A stretch of 55,621 bases of DNA from a virus. Its lineage: Duplodnaviria; Caudoviricetes. Positions 1 through 55,621 of the stretch are shown here, piece by piece. Position numbers and translations under genes: made by a program. Below the pieces are notes generated by a model. That model did no database searches and was not told where the DNA came from. It saw only the letters and a list, made by a program, of their open reading frames with translations. The stretch covers positions 1 to 55,621 of IMG/VR virus record IMGVR_UViG_3300028897_000188, one strand, 5' to 3'. How positions within the stretch are numbered: the stretch's first letter is position 1; every line of letters begins with the position of its first letter.

Positions 1-2042
1 CCTCTAACTATCCCTGTAGAACTGAAAGAGGAAGAACTTCTAGAGCTTGACGAAGAGCTTAGAGAACTGGAGCTTGAAGAAATAGAACTTGAGGAGCTAA
101 GACTTGAGGATGAAGAGCTACTAGAGCTTGACGAAGAAATTGAAGAAGAACTAGAAGAAGAGCTACCACAATCACAAAAATCATCTACTGAATTAACTTT
201 AAAATTATCTACATATGCAAGAACACCTGTTCCGTTTTCATCATTAGCACCGTCATATAAAAACCCAAACCAAGGACGAACATCTCCTGTATTACAAGGT
301 ATTCCATGATCTCCAGTTCCGCTATATGGATGGATTTCCCAAATATAAGAATCACCATATCCACCAATCGAATGATAATAATAAGCCCTATTTCCTATTC
401 TTACTATCCTTAAAGCACCTGTCTGATGACTAGTATTAAGTATACCAATAGCGTTAATCTCGGCTGTTCTTCCATCATACCATACAGGTATTCCAGTAGG
501 ACAATTTGGGCCAGGACATCCACCAAAATAATCAGCGTTAGCTTCTACCATATAATAGTTTGCAAAACTACCTGGATATGATGGAAGAACATAGAACCCA
601 ATCTGTATAGCACTAATCCTACCGTTACTTGGAAGAGTTTCTTTAGCTTTCAATAAAAAGAACCACCAGTCTATTTGAATATCAAAGTCACCCTCAAGAC
701 AGAATTGGCTTCTATAACGAACACCTTGAGCACCATTTGAACGATATGCTACCCAACGTGCGCTATTACTCCATGTATAGGCTTCTGTTAAAGTAGGATA
801 TCCATGATTATCTACATATGACCACCTTTGTCTATCGCTTACTGGAGCACCGTTTACTGCATCATTAAAATCATCGTCTACTCCCCATGTTCCATACCAA
901 TCACAAGAGCTAAAACTTGAGCTTGACGAAGAAGAGCTTGAACTTGAATAAGAACTAGATGAAGTAGAAGAACTTGAAGAAGAAAACATAAATTCTCCAA
1001 TACATCCAGTTATATCATTATGATCTGTATTACTACCTTCCCATGTTCCGAAGACACTAAGATATCTATATTCTGTAGCAGAGCAGGAGATTGAATAAGT
1101 AGCTGTTCCTCCATTGTTTATAATTGTTCTTGCTGGATCATCATATACGGTAAATGTTAAAGTATTCCCGATTCTCTTAAAAGTTACATATTTTTTACCC
1201 CAAGGTGGATTATTGCCTGTAGGAGTAATTGTTCTTACTGGACTAGCATTACCACTTTCAAAATCTTTCGACTCAACTCCCCAACGATAAACAGAAAATC
1301 CAAAATCATTAATTTTCATACCGAAAGCCACACCAGCACTTGCGGCTTCTAATTCAGTCCATGTAGGATTAGCTATATTTGACATTGATACGATGACTTG
1401 GAAACAAGCACTTAACGGAGAAATAGTTAGACCAATATCACTAGTATCACTTCCTCCAATATAAGTTACAGGAGGTTCTTTTAGATTAATAAAATCCGAA
1501 GCAAAAGAAACACTTGAAGAAGAAATTGAGGAAGAGCTTATTGAACTGGAGCTTGACGAAGAGGAACTTTCGCTGGAACTTGAAGAACTTTCGCTAGAAC
1601 TTGAAAAGCTTACACTAGACGAAGATATGGAACTTGAAGAAAACGATGAGCTTGAAGTAGAACTTCCAAATTCTATATTAGTAATTTTTAGAGGGAATTT
1701 CTCACCCACACCACTATAAACAAGAGCAGTTATATCCGCTCCATTTGGTAAACTTATAAAATCCAATGCTACTATTTGTCCAGAAACATATGCATTTCCA
1801 GTTGATCCAGGATTTCCAGCACTAGTAGAAAGGCTGAAAGAACCGCTAGTAGGAGAACCACCAGTATAAGTTATTCGCATAACATTTGGCTTGTAATCAT
1901 ATATCCATGATCCAGACGGAGCAAGACCAGAAAAGCCATAGGCACTTGGCCCTATCTCTTGAAATAACCATCCAGTTCCATCCCAAGAACAAAAAATGGT
2001 ACATTGCCAGTCTTCAAAATGTTGTGTCCAAACTATACTCAT
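1..2042 (-). CDS. Giant modular poly-Ser-linker virion/fibre-like protein, N-terminal part only (runs off window edge)
   Basis: Not in the ORF track. ATG at 2042 overlaps the upstream stop (ATGA). Open frame MSIVWTQHFEDW... to base 1, with three beta-rich modules separated by Ser tracts like the upstream genes. Confidence 0.85.
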   Translation of the reverse strand, partial: MSIVWTQHFEDWQCTIFCSWDGTGWLFQEIGPSAYGFSGLAPSGSWIYDYKPNVMRITYTGGSPTSGSFSLSTSAGNPGSTGNAYVSGQIVALDFISLPNGADITALVYSGVGEKFPLKITNIEFGSSTSSSSFSSSSISSSSVSFSSSSESSSSSSESSSSSSSSSISSSSISSSSVSFASDFINLKEPPVTYIGGSDTSDIGLTISPLSACFQVIVSMSNIANPTWTELEAASAGVAFGMKINDFGFSVYRWGVESKDFESGNASPVRTITPTGNNPPWGKKYVTFKRIGNTLTFTVYDDPARTIINNGGTATYSISCSATEYRYLSVFGTWEGSNTDHNDITGCIGEFMFSSSSSSTSSSSYSSSSSSSSSSSFSSCDWYGTWGVDDDFNDAVNGAPVSDRQRWSYVDNHGYPTLTEAYTWSNSARWVAYRSNGAQGVRYRSQFCLEGDFDIQIDWWFFLLKAKETLPSNGRISAIQIGFYVLPSYPGSFANYYMVEANADYFGGCPGPNCPTGIPVWYDGRTAEINAIGILNTSHQTGALRIVRIGNRAYYYHSIGGYGDSYIWEIHPYSGTGDHGIPCNTGDVRPWFGFLYDGANDENGTGVLAYVDNFKVNSVDDFCDCGSSSSSSSSISSSSSSSSSSSSLSSSSSISSSSSSLSSSSSSRSSSSFSSTGIVR

Positions 2043-5000
2043 AAAACAGATAATACTAGTTGTGAATATGGTGCTGTTCTATCAGAAATATCTAGAGATA
2101 TTGGAACTCCATCTGATATTGCTACTCCTAAAAAGTTCTTAGCTCCATTTCCACCAGTAAGCGAAATATTAAAACTTCCAGACCCACCTGTTATGTTATT
2201 TAGAGTTAATTTTAAGTAATTATTTGTATATCCTACATTCCATGTTGTTCCTGCACTTGGAGCTAGCCACAATGAACCTGTTCCAGAACTATCCCACTCC
2301 TGATTTACTGCATCCCATGATCCAAGTAGTGGTGGAGAAAAAACTAAATCCCAATATGTTCCATATTCAAAGTATGTGTCACATCCTACTCCAGAGGAAG
2401 AACTTGACGAAGATGATCCGCTGAAACTTGACGAAGATTGACTAGTAGAGCTTGAGGAATAACTTGATTCACAAAATCTTATATTAGTTATACTGTAAGC
2501 TTCATCTTCACCAAACTGTCTCTGTACTGATATATAGTTAAAATCAGCGGTTCTATCAGAAATATCCAGAACCATTTGCTGACCAGCACTTACAGTCTGG
2601 TATCCAGTATTTACAGAACCATTAGCCGCATTAAGAACAAGAATAAAATTTCCATATCCAGCGGATACAGGAAGAATATTATCTAATGTTACAACTATAA
2701 AATTACTTGTATATCCTTCTTTCCATCCTGCATCTGCATCTAGCCATATAGTACGTGAAGTTGTCTTATCCCATTCCTGATTTACTGCATCCCATTGTCC
2801 ATATTGAATGTCATGTGGACTCCAGAATGTATCATCAAAATAATTATCACACGCTCCTGGAATTTGTGAACTGGAGCTTGAGCTTGTCGAACTTGAGGAA
2901 GATAGAGAACTACTGGAGCTTGACGAAGAGGAAGATACAGAACTTGAGGATGAGCTAAGTGAACTTGACGAAAAGCTAAGACTACTTGACGAAGAACTTA
3001 TAGAGCTTATAGATGAGGAGCTTGAAGACCTTGACGAAGAACTTGAACTCTGACAACTCACATTAACTGCTTCAATTACACTCAATCCCTTTATCTTAGA
3101 AATATGACCTCTTGTTCCCACCGAGTCTGTAACATTACCCATACCGAAACCAAAATGTAGATAATGTGAAGCAGAAGTAGAATAACTCTGAGTATACATT
3201 TGTACCCATGAATCATGTACTCCATCTGTCTTGTAGTAAAATCTCACATTAAGACTGTTCGGGCCTATTTGCTCTGATCTAAGTCTTATCTTGCCAGAGT
3301 AATTTCCACTATCATATGATGGATAGCTTAACCATGAATCAGGAAAAGCTCCACCAACATCTCCTAATTGTCTACGTAAATAATACCTAACATATTTACT
3401 TCCTCCTGCTCCAGGAGCCAAATAAACACCAAAAATATTTTTAAAATTGTCTAGTTGATCTGTAGGACTTTCCGAAATACACAAGAAAGAAATCCATGTA
3501 TAATCAGCATTTGCTGGATACTGATAGCTAGTAGACCAATCCAAGACAACATCAAATATGGTTCCAGACACTCCTGGAATTTCTGATCTATAGGCATATC
3601 TATTATTTAGATTAAATGCATGTCCACCAGAGACATTCACATAATCCACTACAAGTCCTCCAGATGGTGTTCCATCTAAATATGAAAGGTTCCAATCATT
3701 TTCATTTTCTCTTATATTAAACGGAGTAGGTTGTGCTCCAGACACTCCTACAAAATCCTCCGTAAAACAGTTAGAACTAAAGCTTGAACTTGACGAAGAT
3801 ATTGAACTTGACGAAGATGACATAGATTCAGAACTTGAACTTTCACTTGCAGAGCTTGAAGACGAAGACGATAGATAACTTACAGATGACTTCCAACTTT
3901 CTGAGCTTCTACTTGAAGAACTTCTACTTGAAGAGCTTTCGCTTGAGGAGCTTCTACTTGAGCTTGACGAAGATACACTTGAACTGGAGCTTGAGGAGCT
4001 TTCACTTGAGCTTGAAGTAGAACTGCTAGAAGCAGACGAAGAACTATAAGATTCTGGAGATATTCTTTTTCTATACATACTTTGCAAACTAATATTTTCT
4101 CTAGGTGCTCTCCAGAAAGGCAATGGTAAATATGGCTCAATAGTAGTAGGAATATCTGTTTCGTCTGAATCATAATACAAATCAATCATAGCTCTAATGG
4201 CATTTTCCAAGTTAGTACTTCTGCTTTGTGTATGTGGATCAACGGCAGAAGCTTGGATTGCACCAGTAGAATTAGCTCCAGCAATGACTTCAATATCTGG
4301 TTCAAGCCAACCAGCGGTAGTAAAATCTTCAACTTGAGATGTTGCACTTGGAGTAAAATAATATGTTCCCGCAACCCAAAAACCCGAAATCCAATCGTGA
4401 TCTGGTGAAGCCTTCTCAAAAGGTTCCCAGTATTCAGGATATGGAATACCTAAAACAGTTTCACAGGAAGCTACACTATTAGATATTAATCCCCATCCAC
4501 TACCATAGTAATATTGACATGTTGACCACATTATAGATGGGGCTGGATAACCTAGAATATAATCACTATGTCTATATGTTATGAATTGATTTGGTGCTCT
4601 TCCAGAAAAATTATATCCAGTATCGGCTCTAGAAGCTATCACTACATATACTTGGTGCATAAAGTTCTTGAATCTTCCAGTAGCGGCTCTAGCCCATCCT
4701 AATCCCTTCTGTAAAGGTTGATCAAAGATATTACCTATTGTTCTCCATGTAGCCGCTCCTGGATCTAAAGTTCTAGCATACGCATCACCAGGACAATTAG
4801 AATATTCATAGTATAATCCACGTCCACCAAAATATCCACTACTATGCCCAGTTAGAAATTCGCTTCCTATAGGAGTAACTAGTTCCAAGTCAAGATTAAA
4901 AGTAGCAACAGCCGAGTAAGTATAGTCATATTTAGTACAATCTGGTTGTGGATCTCTGTCTATAGCTGCATAATTACCCCAAAATTTATATTGCCAAATG

Positions 5001-8000
5001 GTTTCAGAAAATGACTTAACACGAAATAGACTTGCATGTTCAAGATATTCTGGATCACCAATAAAATATTCATCTGGATATAGACCTTTAGAAGCATACG
5101 GAGTATTAATATCTCTACTATAACTTTGTACCCAATCACTAGAAACATAATAAAAACCTGGAGGATCACCAGGAGAACCAAATCTATATTGTGATTCCCA
5201 CTCTGTATTTACATCAACCTGTTCCTCACCATCAATAGTACCAGTAGCTAGCACATCAACCTCATAACGATTGGTTCCTTCTACATTACTCCAAGGATTA
5301 CCAGTATAGTAACCATATTCTTCACCATCTCCCTCTGTATCTCCATACATTCCTTTTAATACGGCAGAACCACCAGGTGTAAATGCCCATCTAAAAATCA
5401 TATAAGTTTGATCTAACCAATGAGCTATATCACGTCTTCTACATGGAAAATCAACATAATCGGTTCCTTTAGCATTTAAAATTTTAGCATAGTCATCCGT
5501 TGCTGGATTCCACACAAATACAGGATCACCCCTATCATTATCATTATGAACAGTTCCATATGGGAAAGCATAAGGATTATCTGGATTAGTTCCTCCCATC
5601 TGGAAGTAAAGTCCTTCAAATGCAAAGCTTGATTCGCTGGAGCTTGAACTTGACGAACTCCCAGAAGAACTACTACTTGAGGAGCTTAGAGAATTGGAGC
5701 TTGACGAAGATGAGCTTGACGAAGACGAAGAATAACTACTTGAGCTTGAGCTTTCTGAGCTTGAGCTTCCTGATTGAGAAGAAGACGAAGAAGATATACA
5801 CCAATCAGCAATCATTATCTCATTTGTTGTATCGTTTATATTACAAGGCCAAGCCTTACATTCTCTTCCATAATATTGTGGACATGCTCTACTCTCGCTA
5901 CTTGAGCTTGAGCTTTCTGAGCTTGATGATTGAGAAAAAGAAAAAGAGCTTGAGGACGAAGAATAACTATAGCTACTTGACGAAGAGCTTAGAGAACTAG
6001 AGCTTGACGATGAGGAGCTTGAACAGCTAACAGCATCATAAGTTACAAAGTCATCCCTCATGCTCAACATTGAAGTTTTTAGAAAACCAGATCCCTTATA
6101 ATCTCTATGATATCTTACCTCATCTATATATCCCTTAAATGGTCTACCAGCAAGATATCCATATTGGCCTATAAGCCCACCATCTCCACGTCTTCCGATT
6201 GTTCCTGATCTTAATTGTCCTTCCGTAATAAGTAAATTCTCAGCACGATTCTGATATGAACGTACTCTACCTCCACTTCCCCAAGCCATTGCTACATATG
6301 TCCATTCTTTTCCGTTTGCTCCAGACGGAACTAGAGGTATTTGTTCTCCTGTAGCTCTGTACCATGACCCACCACTATAAATACCTCCTTGAACACCACC
6401 ATTAGAAAGCCCAAGGAATACAGATGACTCACTAGGTATACCAGCGTGATTTACTTTTGCTATATAAGAAGTATTTTGTCCTATAGGTCTTCTGGCTTCA
6501 CACCTTACCCATGCTTCTACACTAACTTGAGTATGACCAAGATAATCCATTCCATCAGAAGAACCAATACCAACATATCCAGGACTATTAGGCCAGCCGT
6601 AAACACTAGTTGATAGAACACCAGTCATGTAAAGACCCTTGCCTGTAAATTGCCATCCCTGACCAGCACTAACACACCAGTTATCTTGATATCTCACACC
6701 TGGAGATATAAACCCACCACAACCAGATGGGCCGAAGTCCATATTTACAGCACTACCTTCCAGATTAGAATATTTAGTACTTTGATATGTTCTATTAATA
6801 AGAGCATTAGGATCATCATGGATCTCTTCCATATGCATAACACAAGCATATGACTCATCCCAAACATTCATTCCAGCACTTGCTACGATTCCTATATTAG
6901 AGAAATCACGTCCATCTCCGCTGACTGGTATTCCAAGAGAACCTACGTAGTCAAAGTTATCTTCTTGATCATTTCCAAAATGTAAAGTGAAATATCTCGT
7001 TCCTCCAGAAATCACTATTGATGGGCCTATATACAGAGTGGCTTCTCCAGCGGAAGGAATCCACCTAGTTATTTCTACATTAAGCTGGCTTCCAATTTCG
7101 TCTGTCACCTTTAGCTTATATCTTTTCTCTCCAAGCTCCGTAAATATATGCGTAAGGTCTGCTCCTGTACTTCCAGAATTATTACTGATCTTTAATGGGA
7201 ATGAGAATGAAGCAGAATCACACTCAATCTTGGAACCACTTACAGAAAATGGTATAGTACATTTCCAAGGTATTCCAGAAGAGCTTGAGGAGCTTGTGCT
7301 TGAAGACGAAGATGATTGAGATGAAGAACTTGACGATGAGGAACTGCTTGAGGAAGAAGACGATGACGAAGAAGAACTGGACGAAGATGACGATGATAAA
7401 CTACTAGATGAGATTGACGATGAGGAAGAGCTAAAAGATGAAGAAGAAAAACTAGCACCAGAAGGAGTAAAAGTAATTATATTATCACGAAGAGTAGCAT
7501 TTGTATGTTTCAACCAGTTAACACTTCTTTCAATGCTTGAAATTCTAACCTCATCTATAGTATGGTATTGTGCTTCACGACCACTAACTACCCTCCAGTT
7601 ACCAATTCCATATCTATCAGCTACACCACGACCTATAACACCGCTAACATTAGCAGATTGACCGTCTAATATACCATTCAAAAAAACTTCTACTGGCCCA
7701 CCAGAAGCCCATCTACCGACCATATAATATTGAGTGTCTATCTGTAAAGTTGTTGCTCCGTTTGCTGTTCCGCTGCCAGTAGGAGTATATTGAAAAAATC
7801 TAGGAGTTCCATTAATATTGACTAAGTTAAAAGAAGAACTGGTAACACTTTCTGGATTCATTACTATTGATCCGTTGTTAGTAGGCATAGAACCACTAGG
7901 AGTTTTAAAGAAAGCTTCAACTGTATTAGCATCCCTACCATCTGGATCAAGTCCTTTGGTTCTTATATATTGACCATCTGGAGAACTACCAAATCTTTGC

Positions 8001-8506
8001 CCCTTACCTAGTAAAGAATCAACCTGAGTAGGATATCCTACTGTTCCTCCACCAAAACCGTGATTTTCATTTTGAGTTGAATCTTTAAATTCATCTGCCG
8101 TTCCGTCACTTGACTCCTTTAGATGGAATACATGAGTAAATCCAGAATCCCAAACGGCTTGAGCCGCACTAGTTCCTACAGTACCTACATATTGAGTATT
8201 ATCTGGTTCACTAGAGTCATAATATAAAGTGAAATCTGCTCCGCTGGCTGGAAGATTAGGAATCTTGGTAAACACCCAAGCCCTTTCATTAATATCATCC
8301 CATACATCTACTTCTATATAAAGTTGATTGAGATTTTTATCTTCTATTTTCATCTTTAAAGAAGACGAACCAATCTTAGTGAAGATATCTGTAAGGTCTT
8401 CTGATGTAAGTCCAGATGCAGAAGCAAGAGGAATCATAACAGGGAAATCTGTTAAGTCTATTCCTGCTCCTGAGACATTAAATGTTATGTAATTATTCCA
8501 AGCCAT
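2039..8506 (-). CDS. 2155-aa modular protein: two DUF2341+LamG(ConA-like) units plus further beta modules joined by poly-Ser linkers; probable virion appendage
   Basis: DLTDFPVMI...QLYIEVDVWD...FTLYY (DUF2341-like) followed by FHLKE..FKDST...TVEAF...IDEVRIS (LamG-like), repeated twice; six long Ser tracts. Confidence 0.8.
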   Translation of the reverse strand: MAWNNYITFNVSGAGIDLTDFPVMIPLASASGLTSEDLTDIFTKIGSSSLKMKIEDKNLNQLYIEVDVWDDINERAWVFTKIPNLPASGADFTLYYDSSEPDNTQYVGTVGTSAAQAVWDSGFTHVFHLKESSDGTADEFKDSTQNENHGFGGGTVGYPTQVDSLLGKGQRFGSSPDGQYIRTKGLDPDGRDANTVEAFFKTPSGSMPTNNGSIVMNPESVTSSSFNLVNINGTPRFFQYTPTGSGTANGATTLQIDTQYYMVGRWASGGPVEVFLNGILDGQSANVSGVIGRGVADRYGIGNWRVVSGREAQYHTIDEVRISSIERSVNWLKHTNATLRDNIITFTPSGASFSSSSFSSSSSSISSSSLSSSSSSSSSSSSSSSSSSSSSSSSSSQSSSSSSTSSSSSSGIPWKCTIPFSVSGSKIECDSASFSFPLKISNNSGSTGADLTHIFTELGEKRYKLKVTDEIGSQLNVEITRWIPSAGEATLYIGPSIVISGGTRYFTLHFGNDQEDNFDYVGSLGIPVSGDGRDFSNIGIVASAGMNVWDESYACVMHMEEIHDDPNALINRTYQSTKYSNLEGSAVNMDFGPSGCGGFISPGVRYQDNWCVSAGQGWQFTGKGLYMTGVLSTSVYGWPNSPGYVGIGSSDGMDYLGHTQVSVEAWVRCEARRPIGQNTSYIAKVNHAGIPSESSVFLGLSNGGVQGGIYSGGSWYRATGEQIPLVPSGANGKEWTYVAMAWGSGGRVRSYQNRAENLLITEGQLRSGTIGRRGDGGLIGQYGYLAGRPFKGYIDEVRYHRDYKGSGFLKTSMLSMRDDFVTYDAVSCSSSSSSSSSSLSSSSSSYSYSSSSSSFSFSQSSSSESSSSSSESRACPQYYGRECKAWPCNINDTTNEIMIADWCISSSSSSQSGSSSSESSSSSSYSSSSSSSSSSSSNSLSSSSSSSSGSSSSSSSSESSFAFEGLYFQMGGTNPDNPYAFPYGTVHNDNDRGDPVFVWNPATDDYAKILNAKGTDYVDFPCRRRDIAHWLDQTYMIFRWAFTPGGSAVLKGMYGDTEGDGEEYGYYTGNPWSNVEGTNRYEVDVLATGTIDGEEQVDVNTEWESQYRFGSPGDPPGFYYVSSDWVQSYSRDINTPYASKGLYPDEYFIGDPEYLEHASLFRVKSFSETIWQYKFWGNYAAIDRDPQPDCTKYDYTYSAVATFNLDLELVTPIGSEFLTGHSSGYFGGRGLYYEYSNCPGDAYARTLDPGAATWRTIGNIFDQPLQKGLGWARAATGRFKNFMHQVYVVIASRADTGYNFSGRAPNQFITYRHSDYILGYPAPSIMWSTCQYYYGSGWGLISNSVASCETVLGIPYPEYWEPFEKASPDHDWISGFWVAGTYYFTPSATSQVEDFTTAGWLEPDIEVIAGANSTGAIQASAVDPHTQSRSTNLENAIRAMIDLYYDSDETDIPTTIEPYLPLPFWRAPRENISLQSMYRKRISPESYSSSSASSSSTSSSSESSSSSSSSVSSSSSSRSSSSESSSSRSSSSRSSESWKSSVSYLSSSSSSSASESSSSESMSSSSSSISSSSSSFSSNCFTEDFVGVSGAQPTPFNIRENENDWNLSYLDGTPSGGLVVDYVNVSGGHAFNLNNRYAYRSEIPGVSGTIFDVVLDWSTSYQYPANADYTWISFLCISESPTDQLDNFKNIFGVYLAPGAGGSKYVRYYLRRQLGDVGGAFPDSWLSYPSYDSGNYSGKIRLRSEQIGPNSLNVRFYYKTDGVHDSWVQMYTQSYSTSASHYLHFGFGMGNVTDSVGTRGHISKIKGLSVIEAVNVSCQSSSSSSRSSSSSSISSISSSSSSLSFSSSSLSSSSSSVSSSSSSSSSSLSSSSSTSSSSSSQIPGACDNYFDDTFWSPHDIQYGQWDAVNQEWDKTTSRTIWLDADAGWKEGYTSNFIVVTLDNILPVSAGYGNFILVLNAANGSVNTGYQTVSAGQQMVLDISDRTADFNYISVQRQFGEDEAYSITNIRFCESSYSSSSTSQSSSSFSGSSSSSSSSGVGCDTYFEYGTYWDLVFSPPLLGSWDAVNQEWDSSGTGSLWLAPSAGTTWNVGYTNNYLKLTLNNITGGSGSFNISLTGGNGAKNFLGVAISDGVPISLDISDRTAPYSQLVLSVL

Positions 8507-8514
8507 ATTATTAA

Positions 8515-8522
8515 TATTTATC
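8515..8522 (-). promoter_or_regulatory. T4-type late promoter variant GATAAATA
   Basis: One mismatch to TATAAATA, in the 21-bp gap 8 nt upstream of the 2155-aa gene, which has no SD. Confidence 0.5.
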
Positions 8523-8527
8523 TAAAT

Positions 8528-11500
8528 TTAGATTACATCTATCTCAAATGTCATTTCTGTTGCTCTACTCCAACGGATTCTCAACGCTCCTGAAGTTCCA
8601 TAGAAAGGAAGTACATTTGGATCAGGATTAGCATTAGTAAAGTCATATGTTTCTCTAAACATAAATTTAGCATATCCAGTTGGTAGAGACTGTCCTATAA
8701 TTGATTGTAAGTATGATATTCCAGCCCCTCCAAAATCAAAAGTAAACGCAGCGGCCCCATCTGGAAACTGACCAGAATTATCTATTTGAATTCCTGTTCC
8801 TGCATCCCAATCTGCTATCGTAGGTGGAACGGCATGATTTGATATCTCCATATACATCCCCTCTGTATATGGTGGACTTATTGAATCATCAGGGAAAAAG
8901 GCAACCGATGCACCAACAATTATCATCCTTGCGGCTACTACCGTACTAGCTGACGGTATACCAGATACATTATAAGTAACAACCGATCTCTCTAGTTCCC
9001 AATCAGAAGAATCTCTGCCTATATATCCTGTAATATATGTAGGAGAAAGAAATATACCTCCTGCTGTGGGAGAGTTCCTAACACCATCCCACGTTGCCGC
9101 ACTAAAACCTAGCGCTGCGCTTGATCCTGCTATTGGTGCGCTAAATGAAAATGTTGTAGCACTAGCAGAAGAACTTGACTCTGACGAAGAGCTTAGTGAA
9201 CTGGAACTTGAATAACTGGAGCTTGACGAATTAGAAGAACTAGATGAGGAGCTACTAAAACAGCTTAAACAAGCAGAAGTAGGTGGAGTCAAAAATCTAA
9301 AATTATAAAAAGCCATATCCAAGTCTGTTCCATTTGGATGCAATGTTGATGCTCTAAGCATTACTCTTATATCTTCTCCACTTGTGCTTCCAGCCCATTC
9401 CCATCTTAATTGTGAAAAATCAAAATGGTAGAAGTATAAAGTATTACCAGTTCCAGGCTTCACAATTCTGAATCTACCATTGACAGGATAGTTATTCGGA
9501 GAAGTTGAGCCATAATCAAAAACAGTTTCAGATCCACCAAGAGTTGTTCTTACTTGAAGTTGATTTCTATTTGTACCGACATTATACGTATTCCTTACTG
9601 TAATAGGATTATCATTAGCGGCTGGTAAAACAGGATGCAAACCAAATTCAAAATATGCTCCTGCTCCAACTACAGAGTAAGTTTCAATTGTCCAATCAAT
9701 AGATATATCGAAAGGACAATTATTAGGAATAGTCCATTCACTTTGAATTTCAGAGCTACGTGTTACTCCTGCTACGGCTCCGAAATTATCATATCTGTAG
9801 AAGTTAAGCTGACCAAATCCACTAGGAGCCGTAGGTGGTGGTGAATCAAAGTATGTAGCTGGTGAACCTCCCATATAATTATTTTGATTAAGAATTACTC
9901 CCCAACGATGATAGTCTGGATCGCCACCTGATATATCTAGTAAATCTTCCGCACAATTAGAACTGTAAGAGCTTGAGATACTTGAGGAGCTTGAGCTTGA
10001 ACTTGAAGTAGAGCTTGAACTTGACGATGGACAAGGAATCCCACCAGACACATTTACACAAAGGTCTGTAATTGTAGATATATGTCCTCTTACTGAATAG
10101 TTTCCTACATCTGTACCGACATTTCCAGCGGCAAATCCAAAATGTATATACAATGGATTCAATGATACTCCAAGATTATGTAATTCAGGAACACCAACAA
10201 AACCAGAGGGCCAAAATTCTACCCAATCATCGTCATGTCCTAGAAGAGGAGAATTATAATTTTTGTAGTAAAAATGTTCTTCTAATTGAAAATTCCCACC
10301 ACCAAGATCACGTATAATTCCTTTAAGTCTCAACCATCCTTGCCATGCCGCTCCTAAAGTACTAGGCATATAACAAGCAAATACTTCTCCATATCTATCT
10401 GGTGCTACTGGATGTTTTCTCCTATATTGTAAAACTTGTTGTGTATATGCTCCTCCACAATTATCACTAGGAGGAGGATATCCATCAAGACCGAGTTGTG
10501 CATAGAAAGAATTATGTACTCCCCACATTGATTTATGATTAGTAAAGTCATATGGACTTTCAGATAGAGCTAAGAAAGCCACCCAACTAAACGAACCACT
10601 ATTAGGTGAATATTCATAAGTGTTAATCCATTTAAGAGATACATCTACTATATTTCCATCAACTATAGGTATTGCTGTATGATAACTCCATCTATCCCAA
10701 AGTTGTCCATGACCAGCAAATTTCAAATAGGGCCATAAATAATTAGCATGAGGAATTTGTTCTTCTACTGGAAGAATCCCTCCATATTGATCCCATTCAT
10801 TTATTCTTACTTTCGTATAGTCAAGAACATCTCCCTGTAGAACTCCGTTTATAGTTCCAGCAGATGGTACATATCCAGAAGGATATAATATCCCTGCACT
10901 TGGCCCTGCACTAGTTATATACCCACCAGATGGATAATTAGAAAAAGTAAAACAGTTAGTAGTCTCACATCCTAAAGCCAAATTATAGGAAGATGAAGAA
11001 GATTTACTACTACTTGAAACTGATATTGAGCTACTTGAGGAAGATAAACTACTTGAGGAAGATAAACTACTTGAGGAACTTGAAGAACTTGAATATGAAG
11101 AGCTTGACTGACTACTACTACTAGAACTTGACGAAGATGGATGTAACCAGAAATTGACTAGCGGCCCAACTCCACTTGGATATCCAACCAATCCACCAGA
11201 CGGAGTATCTTCAAAGTCATGGAATATAGTCCAAATACTATCTGGACACCCACATTCTCTATGTAGATAAGTCAACGCCCATGCTTCTCCAGCCAATGTA
11301 GCCCATCCATTTACTGGTTGAGCAAATTTCAATTCAATGGTATCGTCATCTATAATACATACATTCTTAGGTTCTATACGTCTTGCTAATGCCGTAGGAT
11401 TTTTACCACAACCAGCACCTTCTAGTGATTCCCATGCCTGAATTACTACATATCTTCCAAGACCATGATTAATAGTCCATGTCTTTGTTGAAGTTTTCTG

Positions 11501-13582
11501 TATATGCAGATAGGTAGCAATACCAGCCGATGGAGTAGGCCCACCAGCCGACAGGAACCTACTTCCTGTAAAGAACGTATTAAAATATCCATTTGAGTCC
11601 AGAGGATATAGAGGAACAGAAGTAGCAATTCGCTCTTCCTTTGCAGGAGGAGCTAAAAATTCGTGATACAGAACATGCTTGTTAACTGGTCTTACATATT
11701 CCCAGTTTCGTATTAACTCATCTGCTAAAAATTTATTAATGATAAAATCGTCACCAGCAAATAACTCATTAAAAGGCTCAACATCAATCAGCGGCTCCGT
11801 ATTCAGATCCAATTCTACTATGTAATGAGGAGTTATTACTGGATGTCCAGTAGGCCCGACTCCTGTAGTCAAACGTGAAAAATCAACATGCTGTCTGAAA
11901 ACAGTTCCGAAGAACTGACCATCCAATCCGTTAGTGAATGAGTTCATTGCATGGAGTACAGTATAGTCAGGACACGCTTGTAATGTATGAGTAATTATCT
12001 CCGTTAGTTTCTCTTCTCTTCTCTTACCGTCATAAATATAAACTTCTAAAGTAGGAGAACCAGCGGAAGGACATGTCCTGTCTACTCCTATTCTATACCG
12101 TTTGCTGACTTCATAATCAGTCTTGGTTCCTATAGTAGAGTAAATAGTTGCTCCGTATTTCTCATATACAGCAAATCGTCTTTGTGTTCCTACCTTTTCC
12201 ATTGCCACACCAATCCAGTCATTAGGTGTGGTTCCGAATCCATAGACATCTTGACTGACACCATAGAAGATAAAGCTACAGTCTGTAACTGTTTTCGGAG
12301 ACATGGCAACTCCAGCACAATGCTCAAAGTCTCCAGAAAAACTTTGACCAGATAGAGTCAATGTCCTAGTCAAAGTATCAACGGTATCATATGCGGAGAT
12401 TCCTATAGAATATGTTCTGATATCAGTTACAAAAGAATTTAATTCTCTTGGATCATAACAAAGGAAACTTTCAGGTGGCCCACAATCCCATATTTCAGCG
12501 GTACAATTACCACTTGGAGCTTCCGTAGCGTGAACTGGATAGAAAGCAGGATTGAATTGAGAATACCATAAATCTCCTCCTCCACCAGATGGAAACTGAC
12601 CGTAGAATTCCAGCCAATTGTAGTCATTGATAGGATATATTTCTGGCCCAAAATAACTTCTTACTCCAGTAGGAAGTCCAGGGTGAAAGCCTGGAAATCT
12701 GTCATAACTCGCTTCATTCTTTAAAGTGATTCCATCCAGTTCAAATAATTCAGGCTGACACCACTCATCCCACCGTTCATAGACATTCATTACATTTTCA
12801 GAATTTGATAGATACAGTTTGTAGATAATATACAGAGCATTGTAAGCACCAATGCGCTTTAAGAAGTAAATCAGATTTTCTACCCATTCTCGGATATTCA
12901 ATTCTGACATCTCTTCTGCTATTTCTATTCCGTATATCTGAGCAATGTACCCTAACCACTTCAAGTCAATTTCTCTAGCGTCCATTAAAGACCATAGAGT
13001 TTTCAACATTGTATAAGGTTCATGGTGAACTTGATCAAAATAGACTTGTAACCATTCCTTTACATTGGTGGTCTGGTTATGTGCTGGTAAGGCTCTTAAT
13101 GCGTAGTCTTTAAGACCTTCAAATTCTATAGCATAGGTGTTTGAAGATCTACTTACGGGCCAAAGCTTTCCGAAGAAAGCAAATGTTCTTTTTTGATTTA
13201 CATAATTTCTATAGGCTTCATTTTCAGATCTAGCTAGCCAAGCATGGAAGAAGCTATCCTTACGGAAGTACATCTCATTGCCTACACCAACGGCACTTAA
13301 AGCTTCTGTCTCTGTATCTGTACGATACTTCTTGAAGTCATCATAGACCCCACGATACTCCATCTTGAAGCGATTACCATCTATTTCTTTAATGAGAAAC
13401 TTATGACCCACAAATCCTTTGGTAGCATCATTCTCATAGAGAACAGTAAACGCTCCTCCATCCGTCCATATACTTTGCCTTGGGCCAGCTAAGTAAGACA
13501 GTTGAGTACCAGTTTGTCTACTTCCTAAAATATCAAAATATCTTTGAAGTAATTGGTAATTGGGATCTGAAAACTTACCCAT
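8528..13582 (-). CDS. 1684-aa baseplate wedge/tail-I-like protein with appended lectin-like modules and poly-Ser linkers
   Basis: N-terminal LMDAREIDLKWLGYIAQIYG...LKRIGAYNAL resembles P2 gpI/gp7-type wedge domain; WTINHGLG repeats; lies downstream of the gp6 homolog. Confidence 0.65.
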   Translation of the reverse strand: MGKFSDPNYQLLQRYFDILGSRQTGTQLSYLAGPRQSIWTDGGAFTVLYENDATKGFVGHKFLIKEIDGNRFKMEYRGVYDDFKKYRTDTETEALSAVGVGNEMYFRKDSFFHAWLARSENEAYRNYVNQKRTFAFFGKLWPVSRSSNTYAIEFEGLKDYALRALPAHNQTTNVKEWLQVYFDQVHHEPYTMLKTLWSLMDAREIDLKWLGYIAQIYGIEIAEEMSELNIREWVENLIYFLKRIGAYNALYIIYKLYLSNSENVMNVYERWDEWCQPELFELDGITLKNEASYDRFPGFHPGLPTGVRSYFGPEIYPINDYNWLEFYGQFPSGGGGDLWYSQFNPAFYPVHATEAPSGNCTAEIWDCGPPESFLCYDPRELNSFVTDIRTYSIGISAYDTVDTLTRTLTLSGQSFSGDFEHCAGVAMSPKTVTDCSFIFYGVSQDVYGFGTTPNDWIGVAMEKVGTQRRFAVYEKYGATIYSTIGTKTDYEVSKRYRIGVDRTCPSAGSPTLEVYIYDGKRREEKLTEIITHTLQACPDYTVLHAMNSFTNGLDGQFFGTVFRQHVDFSRLTTGVGPTGHPVITPHYIVELDLNTEPLIDVEPFNELFAGDDFIINKFLADELIRNWEYVRPVNKHVLYHEFLAPPAKEERIATSVPLYPLDSNGYFNTFFTGSRFLSAGGPTPSAGIATYLHIQKTSTKTWTINHGLGRYVVIQAWESLEGAGCGKNPTALARRIEPKNVCIIDDDTIELKFAQPVNGWATLAGEAWALTYLHRECGCPDSIWTIFHDFEDTPSGGLVGYPSGVGPLVNFWLHPSSSSSSSSSQSSSSYSSSSSSSSSLSSSSSLSSSSSSISVSSSSKSSSSSYNLALGCETTNCFTFSNYPSGGYITSAGPSAGILYPSGYVPSAGTINGVLQGDVLDYTKVRINEWDQYGGILPVEEQIPHANYLWPYLKFAGHGQLWDRWSYHTAIPIVDGNIVDVSLKWINTYEYSPNSGSFSWVAFLALSESPYDFTNHKSMWGVHNSFYAQLGLDGYPPPSDNCGGAYTQQVLQYRRKHPVAPDRYGEVFACYMPSTLGAAWQGWLRLKGIIRDLGGGNFQLEEHFYYKNYNSPLLGHDDDWVEFWPSGFVGVPELHNLGVSLNPLYIHFGFAAGNVGTDVGNYSVRGHISTITDLCVNVSGGIPCPSSSSSSTSSSSSSSSSISSSYSSNCAEDLLDISGGDPDYHRWGVILNQNNYMGGSPATYFDSPPPTAPSGFGQLNFYRYDNFGAVAGVTRSSEIQSEWTIPNNCPFDISIDWTIETYSVVGAGAYFEFGLHPVLPAANDNPITVRNTYNVGTNRNQLQVRTTLGGSETVFDYGSTSPNNYPVNGRFRIVKPGTGNTLYFYHFDFSQLRWEWAGSTSGEDIRVMLRASTLHPNGTDLDMAFYNFRFLTPPTSACLSCFSSSSSSSSNSSSSSYSSSSSLSSSSESSSSASATTFSFSAPIAGSSAALGFSAATWDGVRNSPTAGGIFLSPTYITGYIGRDSSDWELERSVVTYNVSGIPSASTVVAARMIIVGASVAFFPDDSISPPYTEGMYMEISNHAVPPTIADWDAGTGIQIDNSGQFPDGAAAFTFDFGGAGISYLQSIIGQSLPTGYAKFMFRETYDFTNANPDPNVLPFYGTSGALRIRWSRATEMTFEIDVI

Positions 13583-13811
13583 CGTTATTGTCTCTCCTGA
13601 TTGTTATACCTTTTTCAATAGTTATTTCACCACTATCACCACTTCCAAGCTTATCCATTAATTCAGGAGACAATCTTTGTTCGATGTATATACCATCATC
13701 CTTTCTAATTTCTTTATATATAGTAATTCCAGAAACTACTATAGCTAAAATAGTGGCTATTATCGTTATAATTTTTACTACATTAATTTTTCTTTTGTTG
13801 TGGTTTTCCAT
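13575..13811 (-). CDS. Small membrane-anchored hypothetical protein
   Basis: Single N-terminal hydrophobic helix; overlaps both neighbours. Confidence 0.6.
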   Translation of the reverse strand: MENHNKRKINVVKIITIIATILAIVVSGITIYKEIRKDDGIYIEQRLSPELMDKLGSGDSGEITIEKGITIRRDNNDG

Positions 13812-14121
13812 TTCTTTTTGGTATTTCCCATACCATTTGTCTTACCTTAGTAATTGGAATGAATACTTCATTTCCATTTAACATTGTAATGGTAAGATTT
13901 TGTACATTAATATCTGTTATATATCCTTCTCTTCCGTCATAGATAACTTTCACATTTCTAGAAAGCTCTTTATCCATTCTTACAAAAAAATATGCTACAA
14001 GACTCCTAAGAACTTGAATTATAGCTAATGACAAAATTGCTGTCATTACCATTTGAAGAAAGAAATACCATAATTCAGGAGTGATCGCTGTTACTATATT
14101 TTTTACTGCTTCTTGTTCCAT
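13783..14121 (-). CDS. Small membrane protein with MscS-like beta domain
   Basis: TM helix then VKVIYDGREGYITDI...EVFIPITKV, typical of the MscS middle domain. Confidence 0.5.
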   Translation of the reverse strand: MEQEAVKNIVTAITPELWYFFLQMVMTAILSLAIIQVLRSLVAYFFVRMDKELSRNVKVIYDGREGYITDINVQNLTITMLNGNEVFIPITKVRQMVWEIPKRNGKPQQKKN

Positions 14122-15851
14122 TAGTATTCCTGTACTATTTTTACTGCATCAAAAGCCAAAACTGGAAATTGATTTAAACCTAATTGAATCGGTCTAAGCA
14201 TATTATCTCTATTAGTCCAAGGAGGAGTTACCCATCTTGGATATAGACCATAAGCCGCTGACATAGAATAGATAAATTTATTGCTATTGATATCACGTAT
14301 ATCTATATTTCGTACTCCTTTTATATTCTCAAATTCATTACTAGGTGATATTTGTGTTGTATCCATCAAAAATTCTACAACATCCTTGAAATCCATTTCA
14401 CTATTGAATAATTGATTTTGTGGTCTAAAGTAGTAAATCAATTTATTCAATACATCTTGTGCTACCTCCGTAAAGTTATAGATCCTCTTTATCCGTACTC
14501 CTATCTCAAATGTGAAGTAAACAAGGTCTGGAACTTCAAATACCTCATAAGCTGATATCATTTTTCTTGGAGCTAAATAATTGAGTAATTCATCTTCCCA
14601 TGCTACTGCATATCTAAGCGGTACAAGAGTTGCCGCTGACACTCCCCAGTCAGTCCAGAACATTCCAGCGGAGGTTACTATAGTATTGTTCCCCCATACT
14701 TGAGGAATAACACTTAAATGAACTATATTATACTCCTGTGGGTTTCCAGCGGAAGGAGATATATCTTGTTCTCCCCAAGCATTTGCTCTTATGACATCTG
14801 AACGTGAAGAAAGGTAGGAATTGTAGTCATTCGGGGTAACATCCCTAAATTGCGCTCTTAAAGCGGAAGCAGAGTTGAAGCGGATCTCCGTTATAGTTTC
14901 TGGAGAAGAAGCTCCAATGCTAGCGGCTGAAAGAGAAATTGTAATGGTGTTATTGTTTACAAATGAAGGAATTGGATCTGTAGTTGGATTCCATAACTCC
15001 ATAAACTCATCATCTATAATCTGCCATGTTTCACCAGCATCAGCACCTATAGTTCCCTCTGTTCCTAGAGAATCAAGCACTCTAACATCTATCTTGTCAT
15101 TTACATCTGGAACACTTCTAGCTGAGTTAAAAACTATCTTCTGTCTTTCATATCTATCAAAAATAAACATGTAGACATTATCAGATACTTGAGGAATCAA
15201 ATCTAAATAAAAATCTGAAACCCTTTCCCATTGAGTGGTAGCAGTTCCATCAGAAGGACTAATAAGAACTCTTACTGTAGGATAAACGTCTGTTAAATCA
15301 TCGTCATATGCATAATCTACTGGAAGTATCAATTCATTATCAATTAAATCGTCACCAGAGTATCCTTCTAAGTCTATAATTTGTCCTTGTCTTATTGGAA
15401 GAGGAAATGTTACGGATGGGCCAGAAGCGGTTACTTGGACGGATGCAGTAGTGGCAAATAAAATAGAATTCCCCTCATCGTCTGATCTTCCAGAATTCAA
15501 TTGCTTCCAAGGAAGTACTCTTAGGATATCTCCAGCGTTAGTTCCAGATACAGTCACGGTTACTGTAGCTCTAGCTGATCTTACACCTTTAGGTTCATAT
15601 CCAACTTGCCTAGCTAATCTATTTGCCGCTTCATAAACATCGCAAGTTTCTAAATAAACATTTTTCGCAATCTTGTTTGTGAAGAAAGTAGTCAATTCTC
15701 CAACATATGACATAAGCTCTATAAGAATAGAAATATTAGAACCTTCAAAATTATAATCTCTAAAAACATCATTTTGTTGTAGTTCTTCCCTGAATTTGTC
15801 TACCAATGTTAGAAAGTCAATTTCTAGGTAGCTCGGTATGAATTCTGCCAT
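14121..15851 (-). CDS. Baseplate wedge protein, T4 gp6-like
   Basis: YLEIDF...FRDYNFEGSNISILIELMSY...LARQVGYEPKGVRSA; ETITEIRFN...QFRDVTPNDY. Confidence 0.9.
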   Translation of the reverse strand: MAEFIPSYLEIDFLTLVDKFREELQQNDVFRDYNFEGSNISILIELMSYVGELTTFFTNKIAKNVYLETCDVYEAANRLARQVGYEPKGVRSARATVTVTVSGTNAGDILRVLPWKQLNSGRSDDEGNSILFATTASVQVTASGPSVTFPLPIRQGQIIDLEGYSGDDLIDNELILPVDYAYDDDLTDVYPTVRVLISPSDGTATTQWERVSDFYLDLIPQVSDNVYMFIFDRYERQKIVFNSARSVPDVNDKIDVRVLDSLGTEGTIGADAGETWQIIDDEFMELWNPTTDPIPSFVNNNTITISLSAASIGASSPETITEIRFNSASALRAQFRDVTPNDYNSYLSSRSDVIRANAWGEQDISPSAGNPQEYNIVHLSVIPQVWGNNTIVTSAGMFWTDWGVSAATLVPLRYAVAWEDELLNYLAPRKMISAYEVFEVPDLVYFTFEIGVRIKRIYNFTEVAQDVLNKLIYYFRPQNQLFNSEMDFKDVVEFLMDTTQISPSNEFENIKGVRNIDIRDINSNKFIYSMSAAYGLYPRWVTPPWTNRDNMLRPIQLGLNQFPVLAFDAVKIVQEY

Positions 15852-15852
15852 T

Positions 15853-16062
15853 TTATTTTACTCCTAAAGTTGTTTTTGCATCCTCTATTGCCAACTCAGC
15901 ACTTATTTGGGAACGTCCTACATTACCCATATCCTCTATCTCTACTCTATAGTGACGTTTCTCTTCATCCCAGTAAAGCATAGCATCATAATTGCCTATC
16001 TTTATTGCCTTGCCTTTATCTATAAACTGATGATTTAATTTTAACCAATTATTGAATTTCAT
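15853..16062 (-). CDS. Hypothetical protein
   Basis: 69-aa ORF with GGAG SD, operon-packed. Confidence 0.6.
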   Translation of the reverse strand: MKFNNWLKLNHQFIDKGKAIKIGNYDAMLYWDEEKRHYRVEIEDMGNVGRSQISAELAIEDAKTTLGVK

Positions 16063-16072
16063 TTCTTCTCCG

Positions 16073-16456
16073 TTATCTAGTCAAAACAAAATTGATAGTT
16101 TCGGTATCATCTCTTCCAAGTATAGTAAATCTAATTCTACAGCGATAATAGTTGTCATCTGGTCTAGGTTCTATATCGAAACCTGTTACGGTAACTCTTG
16201 GTTCCCATATATTGATAGCTTCCAATAATCCCTCCGCTATGAGCCTTGCAGTAACTTCATCAATAGGCTCAAATAAAAGTCCTCTGAAATTAGTAGCAAA
16301 AGTAGGCAACATCCTTCTTTCGCCTTGAATAGTCAATATAATGTTACGTATACTATTGAGAATAGCGGCTACATCAACATCTCTTTGAATATCACCATCG
16401 GATTGCCGACTGTAATTTTCGTCTAAATCACTCCAAAAATATGTTTGATCAACCAT
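16073..16456 (-). CDS. Baseplate wedge/sheath initiator, gp25-like
   Basis: AILNSIRNIILTIQGERRMLPTF...LLFEP...WEPRV. Confidence 0.92.
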   Translation of the reverse strand: MVDQTYFWSDLDENYSRQSDGDIQRDVDVAAILNSIRNIILTIQGERRMLPTFATNFRGLLFEPIDEVTARLIAEGLLEAINIWEPRVTVTGFDIEPRPDDNYYRCRIRFTILGRDDTETINFVLTR

Positions 16457-16830
16457 TATTCTTTCCTCTTAGGATCAATTACAATGTCATAAGAATTTTT
16501 TTTAGTGCTACTAGATTTATTTATCTTTTTTTTATCGGGATTTTCGATAATTAGGATGGATTCTGTATTTCTTCTAGACATTATTCTTTCCTTGTTTTTC
16601 CTGTAGTAATTGGCATTGTAATTTTTGACATGATCTTTGTTGTCTTGTTTCCATTTCTTGTCTCTTTTTCTCTTGAGGATTTTATATCTTAAAGACTGTC
16701 TATCTCTTCTATTCCTGTCGCTCTGGCAATCCTTACATTCACCATTTTTCTTATTCGGTCTGGAGCGATTATTGTAGTACTGCTTGTCAAGTCTCCTGTT
16801 TCTGCCACATGTAGGACACACTTTTTTCAT
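16456..16830 (-). CDS. Basic Zn-finger protein (resembles the N-terminus of HNH homing endonucleases; no nuclease domain)
   Basis: CPTC...CKDC followed by a Lys/Arg-rich helix. Confidence 0.55.
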   Translation of the reverse strand: MKKVCPTCGRNRRLDKQYYNNRSRPNKKNGECKDCQSDRNRRDRQSLRYKILKRKRDKKWKQDNKDHVKNYNANYYRKNKERIMSRRNTESILIIENPDKKKINKSSSTKKNSYDIVIDPKRKE

Positions 16831-17201
16831 ACTCTTCTCTTTATAAGCCTTGTGCTATTATAATGTTTGCTCTTAGGATCTTTCACATTGAAATAGTATC
16901 CATGTTTATCCTTATCGACATACTCTAAAAACTTTGGTTTTGTTTTCAGTTCCTTTGCCAATAGTGCTCTATAGACTGTGACTCCCATTGGCTCTTCACC
17001 TTCTTTTATTTTATCAGTCAATTTGCGAGTCAAGTTACGGAGTTTTATCTCATCTATAAGACTAGTAAAAACATTTCCACTAAGACCAGTAAAATTCTTT
17101 TTCTTATGAGCTAAATAGAAACTCAATAGATCCTTATCGCTCATTTTTTCTATATTAACACTAGGAGCTTTCTTCTCCTCTAAATACTGTTTGAATTTCA
17201 T
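16827..17201 (-). CDS. Hypothetical protein with capsid-targeting-like leader
   Basis: Starts MKFKQYLEE; GGAG SD. Confidence 0.65.
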   Translation of the reverse strand: MKFKQYLEEKKAPSVNIEKMSDKDLLSFYLAHKKKNFTGLSGNVFTSLIDEIKLRNLTRKLTDKIKEGEEPMGVTVYRALLAKELKTKPKFLEYVDKDKHGYYFNVKDPKSKHYNSTRLIKRRV

Positions 17202-17211
17202 TTCTCTCTCC

Positions 17212-19035
17212 TTAGATTATTGTCTTTAAAACTTTCTTTCCTCCTTTAGCAAGTTGAGTATAATCCGCTACTCTTCTTGGATTAAAACCACATGCGTTAG
17301 GACACGTAGTACAATGAGCGGTAGCACAACATAGCTTTGAAAGAATCTTGTTCCAATTTTCTTTCGGATGGGCTTCTTTCATTCCTTCAATGGCTTGTTT
17401 CCAGCCCTTGCTACCTGGACTCATATTCTGGTAAAGCTCTTTGTTCTTTAACCTTTCTCCTCTTGCTTTGAAATGCAATAAAGTAATAACATCAACCGCT
17501 GGATCTTTAGAATACCTTACTGCATCCTGTGGGTTATATGCCACTACTCTTATGTTGACGTTGCCTGGATATTGCTTCTTTATACTCTTAGCAATTTCCA
17601 ATTTAAATCCTCTCTGTTCATCTACAGACATATTGATATTAAATACTGGTTTGCCTTTCAGCGGCCCTTCTGTAAACTTACGTCCTCCGTATTTCTTCAC
17701 GAACTTCTCTTGCTTAGTAATTGCCTTTAGTTGAAGCCCCACCAATTGTGCATCTGCAATGATCTTCTCTATCTCTTTATCCGTAGCTTCATTTTCTATA
17801 TAGTCACCAGAAGAGAAGAACCTCAACCCACCCATTCTGTTAAATGTTTCTCTATTTTTTATTCCTGTTTTTGATAGAACATAATTACCATCTTTATCTG
17901 TTTGATATGTTCCATCTTTATTTTTTACTAGCCAGCCCTTGAATGTATCTTGATATCTCAATCCTCTTTTTTCGGCTTTAGCCAAGAAGTATCCAGGATT
18001 CTTTGCCGCTATTTCTCTTCCAGACTCCACATAACAATAGGAACATGTAGGATTATTGGCTTCTGTGACTTGTAATTTTATCTCCCTATCTCTTAACTTC
18101 TTTATGGTTCCCTCATCAGCACCAGATTCAATTGCGTTAGTTAAATCCTTCTGAGCTTCTGCCCACTCTTTCATCATATCAAGAAGTTTTTCTCTCTTTG
18201 GACACACGGTTGACATATCGACTGATTTCTTAGTCTTTGTGTTTCCGTCAATTGCGCTCCATTGTTTTACACATCCTTGAAGCTCCTTTAAATTGTTATA
18301 CTGCTTTGCTCTTATCTTAAATAAAAATTCAAGATATGCTTCTTCTGGAAACCACCCTTTACCAAATTTGTCTTTAGTCCATTCAAATAATTTCGCAACT
18401 TGACCATCTGTACTTCTACCAAGACTTGCTTCAAGATCCACAACACTCTTGAATCTCTTCATTACATTAGTTAATTGTTGCTCACCTTCTTTCTGCTCTT
18501 CCTGCCACGCTTTATACATCTTTATGATGTCATTAGCGAATCTCTGTTTTTCTTTATAGCTCTTGAGATGGTCTGAATATAATTCCTTTTGATCTCTATC
18601 AGCGGTGGCTTGTCTTCCCCAACCAGTAGTAGGACTGGCTTCAAGACCGTGAAGAATATACTTCCCTATAAATGACTTCTTTCCTAAATCATCCAGAGCA
18701 TGGAAAGATATCTTGGCTTTGCTAGTTAAACTTTTGAAAACCTTTTCTACTTCTTTATCCCATTCACTACTTGGCTGAATATCTTTAGTTGCTTGGTATT
18801 CAGCGGCTAGTTCTTTTCGTCTTTTCTTCTCCTCTCTTGATACTTCATTGACTAAGGTAAAATGTTCCTTTTCATCTTCTGTCAATGCTCTCTCAATTGG
18901 ATAATATACATCCTCAAATAAAGGATGTTCAATGAAGAGCCAAGTGTTAACTCCTAATACAATTTCATTAACTTCACGTATCTGATCTTTGAAATTATCA
19001 TTATCGTTTGATCTCAAATACTGGCTTAATCTCAT
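17212..19035 (-). CDS. 607-aa protein with C-terminal GP88-like (radical-SAM-like Fe-S) domain
   Basis: TVCP...CSYCY, LRFFSSGDY, AITK, INMSVD and C-terminal CC..HCTTC..C. Confidence 0.5.
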   Translation of the reverse strand: MRLSQYLRSNDNDNFKDQIREVNEIVLGVNTWLFIEHPLFEDVYYPIERALTEDEKEHFTLVNEVSREEKKRRKELAAEYQATKDIQPSSEWDKEVEKVFKSLTSKAKISFHALDDLGKKSFIGKYILHGLEASPTTGWGRQATADRDQKELYSDHLKSYKEKQRFANDIIKMYKAWQEEQKEGEQQLTNVMKRFKSVVDLEASLGRSTDGQVAKLFEWTKDKFGKGWFPEEAYLEFLFKIRAKQYNNLKELQGCVKQWSAIDGNTKTKKSVDMSTVCPKREKLLDMMKEWAEAQKDLTNAIESGADEGTIKKLRDREIKLQVTEANNPTCSYCYVESGREIAAKNPGYFLAKAEKRGLRYQDTFKGWLVKNKDGTYQTDKDGNYVLSKTGIKNRETFNRMGGLRFFSSGDYIENEATDKEIEKIIADAQLVGLQLKAITKQEKFVKKYGGRKFTEGPLKGKPVFNINMSVDEQRGFKLEIAKSIKKQYPGNVNIRVVAYNPQDAVRYSKDPAVDVITLLHFKARGERLKNKELYQNMSPGSKGWKQAIEGMKEAHPKENWNKILSKLCCATAHCTTCPNACGFNPRRVADYTQLAKGGKKVLKTII

Positions 19036-20465
19036 GTTGCAATTCTCCTGATATAATCATCTATTTCTTTTGGATCTGAAACATCATTGTCCATGATCCA
19101 TTCTGTAGTCTGACGAATCACATCTCCTAATTTCTTTCCAGACTTCATTCCAGTAATAGCCATTACATGGTTTCCGTCCACAAGCTTAATACGTTTGCCT
19201 ACTTCTTTAGTTCCATACTTCTCTTTGATCTTAATAGCCTTATCAATTATCTTTTCAAATTCTCCAGCATGTTTGAAAACTTCTCCTCTGGAAAACTCAT
19301 CTGCTTTACCTACAGCCACAAGCACATCCCAGTTTTCATCATTGACTAGTTTTGCAACTTTAGCTGGACGCATATCAAGGATCTTGTGAAACTTCATATG
19401 ATTGCCTACCGCAAAGACAATGGCATCTCTTTCCTTATTACTCATCCTTAACCTGTCTGCGATTGCATTGACTAGTTGGATGCTTTTTTCTGCGTGACTG
19501 TAGTATGTAGGTGTTCCTCCTGATTTGTGTGGGGCAAAGGTGACTCCTTTTCCGATATCATGTAAAAGTATAGCCAGATTTTTAAGCGGATTTTTAGTAT
19601 CGCTCTTTTTAAGTGCTGACATAACATGACTGTAAACCGTTCCTCCCTCCCCTCTTGTTTCAGGATGGTGTTGTAAATTTTCTCTAAACCATTTCAGATT
19701 CATTACTTCTGGTAAAACATATTTCAATATTTTTAACTCATCCAAAATCTTAATGTAGTTAGCAAATTTCTCTCCGCTCTGAGCCGCTGATTTTAGTAGC
19801 TCTTCCTTGACCCTTTCTGGAGCAAGGCTTAAAATATTCGGAGAAAGTTTCTGAGCCGCTTTTTTAGTTTTCGGATCTATATCAAAATCCAACTTGGAAG
19901 AAAATCTTGCGAGTCTCATCATTCGCAAATAGTCTTCTCCAAATCTCTTAAAAGGATCTCCTACCGTTTTCAAAACCTTGTTCTTGATATCTCTTCTACC
20001 GTCAAAGTAGTCTATGATCTCACCCTTTGCATTTAAGCCCATTGCATTTATAGTAAAATCTCTTCTTCCTACATCGTCTTCAAAGCTTCCTGTAATCTGT
20101 ACGGTGTCTGGTCTTCTACCGTCAAAGTATTTTCCGTCTGTTCTAAACTGAGCTATCTCAAAATCAAAACCACCTTCTTTAGCTACAACTATTCCAAAGT
20201 CTTTAGACTTTCCAATGTCATAAGTCCTAAAGAGTCTGGAAATCTCCTCTATTGGCATGTTTGTAGCAATGTCTACATCATGTGGTTTCAGGTTCCCTAA
20301 GATGATATCTCTTACAGAACCTCCGACTATGTAAGCTTTGTACTTGGCTCTGTTTATCTTATTTAAGATAGAAACTGCCGCTTGCAGTTCCTTATTTCTC
20401 CGTATGTAGTCCTGCCAATCTTTCAATTGCTGTCTAGCTTCTATAAGATATTTTAAAAATTTCAT
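19032..20465 (-). CDS. cca: CCA-adding tRNA nucleotidyltransferase (class II) with HD domain
   Basis: YIVGGSVRD...DVDIAT, RRDFTINAM, RFGEDYLRMMR, ERVKEEL, LLHDIGK. Confidence 0.92.
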   Translation of the reverse strand: MKFLKYLIEARQQLKDWQDYIRRNKELQAAVSILNKINRAKYKAYIVGGSVRDIILGNLKPHDVDIATNMPIEEISRLFRTYDIGKSKDFGIVVAKEGGFDFEIAQFRTDGKYFDGRRPDTVQITGSFEDDVGRRDFTINAMGLNAKGEIIDYFDGRRDIKNKVLKTVGDPFKRFGEDYLRMMRLARFSSKLDFDIDPKTKKAAQKLSPNILSLAPERVKEELLKSAAQSGEKFANYIKILDELKILKYVLPEVMNLKWFRENLQHHPETRGEGGTVYSHVMSALKKSDTKNPLKNLAILLHDIGKGVTFAPHKSGGTPTYYSHAEKSIQLVNAIADRLRMSNKERDAIVFAVGNHMKFHKILDMRPAKVAKLVNDENWDVLVAVGKADEFSRGEVFKHAGEFEKIIDKAIKIKEKYGTKEVGKRIKLVDGNHVMAITGMKSGKKLGDVIRQTTEWIMDNDVSDPKEIDDYIRRIAT

Positions 20466-20857
20466 AAATTATTAGCAAACTGTATCCATTTATTTTTTAT
20501 ATAATTAAAAGGTAAATCTTCACTATATGGATCAGATGTTTTTTTAGCCCATAGTCTCACCACAATCATGTTTGGTGGATATGTTTCTACTTTATCCATT
20601 AGTTTTTTACCTACAACTTTTATTTTGTCTATTTGGTCTTGTGTTAAGTCGGCTTTCAAAAAGGATATATACCCACTAGGACTTGTTTCTATTTTATGGT
20701 CTGATTGAAGCCCTGAATGACTAGCATATGTTTTGTATCCCTTTTTGTTCAATATCACAAGAGCCTTGGCTATTGATTTATCATACCCTGCCTTTGCTCC
20801 TTTTATATGGGTTTCTGGATTAAAAGCAAACTCCTGTATATATCTCTTAAATCTCAT
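20462..20857 (-). CDS. TYW3-like domain protein
   Basis: YDKSIAKALVILNKKGYKTYASHSG...GYISF matches the D-x2-I-x6-LN-x2-G-x2-T-x2-S-x-S-G pattern. Confidence 0.45.
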   Translation of the reverse strand: MRFKRYIQEFAFNPETHIKGAKAGYDKSIAKALVILNKKGYKTYASHSGLQSDHKIETSPSGYISFLKADLTQDQIDKIKVVGKKLMDKVETYPPNMIVVRLWAKKTSDPYSEDLPFNYIKNKWIQFANNL

Positions 20858-21201
20858 TAGTTATATACTTCTCCAGACCCTCCGCATGTAGGACATGGAC
20901 GGACACGTTTCGGAACCTCATCTATAAATCTGAAATTCCTGTATTCAAATGTCTTAGTAATTTCTTCTCCAAAAAGGGTTTCAAATTGTCTAGCAACCGT
21001 TTCGTTCTCTCTATGAAAATTCTCATTCTCTAAAACAAGATACCAAGCAATCAGCTTAATGCGCTCCTTCATGGTTTTTGAACGTCTGTTTATTTTTCCA
21101 GAATTACCTTTGAATTGCTCAAATCTGGAATAAGCTTTTCTAACTTCTTGTCTCAAATCCATTTGCCTTTCGTTTATTAAATACTTGTCTACTAAGCTCA
21201 T
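20857..21201 (-). CDS. Hypothetical protein with C-terminal CxxCxGxG
   Basis: Starts MSLVDKYLINE; ends CPTCGGSG. Confidence 0.6.
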   Translation of the reverse strand: MSLVDKYLINERQMDLRQEVRKAYSRFEQFKGNSGKINRRSKTMKERIKLIAWYLVLENENFHRENETVARQFETLFGEEITKTFEYRNFRFIDEVPKRVRPCPTCGGSGEVYN

Positions 21202-21210
21202 ATCTTCTCC

Positions 21211-21786
21211 TTATGTGAATTTGCTGTATACTTCTAATACGTCCTCAATCTTTGCTTTGTTTATCTCTACAATACTCTTGCCAGTATTGACGTTATCTCT
21301 GGTAGCTTTAATGCCGTATGTTCCAGTCTCATCTAATGACTTCCATATATGATCCCATGCTGTATAGTAATCTTGCTGTCTTTGATACTGCTCTCCTTCC
21401 GTTAAAGCCGCTCCAGCGGATACGGTAACTTGAGTAGTAGAAGGAATTGTAGCTGGAGGAGGAGTTGGATTAGGTATGGTTGTGGCTACTTCTTTTGTTA
21501 TTTCCCAATCGCTTAAATTCCCATCTACTCCGTAGTTTGCTCCCTTTGTTAATGTACATCCAGAAAGCGTTCCACATTTCCCTTCATTTTCTAAGTCAAT
21601 TAATAGTTGATCCAAGTAGTCATCTGAATCACTCTCAAGCCCTGCCAATACTACGTTTTCAATTGCTTCTCTTTGCTCCTGTAAGTCATCAGCAATAGCG
21701 GTAAGCTCCGTTATAGAGTCTCCCATTTGAGAAATTTGGTCTGGATACCCATCCACCATTTCTTGTAATTTTGTTACGTCACTCAT
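21211..21786 (-). CDS. Acidic coiled-coil protein, probably baseplate-tip associated
   Basis: ORF directly downstream of PAAR; Pro/Thr linker. Confidence 0.6.
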   Translation of the reverse strand: MSDVTKLQEMVDGYPDQISQMGDSITELTAIADDLQEQREAIENVVLAGLESDSDDYLDQLLIDLENEGKCGTLSGCTLTKGANYGVDGNLSDWEITKEVATTIPNPTPPPATIPSTTQVTVSAGAALTEGEQYQRQQDYYTAWDHIWKSLDETGTYGIKATRDNVNTGKSIVEINKAKIEDVLEVYSKFT

Positions 21787-21787
21787 T

Positions 21788-22096
21788 TTACCCTCCTGTA
21801 AACACGTTAGGGGAACCAGTTACTATGATCCCGAAAAAACATCCTGTGAAGTAATCAGTCAATCTTACTTCTGGTAAACCATTGGTAAACACGCTTCCAG
21901 AGCCAGTCACCATTATCCCTGTATGTCCACACCCACCTAATACCACATCCGTTAGTCTTGCAGATGGTAGTGAATTTGCAAACACATTAGGTGAACCAGT
22001 TACTATGATTCCAGACATCCCTATGCAAGTAGGTGAGCTATGACAGCAACAAGTTCCTACTCCCACATCCGTTAATCTACCATGAGGTAATCCCAT
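21788..22096 (-). CDS. PAAR spike-tip protein (gp5.4-like)
   Basis: Three PxxRLTD and IVTGSPNVF-type repeats with Cys/His ligands; start moved to ATG 22096. Confidence 0.9.
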   Translation of the reverse strand: MGLPHGRLTDVGVGTCCCHSSPTCIGMSGIIVTGSPNVFANSLPSARLTDVVLGGCGHTGIMVTGSGSVFTNGLPEVRLTDYFTGCFFGIIVTGSPNVFTGG

Positions 22097-22097
22097 A

Positions 22098-22811
22098 TTA
22101 AAACCTATTCTGAGGAAGAAAATCAGTAACATTAGATGCTAGTGATTTCTCCATGTTCTCTTTAGCCGCATTAACTGTACTATCTGTTTGTGTTTTGTAA
22201 ATATCCAAGTTCTGTTTCAATCCTGAATCAAGACCTTCCGTTAATTTGTCAAAATCGAAATTTCCGCTGGCATCAATTGGTAGATCATCTATGACTTGAT
22301 CTATTCTATCATTCATATCATCCATTTGATCAGCCCATGTTGCGGCATCTTTTGAGCTAAGAATACAGGTTTGATTTCTTTCTATTGCATCTAGTAATCT
22401 GTTCAAGCTATATCTTTCAAACTGAGATATTAAATCTGATAAACTACTACATAAAAATCTTTCTGCTACTGAAAGAGCGGCTAAAGCCACACCAGCCGTG
22501 TCTCTTTCTATGTTTTTTATTTTTCTATTTAATTCTCCTCTAATCTTATTGAGACAATCTTGAATGAAATCTGGTAACTGTGGAATTTGACTATCATCAC
22601 ATCCAAAAGTAGTAGTAGTCATATTATTTACTACATCTTGAGCCATATCAAATGGATCTGTAAGAAGACCTGTATCAAAATCAAAAGCGTCATTTATCCA
22701 ATCTTGAACTTGAGTTTCTAAAGTATCCCTATATGACTCCAATGCGGCTACATCTGATTCTAAAGATCTTATAGCCGAATCTGTACATCTTCTGGTCGAT
22801 GGTGTTGCCAT
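22098..22811 (-). CDS. Hypothetical helical protein between spike and PAAR
   Basis: 237-aa ORF with SD. Confidence 0.65.
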   Translation of the reverse strand: MATPSTRRCTDSAIRSLESDVAALESYRDTLETQVQDWINDAFDFDTGLLTDPFDMAQDVVNNMTTTTFGCDDSQIPQLPDFIQDCLNKIRGELNRKIKNIERDTAGVALAALSVAERFLCSSLSDLISQFERYSLNRLLDAIERNQTCILSSKDAATWADQMDDMNDRIDQVIDDLPIDASGNFDFDKLTEGLDSGLKQNLDIYKTQTDSTVNAAKENMEKSLASNVTDFLPQNRF

Positions 22812-22822
22812 ATACTTCTCCT

Positions 22823-23146
22823 TTAATTCAAATTAATCCTTGGTGCTGTTACGTTTACTTCTGTGGATGAAGTAATATTAGCCTTTCCTGTTACTATTAT
22901 ATTAAGCTCTCCAGATACGGTATCTGACTCATCCCCACCTATTTGAGTTGTCCTGTCTCCGTCAACCTTTCTTTCTTCGTTTTCATTAATTTCTGTTTGT
23001 TTATTTCCCTTGACTTTATACCTTTCATCTGCTTCTACGGTTACGTAATTGTCTTGATTAATATGGACATATTTATTCTCTATGACTATCTCATATTTGT
23101 CTGACTGGTTACGGATTACCATTACTCCGTTATTATCAATTTCCAT
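22823..23146 (-). CDS. Baseplate spike gp5 C-terminal beta-helix fragment
   Basis: 8-residue VxGxxxxx repeats, ends APRINLN. Confidence 0.75.
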   Translation of the reverse strand: MEIDNNGVMVIRNQSDKYEIVIENKYVHINQDNYVTVEADERYKVKGNKQTEINENEERKVDGDRTTQIGGDESDTVSGELNIIVTGKANITSSTEVNVTAPRINLN

Positions 23147-23796
23147 GTAGGTATTGAGTCAATCTCTACTGCCAGTCCACCATGAGTTACCAATACAAAA
23201 TTATGAGGATACTTAGCGGCATAAGCTGGACTAGGCTCATCCCAACTTCCTCCGTAAGCTACCTGTATTGCTTGATCAAGATTTTCCTCTTTAGAAGTAA
23301 CTAGTGTTTGATCTTTTACTCCTCTAGCTAATCTATGTACATCTGGTTCTCCTAGCCTGTTATCAGTAGGATATCTTCCGTCTGGATCTCTAAACCCTTC
23401 TTTTTTTGAAGAAGCTTCTGGTTTAGTAACCATTGTCTTCTTCAAGGAATTTTTGCTCTCTGGAATCCCAGGCATGGAAGCAAAATATCTAGGTTGTGAT
23501 GGATTTCCATTTTCAAAAAATAACATAACATGAGAACCTTGTAGTGGAATTCCCCAAACTCCGAAACCGCTTATAGATCCTTCTGTTATAGGTAAACAAG
23601 GCTCGGCCCAAGGAAGCTCTTCTGTGGGTATTCCGTCTGTCTCTGTTTTGAATTTTTTTTCTGTATGAAGACCGAATACTCTAACCCTTACACGTCCTGC
23701 TTTTTTAGGATCTTTATTATCCTCTACAACTCCTCTAAAAAACCCTATTAGCCTATCAGTTTCAGCTTGTAAATCACTAGGAGCATTTTTTAACAT
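23122..23796 (-). CDS. Baseplate spike gp5/VgrG N-terminal OB-fold fragment
   Basis: GVVEDNKDP...GRVRVRVFGLH...LPWA...GSHVMLFFENG; AKYPHN. Confidence 0.88.
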   Translation of the reverse strand: MLKNAPSDLQAETDRLIGFFRGVVEDNKDPKKAGRVRVRVFGLHTEKKFKTETDGIPTEELPWAEPCLPITEGSISGFGVWGIPLQGSHVMLFFENGNPSQPRYFASMPGIPESKNSLKKTMVTKPEASSKKEGFRDPDGRYPTDNRLGEPDVHRLARGVKDQTLVTSKEENLDQAIQVAYGGSWDEPSPAYAAKYPHNFVLVTHGGLAVEIDSIPTWKLIITE

Positions 23797-23798
23797 GA

Positions 23799-25154
23799 TT
23801 AATTCCTTCTAATTATATTTGGTTGAGTTTTTTGACTATATAAATTTGTAACTTCCGCATCATACAACATTTTTGTTTTGCTATTATGATAAGCGTTTTT
23901 TATACAAACAAGTCTTTGTTTATATGGATATGTTTGTCCAGCCTTAAAACTATGAGTGACGGATTTTATCATATACTTTCCCATCAAAGCATCATTCATT
24001 TTTTCGGCTCCTTGAATTCCAGGCCACTCAAGCTCTATATGTTGTCCAGCATGTCTTTTCTCATCTCCCTCTACTACAAGATTCATAATGAACTGCATGT
24101 TGTAGCGTTTAGACCAATCATTAAAAGCAATATCAGAAAGCGTTTCGGTATTATTATCACCAACTATTAAACTGGATGAGCTAACATCATTCATTTTAGT
24201 ATATAATGTTTTTCTACCTAACATTACATTTTTACTCACTCCATCAGAATATCTATATCCTGTTTGAAGAAGGGATTTTGTATTGAAGTCATATCCTCTC
24301 CATTTCCCTCCCCTCAATACTGGATTAGATGTTCTGTCTAATCCACTAATCCACCACTCCAGAATTTTATTTGATTCTGATATATTAGAACCTTGAAACC
24401 TATATGGTTTTTTATCTAGTGTCTTATCCACATCCAATAACAAGTAATTCAATGATACAGCATTAGTGGTTAAGCCGTTTACTGTATTATTAAAAACAAG
24501 ATATCCACTTGTGCCACTACGTCTTCCCTTTGCTCTTCTACATAAATAATTTAAAGCTGTTTTTGGTATCCAATAAGGAATTATAAAATCCGTCTTGTTA
24601 CTTGATTCTTCTACTTTCAAAGGAAACCCACCATCTTGTACAAACACCATGTAGTTAAGTATATCAGAAATTATTTTTGAATATCTCTCATTCTGCCAAC
24701 TTCTACTGTATCTTCTCAAAGATAGAGCGGCATAAAATGGATCTACAAATTGTATCTCCATAATCTGTTCATTGCTTTCCCGAATACCAGAACCAGCTTG
24801 TGAAATTCTGTTTATCTTCCAAATATCAAAGACCATATTTTTATCAGACTCCCCTCTACCATAAATCAAAGCTATTTTTTCTTGTCCAGTAAAGGGGCCA
24901 TTTTCAAAAAAATTATATCTATCATTGAAGATTATTTTACCAACCATACAAAAGCTATAGATATCTTCTACAAAATATAATTCGTAAATATCTTCATTCT
25001 GCATAACAACATTTCCAATTTCGGTAAGTAATACTACCGCATAAACACCTTTAGTAAGAGCCACTTGTCCTTTACTTCCAACATCTCTTACTACTTTTTT
25101 TCTTCCTTCATTGTCGGTTACTGGGCCGAGATTTGTTTTTATTTGATCTGCCAT
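23799..25154 (-). CDS. Baseplate hub/tail protein (gp27/late-control-D-like)
   Basis: Position between gp53 and gp5; VEDIYS..GKI, FIIPYWIP, GKYMIKSVTHSF. Confidence 0.7.
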   Translation of the reverse strand: MADQIKTNLGPVTDNEGRKKVVRDVGSKGQVALTKGVYAVVLLTEIGNVVMQNEDIYELYFVEDIYSFCMVGKIIFNDRYNFFENGPFTGQEKIALIYGRGESDKNMVFDIWKINRISQAGSGIRESNEQIMEIQFVDPFYAALSLRRYSRSWQNERYSKIISDILNYMVFVQDGGFPLKVEESSNKTDFIIPYWIPKTALNYLCRRAKGRRSGTSGYLVFNNTVNGLTTNAVSLNYLLLDVDKTLDKKPYRFQGSNISESNKILEWWISGLDRTSNPVLRGGKWRGYDFNTKSLLQTGYRYSDGVSKNVMLGRKTLYTKMNDVSSSSLIVGDNNTETLSDIAFNDWSKRYNMQFIMNLVVEGDEKRHAGQHIELEWPGIQGAEKMNDALMGKYMIKSVTHSFKAGQTYPYKQRLVCIKNAYHNSKTKMLYDAEVTNLYSQKTQPNIIRRN

Positions 25155-25546
25155 TATGCTTTTTGCTCTGCTATTCTTTCAAGATCTTTAACTAGTGTAT
25201 AAACGTAATCTTGTCTTAAAACCTTCAAAATTTGACCATCCTCTAATTCCTCAAATGGATTTACTATATTATTTAATATTGCCAATATCCACCAAATGTA
25301 TTGATTTTCATAAAGGTTCCAAGAAATGTTATCCCAAAATTCTCCATTAGCTACTTCATAAGTATTGTAGAAAGCTGTCTCTGTAAATACCTCATCATTT
25401 AAGATATAGCTTCTAAAGATATTCATAAACTTTGTTTCTCTATCTTCGTCCAGCAAGATATTGAACAATCTCATAAAGCTAAAATTGTTTATCTGTTTGC
25501 CTGTTAATTCAGCAAAGTTCTCTTCTGTATATTCTGTTACAGCCAT
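25154..25546 (-). CDS. Baseplate wedge gp53-like LysM protein
   Basis: YEVANGEFWDNISWNLY...WWILAILNNIVNPF...GQILKV. Confidence 0.85.
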   Translation of the reverse strand: MAVTEYTEENFAELTGKQINNFSFMRLFNILLDEDRETKFMNIFRSYILNDEVFTETAFYNTYEVANGEFWDNISWNLYENQYIWWILAILNNIVNPFEELEDGQILKVLRQDYVYTLVKDLERIAEQKA

Positions 25547-25923
25547 TAGATATTCTCCATGCCTTTCTTAATCCCTTCGTCAATATCTGGAGTCAATACT
25601 CCTTCTGCCGCCAGCACTTCTCTGGCAAACTGTAGATTATGAATTCTGGATCTCCTTGATAGCTCTGGTTTACTTCCGTAACGAATAGCTTGGTGGTAGT
25701 TAGCTTGACCAGTAAAATAAGTCATTACACCGTCCTCTGATTCTGTCATTTGAATACCAGTATCTTCCTCATCCCTGATTAACATCTTCTCCATTTTCTT
25801 CTTATTTTTGCCTTGCTCTGTATCGGATTTATCAAGAGCCTTTTTAAAGACGTTATCAATTGTCTCTACTTCTTTGTATTTTGCTTTTTTTTGCAAATAC
25901 TTATCCATTTTATCACTTGCCAT
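25546..25923 (-). CDS. Hypothetical late protein
   Basis: 125-aa ORF with GGAGG SD. Confidence 0.65.
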   Translation of the reverse strand: MASDKMDKYLQKKAKYKEVETIDNVFKKALDKSDTEQGKNKKKMEKMLIRDEEDTGIQMTESEDGVMTYFTGQANYHQAIRYGSKPELSRRSRIHNLQFAREVLAAEGVLTPDIDEGIKKGMENI

Positions 25924-26020
25924 TTGACTTACCCTCCTTCAAGATTTGTTTACTCTTTTTGCGCTTGCAGTTCTTTGGTTTTATTTGACTCTTCCGCTTG
26001 AGTCTCCAGTTAGGTTTCAA
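25913..26020 (-). CDS. Small basic protein (35 aa, TTG start)
   Basis: GGAGG SD; MKPNWRLKRKSQIKPKNCKRKKS...; first ORF after the late promoter. Confidence 0.45.
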   Translation of the reverse strand: MKPNWRLKRKSQIKPKNCKRKKSKQILKEGKSNGK

Positions 26021-26057
26021 ATAAACACTCCTCCAAGAGTACAATCCTACTAATTAT

Positions 26058-26065
26058 TATTTATA
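26058..26065 (-). promoter_or_regulatory. T4-type late promoter TATAAATA
   Basis: Exact consensus at the head of the structural block, just after a terminator. Confidence 0.75.
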
Positions 26066-26102
26066 TATTTTTTGATCGGAATTTCTAAAAAAGGTAGGTA
26101 GA

Positions 26103-26141
26103 TATAAAAAAAAGTGGCAGAGGATCTCTCCCCTGCCACTT
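26103..26141 (-). terminator. Intrinsic terminator
   Basis: AAGTGGCAG/CTGCCACTT stem followed by a T-run on the minus strand. Confidence 0.8.
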
Positions 26142-26340
26142 GCAACGAAAGGAGGTGATACTTTGAGGTGTCCAATCTCAAAGCAACACATGAAAACAAC
26201 AACCTTGCCCCAAAAACAAGGTTATTGAAGAACTAGTCATTTTTTCTTCCGAAAAACTGGACTGGCATCCAGAAATGACTAGGGTTGACCTAGCGGCTCA
26301 AACTAGGTCGGGTCGGGCATCTCACAACAACAACGGAGGA
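26142..26340 (-). ncRNA. Candidate structured 3'-UTR sRNA
   Basis: Four hairpins with GU-rich linkers and two anti-SD motifs between a stop codon and a terminator. Confidence 0.4.
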
Positions 26341-26493
26341 TTATTCTTTAGTAGAAAAAAGATCAGATGGTTGACCGCTTGAAAACAGATCTTGCGGATT
26401 CCCAGTATCAAACAACTCTCCTTCTTCTACAGGAGCTTGAACTTCGTCTGGATCAATAACGAATTCATCTATGTCAAAAAAATCTCCATCCAT
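26341..26493 (-). CDS. Small acidic protein (50 aa) with three (D/E)LF repeats
   Basis: AAGGAG SD; MDGDFFDIDEF...GELFDTGNPQDLFSSGQPSDLFSTKE; has its own promoter. Confidence 0.7.
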   Translation of the reverse strand: MDGDFFDIDEFVIDPDEVQAPVEEGELFDTGNPQDLFSSGQPSDLFSTKE

Positions 26494-26531
26494 GATTTAA
26501 CTCCTTTGGTTAAAATTGTGATTATATATAA

Positions 26532-26560
26532 TACTTATCACAAGTTAATACAAATGTCAA
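26532..26560 (-). promoter_or_regulatory. Sigma70-like promoter with atypical -10
   Basis: TTGACA-17 nt-TAAGTA. Confidence 0.5.
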
Positions 26561-26862
26561 GCAATATTTTTCATCCATTGCTTTTTAATTTTACGATTCT
26601 TCCATGATATGCGAGTACTTACATCTCCCCTTTGATAGTCATCCCATGCATCAGGAAGATTTTTAGGACTTCTTTTCAGTCTGCCGTAAACGCTTGACCA
26701 TAGACGTTTTTCTTGAGTGCTCTTTGGGAACTTATACCAGTTGCGGAACCTGTAATGACGCTTGCTGACAGTCGGTACAGGATCTACACGAAAACGAAAA
26801 TGAACATTCCCACAAAACCTTGTATGCCAAGGTCTTACAAAGAGTCTATCTCCGTATTCCAT
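26557..26862 (-). CDS. Basic hypothetical protein
   Basis: RLKRSPKNLPDAWDD...SWK...KQW; start moved to ATG 26862 after GGAGG. Confidence 0.7.
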   Translation of the reverse strand: MEYGDRLFVRPWHTRFCGNVHFRFRVDPVPTVSKRHYRFRNWYKFPKSTQEKRLWSSVYGRLKRSPKNLPDAWDDYQRGDVSTRISWKNRKIKKQWMKNIA

Positions 26863-26863
26863 A

Positions 26864-26918
26864 ATGACCTCCACTAAGTTGAATTTACTTAGTGAATGTC
26901 ATAATCAAATTTCAGCAT
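26864..26918 (-). promoter_or_regulatory. 9-aa leader ORF (26918-26889, MLKFDYDIH) overlapping an SD-sequestering hairpin
   Basis: ATGACATTCACTAAGT/ACTTAGTGGAGGTCAT stem contains the downstream GGAGG. Confidence 0.6.
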
Positions 26919-26944
26919 AAGATCCTCCATTTCAATATATATCC

Positions 26945-26973
26945 ATCATACCACAACCGATTTCAAATGTCAA
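26945..26973 (-). promoter_or_regulatory. Sigma70 promoter
   Basis: TTGACA-17 nt-TATGAT with TG extension. Confidence 0.75.
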
Positions 26974-27650
26974 GCTTTTTTTGCATCGTCCAAAATCGGC
27001 TGTACAAAATCCTCAAATACACGCTTATACTTAATAACATAATCTTGCTGTGATCCAGCGGAGATGTCATCCTTAGTGCTTTTAGCAACAAAGCTAGCGT
27101 CTGGTACTGGTACTCCTACATAACCCATTCTAAAGGCTTTGAGAAGGAACGCATAATCCAGTAACCGTTTATATTTATCATCTGTTACCAGACCCACCTT
27201 TTCAATTACATCTGATCTAAACATTGAATTTGAACTTATGTAGTTAGCCTGTAATAGCCTGTTTATATCAAATGGATCGGCAGGAAATTTCTGGTTCACA
27301 TGTCCTTTAAATTCAAAGGATGCATAAGCATATCCTACTCTATCAAACTCCTTGAACTTCTTGAGCTTCGCTACCATCTTGTCAATCATTCCTCTTCCTA
27401 AAACAATATCTCTATCTATCATAAGATAGAACGGAGGAAGTTTCTTGAAGCTCTTGTACCACTTTATGGCTTCCAATGCATTAGTAGGAATGTTGTTATT
27501 TCCGTAACTCTTGACCCATGTATATTTAGTTTTATTTCTCTTTATGGAAATTTTTGTATCCCTGCTTACCTCATGCTCTGGAAGCAACGGAGTGACAACT
27601 AGTACTTCTGGATCTCTGCACTCATTTACTACACATATCTTGTTTTGCAT
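26970..27650 (-). CDS. GT-A fold (GT2-like) glycosyltransferase
   Basis: VLVVTP, YLMIDRD (DxD), NYISSNSMFR, LLDYAFLL. Confidence 0.7.
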   Translation of the reverse strand: MQNKICVVNECRDPEVLVVTPLLPEHEVSRDTKISIKRNKTKYTWVKSYGNNNIPTNALEAIKWYKSFKKLPPFYLMIDRDIVLGRGMIDKMVAKLKKFKEFDRVGYAYASFEFKGHVNQKFPADPFDINRLLQANYISSNSMFRSDVIEKVGLVTDDKYKRLLDYAFLLKAFRMGYVGVPVPDASFVAKSTKDDISAGSQQDYVIKYKRVFEDFVQPILDDAKKA

Positions 27651-27767
27651 TTGATCTCCTACAACATATTTATTGTTAATGCGCTATTAAGCCAATAGCA
27701 AAAACAATCGTAAAACTCAAAAGAAACAGAGCTATATGAAAATAAACTTTCACTAAAATCACTCCTT

Positions 27768-28934
27768 TCAACGATTGTTGAAAATTATCTTAGGCTCTAC
27801 TACAGCTTCTAAAGGAAAAAGCTCATCCTTCATTGGTAGTAAAACTTTAAACATGTATTCGATTTCTTCTTCAATCGTCCTTGTAGGTTTATAATTCAGA
27901 TTTCTAAGTTTGTCAGTAACATAATGGTAGTAATGTTCTCCTGTATATTCTACCCTTGGTGTCTCTATGTTACTCTCTTGAACTTCGATACCAAAGTTTT
28001 TAGAAACCTTGCCTACCATGTTTGCAACATCATTCATGGAGTGCCATTCGCTTAACTGATTCCACACTTGAACACTCCCTGCCATAGCTGGATTGTTTAC
28101 TGCTATCATTAAGGCTTGAACGCTATCATTGAGACTTAAAAATCCTCTTTGATGGTTTCCTTCTCCGTATATAGTCAAAGGAATTCCCAATACAGCTTGC
28201 ATGACAAACCTGTTAATAACCGTTCCTCCAGCTTCGTCTGTATCCAATCTGCTATAGATTTTATGCTTATCAATCTCATCCGTATAGATACCAAACACAA
28301 TAGATTGCTGGACATCCGTACACCTTAGATCCCAAGCTCTTGCAAGGTAATCAATCAAATAGGTAGAAGCAGTTTTACTACAATGGTAGATGCTCCCTGG
28401 TCTACGTGGATAAATCATCTCATTGCTTTTTCTACCCTTATGCTCGACTGTGAAATATCCCTCTTCAATATCAATATTGGAATAATGGTCATACTCTCCT
28501 GTAGTACCAATAGTGATATAATGACACTCTGGAGTATATTTCTTTATAGTCCATAAAAGATTATTGGTTCCAAGATAATTATTTGATAACACCATTTCAG
28601 CATTTTTTCTCGACTTCATGCTGTATGGGCCAGAAGGATTATGAGCAAGATTAATTACTACATCTGGCTTAAAATCCTCAAACATGTTCTTTAAAATTTC
28701 TGGTTCACACTCAATGTCTATTTCCTCAAAACAAAATGTACCATCGTACATATCATTAAACAGAATAGCTTTATCGTTCATGTCTAAAAGAGGAGTAGCA
28801 GACATGCTACCCATTCCCTCTATCCATTCTCTTCTCCAGAAGTTATCGAAACCGATTACTTCTCTACCTTCTGCTAACAATCTTTGAGTCAAAGCATTTC
28901 CGATATAACCATCACAACCGAATACGAAAATCAT
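27768..28934 (-). CDS. sqdB: UDP-sulfoquinovose synthase-like extended SDR
   Basis: GCDGYIG, DNFWRR, PYSM, GTTGEY, NIDIEEGY, YHCSK, NRFVMQAVLGIPLTIYG and PRVE...HYY are collinear with SqdB/SQD1. Confidence 0.88.
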   Translation of the reverse strand: MIFVFGCDGYIGNALTQRLLAEGREVIGFDNFWRREWIEGMGSMSATPLLDMNDKAILFNDMYDGTFCFEEIDIECEPEILKNMFEDFKPDVVINLAHNPSGPYSMKSRKNAEMVLSNNYLGTNNLLWTIKKYTPECHYITIGTTGEYDHYSNIDIEEGYFTVEHKGRKSNEMIYPRRPGSIYHCSKTASTYLIDYLARAWDLRCTDVQQSIVFGIYTDEIDKHKIYSRLDTDEAGGTVINRFVMQAVLGIPLTIYGEGNHQRGFLSLNDSVQALMIAVNNPAMAGSVQVWNQLSEWHSMNDVANMVGKVSKNFGIEVQESNIETPRVEYTGEHYYHYVTDKLRNLNYKPTRTIEEEIEYMFKVLLPMKDELFPLEAVVEPKIIFNNR

Positions 28935-29040
28935 AACACAACCTCCTCAATGGTGCTTTAAAGTAACATATAAACCCTTAATGTTGCTTTTAAGTGACAT
29001 TAACTAGCAAAAATGGGCTTAATGTTAGGAAAAAGCGACA

Positions 29041-29193
29041 TTATACTTTGAACTCTTCCTCCTCTATGAATTCTTTCTTCTCTTCTTCTTTCTCCTTTTC
29101 TTTTTCTTTTGGTTTAGGAGACAGAGTACCAGGCCAACAAACCTCTCCGTCACCACTCCACTCCATTTGGAATGGTTTAGCATGTATAATCAT
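29041..29193 (-). CDS. Small protein (50 aa) ending EFIEEEEFKV
   Basis: ATGA overlap with upstream gene; below ORF-track cutoff. Confidence 0.55.
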   Translation of the reverse strand: MIIHAKPFQMEWSGDGEVCWPGTLSPKPKEKEKEKEEEKKEFIEEEEFKV

Positions 29194-29609
29194 CTTTCTG
29201 CTCCTTTTGGTATTGGTGATATTTGAACAATTAATTTTTCACAAGTAGATAAATCAGCATTTGAATGATAGAAAATACAAACATCTATAACATAATAATA
29301 AACAGTTCCATTATCTTTATCTCCAAGTGAGGAAATACTAACACCGTAAAAATCCTCTGAATACCCATGCTTCTTAATTATATTTCCAATCTTATCTGCT
29401 CTATTGTCTTTTTGTGGATTCCATGTTATCCAATTGACAGAATTAACATAATCTTGTACTGAGTCCAATACATAATTGACTAGTAGTTCTTCTTGCTTTA
29501 CTTTAGGATTTTTAAATGGATCAGGAGTTTGTTGTGTAGCGGCAAAACAGGATAAACTAAAAATCATACAACACAATAAGCTAAAAATCGTCCATTTTAA
29601 TTTTCTCAT
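29190..29609 (-). CDS. Exported hypothetical protein
   Basis: Signal-peptide-like N-terminus. Confidence 0.6.
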   Translation of the reverse strand: MRKLKWTIFSLLCCMIFSLSCFAATQQTPDPFKNPKVKQEELLVNYVLDSVQDYVNSVNWITWNPQKDNRADKIGNIIKKHGYSEDFYGVSISSLGDKDNGTVYYYVIDVCIFYHSNADLSTCEKLIVQISPIPKGAER

Positions 29610-29869
29610 TATTCACCTTCCTCTGGAAGTCTTACGTTTTCTCCTCTTTCTTTTGCTTCATTATATTTTCTATAGTATTGAGTAGTATTCCCATCCCAAT
29701 CACAAATATCTGTTTTAGGATTATACTTCAATTCAAAATTAGGAGCTTTAAGAAATATCTTACGTGCATCTTTACCACATTTAGGACATGTAGTTATTTC
29801 TACATCTGAATCAGTCCAGTCTTCAAAAATATTTCCGCAATGTTCACATTCCCAGTCATTAGCTACCAT
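29609..29869 (-). CDS. FmdB-like Zn-ribbon protein
   Basis: DWECEHCGNIFE...CPKCG; start moved to ATG 29869 after GGAGG. Confidence 0.7.
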   Translation of the reverse strand: MVANDWECEHCGNIFEDWTDSDVEITTCPKCGKDARKIFLKAPNFELKYNPKTDICDWDGNTTQYYRKYNEAKERGENVRLPEEGE

Positions 29870-29984
29870 TGTAATCCTCCATACATTGTCTTTCAAATAG
29901 ACAATCGGTACACAACAATCTTCCATCGTCATCATAGACTAGCTCTTCTTCTGCTCCACAGTCCTCACACTTTTCCGTTTCCAT
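29859..29984 (-). CDS. Small Zn-finger protein (41 aa)
   Basis: METEKCEDCG...LLCTDC fills the gap between the FmdB-like genes. Confidence 0.55.
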   Translation of the reverse strand: METEKCEDCGAEEELVYDDDGRLLCTDCLFERQCMEDYNGS

Positions 29985-30150
29985 ATCCATCTTTTGCCCA
30001 TCCTTTTCCTTTCAAAACAAAGTTGCTTTTGGATATTATTCTCTTTGCTTCCGCTCCGCAAATTTTACATTTAGTTGTTTCTCGCTTAGAAGTTATCGGA
30101 AGTACTTCTTCTGTTATATGACAATTATTACATTTAAATTCGTATATCAT
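29965..30150 (-). CDS. FmdB family Zn-ribbon protein
   Basis: MIYEFKCNNC...CKICG..AKRIIS..FVLKGKGWAKDGY. Confidence 0.85.
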   Translation of the reverse strand: MIYEFKCNNCHITEEVLPITSKRETTKCKICGAEAKRIISKSNFVLKGKGWAKDGYGNGKV

Positions 30151-30728
30151 TTTCTTTTCACCAAAAGCCCCACGCTTCCAGCACTTATATCTGGTAGCTC
30201 TGGAAGACTATAAATCATTTGATCAAAAAGCTCAAGAGGAAATGACTCTGACTTCATTGAGAATAACTTAACATAACATGAGTCCTCTTTTTTAGCAAGA
30301 GAAAATTTTAAAAGACATTCGTTTAGATCCTTCACAAATCCTTTGTTATGAAGATAGTCTATGATAATATAATCAGTATCATCTTCTCTTAAAATAAAAA
30401 CTCCTTCTGGTTCAAATACATGATTTTCTCTAGTTCTCTTCAAAGCCTTGATAAGCTTATCTCTCTTGTAATTTCCCTCAATGGTTGCTACTGTAAGGTA
30501 TGGATTAATTGCTTCATGTTTGATATCATATCGAATCAACCAAGACTTAATGTAGTCAAACACTCGCTTGAGATGCATCTTGCTAAGTCCGAAACCTACA
30601 GAAGTTTCTACTATATAAGGTTTATCATGTCTAGCAACCTTTTCGTAAAAATCCCTTTCAGTAGTTCCTAAAGGAGTATGAACCAATCTAGTCCTAACAT
30701 CTTCTTGCACAAAATCTTTAAACTTCAT
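30147..30728 (-). CDS. Hypothetical protein, possible degenerate 2H-phosphoesterase fold
   Basis: Starts MKFKDFVQE; PYLTV and CYVKL at 2H-like spacing, but without His. Confidence 0.4.
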   Translation of the reverse strand: MKFKDFVQEDVRTRLVHTPLGTTERDFYEKVARHDKPYIVETSVGFGLSKMHLKRVFDYIKSWLIRYDIKHEAINPYLTVATIEGNYKRDKLIKALKRTRENHVFEPEGVFILREDDTDYIIIDYLHNKGFVKDLNECLLKFSLAKKEDSCYVKLFSMKSESFPLELFDQMIYSLPELPDISAGSVGLLVKRK

Positions 30729-31548
30729 TTTTTAGAAAATCCTCCATTCCTCTGATTATAATATTTGGATCATCTGACTCTGGAATAACTACACACTTTT
30801 CATTTCCAAAATTATAGATCCCTCCGTATCTGTACTGTCCTGGATTTTCTCCCCAACTAAAAACCGCTTTCTGCTGGAGATTAGCTAACCCAGTCCAATA
30901 GGACGCTGGACAAATAACCGCTTTTGCTAAAGTTATATATTGTACAAGATACTTCCATCCATTCTCATAGTAATCAACTTGGTTAAGAATCACATTGTCT
31001 TTTGAAAACCAAGTATCAGTACTTCCCACTACAATAGCATTATACCTCTTTTTTAACCATTTGTAAACATACGCAAGCTTTTCTATTTTTTCTGTCTTGG
31101 CTGGAATGAATATTACTTTCTTTTGATGTCTTCTTGGTATCTTGATATTGACTTTAGGAATTTCATCGAAAAGCTTGTTATATATGGAATACGGAGGAGT
31201 GGTCTTGGAATAGGATAGATGGTGAATTTCTATATCTCTCTTATTGCACTTCTCTCTTTTTATAATTTCTTCTTTGAATCTTTTTAAGATTAATCTAAAA
31301 TCGCTTTTGTGGATTTTATTATGTGTATAGCCTTGCTGATTCTTCTCATCCCTAGAGTATTGCTGGTATACGTGAAGTATGTTTTCGGCTGGAACAAAGT
31401 CCTCATAGAGAAAGGCTCTGTTCAAATGGGTAGACAAATATATCTTATCCCACTCAACCGCTTCCGCTAACCAACGTGCATAAGGACGAAAAGTAAACAA
31501 CTCTTCTTCCCATGATCCTATGTATGGGCCGATAGCTAATATCTTCAT
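30718..31548 (-). CDS. GT-B (GT9/heptosyltransferase-like) glycosyltransferase
   Basis: GPYIGSWEEEL N-terminus; AKAVICPASYWTGLA...AVFSWG resembles the GT9 C-terminal motif. Confidence 0.5.
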   Translation of the reverse strand: MKILAIGPYIGSWEEELFTFRPYARWLAEAVEWDKIYLSTHLNRAFLYEDFVPAENILHVYQQYSRDEKNQQGYTHNKIHKSDFRLILKRFKEEIIKREKCNKRDIEIHHLSYSKTTPPYSIYNKLFDEIPKVNIKIPRRHQKKVIFIPAKTEKIEKLAYVYKWLKKRYNAIVVGSTDTWFSKDNVILNQVDYYENGWKYLVQYITLAKAVICPASYWTGLANLQQKAVFSWGENPGQYRYGGIYNFGNEKCVVIPESDDPNIIIRGMEDFLKNEV

Positions 31549-32015
31549 ATTCTATTCTCTGAAATAATTACGTTACCTTTCCATTTATCAAGTACTTCCA
31601 TCTTCATGTCATGCATATTTTTACTAATGGCTATGACCTCCGTATTTCTCAATACATCGTCAAAAATTCCATCCATCAGAAAAAAGTCTTTTTCCTCTTT
31701 GCTTAGATTATTGAAGTTTAGAAGTATTTTATTATTCTTCCTAAAAAAGCTGATTATATCCACACCTACTTTATTCATAACATAGTACTTCTTGGATGTA
31801 CGTTTCAGGATAGAATTATACTCACGTATATTATCTTCTATCACAAAACGATTAGTCTTCGGAAATAAATAAAGAACTTTGTTAATGAGGTTTTTGGTAG
31901 GTGTTTCAAAATCAAGTTTGATTAGATGTACACGTACAATGTTCTGAAATTTCGTATCAGTATAATTTTCTTCGTTTAGACTTATGTAGTCTGTTCCTAC
32001 GTTTGTTATTCGCAT
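31545..32015 (-). CDS. Hypothetical protein
   Basis: 156-aa ORF overlapping the primase end. Confidence 0.6.
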   Translation of the reverse strand: MRITNVGTDYISLNEENYTDTKFQNIVRVHLIKLDFETPTKNLINKVLYLFPKTNRFVIEDNIREYNSILKRTSKKYYVMNKVGVDIISFFRKNNKILLNFNNLSKEEKDFFLMDGIFDDVLRNTEVIAISKNMHDMKMEVLDKWKGNVIISENRI

Positions 32016-33024
32016 TACTCTTACCCTCCAACAGTTTATTAGAAATAGTCAATTTGGCATAAGCTGTAGAAAAATTTACAGAGTGTCGGGTAATAAGCTC
32101 ATATACATTTTGAACATTCTTACCTCTTACAATACTATTTATATCATCATACTCTGCAAATTCGGAGGGATGGAAAAAATAATTCACTTTTCTTGAATAT
32201 TTATTTTCCTCCATGAATTTAATAAGAGCTTTTCTTCCTTCGTCATCATTGTCCAAAGCAATGATAACTCCTTTACTAGTCATTAGCAATAACTTAAATA
32301 GGAACTCATCTGAAATGAATTTACCTAGACAAGAAGTTCCCTGAGTGCCTACCATCCAAGCATCTATGACACCCTCTGAAACTATTATGTACTTATCTGG
32401 ATCAAACAGGTGGGAGTTCATTATGATAATCTCTTTAGGAGAAGCTGGATTATCATATTTTGGTATTATACCAGTTTTGGGAATTCTTCTGGCTTGAAAA
32501 TAAACTATATTATCGTCTTTATCCAATATAGGAATAATGATCCTGTTCCTATATTTACCTTTGTAGCAAATGTAGAGTTTGTGTTTAGTTGGATCAAGCA
32601 ACCTGTCATCGTAAAATTTCTTTAAAGCTTTTACATAACGCTCTGATGGATTCAGACAATCTTCTTTTATCCAATTAAAATGTGTTAACTCTACTACATC
32701 TTTTTTCTTCTTCGTTTTATTTATTCTTCTCTTGACTCTGGATTTATCCCATTTCTCATTCTTTAGACGGTCTACGGCATCTTCATATGATATCCCTAAC
32801 ATGCGTGAATAGATATCATAAAAATTTCCATGCTCATCACAATTGAAGCAATTCCAACCTGGAACTCCATCATTGTAGTCAAGATTGAATCTTTTCTTAA
32901 AGGGATTCTTTTTACTGTCTCCGCAAAGAGGACACCTTGCTAAGAAATGCGTTCCGCTCTTGCTTGGTTTTACTTGCTCAAAATGAGCATACATAAATTC
33001 AGACACAACTTCTAAGTCTATCAT
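31957..33024 (-). CDS. DNA primase (T4 gp61/DnaG-like)
   Basis: RCPLCGDS...CFNC Zn finger, RIIIP, YFQAR, VSEGVID, IALDND. Confidence 0.92.
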   Translation of the reverse strand: MIDLEVVSEFMYAHFEQVKPSKSGTHFLARCPLCGDSKKNPFKKRFNLDYNDGVPGWNCFNCDEHGNFYDIYSRMLGISYEDAVDRLKNEKWDKSRVKRRINKTKKKKDVVELTHFNWIKEDCLNPSERYVKALKKFYDDRLLDPTKHKLYICYKGKYRNRIIIPILDKDDNIVYFQARRIPKTGIIPKYDNPASPKEIIIMNSHLFDPDKYIIVSEGVIDAWMVGTQGTSCLGKFISDEFLFKLLLMTSKGVIIALDNDDEGRKALIKFMEENKYSRKVNYFFHPSEFAEYDDINSIVRGKNVQNVYELITRHSVNFSTAYAKLTISNKLLEGKSNANNKRRNRLHKSKRRKLY

Positions 33025-33207
33025 TTAATCCTCATAAAACTCGCAATCAAAATCACTAGGAGTATATAAAAGTGATTTATTCGGCTGGAGCTTTTCCTTA
33101 AAACATCCCTTGTTACAATATACCAATCCCTTCTTGGTCTTGCAATTGAAACAATTTTTACAAAGCTTCATATCAGATGTATTTGGTATTTTGATGTTTT
33201 GTTGCAT
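33025..33207 (-). CDS. Small Cys-rich protein
   Basis: CKNCFNC...C...C. Confidence 0.5.
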   Translation of the reverse strand: MQQNIKIPNTSDMKLCKNCFNCKTKKGLVYCNKGCFKEKLQPNKSLLYTPSDFDCEFYED

Positions 33208-33556
33208 AATATCTAATTTCTTCTTTAATGTCTCTTGGGAATAAGTTAAAAAATTTATTCACTTCATTATAGCAATCCAGCGACACACAAAGAATCTGAG
33301 ACATCGTAACAGCAATCTCAAAAGGATCTAAACTTCTATTGTTCTTTTTCAAATTGTAGTAAATCTTTTTCAAGGATCTCTTTAAAGACTGTGATACAGC
33401 CATTCTGGTAATACGCAAGTCTTTGGAAATTTCAGAACCAGTCATAGACTTACCAGTTAAATATACTGCAAAATTTTTCTTCCTCTTCTTTCCAATATGT
33501 TCATCAATAAAAAACGAATATCCTTCCTTTGTAGAAATAACCTTAACATTTTCCAT
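33173..33556 (-). CDS. HTH protein (sigma region-4-like)
   Basis: MTGSEISKDLRITRMAVSQSLKRSLKKI. Confidence 0.6.
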   Translation of the reverse strand: MENVKVISTKEGYSFFIDEHIGKKRKKNFAVYLTGKSMTGSEISKDLRITRMAVSQSLKRSLKKIYYNLKKNNRSLDPFEIAVTMSQILCVSLDCYNEVNKFFNLFPRDIKEEIRYYATKHQNTKYI

Positions 33557-33568
33557 ACCTACCCTCCA

Positions 33569-35374
33569 TTAAATTTCACATGTACCAGTTCCACAAGATA
33601 GCTCATCGGCATCGGTATGAACCTTACCTTCGTCTATATATTTTTTTACCTCCTTTTTAGATTTGATTGGCACAAGGATTTGTCCGTGTTTACTTCCATC
33701 TACATAAAGCGTCACTCCTTTTAGATCTCTGATATATTCAAGAAGTAAATGACTTAACTGCTCCGCTTTAAATCCTTTCGGAGTATTGATAGTCTTGGAT
33801 ATAGCTCCGTCAACGTACTTCTGAATAATTACCTGAGTTTCAAAATGATCTTCTGGTTTAAGATCTGTGGTATCAACAAACCACTCTGGAGTAGCTTGAT
33901 TGTTTTTGATTATATCTTGATAAATTGGATGAACATAAGCTCTGTCTCCAATTTCATCATGTCTCATATAAGCCTTGAACGGCAAAGGCTCTGCACTACC
34001 TGTCACTTCTGGAATAAGAGAAATAGTGCCTGTAGGAGCAACTGCCATTAAGGATACATTTCTGATTCCATACTTCTTTATATCCATCCTGATACTTGCT
34101 GGAAGACTCCTAATGAAATTAGCCTTGCTAAACATCTTCGTATCGAATTTAGGAAATGCTCCCTTCTCTTCTGCAATTTTTATAGATGCTTCGTAAGCAT
34201 AGTTCCTTATATTTTTGACTAGCTTCTCAATCTCATCAATTGCTTCTGGAGAGCCATACCTTACCTTCTTAGCAAACAGATACTCCGCAAGCCCCATGAA
34301 TCCTAATCCTATACGTCTTCCATCAAAAGCTTTACGCTGGATCTCTGGAATAGTAATAGGATAGCGATTTACCTGAATTATATTATCTAGGAAACGTACA
34401 GCATTGTAGACTGTCTCTTGCATAAGTTTCCAGTTTGTGTTTTTCTTAGAAATGAATCTAGGTAGGACTAATGAACCAAGGCAACATACACCATGAGCAC
34501 CAAGAGGAACCTCCCCACAAGGATTTGTGGAGATGATCGGATCAAAGTAATAGGAGTTATTACTTCTAAGGTTATCCCAGTTAATAAGCCCTGGTTCTGC
34601 ACACTTAACCATGTTGTCTAAAACAAGATCCCAAATTTCTCTGGCTTTAACTGTATCCCAAACCTTATGATGCCATTTCAAATTCCAATTATCGTTTGCT
34701 TCTACGGCATCTAGAAAGTCTTCCATAACTCCTACTGATAAATTGTAATTGCTTAACTCTCCTTTTTTGATTATAGGCTCTATGTAGTCAAAGACATCTG
34801 GATATTCCTTTAGAGCTTCTTGGATCTGTTCCATAGTAGCCGTGAATCTTTGGTTTTTGACTTTGATAAACTTGAAGATATCTGGATGAGAGACAAGCAT
34901 TAGAATTAAACCAGCGGCACGTCTTGATCCACCTGTCTTTATACAATTAGCTCCTGAATTAGCCCATTTAAGAAACGATAGAGGGCCGCTTGACTCTCCT
35001 CCTTTCTGTACTATAGGAGCGGATTCGGGGCGCAGGAAGGAAGCATTACAACCTACTCCTCCTCCTTCTGACCAAAGAATACCGCAATTCTTCTGGAAGT
35101 CTCCTATCTCTTCAATTGAATCTTCAAAAGGCTCTACGTAGCAATTGAAAAGAGTTCCTCTAGGTCTTCCTGAGTTCCTGAGAATCCTACCTCCAGGAAG
35201 AAATAACATATCTTCAATCATTCCACCATATCTTGTTTCCCATTTACTTCTATCTGTGATTTCTACGCTGGCTCCTACACGTCCTACTCTATCCGCTAAC
35301 TCATTCCAGTTCTCTGATTCGTTAAATGCATATCTACTTTTAAATGTATCTTCTGAATTTTTACTCAACGTCAT
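33569..35374 (-). CDS. nrdJ: Class II (B12-dependent) ribonucleotide reductase
   Basis: FLPGGRIL, NCYV, EGGGVG, TNPCGE, RRIGLG, APTGTIS, ISKTIN and C-terminal CGTGTC; no beta subunit nearby. Confidence 0.9.
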   Translation of the reverse strand: MTLSKNSEDTFKSRYAFNESENWNELADRVGRVGASVEITDRSKWETRYGGMIEDMLFLPGGRILRNSGRPRGTLFNCYVEPFEDSIEEIGDFQKNCGILWSEGGGVGCNASFLRPESAPIVQKGGESSGPLSFLKWANSGANCIKTGGSRRAAGLILMLVSHPDIFKFIKVKNQRFTATMEQIQEALKEYPDVFDYIEPIIKKGELSNYNLSVGVMEDFLDAVEANDNWNLKWHHKVWDTVKAREIWDLVLDNMVKCAEPGLINWDNLRSNNSYYFDPIISTNPCGEVPLGAHGVCCLGSLVLPRFISKKNTNWKLMQETVYNAVRFLDNIIQVNRYPITIPEIQRKAFDGRRIGLGFMGLAEYLFAKKVRYGSPEAIDEIEKLVKNIRNYAYEASIKIAEEKGAFPKFDTKMFSKANFIRSLPASIRMDIKKYGIRNVSLMAVAPTGTISLIPEVTGSAEPLPFKAYMRHDEIGDRAYVHPIYQDIIKNNQATPEWFVDTTDLKPEDHFETQVIIQKYVDGAISKTINTPKGFKAEQLSHLLLEYIRDLKGVTLYVDGSKHGQILVPIKSKKEVKKYIDEGKVHTDADELSCGTGTCEI

Positions 35375-35880
35375 ATATCTACCCTCCTATTATCAAATAC
35401 TCCTATCAACTTACCAGCGACATAATAAAAACCAGCACCACATTTCAAACAATGAACAACCTCTTGTCTAATATGAGTTTGAGGAATAACATCATCTCTT
35501 CTAAAGGCTCTTATTGGTTCTTGAGAATAAACGATTGTTTGAGGATAGTCACATTGAGAACATCTTATGTTATCTTTTTTACATCTATGAGGATCACAAA
35601 AAAGACTCCATATGTTATCAAAAGAAGCAGAAATCTTTCTATCCTGATAAGCTAATACTCTATGGATTAGAAACGCTAACCTTGTAGGGATATTCTCCTT
35701 TGTAACTAATTCAACTAGCTCCTGATAAAACTCTCCGTAACTAGGAAAGTTAGGAATGACAGGTTCGGCTATTTCTTTCTTATATTCTTCATCCTGAAAC
35801 TTCTTAAATACTTCTTTCCAATCACTATCTACAAAATCCTCTAAATCATTTAACAGGTCATCATTCATTTTCTTCCTCAT
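35371..35880 (-). CDS. Hypothetical Zn-ribbon protein
   Basis: CSQC...CLKC. Confidence 0.6.
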   Translation of the reverse strand: MRKKMNDDLLNDLEDFVDSDWKEVFKKFQDEEYKKEIAEPVIPNFPSYGEFYQELVELVTKENIPTRLAFLIHRVLAYQDRKISASFDNIWSLFCDPHRCKKDNIRCSQCDYPQTIVYSQEPIRAFRRDDVIPQTHIRQEVVHCLKCGAGFYYVAGKLIGVFDNRRVDI

Positions 35881-36184
35881 CCACTAAAGAGTATCCACAC
35901 TTCGGACACCAATCCCAGTCTTCTTCCATGTCTACAGAACAGTTAGGACAAATCATTCCTACCTTTTCTCTTATCCATTTCTCCAGACCCATTTGAATTA
36001 GATGAGTTGTATAGCCTATCGGATCTTTGAAAACCATGCCACTATTTTCAAAACCTGAATCTATCTCTAACTTATCTCTGTCAAGATCATAGGTTAAAAT
36101 AACCGAAACTGTTCTCTTATCATCTTTGCTAGGATCATTGTCCTTTGGTACTTCTTCACCAATGGGTTTTTCTTCAAATTCCAT
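35861..36184 (-). CDS. Hypothetical Zn-ribbon protein
   Basis: CPNC...WCPKCG. Confidence 0.65.
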   Translation of the reverse strand: MEFEEKPIGEEVPKDNDPSKDDKRTVSVILTYDLDRDKLEIDSGFENSGMVFKDPIGYTTHLIQMGLEKWIREKVGMICPNCSVDMEEDWDWCPKCGYSLVDEEENE

Positions 36185-36185
36185 A

Positions 36186-37142
36186 TTAACCTCCGTATAA
36201 AGGTAACAATTTATTTTCTACTTTGTGAATGTTCTCAAGAAATGATCTCATATTGTTCTTCTCAAAAAACAGGTAAATGTTTTCACTAGGTGGTAAGTTG
36301 TAACTATTATTATAACAATCCACAATGCGCTGTACGATTGTGTTTGGTATCATATCAAAATCTACAAGGACTCTATTGCGCTTTAGGTTTTTACTAAGAT
36401 CAATTTTTCCATATGCTTTATTAGTATGTCCTGCTTCAATGAATCCTTTTATATCCCCTTTTATTTTATTCCATGCCGCTTCCCCAAAACCAGGTCTTCT
36501 CTTCCCTTCCGTACTCTCTGTCAATCCCCAGTCATCGGGAGTTAAGATATTCGGAATGTCATCTTTCCTTTGTCCACAAAAAATTAACTGCAAAAGAAAA
36601 TCCTTCACGTCTGGAATATCTTCTGGACTGTAAAGGACTTGTTTGATTGGATCATAAATTCTAAGATTTTTCTTTCTTGCGAATAGTTGAAAGTAATCTT
36701 CATCTCTGACAACAATAATGGCATCGTTTTTCATTTTCATTGTCAGTACAGCAATGATGTCATCGGCTTCTGCCGATTTTACTTTCAATACTTTGAATGG
36801 AAAATGGTGTTTTAAATCGGAAGCTAGTAAATGAATGTGTTTGTAAATCTCATCCCAGTTGTGTTCAGATTTCTTCTTATTCTTCTTTCTGGATTCCTTA
36901 TATCGACTATAGTAGGATTTCCTCCATTGATTTTTATCATCTACAGCTACGATTACTTCTGTTACATTTGCTACTTTCCATAATGTAGTCATTATGGAAT
37001 TAATACAATTGTATCTCCATAAACCCCATGCTGGAGGATGGTCGCTCCATACCTCCTTGTTACCCATGTAGTTTCTAATTGCAAGATTGTTAAAATCAAA
37101 GAATACAGTTACATCTTTAAACTCATCAATATAATCCATCAC
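36186..37142 (-). CDS. rnh: T4 RNase H-like 5'-3' exonuclease
   Basis: DFNN, WRKSYYSRYKESR, EADDIIA, DEDYFQL, KDDIPNI, RNRVLVDF..IP. Confidence 0.88.
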   Translation of the reverse strand: MMDYIDEFKDVTVFFDFNNLAIRNYMGNKEVWSDHPPAWGLWRYNCINSIMTTLWKVANVTEVIVAVDDKNQWRKSYYSRYKESRKKNKKKSEHNWDEIYKHIHLLASDLKHHFPFKVLKVKSAEADDIIAVLTMKMKNDAIIVVRDEDYFQLFARKKNLRIYDPIKQVLYSPEDIPDVKDFLLQLIFCGQRKDDIPNILTPDDWGLTESTEGKRRPGFGEAAWNKIKGDIKGFIEAGHTNKAYGKIDLSKNLKRNRVLVDFDMIPNTIVQRIVDCYNNSYNLPPSENIYLFFEKNNMRSFLENIHKVENKLLPLYGG

Positions 37143-37163
37143 AATTTCTCCTTAAACAAATTC

Positions 37164-37243
37164 AGAGTGGTTATAAAACCTCATGGTGAGGTTTACAGGG
37201 ATCGAACCTGTTATATCCTGTTTGTGTTTGCTGAATCCACTCT
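37164..37243 (-). ncRNA. Circularly permuted tRNA-half-like element
   Basis: Closing stem AGAGTGG/CCACTCT, T-arm ACAGG-TTCGATC-CCTGT, then AAACCTC-ACCA-T-GAGGTTT. Confidence 0.6.
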
Positions 37244-37252
37244 TAAAACTTT

Positions 37253-37579
37253 TTACTTAATCTTTCTTATGTAACCGTCTTTTTCATGTTGAATCCAAAA
37301 AGACTGTTTATATGTAGTTCCCTGCATATACTTCTGAGCATTGCTTCCACTCCTAAAACGAAGTCTCTGTCTTCCGTAATTCATATTCTGATAAAACTCA
37401 TCGTGACTCACTTTAAAAACTGGAAGATTATCTCTTTTATTTATAGCATCAGCGAAAACTCCTTCAATTCCTGTCTTTACTCCATTCTCTCCTGCTCCGT
37501 CTGGTTTTACCGCTTGATCTTTATCTCCTGCTATCTTTGCTTCTGGACTGTCTTGAAAATTACCAGCTAATTCACCCAT
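37253..37579 (-). CDS. Hypothetical protein
   Basis: 108-aa ORF with GAGG SD. Confidence 0.65.
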   Translation of the reverse strand: MGELAGNFQDSPEAKIAGDKDQAVKPDGAGENGVKTGIEGVFADAINKRDNLPVFKVSHDEFYQNMNYGRQRLRFRSGSNAQKYMQGTTYKQSFWIQHEKDGYIRKIK

Positions 37580-37983
37580 TATAATTCCTCCTCTAAAAAC
37601 TCTAATAACAATGTCATTTCGTCTTGCTCTATTTCTTCTTTCTTGATTAACTTCTTAACTAATCTTTTAATCAATCCCTTGGCTTTACTCTTTTCCACTC
37701 TGGCTCCTTTTACCTTTTCTGTGGGGCCAATCCTAATAGTTTGAAGTCCAGCCATTGGATCTGTAAAAACTTTTTTTATAAGCTTGTAGTCAATTCTCCG
37801 TTGACTAGGAGAATCCAAGTAATACTTCAATAGCTTATTTTTAATTTGTTGAGCGTTTCTTGCCATAAAGGTGTCAAAGGCTTCATTGCCAATTGCTACC
37901 TTATCTGGATTTATCGCTTTGTCTGCTAAGAATAATAAAGCTATATCAGCGAACTCATCAGGTGTCAATAGTAAAGTTGCCAT
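37579..37983 (-). CDS. Hypothetical protein
   Basis: 134-aa operon-packed ORF. Confidence 0.6.
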   Translation of the reverse strand: MATLLLTPDEFADIALLFLADKAINPDKVAIGNEAFDTFMARNAQQIKNKLLKYYLDSPSQRRIDYKLIKKVFTDPMAGLQTIRIGPTEKVKGARVEKSKAKGLIKRLVKKLIKKEEIEQDEMTLLLEFLEEEL

Positions 37984-38557
37984 AATCCATCCTTTTTTGT
38001 CTATCAGGTATTACTGCTTCTTTTATGTGATCTGGTTTGACTAGTTCAAAAAAATCGTTCATGTCATATAAAAACACCTGTTCTAATGAATGAGCCTTAC
38101 CACACCGCTCACAATTAATATTCTTCTCCCATGTACAAATTATATGATTTAACTCTTTTATCAAGAAGTAAAAACTATCCTTGATAATACTATTTATACC
38201 AATAATAGGTTTCCTTCTTAATTTTCTATAGATTAACATTGGATGCTTATTTTCAGGAGTGTCTTCAACACATTGCGACCAAAACTGCTCTAGAGCAAAC
38301 TTGGTAGGAATTACATGTTGCCAAAAGGAAGTCTTAGGATATCCTGTCTTACATTCAATAGAAAATATATCCGTCAAGAACTCTGAATCTTTTGCTAGTG
38401 GTTTTATATCACCAGTAAGATGCACGTTCTCTTCATGTATTGTAGCAAGACCTCCACTAGCATCCTGTCTCCAATACTTATATGGTTTTTCTTGTCCTGT
38501 CAACCATTTTGTTAAAAATTTTGAAATTTCTCGCTCAAACTCTCCACCTTTAGCCAT
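37958..38557 (-). CDS. Holliday junction resolvase-like PD-(D/E)xK nuclease
   Basis: KGGEFEREIS...GDI...SIECK...PMLIYR. Confidence 0.8.
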   Translation of the reverse strand: MAKGGEFEREISKFLTKWLTGQEKPYKYWRQDASGGLATIHEENVHLTGDIKPLAKDSEFLTDIFSIECKTGYPKTSFWQHVIPTKFALEQFWSQCVEDTPENKHPMLIYRKLRRKPIIGINSIIKDSFYFLIKELNHIICTWEKNINCERCGKAHSLEQVFLYDMNDFFELVKPDHIKEAVIPDRQKRMDYGNFTIDT

Positions 38558-38559
38558 AT

Positions 38560-39204
38560 TTACCTCTCTATTAACTCATCCCATATCTCCTTTCCCTTAG
38601 TAAGATCAAAAGGCATATCTAAGTCATGCAAAAGACTAAACACATCTCCAAAGTTAAAAAGAAAATTCGGAAAGTAAAGTAGTCTATATGGAATTCCAAG
38701 TTCTAATACTCTAGTAAAAAATTCTGCAAAGTCAATCTGATAATCCTCTAACTTGGTTCTTGGTTTGGGATCATCAAAGGATTCTGGAAGAGATTTTCTT
38801 GATCCCATTATATCTTCTATCTTCCTATGGCAGATAATGAGTTTGAAGTCTTGTCTCACGCTCCACCATGCTTTAATAAGCTCTGGATGCCACGTTATTC
38901 GTGGATCTTTGAAGACATCAACTTTGCCTTGTCTCTCATCTTTATCTACTGCATTGATAGCATCTCTATAAGTAAATCCTTTCCAATAATCTCCCCATGC
39001 TTCAACACTCAAATCAATTTCTTTCCCCTCTTTCAAAAATCTATGGTAAAGGTCATGTGTGATAGTATAAGCCGTAGATAGCTCCATTCCAGCCCTTATA
39101 TCAGTATTCCATGATACATTCTTACCTAAACCAAACCCCACTTTTCCTAAATACTTAGTTAAAATACTTGTACCACATCTGCCTAATCCAGTAATTATAA
39201 TCAT
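38560..39204 (-). CDS. Sulfotransferase-family protein
   Basis: IIITGLGRCGTS (5'-PSB-like), FKDPR, IICHR...S (3'-PB-like). Confidence 0.7.
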   Translation of the reverse strand: MIIITGLGRCGTSILTKYLGKVGFGLGKNVSWNTDIRAGMELSTAYTITHDLYHRFLKEGKEIDLSVEAWGDYWKGFTYRDAINAVDKDERQGKVDVFKDPRITWHPELIKAWWSVRQDFKLIICHRKIEDIMGSRKSLPESFDDPKPRTKLEDYQIDFAEFFTRVLELGIPYRLLYFPNFLFNFGDVFSLLHDLDMPFDLTKGKEIWDELIER

Positions 39205-39218
39205 TATTTTCTACTCCC

Positions 39219-39271
39219 AAAAAATAGAAAGGGAAAGGCTACTTTATCTAGGTAGTATCCTTTCCCTTTCT
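39219..39271 (-). terminator. Intrinsic terminator-like hairpin
   Basis: AGAAAGGGAAAGG/CCTTTCCCTTTCT 13-bp stem followed by ATTTTTT. Confidence 0.7.
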
Positions 39272-39454
39272 TTACTTCTTATTGAAGGCTTCAAAGTCTA
39301 GCATTAAAACTTGGACTCCACCTTCAATCCAGGCGGCTAAAATTGTGATTGTCGGAAGGTTTTGACGGTTCCTAGACTGTTCTCACCAACGGACAACCAG
39401 ATTTTTCCTTTCTTCTAATCTAAATAAATAATCTATAAGTATAATCTTCTCTAA

Positions 39455-39633
39455 GGTCGCTATGGAATCGAAAGAAATTTGACAGAGCTTAAAAGTAGAC
39501 TTAGGGATATATCTTCCTGAATTAAGGTAGTGAAACTTAATTGCTTCTACCAAAGCAATCTGTAAAACCTCATTGTCATTTAAGGCTATTTGCCACTACT
39601 GTTAAGTTATCTTTTGTTCCGATTCGATAGACT
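39455..39633 (-). ncRNA. ~180-nt rod-shaped RNA with central bubble (6S-like)
   Basis: Nested end-to-end helices with several G-U pairs on the minus strand; no long ORF. Confidence 0.5.
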
Positions 39634-39743
39634 TTTTTACTACTTCTCTATAAATAATATTCTCTAGTATAAAATGTATTAGCTATGCACAATCATAAGC
39701 AAAAGCCCTCCTAGTAGTATTTGTGAGTTAACCTCACATAAAG

Positions 39744-39751
39744 TATTTATC
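39744..39751 (-). promoter_or_regulatory. Late-promoter-like GATAAATA
   Basis: Same octamer as at 8515 and 51691, located at the JAB stop codon. Confidence 0.4.
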
Positions 39752-40809
39752 TAAAAATGATAGCTACCACCATCAGTTAGAGGATTTCTTTTATCTTTTT
39801 CCGCTAAATCCCAAGAGACATAATTTGATTCTCGACCACGACCAAAACGGATCTTCTCTTTGAACTCCTCTTTCAACTTTTTTTCGTCAAGTTCTACCTC
39901 ATCCATATTTTTGATCTTTGCGGTGACTCGCAGAAAAGCTCCACAAGGAGTTTTAACTCTGACATGTCCAGCGATTCCATCTTTAGCAATCAGAAGACTT
40001 ACATTGTGATTGCTGTTAATGAAATTTTCATCATGCTGTGAGAAACCAGCTTTGTCTCCCTTTGCTCCACCCATTTCATGGTGAGAGTGCATGACTCCTA
40101 CAACGCTAACCTTGTTATACTCATCTGTTAGAACTTTACTGACAAGAGCAGAATTTGCGTTCTGGTTAGGTAACAAGAGATCCATGACTTCTACTTCATT
40201 TTCGGATTTCCACCTACCCACAAGATATGCCAGCCATTCTTGGCTACCAGCCCATTTCATAAACAGCAAAGCTTTCTTTCTGGCAACGGAAGACATATAG
40301 ACAACCGCTTTATCAGGAGCTTTACTACATGCCGTAACACAATCAAGTTCTTCGGTGACATCCCAAAACCCATCTTCGTCTTCATGGATTCCATCCTTGT
40401 CTTCTCCATTGCCACCATGAGCGGCAGGAGCGGCAGGAGTAGTAGGATCGTGATAGACAATTGTACCACCTTGAGGATTCGTGTCAAACTCATCCGATTG
40501 TAATTCCATTTCTCTAACTAGAAGAATGGCATCAACCAGATCTTTATGTTGTTCACTAACCCTACGTACATGTCTCCTAGAACCCTGCCGTAGCTGTACT
40601 TTACAAGCATTAGCAATTGATTTGTGACTATACTCCGCTTCTGGATCTGTCAGATAATTAATGATCAGTCCTTGTAACGGAGTCAAGTTATTCTCATCAA
40701 TTGCTTCGATAACCTTTGGATGTAAACTTAGCTTTTCCATAATTTTTTCCTTTCTATCCTTTCTTAATCTTTTTTGATAATTGGCTCTATGTATTCTTGG
40801 ATCTATCAT
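39751..40809 (-). CDS. JAB/MPN+ metalloisopeptidase (DUB-like) with N-terminal extension
   Basis: QEWLAYLVG...VVGVMHSH...FSQHD (E, HxH, SxxD). Confidence 0.85.
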   Translation of the reverse strand: MIDPRIHRANYQKRLRKDRKEKIMEKLSLHPKVIEAIDENNLTPLQGLIINYLTDPEAEYSHKSIANACKVQLRQGSRRHVRRVSEQHKDLVDAILLVREMELQSDEFDTNPQGGTIVYHDPTTPAAPAAHGGNGEDKDGIHEDEDGFWDVTEELDCVTACSKAPDKAVVYMSSVARKKALLFMKWAGSQEWLAYLVGRWKSENEVEVMDLLLPNQNANSALVSKVLTDEYNKVSVVGVMHSHHEMGGAKGDKAGFSQHDENFINSNHNVSLLIAKDGIAGHVRVKTPCGAFLRVTAKIKNMDEVELDEKKLKEEFKEKIRFGRGRESNYVSWDLAEKDKRNPLTDGGSYHF

Positions 40810-41390
40810 CTATCAAACCTGAAAAGTTTCTCCACGCTGGAGATTACTTCTTTTTTCTCATACTTCATAACCTTTGCTACTGCTAAAGCCGCTACAATCA
40901 TAGCAGGAACAGCCCATGAAGGAACAATGGTATATCCTTCTCCGTCTTCTCCAAACTCCGCAACGGAATTATGGATACCAAAATTTTCTCCATCATAACC
41001 AGCTTTGAAATATTTTGCTCCCATCTTTCTAGCAATCTCTTGGTTCTCCGTTTGAGCTTTCGCCTTATCGGTACAGTCAATAACCCAATCGGTTTTATCT
41101 CCCATTTCATTAAAAGGAAAGGGATAGGAATAGACAATACATTCTTCTCTGATTCCTTGAATTGCTATCTTTGTGATATCGGCTTTGTTCTTCCCAATAT
41201 ACCTGTAGGGAATATCCAAACGGTTTAGGTTATGCTCTTCCAATGTATCAGGATCATAAAGAACAATTTTACCAATACCAGACATTGCTAAAATCTTAGC
41301 TACCCAATAGCCTATTCCACCACACCCCACAACTGTAACTGTTTGCGACTGATTGAGTTTAAGCTTTTCCTGTCTCTGATAAAGACCCAT
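40806..41390 (-). CDS. ThiF/E1-like adenylyltransferase
   Basis: YQRQ, VVGCGGIG, DPDTLEEHNLNR, GKNKA, VIDCTD. Confidence 0.92.
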   Translation of the reverse strand: MGLYQRQEKLKLNQSQTVTVVGCGGIGYWVAKILAMSGIGKIVLYDPDTLEEHNLNRLDIPYRYIGKNKADITKIAIQGIREECIVYSYPFPFNEMGDKTDWVIDCTDKAKAQTENQEIARKMGAKYFKAGYDGENFGIHNSVAEFGEDGEGYTIVPSWAVPAMIVAALAVAKVMKYEKKEVISSVEKLFRFDR

Positions 41391-41406
41391 TGTTTTCTCC
41401 CTTCAT

Positions 41407-42294
41407 TTAACCATCTAAACCAGTATCCCAAACATCTTCATCTTCTGTTTTCTTTTTATTTCCGTCAAGAACTTTACCAAAATCTTTAGTTATTGTAGTC
41501 AAATGATCTCTAACAGTTTCTATTTGAGGTAATCCAGTAGGATTGCTTGTAGCCACGCTACCTTCATTGATAGTCTCAAGTACTGCTAGCGCATCTTTGG
41601 CGCAAAAAACGATATCATCTGGAGTACTCCAGCTTGAAGGTTTTTGCCATTGACCCCAACAATCAGAATCATTACTCATTTTATGATAATGCCAGAACGG
41701 ACTCATATTGGCATCTGGATTGTGAGTAGTTATTTCTACGATTTGACTACCCTTGGTTCTGATCTTTATAATGATATCTTTAACCAGGCGATTCCGCAAT
41801 GCTCTATCAATTGATTTTGGTTTTTTGGCTCTTGATTTTTTGAAAAATTTGGCTTGATATTTTCCACGAAATAACCATAACAATTCATCATGCACTCCCT
41901 CATTCTTTACTACCATGAGTCCTTTCTTTGCATGAGTGTATGTTATATCTGGCATCATTGCGGCATTGTTATAACGCTCTTGAAGCTGTCTCTCTTTGCG
42001 CTCCAATTCGTTTTGCTTTTGCTGATGCATGGTGAGAAGTTGATTGATCTTAGTATTGATCTTGTCTCTAATCCTTTGTTGTTGGGCGTTTAGCTTTTCC
42101 CTAAACTCTCCACGAATTTTCTCTTCTAGATCCTCATCTTCAATTACTTCCATATCAGAGAATCGAAAAGTTTTACCAGCAAAATTTAGAGACAGTCCAC
42201 TTGCCTTGATTTCCTCTAAAGTTATGGACTCAAGTACTTCAATCATTTCAACTTGACGTTCATTGACTTCCTCTTCAAAAGACATGGCACACAC
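41407..42294 (-). CDS. Coiled-coil plus prokaryotic E2-like domain protein
   Basis: PFWHYH-x7-CWG motif; position between Ubl and E1. Confidence 0.6.
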   Translation of the reverse strand: MCAMSFEEEVNERQVEMIEVLESITLEEIKASGLSLNFAGKTFRFSDMEVIEDEDLEEKIRGEFREKLNAQQQRIRDKINTKINQLLTMHQQKQNELERKERQLQERYNNAAMMPDITYTHAKKGLMVVKNEGVHDELLWLFRGKYQAKFFKKSRAKKPKSIDRALRNRLVKDIIIKIRTKGSQIVEITTHNPDANMSPFWHYHKMSNDSDCWGQWQKPSSWSTPDDIVFCAKDALAVLETINEGSVATSNPTGLPQIETVRDHLTTITKDFGKVLDGNKKKTEDEDVWDTGLDG

Positions 42295-42320
42295 TTATCC
42301 TTTCGTCACAAATTAAAGTA

Positions 42321-42410
42321 GGGATAGAATAGCCGATCTTCTATTTTAGAGGATAAGTTGACGGTGTTGGTGGATTCTCTTACTGAATAGAGACACAACT
42401 ATCCTATCCC
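42321..42410 (-). other. Structured intergenic RNA element
   Basis: 15-bp closing stem GGGATAGGATAGTTG/CGGCTATTCTATCCC with three G-U pairs, enclosing two small hairpins. Confidence 0.55.
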
Positions 42411-42427
42411 AAAACGAAACGAAAGCT

Positions 42428-42709
42428 TCAACCAGCTTCGTCATAAGGTCGGAGTTCGACTCGGTGATCTGGCTCAAACTCTGTAGGAGCCGTTGATTTA
42501 CGGACTTCTACACCATTCACGTAACAACGGAACTTACCGAAACCAGCATCCAGAGCCGCATTTTTAACGGTCTGTAAAAAAGGTGCTCCTGTTTCTACAG
42601 AAATGTAAGAACCATTAATAAGGATGCTAGCTGTTCCCTCTGGTGCTTCCAGAGCGGTAGTAGCTTCTCTGTCTTCTCCTGTACTTTGATCAAAAATGTT
42701 GTCTTCCAT
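42428..42709 (-). CDS. Ubiquitin-like beta-grasp protein with C-terminal Gly
   Basis: Beta-beta-alpha-beta pattern, FRCYVNG...VELRPYDEAG-stop; GGAGG SD; first gene of the E2/E1/JAB operon. Confidence 0.75.
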   Translation of the reverse strand: MEDNIFDQSTGEDREATTALEAPEGTASILINGSYISVETGAPFLQTVKNAALDAGFGKFRCYVNGVEVRKSTAPTEFEPDHRVELRPYDEAG

Positions 42710-42756
42710 AATAGACCTCCAATTTTAAATTAATGGTTTTCAAATTACGTACTCCC

Positions 42757-42785
42757 ATCATACACTAATCGAAAACATTTGTCAA
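42757..42785 (-). promoter_or_regulatory. Sigma70 promoter for the Ubl operon
   Basis: TTGACA-17 nt-TATGAT. Confidence 0.75.
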
Positions 42786-42828
42786 CCTTTTTTTTTCGTC
42801 ATACAAAAAAATTTTCATTGTCCATACA

Positions 42829-42857
42829 TACTTATCATAATCTTGAAACAATGTCAA
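42829..42857 (-). promoter_or_regulatory. Second tandem promoter for the Ubl operon
   Basis: TTGACA-17 nt-TAAGTA, same form as 26532-26560. Confidence 0.5.
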
Positions 42858-42860
42858 GCA

Positions 42861-43610
42861 TTATCTTTGTTGCAATGATAACAGACAATATTTTTCAGTA
42901 CCGTCCTCCGCATAAACATACGTCATTCCTAACTCATTGTCCACGTCATATGTAAATTTAGCTTTGAATTTTTTTTCGATGTCAATCACATTCATTAAGT
43001 TTACCATATCTTTAAATGAAAAGCAAAGGGATAAATCATCTCTATCAATATCATCTAAATGAAATTTCAAACCATTAGAATGTTGGTTGTCCTTATCGGC
43101 AGTTTCTAAAAATACCTTTTTATCTTTGACATCCAAATAAACTTTACCAAATCTGGCTCCGATTTTTTTGATCTTGTCAAATCTCTTCATAAACTCTTCA
43201 TCAACATCAATTTCAAAAAACCAATCAACATCCTGCTTGACATCTGGTGTGCCAAGTCTCTTAGGTACTGTAGGATAACAAAAGGAAATTCTACTCTTTT
43301 GTCTACCATCTTTAAGAACCATGTATCCAGCACCAGCCGATCCTTCGTAAATGTCTATATCAATTTCTTCATTGTCGAATAACTGAATAAAAGGCATTAC
43401 GTTTTGTGCCACATCTGAAAAGTTAAAAGAAAGCTCTTCATTAGTATCAAGAATATCATTCGGAAGCTTGAGAAGTGAAATACTATTTCCATCATTGGAT
43501 CTCATATCAGATTCAATAGTATCACCACATCTCAATTGAAGAGTCTCAATACTAAAATTAAGAGTTGCTTTTTTCAGAACATCTTCCAAATTAGTTAGGT
43601 TAATTTTCAT
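42861..43610 (-). CDS. Sliding clamp (gp45/PCNA-like)
   Basis: Acidic 249-aa two-domain alpha/beta protein next to the clamp loader genes. Confidence 0.65.
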   Translation of the reverse strand: MKINLTNLEDVLKKATLNFSIETLQLRCGDTIESDMRSNDGNSISLLKLPNDILDTNEELSFNFSDVAQNVMPFIQLFDNEEIDIDIYEGSAGAGYMVLKDGRQKSRISFCYPTVPKRLGTPDVKQDVDWFFEIDVDEEFMKRFDKIKKIGARFGKVYLDVKDKKVFLETADKDNQHSNGLKFHLDDIDRDDLSLCFSFKDMVNLMNVIDIEKKFKAKFTYDVDNELGMTYVYAEDGTEKYCLLSLQQR

Positions 43611-43627
43611 AACACTACCTCCACAAA

Positions 43628-44005
43628 TTATTTTTTCTTTCTCATATTCATATAGAAGCTCACTATCATTCGTGCTTCTCTGGTTGATAGATTCTGATGC
43701 TTCTCCTTGAGCTTCTTTATCCCTGCATCCAATACTTCTTCTGACTTTTTCTTGGGCCAGCGGATAAAGCGTTTGCCTTTAGGAATTGAGTGCCACAAGT
43801 ATTCATAAATAGCTTCATCACCTAATGTATACAGGTAAGGCAATACTTTGTCAACCACTTTTACAAGATCTTTGAAAAAAGAAAAATGTAGACAAAGAAA
43901 ATAAGCAGAAGCCACTTTCTTATCATACTCCACCTTTCTTGACTTCAAACAGATTTGGTCTACAAAAGTAAACGGAGTTATTTTATCAGGATCTTTCATA
44001 TGCAT
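43628..44005 (-). CDS. Clamp loader small subunit (gp62-like)
   Basis: PFTFVDQI...YEYLWHSIPKGKRFIRWPK...LSTREA. Confidence 0.8.
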   Translation of the reverse strand: MHMKDPDKITPFTFVDQICLKSRKVEYDKKVASAYFLCLHFSFFKDLVKVVDKVLPYLYTLGDEAIYEYLWHSIPKGKRFIRWPKKKSEEVLDAGIKKLKEKHQNLSTREARMIVSFYMNMRKKK

Positions 44006-44402
44006 CTATCATTGCTGGTAGAGCCTTTCTAATTTCTCTCTCTACCACTAAAAATTCTTTCCATAAATCAGGATGTAAATGACGTACCTCATAGTCCTTT
44101 CCTTTTTCCTCACAATCATCAATGCCTTGTTTCATACCAATAGTCATTCCCAAATCAATATAGAAGACGGTTTTCTCCGCAACATCTCTCCATAAGAAAC
44201 CAGCTTCAATTCCTAACTTTCTTTCCCCTGGTATAGAATCCCTTAAAACAAATTTGCGAGTGTAAAGCAAATGACTAGCATATGGACTCTCATTATGATT
44301 TAACAAACAATCCCTCATACATAAGTCTCCATAGGCTTCATTAATCAGAATATCATTAGCTGACTTTCCAGCATACGGAGATTCAATTACTACTCTTTTC
44401 AT
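43986..44402 (-). CDS. Conserved phage protein (nucleoside deoxyribosyltransferase-like fold)
   Basis: VVIESPYAG...ESPYASHLLYT...GIEAG...FYIDLGMTIGM. Confidence 0.6.
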   Translation of the reverse strand: MKRVVIESPYAGKSANDILINEAYGDLCMRDCLLNHNESPYASHLLYTRKFVLRDSIPGERKLGIEAGFLWRDVAEKTVFYIDLGMTIGMKQGIDDCEEKGKDYEVRHLHPDLWKEFLVVEREIRKALPAMIDAYERS

Positions 44403-44602
44403 AATCTCATTTCCTCCTGTTTAATAAAATCTTCCCAATAGAATTTTTGTTCTTTGTAATCTTGACATATAGAACTACTTGCTTTCAATCCCAGTCTCTT
44501 TATCAAGTTATGAGTCCAAGTATTAACATAACATTTTTCTTCTTTTACTGGAAAAAAATTTCTTACACAATATTGGCATGTATCACAACTCATATCACAC
44601 AA
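44399..44602 (-). CDS. Small Cys-rich protein
   Basis: CDTCQYC; ends DFIKQEEMRL. Confidence 0.55.
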   Translation of the reverse strand: MCDMSCDTCQYCVRNFFPVKEEKCYVNTWTHNLIKRLGLKASSSICQDYKEQKFYWEDFIKQEEMRL

Positions 44603-45491
44603 TTTGCTGGTAGATCATACTCATTACCATTCGCATGAAGTTAATCTCTGGAATGGGATAAGTATTGTGTCTATTCAAATGTTCACCTATTTCCAATACT
44701 GCATTTCCAGGCTTCTTAAATTCTCCAGCGTTCTCATAGCAGTAGAAATATAGATCTGGATAATCAACATAATTTCCTCTTAGCTCTTTACGGATCTCAT
44801 CTACATCTTTAGTAATGAGTAGTTTGAATATCTTCTTATTCAATGCTTCCGTTGCGGAAATACTTGAGCCTACAAGCTTTCCATCAATAGTATTCTCATG
44901 TAGTGACCATATGGTTTTACGGATATCAGGATAACACTTCTTAACGATATCCATAGCCACCTTACCATCAAACTCCACATCTTCCTGTCTCAAGATATTC
45001 AACACATGTTTGCCTATTTCTTTAATAGGTGGATTCTCAAGACCCACAACCCAACATCTGGATCTAAGCTCTGGTAGCATGTCATTGATATTGTTTGTTA
45101 GAAAAACAAACCTAGTTATTTTATGAACATCCTCCATTAACTGTTTCAGCATCTTTTGAGCGTTCTGTTTTGAAGTAGAAGTCAAAGAGTCAGACTCATT
45201 CAAAACACATATCTGCATTTTTGTCATCGGCATTGAAGTAGAAAACGGTTGAATCTTTTCTCTCACAATATCAATACCTGTCTCATCGGAAGCATTAAGC
45301 CACATCTTATCGTAGCCAGTTTCCTTGAGAAGTATATTTGTGAAGGTTCCTTTTCCCACTCCTGCCGTACCATAGAGCATGAGATTCGGAACCTCTTTTA
45401 AAGCTTTTCTAAGTTTAGGTTTAATGTCTTCATTGAGAATCATGTTCTCAAATTCTTTTGGTTCATATTTGAACGTCCATAGATCTCCCAT
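44595..45491 (-). CDS. Clamp loader AAA+ ATPase (gp44/RFC-like)
   Basis: LWTFKYEP, GTAGVGKGT, LNASDETGID, LRSRC, YPDIRK. Confidence 0.92.
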   Translation of the reverse strand: MGDLWTFKYEPKEFENMILNEDIKPKLRKALKEVPNLMLYGTAGVGKGTFTNILLKETGYDKMWLNASDETGIDIVREKIQPFSTSMPMTKMQICVLNESDSLTSTSKQNAQKMLKQLMEDVHKITRFVFLTNNINDMLPELRSRCWVVGLENPPIKEIGKHVLNILRQEDVEFDGKVAMDIVKKCYPDIRKTIWSLHENTIDGKLVGSSISATEALNKKIFKLLITKDVDEIRKELRGNYVDYPDLYFYCYENAGEFKKPGNAVLEIGEHLNRHNTYPIPEINFMRMVMSMIYQQIV

Positions 45492-45531
45492 ATCTACTCC
45501 TTTTACTCTTTTTGCAATGGTTTTCCAAAAC

Positions 45532-46443
45532 TCAATCTTCTTCTACATACTCATCAAAGATATCTTCAAAAACATCTTTAGGTACTACAGCCGTTCCTTT
45601 TTGACTAACAACATAAGCGGCACATTTATTAGCTATCTTTGCTGATCTTAACACACTCAATCCTCTTTGTAAACATATTGCCATGATTGCAGTAACGGTA
45701 TCTCCAGCACCAATTACTTCGCTATCGAAAACTTTTTCTCCCTTGATATGTTCCGCAACATCCAATGTTCCATTAGAAGTCCTTTCCATTAGAGTCATAC
45801 CCCTGTCTCCTTTAGTAATAAGGATGTTTTGAGGTAAAGCTGGATGTCTCCATCTCATTTGATGGTATTCGGATTCATTAGGAGTGACTAGTAAAACTCC
45901 TTCTGGATACAAAGCCCAGTTTTCAGGTTTCGGATCAATTATGATTTTATCCTTATAAGCTCCAATCCAATCCATGAATTTTCTACTCACCACTCCTTTA
46001 GCATAATCGGAAACAATTATCATATCATACTCTTCTTCCAGCATTTGATGAGTCAAAGCAATATGAGTGGTCTTCTCATGGTAAAAATCTATTTCTGTTT
46101 TATCTTCAATGTCAATTCTTATCAATTGCTGATTGTCTGCAAATATACGTTCCTTTATAGTAGTAGGATTGTTATTAGGCATGTACCAAAATTTAATTCC
46201 ATCTTCTTTTAAAAGTTTCTGTACTGATTCTCCAGCTTCATCTTGACCGAAAGCACCAGCTATATCTACAGTACCTTTACCAGTTATAGCAGAAATGTTT
46301 CTGGCACAATTAGCGGCTCCTCCCAAAACATCATATTGAAACTTTACATCTACTACTGGAACTGGAGCTTCTGGAGAAATCCTATTTGCTTTACCCACTA
46401 CATATCTGTCAATCATTAAATCACCAATGACTAGAAATTTCAT
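45532..46443 (-). CDS. Heptose-7-phosphate kinase (HldE/RfaE domain I, PfkB family)
   Basis: VIGDLMID...RISPEAPVPV, GGAAN, SDYAKG, IDPK, TPNESE, GAGDT; start moved to ATG 46443. Confidence 0.9.
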   Translation of the reverse strand: MKFLVIGDLMIDRYVVGKANRISPEAPVPVVDVKFQYDVLGGAANCARNISAITGKGTVDIAGAFGQDEAGESVQKLLKEDGIKFWYMPNNNPTTIKERIFADNQQLIRIDIEDKTEIDFYHEKTTHIALTHQMLEEEYDMIIVSDYAKGVVSRKFMDWIGAYKDKIIIDPKPENWALYPEGVLLVTPNESEYHQMRWRHPALPQNILITKGDRGMTLMERTSNGTLDVAEHIKGEKVFDSEVIGAGDTVTAIMAICLQRGLSVLRSAKIANKCAAYVVSQKGTAVVPKDVFEDIFDEYVEED

Positions 46444-46454
46444 AAGTACCTCCT

Positions 46455-46522
46455 TGGAGCGGAGCACTTACAGGAAAAATTAAAAGGAGAAACAAAAACA
46501 AAAAAACCTGTAAGCACTCCGC
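46455..46522 (-). ncRNA. tRNA-Gly-like minihelix ending UCCA
   Basis: 16-bp stem starting GCGG and ending CCGC-TCCA; 32-nt U-rich loop; 5 nt downstream of tRNA-Gly. Confidence 0.55.
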
Positions 46523-46527
46523 ATATA

Positions 46528-46604
46528 TGGAGCGGTAGACTGGACTTGAACCAGCAACAACCAGCTTGGAAGGCTAGTGTTCTACCAATTTGAACTACTA
46601 CCGC
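46528..46604 (-). tRNA. tRNA-Gly(TCC)
   Basis: Cloverleaf GCGGTAG...CT TCC AA...GGTTCAAGTCC...CTACCGC TCCA. Confidence 0.95.
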
Positions 46605-46613
46605 ATTGAGGAG

Positions 46614-46702
46614 AGTATAACAGAACCAGAATCAATTGTAAACGTACTTTTTTTGATAAGTAAAAATAATTGGTTTACATTCCCTAGTCACTATGTTAGC
46701 AT
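46614..46702. promoter_or_regulatory. Divergent sigma70 promoters
   Basis: Minus: TTTACA(46642)-17-TATACT(46614). Plus: TTTACA(46674)-17-TAGCAT(46702). Confidence 0.65.
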
Positions 46703-46737
46703 ATTCCTTATTAGGAATAATGTGGAGGTATAAAATT

Positions 46738-47262
46738 GTGAGCATAGAACATGAAATCGGAACAGATCCTTTATTTGTAGAACTAGTCAAAGTAACAAAT
46801 CTTTATGAGAATTTCAATTCCCAACATATTCATTCATTAGACATAATCAAAAAAATTGGCAGATATGCAATAATACCTCATTACTTGACAGATTGTTTAA
46901 TGTTAGCATTAGAAGATTCACCAAAAACATGTTGGAAATTGTTCTTATACCTCTATCAACATATTAATGGAAAAGCATTAGATCAAAACGGAACTCCAAA
47001 AACATTCATTAGGGAAGATAAAATAAAAAAAGCTACAGTCTTTATGAAGAAAATTAATTGTAATAGTTCATCTCAATTTTATAAAGCTATTAGAATTTTA
47101 AAAGAGAAAAAAATTATTTACATTAACAATGAAAATATTTTTTTAAATGGATTCCCTTTAACTTGGAATGTAGGGAATGAAATAAGAGAGAGCATAAAAA
47201 AAATTATAGAAGAAGAAATCGAAAAAATCAAAAGCAGAATAACCGAAAAAGAGAGGGCTTGA
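46738..47262 (+). CDS. Putative replication initiator/wHTH DNA-binding protein
   Basis: GTG start after GGAGG; YAIIPH...WKLFLYL...SQFYKAIRILKEKKII wHTH-like; adjacent to the repeat array. Confidence 0.5.
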   Translation: MSIEHEIGTDPLFVELVKVTNLYENFNSQHIHSLDIIKKIGRYAIIPHYLTDCLMLALEDSPKTCWKLFLYLYQHINGKALDQNGTPKTFIREDKIKKATVFMKKINCNSSSQFYKAIRILKEKKIIYINNENIFLNGFPLTWNVGNEIRESIKKIIEEEIEKIKSRITEKERA

Positions 47263-47377
47263 AAAGCCTTCTTCTTTATATTTCTTATTATTAATTTATA
47301 TTCTTCTATATTATTCTTCTATAGTATTCTTATGGGAACGAGATTTAAAACAAAAATAAATAGTTACAAGATTTTTC

Positions 47378-47517
47378 ATTCCTTATAAGGAATAACCATT
47401 CCGTATAAGGAATAACCATTCCGTATAAGGAATCATTCATTCCGTATAAGGAATAACCATTCCGTATAAGGAATGAGCAAACTTGTAAAATGAACACAAT
47501 CATTCCTTATAAGGAAT
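47378..47517. repeat. Six 16-bp palindromes ATTCC(G/T)TATAAGGAAT (iteron/operator-like array)
   Basis: Copies at 47378, 47398, 47418, 47439, 47459 and 47502; AT-rich tract upstream. Confidence 0.9.
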
Positions 47518-47529
47518 GGAGGAGGAACT

Positions 47530-47853
47530 ATGAAAAGAGCATTACAAGCAATTTTAATCGCAGGGGAAGAAATGAAGTTTGATGTTTTAGCTAACAGGAA
47601 GAAAATCACAATCAGGGAAGGTCATCGTGATTATACTAAAGGCCCAGTTTTAATAGGTTGTAATCAACTTGACTGGGCTACAATGAGAAACATTGTAGAT
47701 GTTAGATATACTACTTTGGTAGAAGTTACGGAAGAGGAATATAAAGCAGATGGATTTGAGACAAAATCACAAATGCTGGATGGACTCGCTCAATTCTATC
47801 CTCAAATTAACTGGGAAAGTCCTGTAACCGTAATAAGATGGGAGGAAATGTAA
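47530..47853 (+). CDS. ASCH domain protein
   Basis: RKKITIREG...ADGF...FYP...VTVIRW. Confidence 0.8.
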   Translation: MKRALQAILIAGEEMKFDVLANRKKITIREGHRDYTKGPVLIGCNQLDWATMRNIVDVRYTTLVEVTEEEYKADGFETKSQMLDGLAQFYPQINWESPVTVIRWEEM

Positions 47854-48206
47854 TGGATTTTAATGACTACCAAATGAAATGTAGGAAAACTGACGTGTGG
47901 CATGAAGTAGAAAAGGATATTGTCTTACCTCTTGAACCACCTTGGATGTATTACGTCTTGGGTATGGCTGGAGAGATCGGAGAATTTCAAGAGAAAGTAA
48001 AGAAGTTATTCAGAGATAAAAAAGGACATGTTGATTATGAATTCTCTAAAGACATTGCTTATGAGCTTGGAGATGTTCTCTGGTATATGGCTAGATTCTG
48101 TGATGAGTTAGGGATTCCGTTTGATGATATTCCTAAATTAAACGTAGAGAAATTATTCTCACGTAAAGACAGGAACAAACTACAAGGTGACGGAGATAAT
48201 AGATAA
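47853..48206 (+). CDS. MazG-like NTP pyrophosphohydrolase
   Basis: FNDYQ...LGMAGEIGE..EKVKK...ELGDVLWY...NVEKLFSR...GDGDNR. Confidence 0.88.
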   Translation: MDFNDYQMKCRKTDVWHEVEKDIVLPLEPPWMYYVLGMAGEIGEFQEKVKKLFRDKKGHVDYEFSKDIAYELGDVLWYMARFCDELGIPFDDIPKLNVEKLFSRKDRNKLQGDGDNR

Positions 48207-48309
48207 TGGATGAAGAATATGGATATATAATGTTATACTATATGGAGTTATGGAATTTATGCTTTACTCCATGTGGTCTTTGTTATGATTTAGATTTAAG
48301 AAGTATAAT

Positions 48310-48474
48310 ATGATTATCGAAGTCAAAGAAAATAAAGCCAAGTGTCCTGAGTGTGGTAAATGGAGAGATGTAACTTTCCATGATATCAGGAAACAAAAAG
48401 AATTAAAATGTTGTAAGAACTATGCTTTGTTGGAGGTAAAAAATGTCAAAAATCAAAAAATACAAAAGAAGTAA
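48310..48474 (+). CDS. Small Zn-ribbon protein (54 aa)
   Basis: KCPECG...CC; fills the intergenic gap. Confidence 0.4.
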   Translation: MIIEVKENKAKCPECGKWRDVTFHDIRKQKELKCCKNYALLEVKNVKNQKIQKK

Positions 48475-48901
48475 AGAAGAAGAAAAACAGTTAGGTCAAA
48501 AAGACGCTGGACGCTTTGACGAAGGTAAAGTAAGAATGGATCTGATTCCTGCATGGGCTTTGGAGAAGATTGCGGAAGTATATACATACGGAGCGCAAAA
48601 ATATGACGATAATAATTGGCTTAAAGGAATGAAGTGGAGTAAGGTTTCTGGCCCATTGGAGCGTCACTATAATAAATGGAAAAGAGGAAACATTAAAGAT
48701 GAGGAAAGTAATTGCTACCACCTTGCTATGGTAGCTTGGAACGCAATAGCCTTAATGATATATCAGGAGTTTGGTTTGGGTACGGATGATAGGTGTCCTG
48801 TAGTAATGGATATGTTGGATGATAAACAAAGAAAGAAGATGATTGAACATTGGTTAAAGTGTTCAATGGAAGGAAAACAATATAACGGTCTGGAGGAATA
48901 A
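48443..48901 (+). CDS. dATP/dGTP diphosphohydrolase-domain protein (DUF5664-like)
   Basis: RFDEGKVRMDLIP...YGAQKYDDNNWLKG...RH...DEES..HLAMVAWN. Confidence 0.85.
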   Translation: MSKIKKYKRSKEEEKQLGQKDAGRFDEGKVRMDLIPAWALEKIAEVYTYGAQKYDDNNWLKGMKWSKVSGPLERHYNKWKRGNIKDEESNCYHLAMVAWNAIALMIYQEFGLGTDDRCPVVMDMLDDKQRKKMIEHWLKCSMEGKQYNGLEE

Positions 48902-49152
48902 TGGAATTAACGATTGAAAGACTTCAAGAAGCATATAAAAAAATAAACGGAGTAGAATATGACTTAAACAAAAGATGGGAAGAAGGGATTTCTCACCATC
49001 CTAAAAGTGAAGAGTTGTTTAAAAAGATTCAAGAAGTAGATTTTATTTGGAATGACGATCATTTTTGCTGGAAGTATGGTGGAGATGGAGACAACGGAGA
49101 AATCTTTATGTATGTTTTGGATGTCATATTTGAAGAAGAGGATAAGAAATGA
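48901..49152 (+). CDS. Hypothetical protein
   Basis: 83-aa ORF with SD; WKYGGDGDNGE. Confidence 0.65.
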   Translation: MELTIERLQEAYKKINGVEYDLNKRWEEGISHHPKSEELFKKIQEVDFIWNDDHFCWKYGGDGDNGEIFMYVLDVIFEEEDKK

Positions 49153-49943
49153 TTTACTGTTTTGATATAGATGGAACCATATGTACAAAAGCTAGTCATT
49201 ATAAATTTGCTAAACCAATACAACCAATGATAGATAGGATAAACAAGCTGTATGAGAACGGTAATACAATTATTCTGTCTACTGCCAGAGGGAAAGGAAG
49301 CGGAGTGGATTATGAGGAGCTAACCAGACAACAGATTTTTAAATGGAAAGTAAAACATAATGAGATACTTTTCGATAAACCTTCCGCTGACTTCTACGTA
49401 GATGATAAAGCCGTGTTGCCTGAAACACTCTATCTAAAGGAGTACCGTCAAGTATTTACAAACGGATGTTTCGATATAATTCACGCTGGACACATCAAAC
49501 TTCTAAGGGAAGCATCAGAGCTTGGTATTGTAACAGTAGGAGTTAATTCAGATGACTCCGTTAGAAGGATCAAGAGAGAACCAGTTAACAAGCTGGAGGA
49601 TAGGATGGAAGTTCTATCTTCTATAAGATACGTGGATAGAGTTATACCGTTTACTCAGGATACTCCATTTGATTTAGTTATGCAATTACTACCAGATGTG
49701 ATTGTTAAAGGAGCCGATTGGAAAGGTAAGGATGTTAATGAATTTAAGTTTGTAGAGTCTTACGGAGGGAAGGTTCATTTTGTAGAATTGCTTACTGGTT
49801 ATTCAAGTAGCAAAATAATGTCTAGTTGGGAAGATCGCTATACGGAGTGTTTATGTGATTGTGAAAAAGAGATTTGTGGTATTTGTAGCCAGCCGTATTG
49901 TGATCATGTGAATTGTAAATGTAGAGAATGGAACATGAGATAA
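49149..49943 (+). CDS. HAD phosphatase fused to heptose-1-P adenylyltransferase (HldE/RfaE domain II)
   Basis: FDIDGT...TARG...KP.ADFYVDDK, then FTNGCFDIIHAGH...VGVNSDDSV...VKGADW. Confidence 0.85.
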   Translation: MIYCFDIDGTICTKASHYKFAKPIQPMIDRINKLYENGNTIILSTARGKGSGVDYEELTRQQIFKWKVKHNEILFDKPSADFYVDDKAVLPETLYLKEYRQVFTNGCFDIIHAGHIKLLREASELGIVTVGVNSDDSVRRIKREPVNKLEDRMEVLSSIRYVDRVIPFTQDTPFDLVMQLLPDVIVKGADWKGKDVNEFKFVESYGGKVHFVELLTGYSSSKIMSSWEDRYTECLCDCEKEICGICSQPYCDHVNCKCREWNMR

Positions 49944-49944
49944 A

Positions 49945-50031
49945 TGGTACTAGGGGAGGGAGTTGAACCCTCAATCCCTTTCGGGCAACGGATTTTAAGT
50001 CCGTTGTGTATACCAATTCCACCACCCTAGT
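49945..50031 (-). tRNA. tRNA-Leu(TAA)
   Basis: Type II cloverleaf, ACGGA CT TAA AA TCCGT, encoded CCA. Confidence 0.93.
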
Positions 50032-50404
50032 AAACTTTTACTTCATCTATTGTGTAGTCAATGTATTCCATATCGAATTCAAACTGCTCATCGACAGTAT
50101 TATTTTTCCTGTCAATTATTTCACTAAATTTTTCCCAGTATTCAAGAGGATCAATTTTTAACATTTCAGGATCTACAAAACTATAGCCATATTTTTCTTG
50201 GGAATCTTTCAATCCAACTTCTTCATTGAATTTATCTACTTCTTCTTTAATACGGTGAGCTTCCGCTTTACAGTTAATACAGAAATTTTCTGCATTGTCT
50301 TTATCAAAGAATCCCTTCGTAACCCATGTGTGATAACTATCATGTTCTCCGCTGTGACCAATGACTACATATACAATTTTCGGTTCTAACAAAGTAGGTG
50401 TCAT
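50027..50404 (-). CDS. Hypothetical protein between tRNAs
   Basis: 125-aa ORF with AAGGA SD. Confidence 0.65.
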   Translation of the reverse strand: MTPTLLEPKIVYVVIGHSGEHDSYHTWVTKGFFDKDNAENFCINCKAEAHRIKEEVDKFNEEVGLKDSQEKYGYSFVDPEMLKIDPLEYWEKFSEIIDRKNNTVDEQFEFDMEYIDYTIDEVKVY

Positions 50405-50425
50405 TTTTCTTTCCTTTCATTAAAA

Positions 50426-50511
50426 TGGTACGTGAGGAGGGAGTCGAACCCTCAATCCTTGCGGCACTAGATCCTAAGTCTAGCGTGTATACCTATTTCC
50501 ACCACTCACGT
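50426..50511 (-). tRNA. tRNA-Leu(TAG)
   Basis: CTAGA CT TAG GA TCTAG, GGTTCGACTCC, encoded CCA. Confidence 0.93.
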
Positions 50512-50614
50512 ATATTATCGAATCCAAAACATTCCCTGCTCTTCCCAATAATCATTCCAAGCAGTTTTTATCTTCTTCCATATTTTTTTAATCTTCTTCT
50601 TCATATTTTACTCC

Positions 50615-50698
50615 TGGTTGGGGAGGTAGGATTTGAACCTACGTGTGATGTATCGGTTTTACAGACCGACTCCTTCGACCAGACTCGGACACTCCCCA
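50615..50698 (-). tRNA. tRNA-Tyr(GTA)
   Basis: TCGGT CT GTA AA ACCGA, GGTTCAAATCC, encoded CCA. Confidence 0.9.
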
Positions 50699-50788
50699 AT
50701 ATTTATTTTATAAGTACTCCGCAATGAGGACATTTTCTTGGAAGTTCATAAACACTCAAACAAGTATCATTTCCACAATGAGGACATT

Positions 50789-50974
50789 TTATAGTTTGCA
50801 TTTACATCTATCTCCTTTTTTTACTTCCTTTCTTAACTTCTTACAGTATAAGGTATTATCCTCTTTCCAGATAATGTGTTCACATTTCAGTTTGCATAAA
50901 GGTTTTATTCTACCTACCGTCATTTCCTCCGTCTGGTAGGATATCTCTTTGTTCCAATCCTTTTTTATATTCAT
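50789..50974 (-). CDS. Small Cys-rich protein
   Basis: 61-aa ORF chained to its neighbours. Confidence 0.45.
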   Translation of the reverse strand: MNIKKDWNKEISYQTEEMTVGRIKPLCKLKCEHIIWKEDNTLYCKKLRKEVKKGDRCKCKL

Positions 50975-51158
50975 TTACAATTCGCTCCAAAATGGTTTTA
51001 ACATTTTTTATTTCATAAACGGAGCAATAAAGTTTAATCGGTACAGCTATATGATCCGTATCAACGTCTTCCACATTCTTCAAGACTTTATCTACTAATC
51101 CCATAGCTCTGCTTAATCTTGCGATATCATGTTTTATGGCTTCGTAAACATCATCCAT
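50910..51158 (-). CDS. Hypothetical protein
   Basis: 82-aa ORF. Confidence 0.5.
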   Translation of the reverse strand: MDDVYEAIKHDIARLSRAMGLVDKVLKNVEDVDTDHIAVPIKLYCSVYEIKNVKTILERIVNEYKKGLEQRDILPDGGNDGR

Positions 51159-51609
51159 TTTTTTTCTTCTTTTTCACTTTTCGTTTTCTTTGAGGTTTTG
51201 ATAGAATATTTTTTACTTTCGCTTTTTCTATTTCCTCTTCTAAAAGTTTTATGTTTGCATACGGAAAGTATTTATCTGTAGTTATATATTTTTTAAAGAT
51301 TTTTCTAAGCCAATCTCCAAGTCTTGTGGGTATTGTGTTTCTAGGTATTCCTTTAGTTTGTTGTCCTGTTTTTCTTTGAAACGACATATCAAAGACATAA
51401 GAATCTCTTGTAGGAGCCTTGTAGAATTCCTCCACTACTTCTCCATCTATTTTCTTTTTTATTCTGACTTCATCTATATAGGTTCTATTGTAGCATATAA
51501 ACCGATATCCCTTTTGAGGATGAGCGGTAAGCTTGGAGAATGTAATTCTTCCATGCTCTCCCATATTAATAAAGGGAACACCTTTATCGGTATATTCTAA
51601 TGATATCAT
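51151..51609 (-). CDS. Hypothetical basic protein
   Basis: Start moved to ATG 51609 because a promoter overlaps the track's TTG start. Confidence 0.6.
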   Translation of the reverse strand: MISLEYTDKGVPFINMGEHGRITFSKLTAHPQKGYRFICYNRTYIDEVRIKKKIDGEVVEEFYKAPTRDSYVFDMSFQRKTGQQTKGIPRNTIPTRLGDWLRKIFKKYITTDKYFPYANIKLLEEEIEKAKVKNILSKPQRKRKVKKKKKNG

Positions 51610-51635
51610 ATTTTTTGATCCTAATTTTTTCTTGC

Positions 51636-51705
51636 ATATTATCATAGCCAATTTTGAATGTCAACAAAAAAAATTCTTGACAGTCTTTTAGATAAATAGT
51701 ATTAG
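51636..51705. promoter_or_regulatory. Divergent promoters
   Basis: Minus: TTGACA(51664)-17-TAATAT. Plus: TTGACA(51677) with nested late-type GATAAATA (51691) before HU. Confidence 0.6.
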
Positions 51706-51738
51706 AGGGCTACTACTACTTATTTAGGAGAAATTGTT

Positions 51739-52011
51739 ATGAATAAAAAAGAACTAATCAAACGTGTTTCTGATGAAATAGGAGTTATTCAATCAGAGAC
51801 AGCTATCATTGTAGATGCTGTACTGAAAGAAATATATAAAGGAATATTAGAAAACGATAAGGTCACTTTTGAAAATTTCGGAGCTTTCCATAAGAAGGTA
51901 AGAAGAGCAAGGAAAGCCAGCAACCCTAAGACTGGAGCAACCATAGACGTTCCAGCTAAAACGGTTGTGAGTTTTAAAATGTCTAGAAAGCTGAAACAAG
52001 ATCTGAATTAA
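51739..52011 (+). CDS. hup: HU/IHF family DNA-binding protein
   Basis: MNKKELI...FGAF...RKASNPKTG..IDVPAK..VSFK. Confidence 0.93.
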   Translation: MNKKELIKRVSDEIGVIQSETAIIVDAVLKEIYKGILENDKVTFENFGAFHKKVRRARKASNPKTGATIDVPAKTVVSFKMSRKLKQDLN

Positions 52012-52014
52012 TGT

Positions 52015-52091
52015 CATGGTGTAGCTCAGTCTGGTAGAGCGGGTGCTTTGGGAGCATCAGGTCGGAGGTTCAAATCCTCCCACCGTGACCA
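52015..52091 (+). tRNA. tRNA-Pro(TGG)
   Basis: TAGCTCAGTCTGGTAGAGC, GGTGC TT TGG GA GCATC, GGTTCAAATCC, encoded CCA. Confidence 0.95.
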
Positions 52092-52157
52092 AAAGGAAAT
52101 GGTATGGTAGGTAGACGAAACGAAATGTAAATTGTTCCTGTTTATAGGAGCAATCAA

Positions 52158-52358
52158 ATGGCAGATGACATCATAAATCATTGTGAATATAAAAATATGA
52201 TGCCATATTGCGCTAAAAAGGAGGAACAAGACGAACAAGAGAAATGTTCCTATTATGAAAAAGCTAGTCATTTCAATAGGTGCATGTATCTAAAATTTGA
52301 TGAATACTGTGATAATGTAAAAGCCAAACTTAAAGTATTAGAAGGAGAAAAGAAATGA
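52158..52358 (+). CDS. Small Cys-rich protein
   Basis: 66-aa ORF with AGGAG SD and five Cys. Confidence 0.6.
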   Translation: MADDIINHCEYKNMMPYCAKKEEQDEQEKCSYYEKASHFNRCMYLKFDEYCDNVKAKLKVLEGEKK

Positions 52359-52876
52359 AATCCAAAGACAGTATTCTAATAAGATGGTGGATATTAGCGT
52401 CATTGGTGTTATTAGGATTTGCTAGTTTGTTTCCTACTGGCATAATCTATAAAGTGAATGACGCTGATATTACAAAAGTCAGTTTTCTAATATTCGGAAT
52501 ATTCTTTTACTACTCTGCAAAGATAGGAACCTACCTTTGGAAGATAAATTCAAAACCAAAACTATCAAAATATGAAGTAGAAACATATCGGCATAAAACC
52601 GAAACAGGATGGTTTGCGGCAGATGCTCTTTTCATCTTAGGATTTTTCGGAACAGTTGTGGGCATCAGCTATGGAACAGAGGGATTCAAAGAATTTACTG
52701 ATTCAGCAAAAGTAGTAACTACAATGGGAACAGGAATAGGAACAGCTTTATACACAACTATTGCTGGTTTGGTTAGTGGTTTAATTCTCAAGTGGCAGTT
52801 ATTTATGATATGCCATTATCTAGATGGACTTGAGAATGAATGTAGTCATTGTAAATGTAATGCGGAGAAAAAATGA
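52355..52876 (+). CDS. MotA/TolQ/ExbB proton-channel family protein
   Basis: LGFFGTVVG...GIGTALYTTIAGL. Confidence 0.85.
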   Translation: MKSKDSILIRWWILASLVLLGFASLFPTGIIYKVNDADITKVSFLIFGIFFYYSAKIGTYLWKINSKPKLSKYEVETYRHKTETGWFAADALFILGFFGTVVGISYGTEGFKEFTDSAKVVTTMGTGIGTALYTTIAGLVSGLILKWQLFMICHYLDGLENECSHCKCNAEKK

Positions 52877-53520
52877 GATCCTTTAGATCATATAATGCCA
52901 ATATGTCATTGCAAGACATTGTAATGATTCTTCTGATATCTTTTCTGTTTATTATTGTCTTTATGAAAGTTGAGAAAAAAGACGATGCTAAAATAAAAAC
53001 AAAAGCGGAGTTTGTTATCAACGTGGAATGGGATGAAAAATCTGACGATGATGTTGATACTTGGTTAAGAGATCCACAAGGGAATTTGGTGTTTTATAAA
53101 GATAAAGAAGTTGGTATAATGCATATTGACAGAGATGATAGAGGAATGGTAAATGATTATGTATATGTACGGAGTGAAAGAGTTTATACTAAAACAAACC
53201 AGGAATTAACTACAATCAGAGGATTCATAGAGGGAGAATGGATTCTCAATCTTCATTATTACAGAAGAGGACAACCAATAAAACCAGTAAACGTACATGT
53301 TACAATAACCAAGCTAAATCCAGAAGCAAAGATAATCTTAAATAAGAAATTGGTATTGGATAACTATTGGCAAGAAGTAACAATAGCAAGATTTGAAATG
53401 ACTAGTAGCGGAAAGATTTTAACTATAGAGGAAGACCTTCCATATGAAATGGTACAAAGTCAAATAGGAGATGGGAACTCACAAGTTTCAGTTCAAAATT
53501 ATAGAGGAGATAGACCATGA
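52873..53520 (+). CDS. ExbD/MotB-like anchored protein with beta-sandwich domain
   Basis: SLQDIV TM helix with Asp; W...DDVDTWLRDP...IDRDDRG...NQE. Confidence 0.6.
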   Translation: MRSFRSYNANMSLQDIVMILLISFLFIIVFMKVEKKDDAKIKTKAEFVINVEWDEKSDDDVDTWLRDPQGNLVFYKDKEVGIMHIDRDDRGMVNDYVYVRSERVYTKTNQELTTIRGFIEGEWILNLHYYRRGQPIKPVNVHVTITKLNPEAKIILNKKLVLDNYWQEVTIARFEMTSSGKILTIEEDLPYEMVQSQIGDGNSQVSVQNYRGDRP

Positions 53521-54071
53521 TATATGGATTCATTGGATTAGTTTTAACATATGTTATTTTAACAACCATGTTTTTATGGATGTTAAGAAAGACTGACACG
53601 GCACAATGGAAAAAGCTTTTGGTTATTCCATTAACTCTGTGGTGGGCTATTGCGCTATACTACACTCCTCTAGGGTTTATGGGATACCCTGTCTCTAAAG
53701 ACATACCAGACAAGGCTATAGTGATAAGCGTCAAAATAGTTGAGCCTACCAATAATAATAAAGGTGGTATGTATTTTTGGGTAATAGATGTTAACAAAGC
53801 AAAACCTCTTCCAGTAGACCCACGTAAAGCCTTTATAATACTGAATCAGCAAGAACCAAGGGCTTATAAACTCCCATATGATAAGGGTTTACATAAAGAC
53901 CTCACAAAGAAAAAAAAGAAACAAAAAGAAGAGAACGGTGTTTTAATATGGAGCAGGAATAGAAAGAAAAAACAACTTGGAGAAGCTACTAACCAAGAGA
54001 AGCTTATAAAAGGTAAATTCAAAGTTGTAAACCCAGTATCTTTATTGCCTTCCAAAACAAATCCTCAATAA
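53517..54071 (+). CDS. Membrane protein, third gene of the MotA-like cassette
   Basis: Two TM helices, GYP, YFW, EPRAYKLPY. Confidence 0.65.
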   Translation: MIYGFIGLVLTYVILTTMFLWMLRKTDTAQWKKLLVIPLTLWWAIALYYTPLGFMGYPVSKDIPDKAIVISVKIVEPTNNNKGGMYFWVIDVNKAKPLPVDPRKAFIILNQQEPRAYKLPYDKGLHKDLTKKKKKQKEENGVLIWSRNRKKKQLGEATNQEKLIKGKFKVVNPVSLLPSKTNPQ

Positions 54072-54110
54072 AATCAATAATTTACACTTCAAAAAAAAAT
54101 CAAAAAAAGC

Positions 54111-54139
54111 TTGACATTCTATCTTATATAAGGTAGAAT
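54111..54139 (+). promoter_or_regulatory. Sigma70 promoter
   Basis: TTGACA-17-TAGAAT with A-rich UP element. Confidence 0.8.
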
Positions 54140-54172
54140 TAATTAGAAACTGAAAAAAGAAAGGAAAACCCA

Positions 54173-54334
54173 ATGGAAAAAAAATTAGAGGAAATTAAAA
54201 AATTCTTAAACATTTCAATGGAAACGCTCCTTTCTCAACCTACTGATTTAATTGAAAAAATGGTAGAAGCTGTCGATGACGAAGATATGTTCAAGGTTCA
54301 TTTGTTGGGATATTCAATAAATTCAAACAGTTAA
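54173..54334 (+). CDS. Small early protein (53 aa)
   Basis: AAGGA SD, directly after the promoter. Confidence 0.55.
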   Translation: MEKKLEEIKKFLNISMETLLSQPTDLIEKMVEAVDDEDMFKVHLLGYSINSNS

Positions 54335-54351
54335 AAATTTGAAAAAAACTC

Positions 54352-54380
54352 TTGACATTTGATTTGAAATCTGGTATCCT
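54352..54380 (+). promoter_or_regulatory. Sigma70 promoter
   Basis: TTGACA-17-TATCCT with TG extension. Confidence 0.7.
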
Positions 54381-54448
54381 ATGTACAGTAGTACAGAGGA
54401 TGAAAAAAAATCCAAGTTTTCAAATCCAATAAAAGAAAGGAAAACATC

Positions 54449-55081
54449 ATGGCAAAAGCAAACACAAAGAAAAAATCGACTCTGGATTTTAACGCTGTAG
54501 TGGCTGGTTCCGCTACTCCGAAATCCGCAAAGGCAAAAGGCAAAGTGGAGAAGGAAATCATTACCGATGCTCCGCAGGAAGTCAAAGACGCTGTATCCGC
54601 TGTAATCGAAGCGAAAGCACGAAAGAAAAAAGCGGAGTCCGATATTAAGGTGAATGAGACTCCTGTTATCGCTTTCGGTTCAGAGCTTAAAGATGGAAGA
54701 GCTTTGAACGGTGACTATAACAAGTCCTATAAGATTCAGGGAGCAAAGGACGAAGACGTTGTTACCTTTGTTACTGCAAACAAATATTCCCATAAGGAAG
54801 AGGATGAGGAAGAGATTGCAGATGTTATGGGTGAGGACAACTTTGAAGAGTTGATGCCGAAAGCCTATGAGATTAAGGTAAAAGCGGAAGTCTTCAATGA
54901 TCCCGACATGCAGGAATTTCTGATGAAGCAAATGGGTGATCGCTTCAATGAATTCTTTGAGGTCGAGTCCAACCGCAAAGTGGTTTCCAACTTTGACGAA
55001 GAGCTTTACAAACGCTATGATCAGGAAACCATTGACGATATCAAGGTTTTCGTGAAACAGGCGAAACCTTCAATCCGCTAA
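54449..55081 (+). CDS. Hypothetical early protein
   Basis: 210-aa ORF with AAGGA SD, followed by a 10-bp hairpin (55095-55120). Confidence 0.75.
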   Translation: MAKANTKKKSTLDFNAVVAGSATPKSAKAKGKVEKEIITDAPQEVKDAVSAVIEAKARKKKAESDIKVNETPVIAFGSELKDGRALNGDYNKSYKIQGAKDEDVVTFVTANKYSHKEEDEEEIADVMGEDNFEELMPKAYEIKVKAEVFNDPDMQEFLMKQMGDRFNEFFEVESNRKVVSNFDEELYKRYDQETIDDIKVFVKQAKPSIR

Positions 55082-55136
55082 TAACTTCTATTCAGAGGAG
55101 CTAGTGAGAGCTAGCTCCTCATAGGAGACAAACCAA

Positions 55137-55418
55137 ATGGCTCAAGAAGAAATCCTTTATATAGAAAATGTTGACGAAGAGATTGAGATTGAAGTAAGCT
55201 TTGATTTTAATCCACCTGAAAAAATGACAAGGCACTATCCAGGATCCGATGCTTCTTGTGAGATTTGCGAAGTGGTTAGAACTGATAACGGAGCAGAGCT
55301 TTTCTTACTTCCAGAAGAGCAAGAGAGACTTGAGGAAGTGCTTTTGGAAAAGACTCTGGAGAAACTTGAAGAGCAAGCGGAATACAAAAAATACGGATAT
55401 ATGTGGAGAGATATATAA
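55137..55418 (+). CDS. Acidic hypothetical protein
   Basis: 93-aa ORF with AGGAG SD. Confidence 0.7.
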   Translation: MAQEEILYIENVDEEIEIEVSFDFNPPEKMTRHYPGSDASCEICEVVRTDNGAELFLLPEEQERLEEVLLEKTLEKLEEQAEYKKYGYMWRDI

Positions 55419-55582
55419 TGACTAAATTTACAAAAGAATTTAAAGATGCTTTGGAGAATCTACCTTTAAAACCTACACTCAAGCAGATGCAAGCCGCTGT
55501 AGATGAACACCAAAAGCGGATTGAGGAAATCTGTGAAGAAGTAAAAAAATCTAATGGCAAAGAAAAAAATCATATTCGATAA
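55418..55582 (+). CDS. Small hypothetical protein (54 aa)
   Basis: TAATG coupling to the upstream stop. Confidence 0.5.
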   Translation: MTKFTKEFKDALENLPLKPTLKQMQAAVDEHQKRIEEICEEVKKSNGKEKNHIR

Positions 55583-55621
55583 AAAGAAATCGGAAGAGAA
55601 AAAAGTCTTCCATACTCCTAC

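Follow-up and report, generated by a model that had tools for sequence, protein, structure and literature searches.

An acceptor-helix mimic of tRNA-Gly, so far unique, is carried by a putative mRNA leader of an uncultured marine phage. The element is a hairpin lying directly behind a genuine tRNA-Gly gene; its pairs 1-4 (GCGG/CCGC), its discriminator U73 and its CCA exactly repeat those of the tRNA beside it, from which it differs from pair 5 on. The original prediction had described, 5 nt after tRNA-Gly, an element with tRNA-like ends, starting with GCGG and finishing with CCGC-UCCA, and this description proved exact at positions 46455-46522. The single 16-bp stem with two G-U pairs and the U-rich loop that it had proposed can also be read directly from these bases, and the element does abut, as was claimed, the SD of a heptose kinase gene, since AGGAGG begins on the base that follows the CCA. 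The name given to this kinase was correct too, as judged from a PfkB match and from a match to NCBIfam rfaE_dom_I (1.1e-72, 244.9 bits) that stays below the 345-bit cutoff of the model.

The tRNA-Gly/hairpin/kinase junction

The window, i.e., the whole stretch of DNA analysed here, consists of a single IMG/VR virus record, 55.6 kb long, which amounts to about 23% of the estimated genome and has a G+C content of 36%. T4-like replication and baseplate genes are present in it, together with five tRNA genes on which the ARAGORN and Rfam calls are concordant, and the same phage was recognised in sequencing runs from a number of samples of marine sediment, seawater, estuary and salt marsh, none of the runs listed being an RNA run. 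Nucleotide-pool enzymes typical of modified-DNA phages are also encoded in the window. All aligned homologues of the kinase (10/10) begin at, or can be aligned to, its MKFLVIGD start. Behind the kinase gene, the gene order continues with the clamp-loader large subunit, a DUF7768 protein, the small clamp-loader subunit and a weakly clamp-like ORF (Table 1).

Table 1. Coordinates, in the window, of the junction and of the genes discussed in the text
Feature	Coordinates	Strand	Remarks
Neighbour gene across the gap	46693-47262	plus	Divergent from the minus-strand unit
Promoter-like site, TTTACA and TATACT spaced by 17 nt, TG preceding the -10	46614-46642	minus	Score 10/12, extended -10
tRNA-Gly, anticodon UCC, encoded CCA	46528-46604	minus	ARAGORN; Rfam RF00005, 65.6 bits
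Spacer UAUAU, 5 nt	46523-46527	minus	U is the base preceding hairpin G1
Hairpin element, 68 nt	46455-46522	minus	16-bp stem, loop and UCCA
Hairpin 5' arm, GCGGAGUGCUUACAGG	46507-46522	minus	First 4 nt are tRNA-Gly positions 1-4
Hairpin loop, 32 nt, 25 U (78%), includes UCUCCUUU	46475-46506	minus	Mean unpaired probability 0.88
Hairpin 3' arm, CCUGUAAGUGCUCCGC	46459-46474	minus	
UCCA, discriminator U and CCA as in tRNA-Gly	46455-46458	minus	Unpaired probability 0.70 in the processed-mRNA model
Kinase SD AGGAGG (46454-46449), 5-nt spacer and AUG (46443-46441)	46441-46454	minus	SD unpaired probability 0.78
D-glycero-beta-D-manno-heptose-7-phosphate kinase gene	45532-46443	minus	First ORF of the transcription unit; Pfam PfkB, NCBIfam rfaE_dom_I, homologues
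Clamp-loader large subunit	44595-45491	minus	Downstream of the kinase gene
Clamp-like ORF	42861-43610	minus	Single weak PHROG match, E 5e-4
CCA-adding-type nucleotidyltransferase	19032-20465		Encoded in the window

The helix consists of 16 consecutive pairs, the two G-U pairs being 46516-46465 and 46515-46466. All three C of the loop fall in CUCC, the complement of the SD, and the further pairs that could form inside the loop are at most three, marginal, and absent from the centroid.

The upstream gene being on the plus strand, transcription of the minus-strand unit has to begin within the 88-bp gap that separates the two divergent genes. The promoter-like site found inside this gap ends 9 nt upstream of tRNA-Gly G1. 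Matches to the promoter consensus show no enrichment in DNA as AT-rich as this (14 vs 9.2 expected, and 60 vs 71 in a second count), so that the weight of this site comes mostly from its position. Between tRNA-Gly and the kinase AUG, the scan lists no terminator-like site. With a promoter-like site before the tRNA and an SD right after the hairpin CCA, the tRNA and the hairpin would constitute the leader of the kinase/clamp-loader mRNA: we infer from this arrangement that both are co-transcribed with the kinase mRNA, and together they look like the 5' leader of a replication-gene mRNA.

The hairpin is absent from the other three minus-strand tRNA/ORF junctions of the window (Tyr, Leu, Leu), among which tRNA-Tyr has its CCA followed directly by GGAG and an AUG. 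It is also absent from the tRNA-Ser/ORF junction of a relative, where an SD and an AUG come after the tRNA. Such junctions therefore exist without the hairpin, which is not necessary for them. The packing of ORFs against tRNAs implies that, in this phage, tRNA-processing enzymes must define mRNA ends. At the junction studied here, the SD begins on the base after the hairpin CCA, so that obtaining both a mature CCA and an intact ribosome-binding site would require that one exact bond be cut.

Fold strength, excluded identities and search for relatives

The minimum free energy of the hairpin is -27.4 kcal/mol, vs -8.2 +/- 2.1 kcal/mol for shuffled sequences (z = -9.2), and 0 of 200 shuffles were as stable (RNAfold). 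A count of stems, crude in that it scores G-U as a full pair, gives four 16-bp stems in the window vs 0.8 per shuffle; the other three carry 4-8 G-U pairs, which makes the energy z-score the better measure. When the plus-strand RNA of the same DNA is folded, its energy is only -20.1 kcal/mol, i.e., 7 kcal/mol weaker than that of the sense strand, because both G-U pairs turn into A-C mismatches. By this G-U/A-C asymmetry, the structure is adapted to the strand on which the tRNA and the kinase gene lie, and the predicted strand-specific stability points to selection on the minus-strand RNA. The junction motif itself, composed of a tRNA 3' end, 5 nt and GCGG, occurs once in the window vs 0.02 times expected.

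The search for acceptor-stem hairpins ending in NCCA beside other tRNAs, which the original prediction had proposed as a check, yielded none comparable among the 722 tRNAs of all the loci examined. In the regions downstream of these tRNAs, we looked for terminal stems of 9 or more pairs that have NCCA after them within 15 nt, and obtained 25 cases (the control gave 81 of 20,000 random positions), the sole one with more than 11 pairs being the hairpin of the window. The other cases corresponded to the next tRNA or tRNA-like gene, or to short chance stems.

Several identities could be rejected. The element is not a cloverleaf tRNA, even a degenerate one, as neither ARAGORN nor Rfam RF00005 calls anything at its position; what it has of a tRNA is the acceptor helix, the discriminator and the CCA. 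It is not an intrinsic terminator on either strand: the scan lists none there, its loop is 32 nt long, and its stem is flanked 3' by UCCAAGGAGG on the minus strand and by AUAUAUGG on the plus strand. The clear terminators of the window, e.g., 26112-26141 and 39226-39271, have short loops and U tails. A dispersed palindromic repeat or a miniature mobile element is rejected by the lack of any second copy of an arm in the window at up to three mismatches, apart from the partner arm of the hairpin itself and four three-mismatch chance matches. In IMG/VR, a 14-mer from a hairpin arm gave at least 112 matches, and in none of the matches listed did the partner arm exceed 12/14. We also reject, by reasoning, an attP-like tRNA fragment, for which the common stretch, located at the 3' side, is only 8 nt long.

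No homologous element was found by protein-guided scans, exact patterns, or BLAST of related records and GenBank phages. The kinase protein recovered no relatives from IMG/VR; the kinase alignment recovered 15 loci (best identity 37%) and, from metagenome contigs, at least 587 relatives in the 596 stretches listed, the best among the matches listed being 45% identical. Kinases of 70-80% identity exist (P0004-P0007). The clamp loader led to four IMG/VR loci with 51-59% identity, none of which has a tRNA-Gly (0/4), and BLAST of the tRNA plus hairpin against these four records gave only U-rich low-complexity matches in coding DNA and exact word matches of 11-14 nt. The exact 23-nt 3' half of tRNA-Gly had no match in IMG/VR, nor did the pattern combining the tRNA end, GCGG...CCGCUCCA and AGGAG. 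In genome contigs the same pattern had seven matches, all due to chance, six of them in GC-rich DNA, with no tRNA or comparable hairpin, and the GenBank phage collection gave one match, an unrelated tRNA. Pieces of the same phage were present in four DNA runs, with 0-1 differences over parts of the stretch and none spanning the element; the other matches in these runs were unrelated tRNA-Gly genes and short 5' pieces of other kinase genes, whose upstream DNA is unlike the hairpin.

Another pattern (tRNA-Gly 3' end, 3-8 nt, GCGG, 40-70 nt, CCGCUCCA) was found in at least 119 IMG/VR loci. Among the 122 second elements of the matches listed, 43 are ordinary tRNA-Gly according to ARAGORN, 35 (29 of them distinct) are AT-rich RNAs of 65-70 nt, and the remaining 44 are mostly GC-rich stretches with a few 74-nt tRNA-like sequences. 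The 29 distinct RNAs lack a D arm; they combine a 7-bp acceptor stem with an anticodon-like hairpin, in which a CC is invariant, and, after it, a 5-bp T-like arm. Compensatory changes affect 13 of their 18 pairs, with 94.7% of cells paired, and their covariation score of 0.717 compares with at most 0.15 for slid partners and was reached by 0 of 500 shuffles. Rfam called none of those checked in eight loci. ARAGORN recognised none of the 29 in its standard mode, and 5 of them, as D-armless tRNA-Gly, in its mitochondrial mode. A covariance model built on this family (R1) was run on 100 of the pattern loci, where it retrieved 46 members scoring at least 55 bits, and on 0.9 Mb of unrelated phage loci, where it retrieved none; two cultured cyanophages have no member beside their tRNA-Gly. 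At least 10 loci have a D-armless element immediately before a canonical tRNA-Gly, four loci contain tandem pairs, and some members directly precede the SD and AUG of Cpn10, rubredoxin-like or methyltransferase genes.

This family shows that phages keep reduced glycine-type acceptor RNAs beside tRNA-Gly. The hairpin resembles its members by a length of about 65-70 nt, by GCGG...CCGC-UCCA ends and by a position 3-8 nt from a canonical tRNA-Gly, the family being often placed, like the hairpin, right before an SD and an AUG; of these likenesses, the ends and the length range are imposed by the search pattern. The family differs from it by its anticodon-like hairpin with the invariant CC, its 5-bp T-like arm and its strong covariation. 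Membership of the hairpin was rejected: its alignment to R1 is limited to the acceptor stem and UCCA, with 15.6 bits, an E-value of about 0.1 and 45 model positions skipped (cmsearch, filters off). In the literature searched, most subscription journals excepted, we found no published acceptor-mimic hairpin beside a phage tRNA and no D-armless phage tRNAs.

Candidate functions of the hairpin

We tentatively favour a reading in which the hairpin is a cis-acting tRNA-end mimic that would allow RNase P to separate the tRNA from the mRNA, and would then protect the mRNA as a 5' hairpin; the promoter, both RNase P cleavages and the stabilisation of the mRNA are putative steps of it. A transcript would start a few bases before tRNA-Gly and read through the hairpin into the kinase and clamp-loader genes. 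RNase P would cleave at tRNA-Gly G1, and also at G46522, where a helix starting with G-C has a U at -1 and a single-stranded 3' UCCA. This cut at 46522 would free tRNA-Gly with a 5-nt trailer for exonucleolytic trimming. On the kinase mRNA, the 16-bp helix would then enclose the 5' end and lie just before a free SD, which would protect this mRNA from 5'-end-dependent decay. An E. coli mRNA was reportedly stabilised by a 5'-terminal stem-loop in the work of Emory et al. in 1992.

According to the available part of PMC11143913, bacterial RNase P anchors its substrates by a 3' RCCA motif and also cleaves simple stems, pre-4.5S RNA, phage phi80 M3, the P1/P7 C4 antisense RNA and some mRNAs. The features described there for hairpin substrates are found in the phage element, i.e., a G1-C pair, a U at -1 and a UCCA that is 70% unpaired. 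In a model of the cut mRNA, whose flush 5' end presumes the putative cut at 46522, the hairpin is formed while 78% of the SD remains unpaired on average. The processing reading is also consistent with the order of the elements (tRNA, 5 nt, hairpin and UCCA, SD, AUG, without terminator), with the extended -10 promoter-like site placed before tRNA-Gly in the gap, with the fold strength and its sense-strand advantage, and with the packing that makes tRNA-processing enzymes define mRNA ends in this phage. However, the hairpin is a singleton, and the Tyr, Leu and Leu junctions, as well as the tRNA-Ser junction of the relative, manage without it. RNase P requires at most G1-C72, N73 and CCA, which leaves the tRNA-Gly identity of pairs 2-4 and U73 unexplained unless the ends descend from a copy of tRNA-Gly. 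Moreover, the enzyme measures a 12-bp acceptor/T-stem stack, whereas the hairpin has 16 bp and no T-loop, and the U-rich loop with its CUCC is left without a role.

Glycine microhelices can be charged, and a 68-nt minihelix ending in UCCA could conceivably be released and act in trans, as a pool of glycine charged by GlyRS or as a decoy of tRNA 3' ends; we consider this unlikely, though by no means negligible. That U73 and the first acceptor pairs are glycine identity elements, as the original prediction stated, agrees with the available part of PMC9976931, whose Table 1 gives G1-C72, C2-G71, G3-C70 and U73 for the acceptor side of bacterial tRNA-Gly. As its pairs 1-4, discriminator and CCA equal those of tRNA-Gly, the hairpin carries every one of these acceptor-side elements, and they are kept with the CCA in a helix that is otherwise unrelated to the tRNA. 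But the anticodon bases C35 and C36, which are major GlyRS determinants in the same source, are missing from an RNA that has no anticodon arm. Phages are known to use Gly-tRNA-Gly outside translation: Mu Mom transfers its glycine onto DNA, probably reading only the 3' acceptor end (PMC13219725, available part). No Mom-like, GNAT or Fem-type transferase was found, however, in about 46 of 66 candidate ORFs compared with Pfam and PHROGs, the window holding about 23% of the genome. As for a decoy, the defence nuclease Cas12a3 cleaves tRNA CCA tails and accepts a minimal hairpin-plus-CCA substrate, as reported in the accessible portion of PMC12851939, and the phage encodes its own CCA-adding-type nucleotidyltransferase. 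D-armless Gly-type tRNA-like genes adjoin tRNA-Gly in other phages, which also speaks for a free acceptor RNA; their model, however, matches the hairpin only at its acceptor end, with the low score given above. Maturation of the CCA end would remove or expose the kinase SD unless the cut were exact, yet the CCA of tRNA-Tyr, too, is followed at once by an SD, and such a tight junction is thus no bar to 3' maturation. In its full form, i.e., a minihelix with a free UCCA, charged by the host GlyRS and serving as a glycine pool unusable by the ribosome, or else as a sacrificial decoy of defences directed at tRNA 3' tails, we hold this proposal to be doubtful.

The resemblance to a tRNA may also be a scar of local duplication or a coincidence, and the hairpin a plain structured 5'-UTR element, such as a protein operator, a site for a double-strand-specific RNase, or a platform whose U-rich loop would bind S1 or Hfq. 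A stable, strand-specific hairpin immediately before a strong SD, a long single-stranded U-rich loop, the single occurrence of the element and the other tRNA junctions that need nothing of the kind all fit this view. Nevertheless, a GCGG start combined with UCCA after the stem, with a tRNA of identical ends only 5 nt away, is improbable by chance, the junction motif being expected 0.02 times per window, and among the 722 tRNAs no other shows downstream a terminal stem exceeding 11 pairs with NCCA within 15 nt; for an RNase III site, which typically is longer, 16 bp is short. We judge a plain 5'-UTR element rather unlikely. The loop could instead form an anti-SD switch, in which UCUCCUU would pair with AGGAGG 21 nt downstream, or with SDs in trans, and gate the translation of the kinase until processing or unfolding undoes the pairing. 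The loop/SD duplex amounts to -10.1 kcal/mol, and by our own arithmetic the three C of the loop, all in CUCC, would fall within 4 nt by chance in 88 of 4960 placements (1.8%). The cis switch that had been suggested earlier is thus thermodynamically possible, but it is sterically awkward as long as the 16-bp stem stands: by geometric reasoning, only 4 nt link the base of the helix to an SD that would have to reach a loop about 45 A away, which it cannot do without strain. Furthermore, the helix closes during transcription before the SD emerges, and the SD is 78% unpaired in an ensemble of nested structures, which cannot represent a pseudoknot. An anti-SD switch of either kind is, in our view, distinctly improbable. 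Finally, the hairpin may have no function and derive from a recent palindromic duplication or from a decaying copy of tRNA-Gly, as could be expected from a singleton without known relatives whose same-phage pieces, of partial coverage, differ by 0-1. A decaying tRNA copy would, however, lose pairs rather than gain 12 perfect ones, both imperfections of the stem are G-U on the transcribed strand, and the element fills the entire space between tRNA and SD in a tightly packed genome; we give very little credit to an absence of function.

Comparison with known systems and implications

As far as its sequence allows one to class it, the hairpin falls with tRNA-like processing signals and with the hairpin substrates of RNase P, the mechanism being putative. 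In plant mitochondria, t-elements and "acceptor-stem-like stem-loops" signal the ends of mRNAs to RNase P/Z (Forner et al. 2007, PMC1920247, available part). The likeness lies in a tRNA-like or simply acceptor-like structure that is co-transcribed with an mRNA and proposed to guide RNase P or RNase Z, its own end thereby becoming that of the mRNA; in the same source, genuine tRNAs serve this end-defining role beside other genes. Unlike these organellar elements, some of which have mapped ends (PMC1920247, in the part available), the hairpin belongs to a phage, lies directly behind a real tRNA and copies its identity pairs together with an encoded CCA.

The armless mitochondrial tRNAs of Romanomermis, as the available part of the source describes them, are also tRNAs of which a hairpin bearing an acceptor end is left, but they keep an anticodon loop and decode, whereas the phage hairpin has no anticodon loop. 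The synthetic minihelices used with aminoacyl-tRNA synthetases have in common with it G1-C72, C2-G71, G3-C70, U73, the CCA and the lack of an anticodon. Such minihelices are laboratory constructs of 7-12 bp, with a free 3' end and a small loop, whereas the phage hairpin occurs naturally, its stem counts 16 bp and its loop 32 nt, and it is embedded in a putative mRNA leader. To our knowledge, none of the non-tRNA substrates of RNase P carries the aminoacylation identity of a neighbouring tRNA. The C4 antisense regulator is processed from the very transcript that it regulates. The non-tRNA substrates resemble the phage element in being hairpin RNAs that end in an RCCA-like tail, and some are encoded by phages and excised from longer transcripts (PMC11143913, in the part available to us); the phage element differs from them by its location 5 nt behind a tRNA, by bearing the aminoacylation identity of this tRNA, and by a substrate status that is predicted. 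Stabilisers of the ompA type likewise place a stable 5' hairpin just before an accessible ribosome-binding site, and the stem-loop of the ompA 5' UTR stabilises a bacterial mRNA (PMC2777011, available part). They begin at the transcription start, whereas the phage 5' end would need a cleavage behind the tRNA.

If the minihelix were charged, its glycine could feed a Mom-type, tRNA-dependent modification of DNA or of the cell envelope; if it were a decoy, its CCA end could be repaired by the CCA-adding-type enzyme of the phage itself. The charged minihelix, should this reading be true, would be the first natural one that can be aminoacylated, and an anticodon-less natural amino-acid acceptor would bear on the origin of tRNA, on phage DNA modification using Gly-tRNA and on immunity directed at tRNA tails.

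In large phages, tRNA genes are often packed against coding genes, and how tRNA and mRNA are parted with both left intact has been little studied. If the processing reading is true, the hairpin would be the phage counterpart of the "tRNA punctuation" and t-elements of organelles, in a minimal form made of an acceptor helix and NCCA, and it would provide a compact natural part to release and stabilise mRNAs located behind tRNAs.

Transfer RNA 3' ends and tRNA/ORF interleaving

All five tRNAs of the window encode their CCA, and the phage also carries a gene for a CCA-adding-type nucleotidyltransferase, whose product combines a poly(A) polymerase/CCA-adding head domain with an RNA-binding domain. 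Its top NCBIfam model is the CCA tRNA nucleotidyltransferase, at 256 bits and thus below the cutoff of 290, and baseplate genes lie on both sides of it. Since the window's tRNAs already encode CCA, this protein suggests a role in the repair of tRNA 3' ends.

Elsewhere in the window, three tRNA genes alternate with ORFs. Directly 3' of the CCA of tRNA-Tyr comes a GGAG and then the AUG of an ORF of roughly 29 codons, the stop of which is found only a few bases ahead of the next tRNA. In this region, tRNA processing must set the mRNA ends.

Features of the window and loci of the D-armless family
Feature	Window position or loci	Strand	Product
CCA-adding-type nucleotidyltransferase gene	19032-20465	-	477 aa
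Short ThiF/E1-like adenylyltransferase	40806-41390	-	194 aa
Split ADP-heptose pathway and neighbours	45532-46443 (-), 49149-49943 (+), 27768-28934 (-), 47530-48901 (+), 43986-44402 (-)
ATTCC-N6-GGAAT copies	46703-46718 and 47378-47517
tRNA-Tyr, tRNA-Leu(UAG), tRNA-Leu(UAA), alternating with ORFs	49945-50698	-
D-armless family (IMG/VR loci matched by tRNA-Gly 3' end, 3-8 nt, GCGG)	L010, L022, L024-L026, L028, L035, L039, L044, L048-L051, L057, L060, L065, L067, L078, L080, L083, L088, L091, L099, L108, L110, L112, L115, L121, L123

Sugar-nucleotide genes and a palindrome array

The ADP-heptose pathway is split in the window between a kinase, an epimerase/dehydratase and a heptose-1-phosphate adenylyltransferase that is joined in one protein to a phosphatase-like domain. 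Adjoining genes encode ASCH, MazG, a dATP/dGTP diphosphohydrolase domain and a deoxyribosyltransferase-like DUF7768 protein, and together this gene set suggests that the phage DNA is modified or sugar-decorated. The ThiF/E1-like protein has, among its weaker matches, a component of an anti-phage system.

The 16-bp palindrome ATTCC-N6-GGAAT was found seven times, against 0.06 expected. Six copies follow ORF 46693-47262 at a spacing of roughly 20 bp, and the remaining one overlaps the start of this ORF, adjoining the divergent tRNA-Gly promoter-like site. These copies are a putative operator or iteron array; the ORF product, which matched no family, may be its binding protein.

D-armless tRNA-Gly-like RNAs in marine phages

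We observed a family of D-armless tRNA-Gly-like RNAs of 65-70 nt within the tRNA arrays that uncultured marine phages carry, with further members besides those tabulated by locus. They are positioned immediately 5' or 3' of a canonical tRNA-Gly, or in tandem. Neither Rfam (members checked in eight loci) nor standard ARAGORN calls them, and our literature search found no description of such phage RNAs. Every member combines an acceptor stem with a T-like arm and with an anticodon-like hairpin in which a CC is invariant; the family shows strong covariation. These RNAs look like glycine-accepting RNAs, and they may be unfit for the ribosome.
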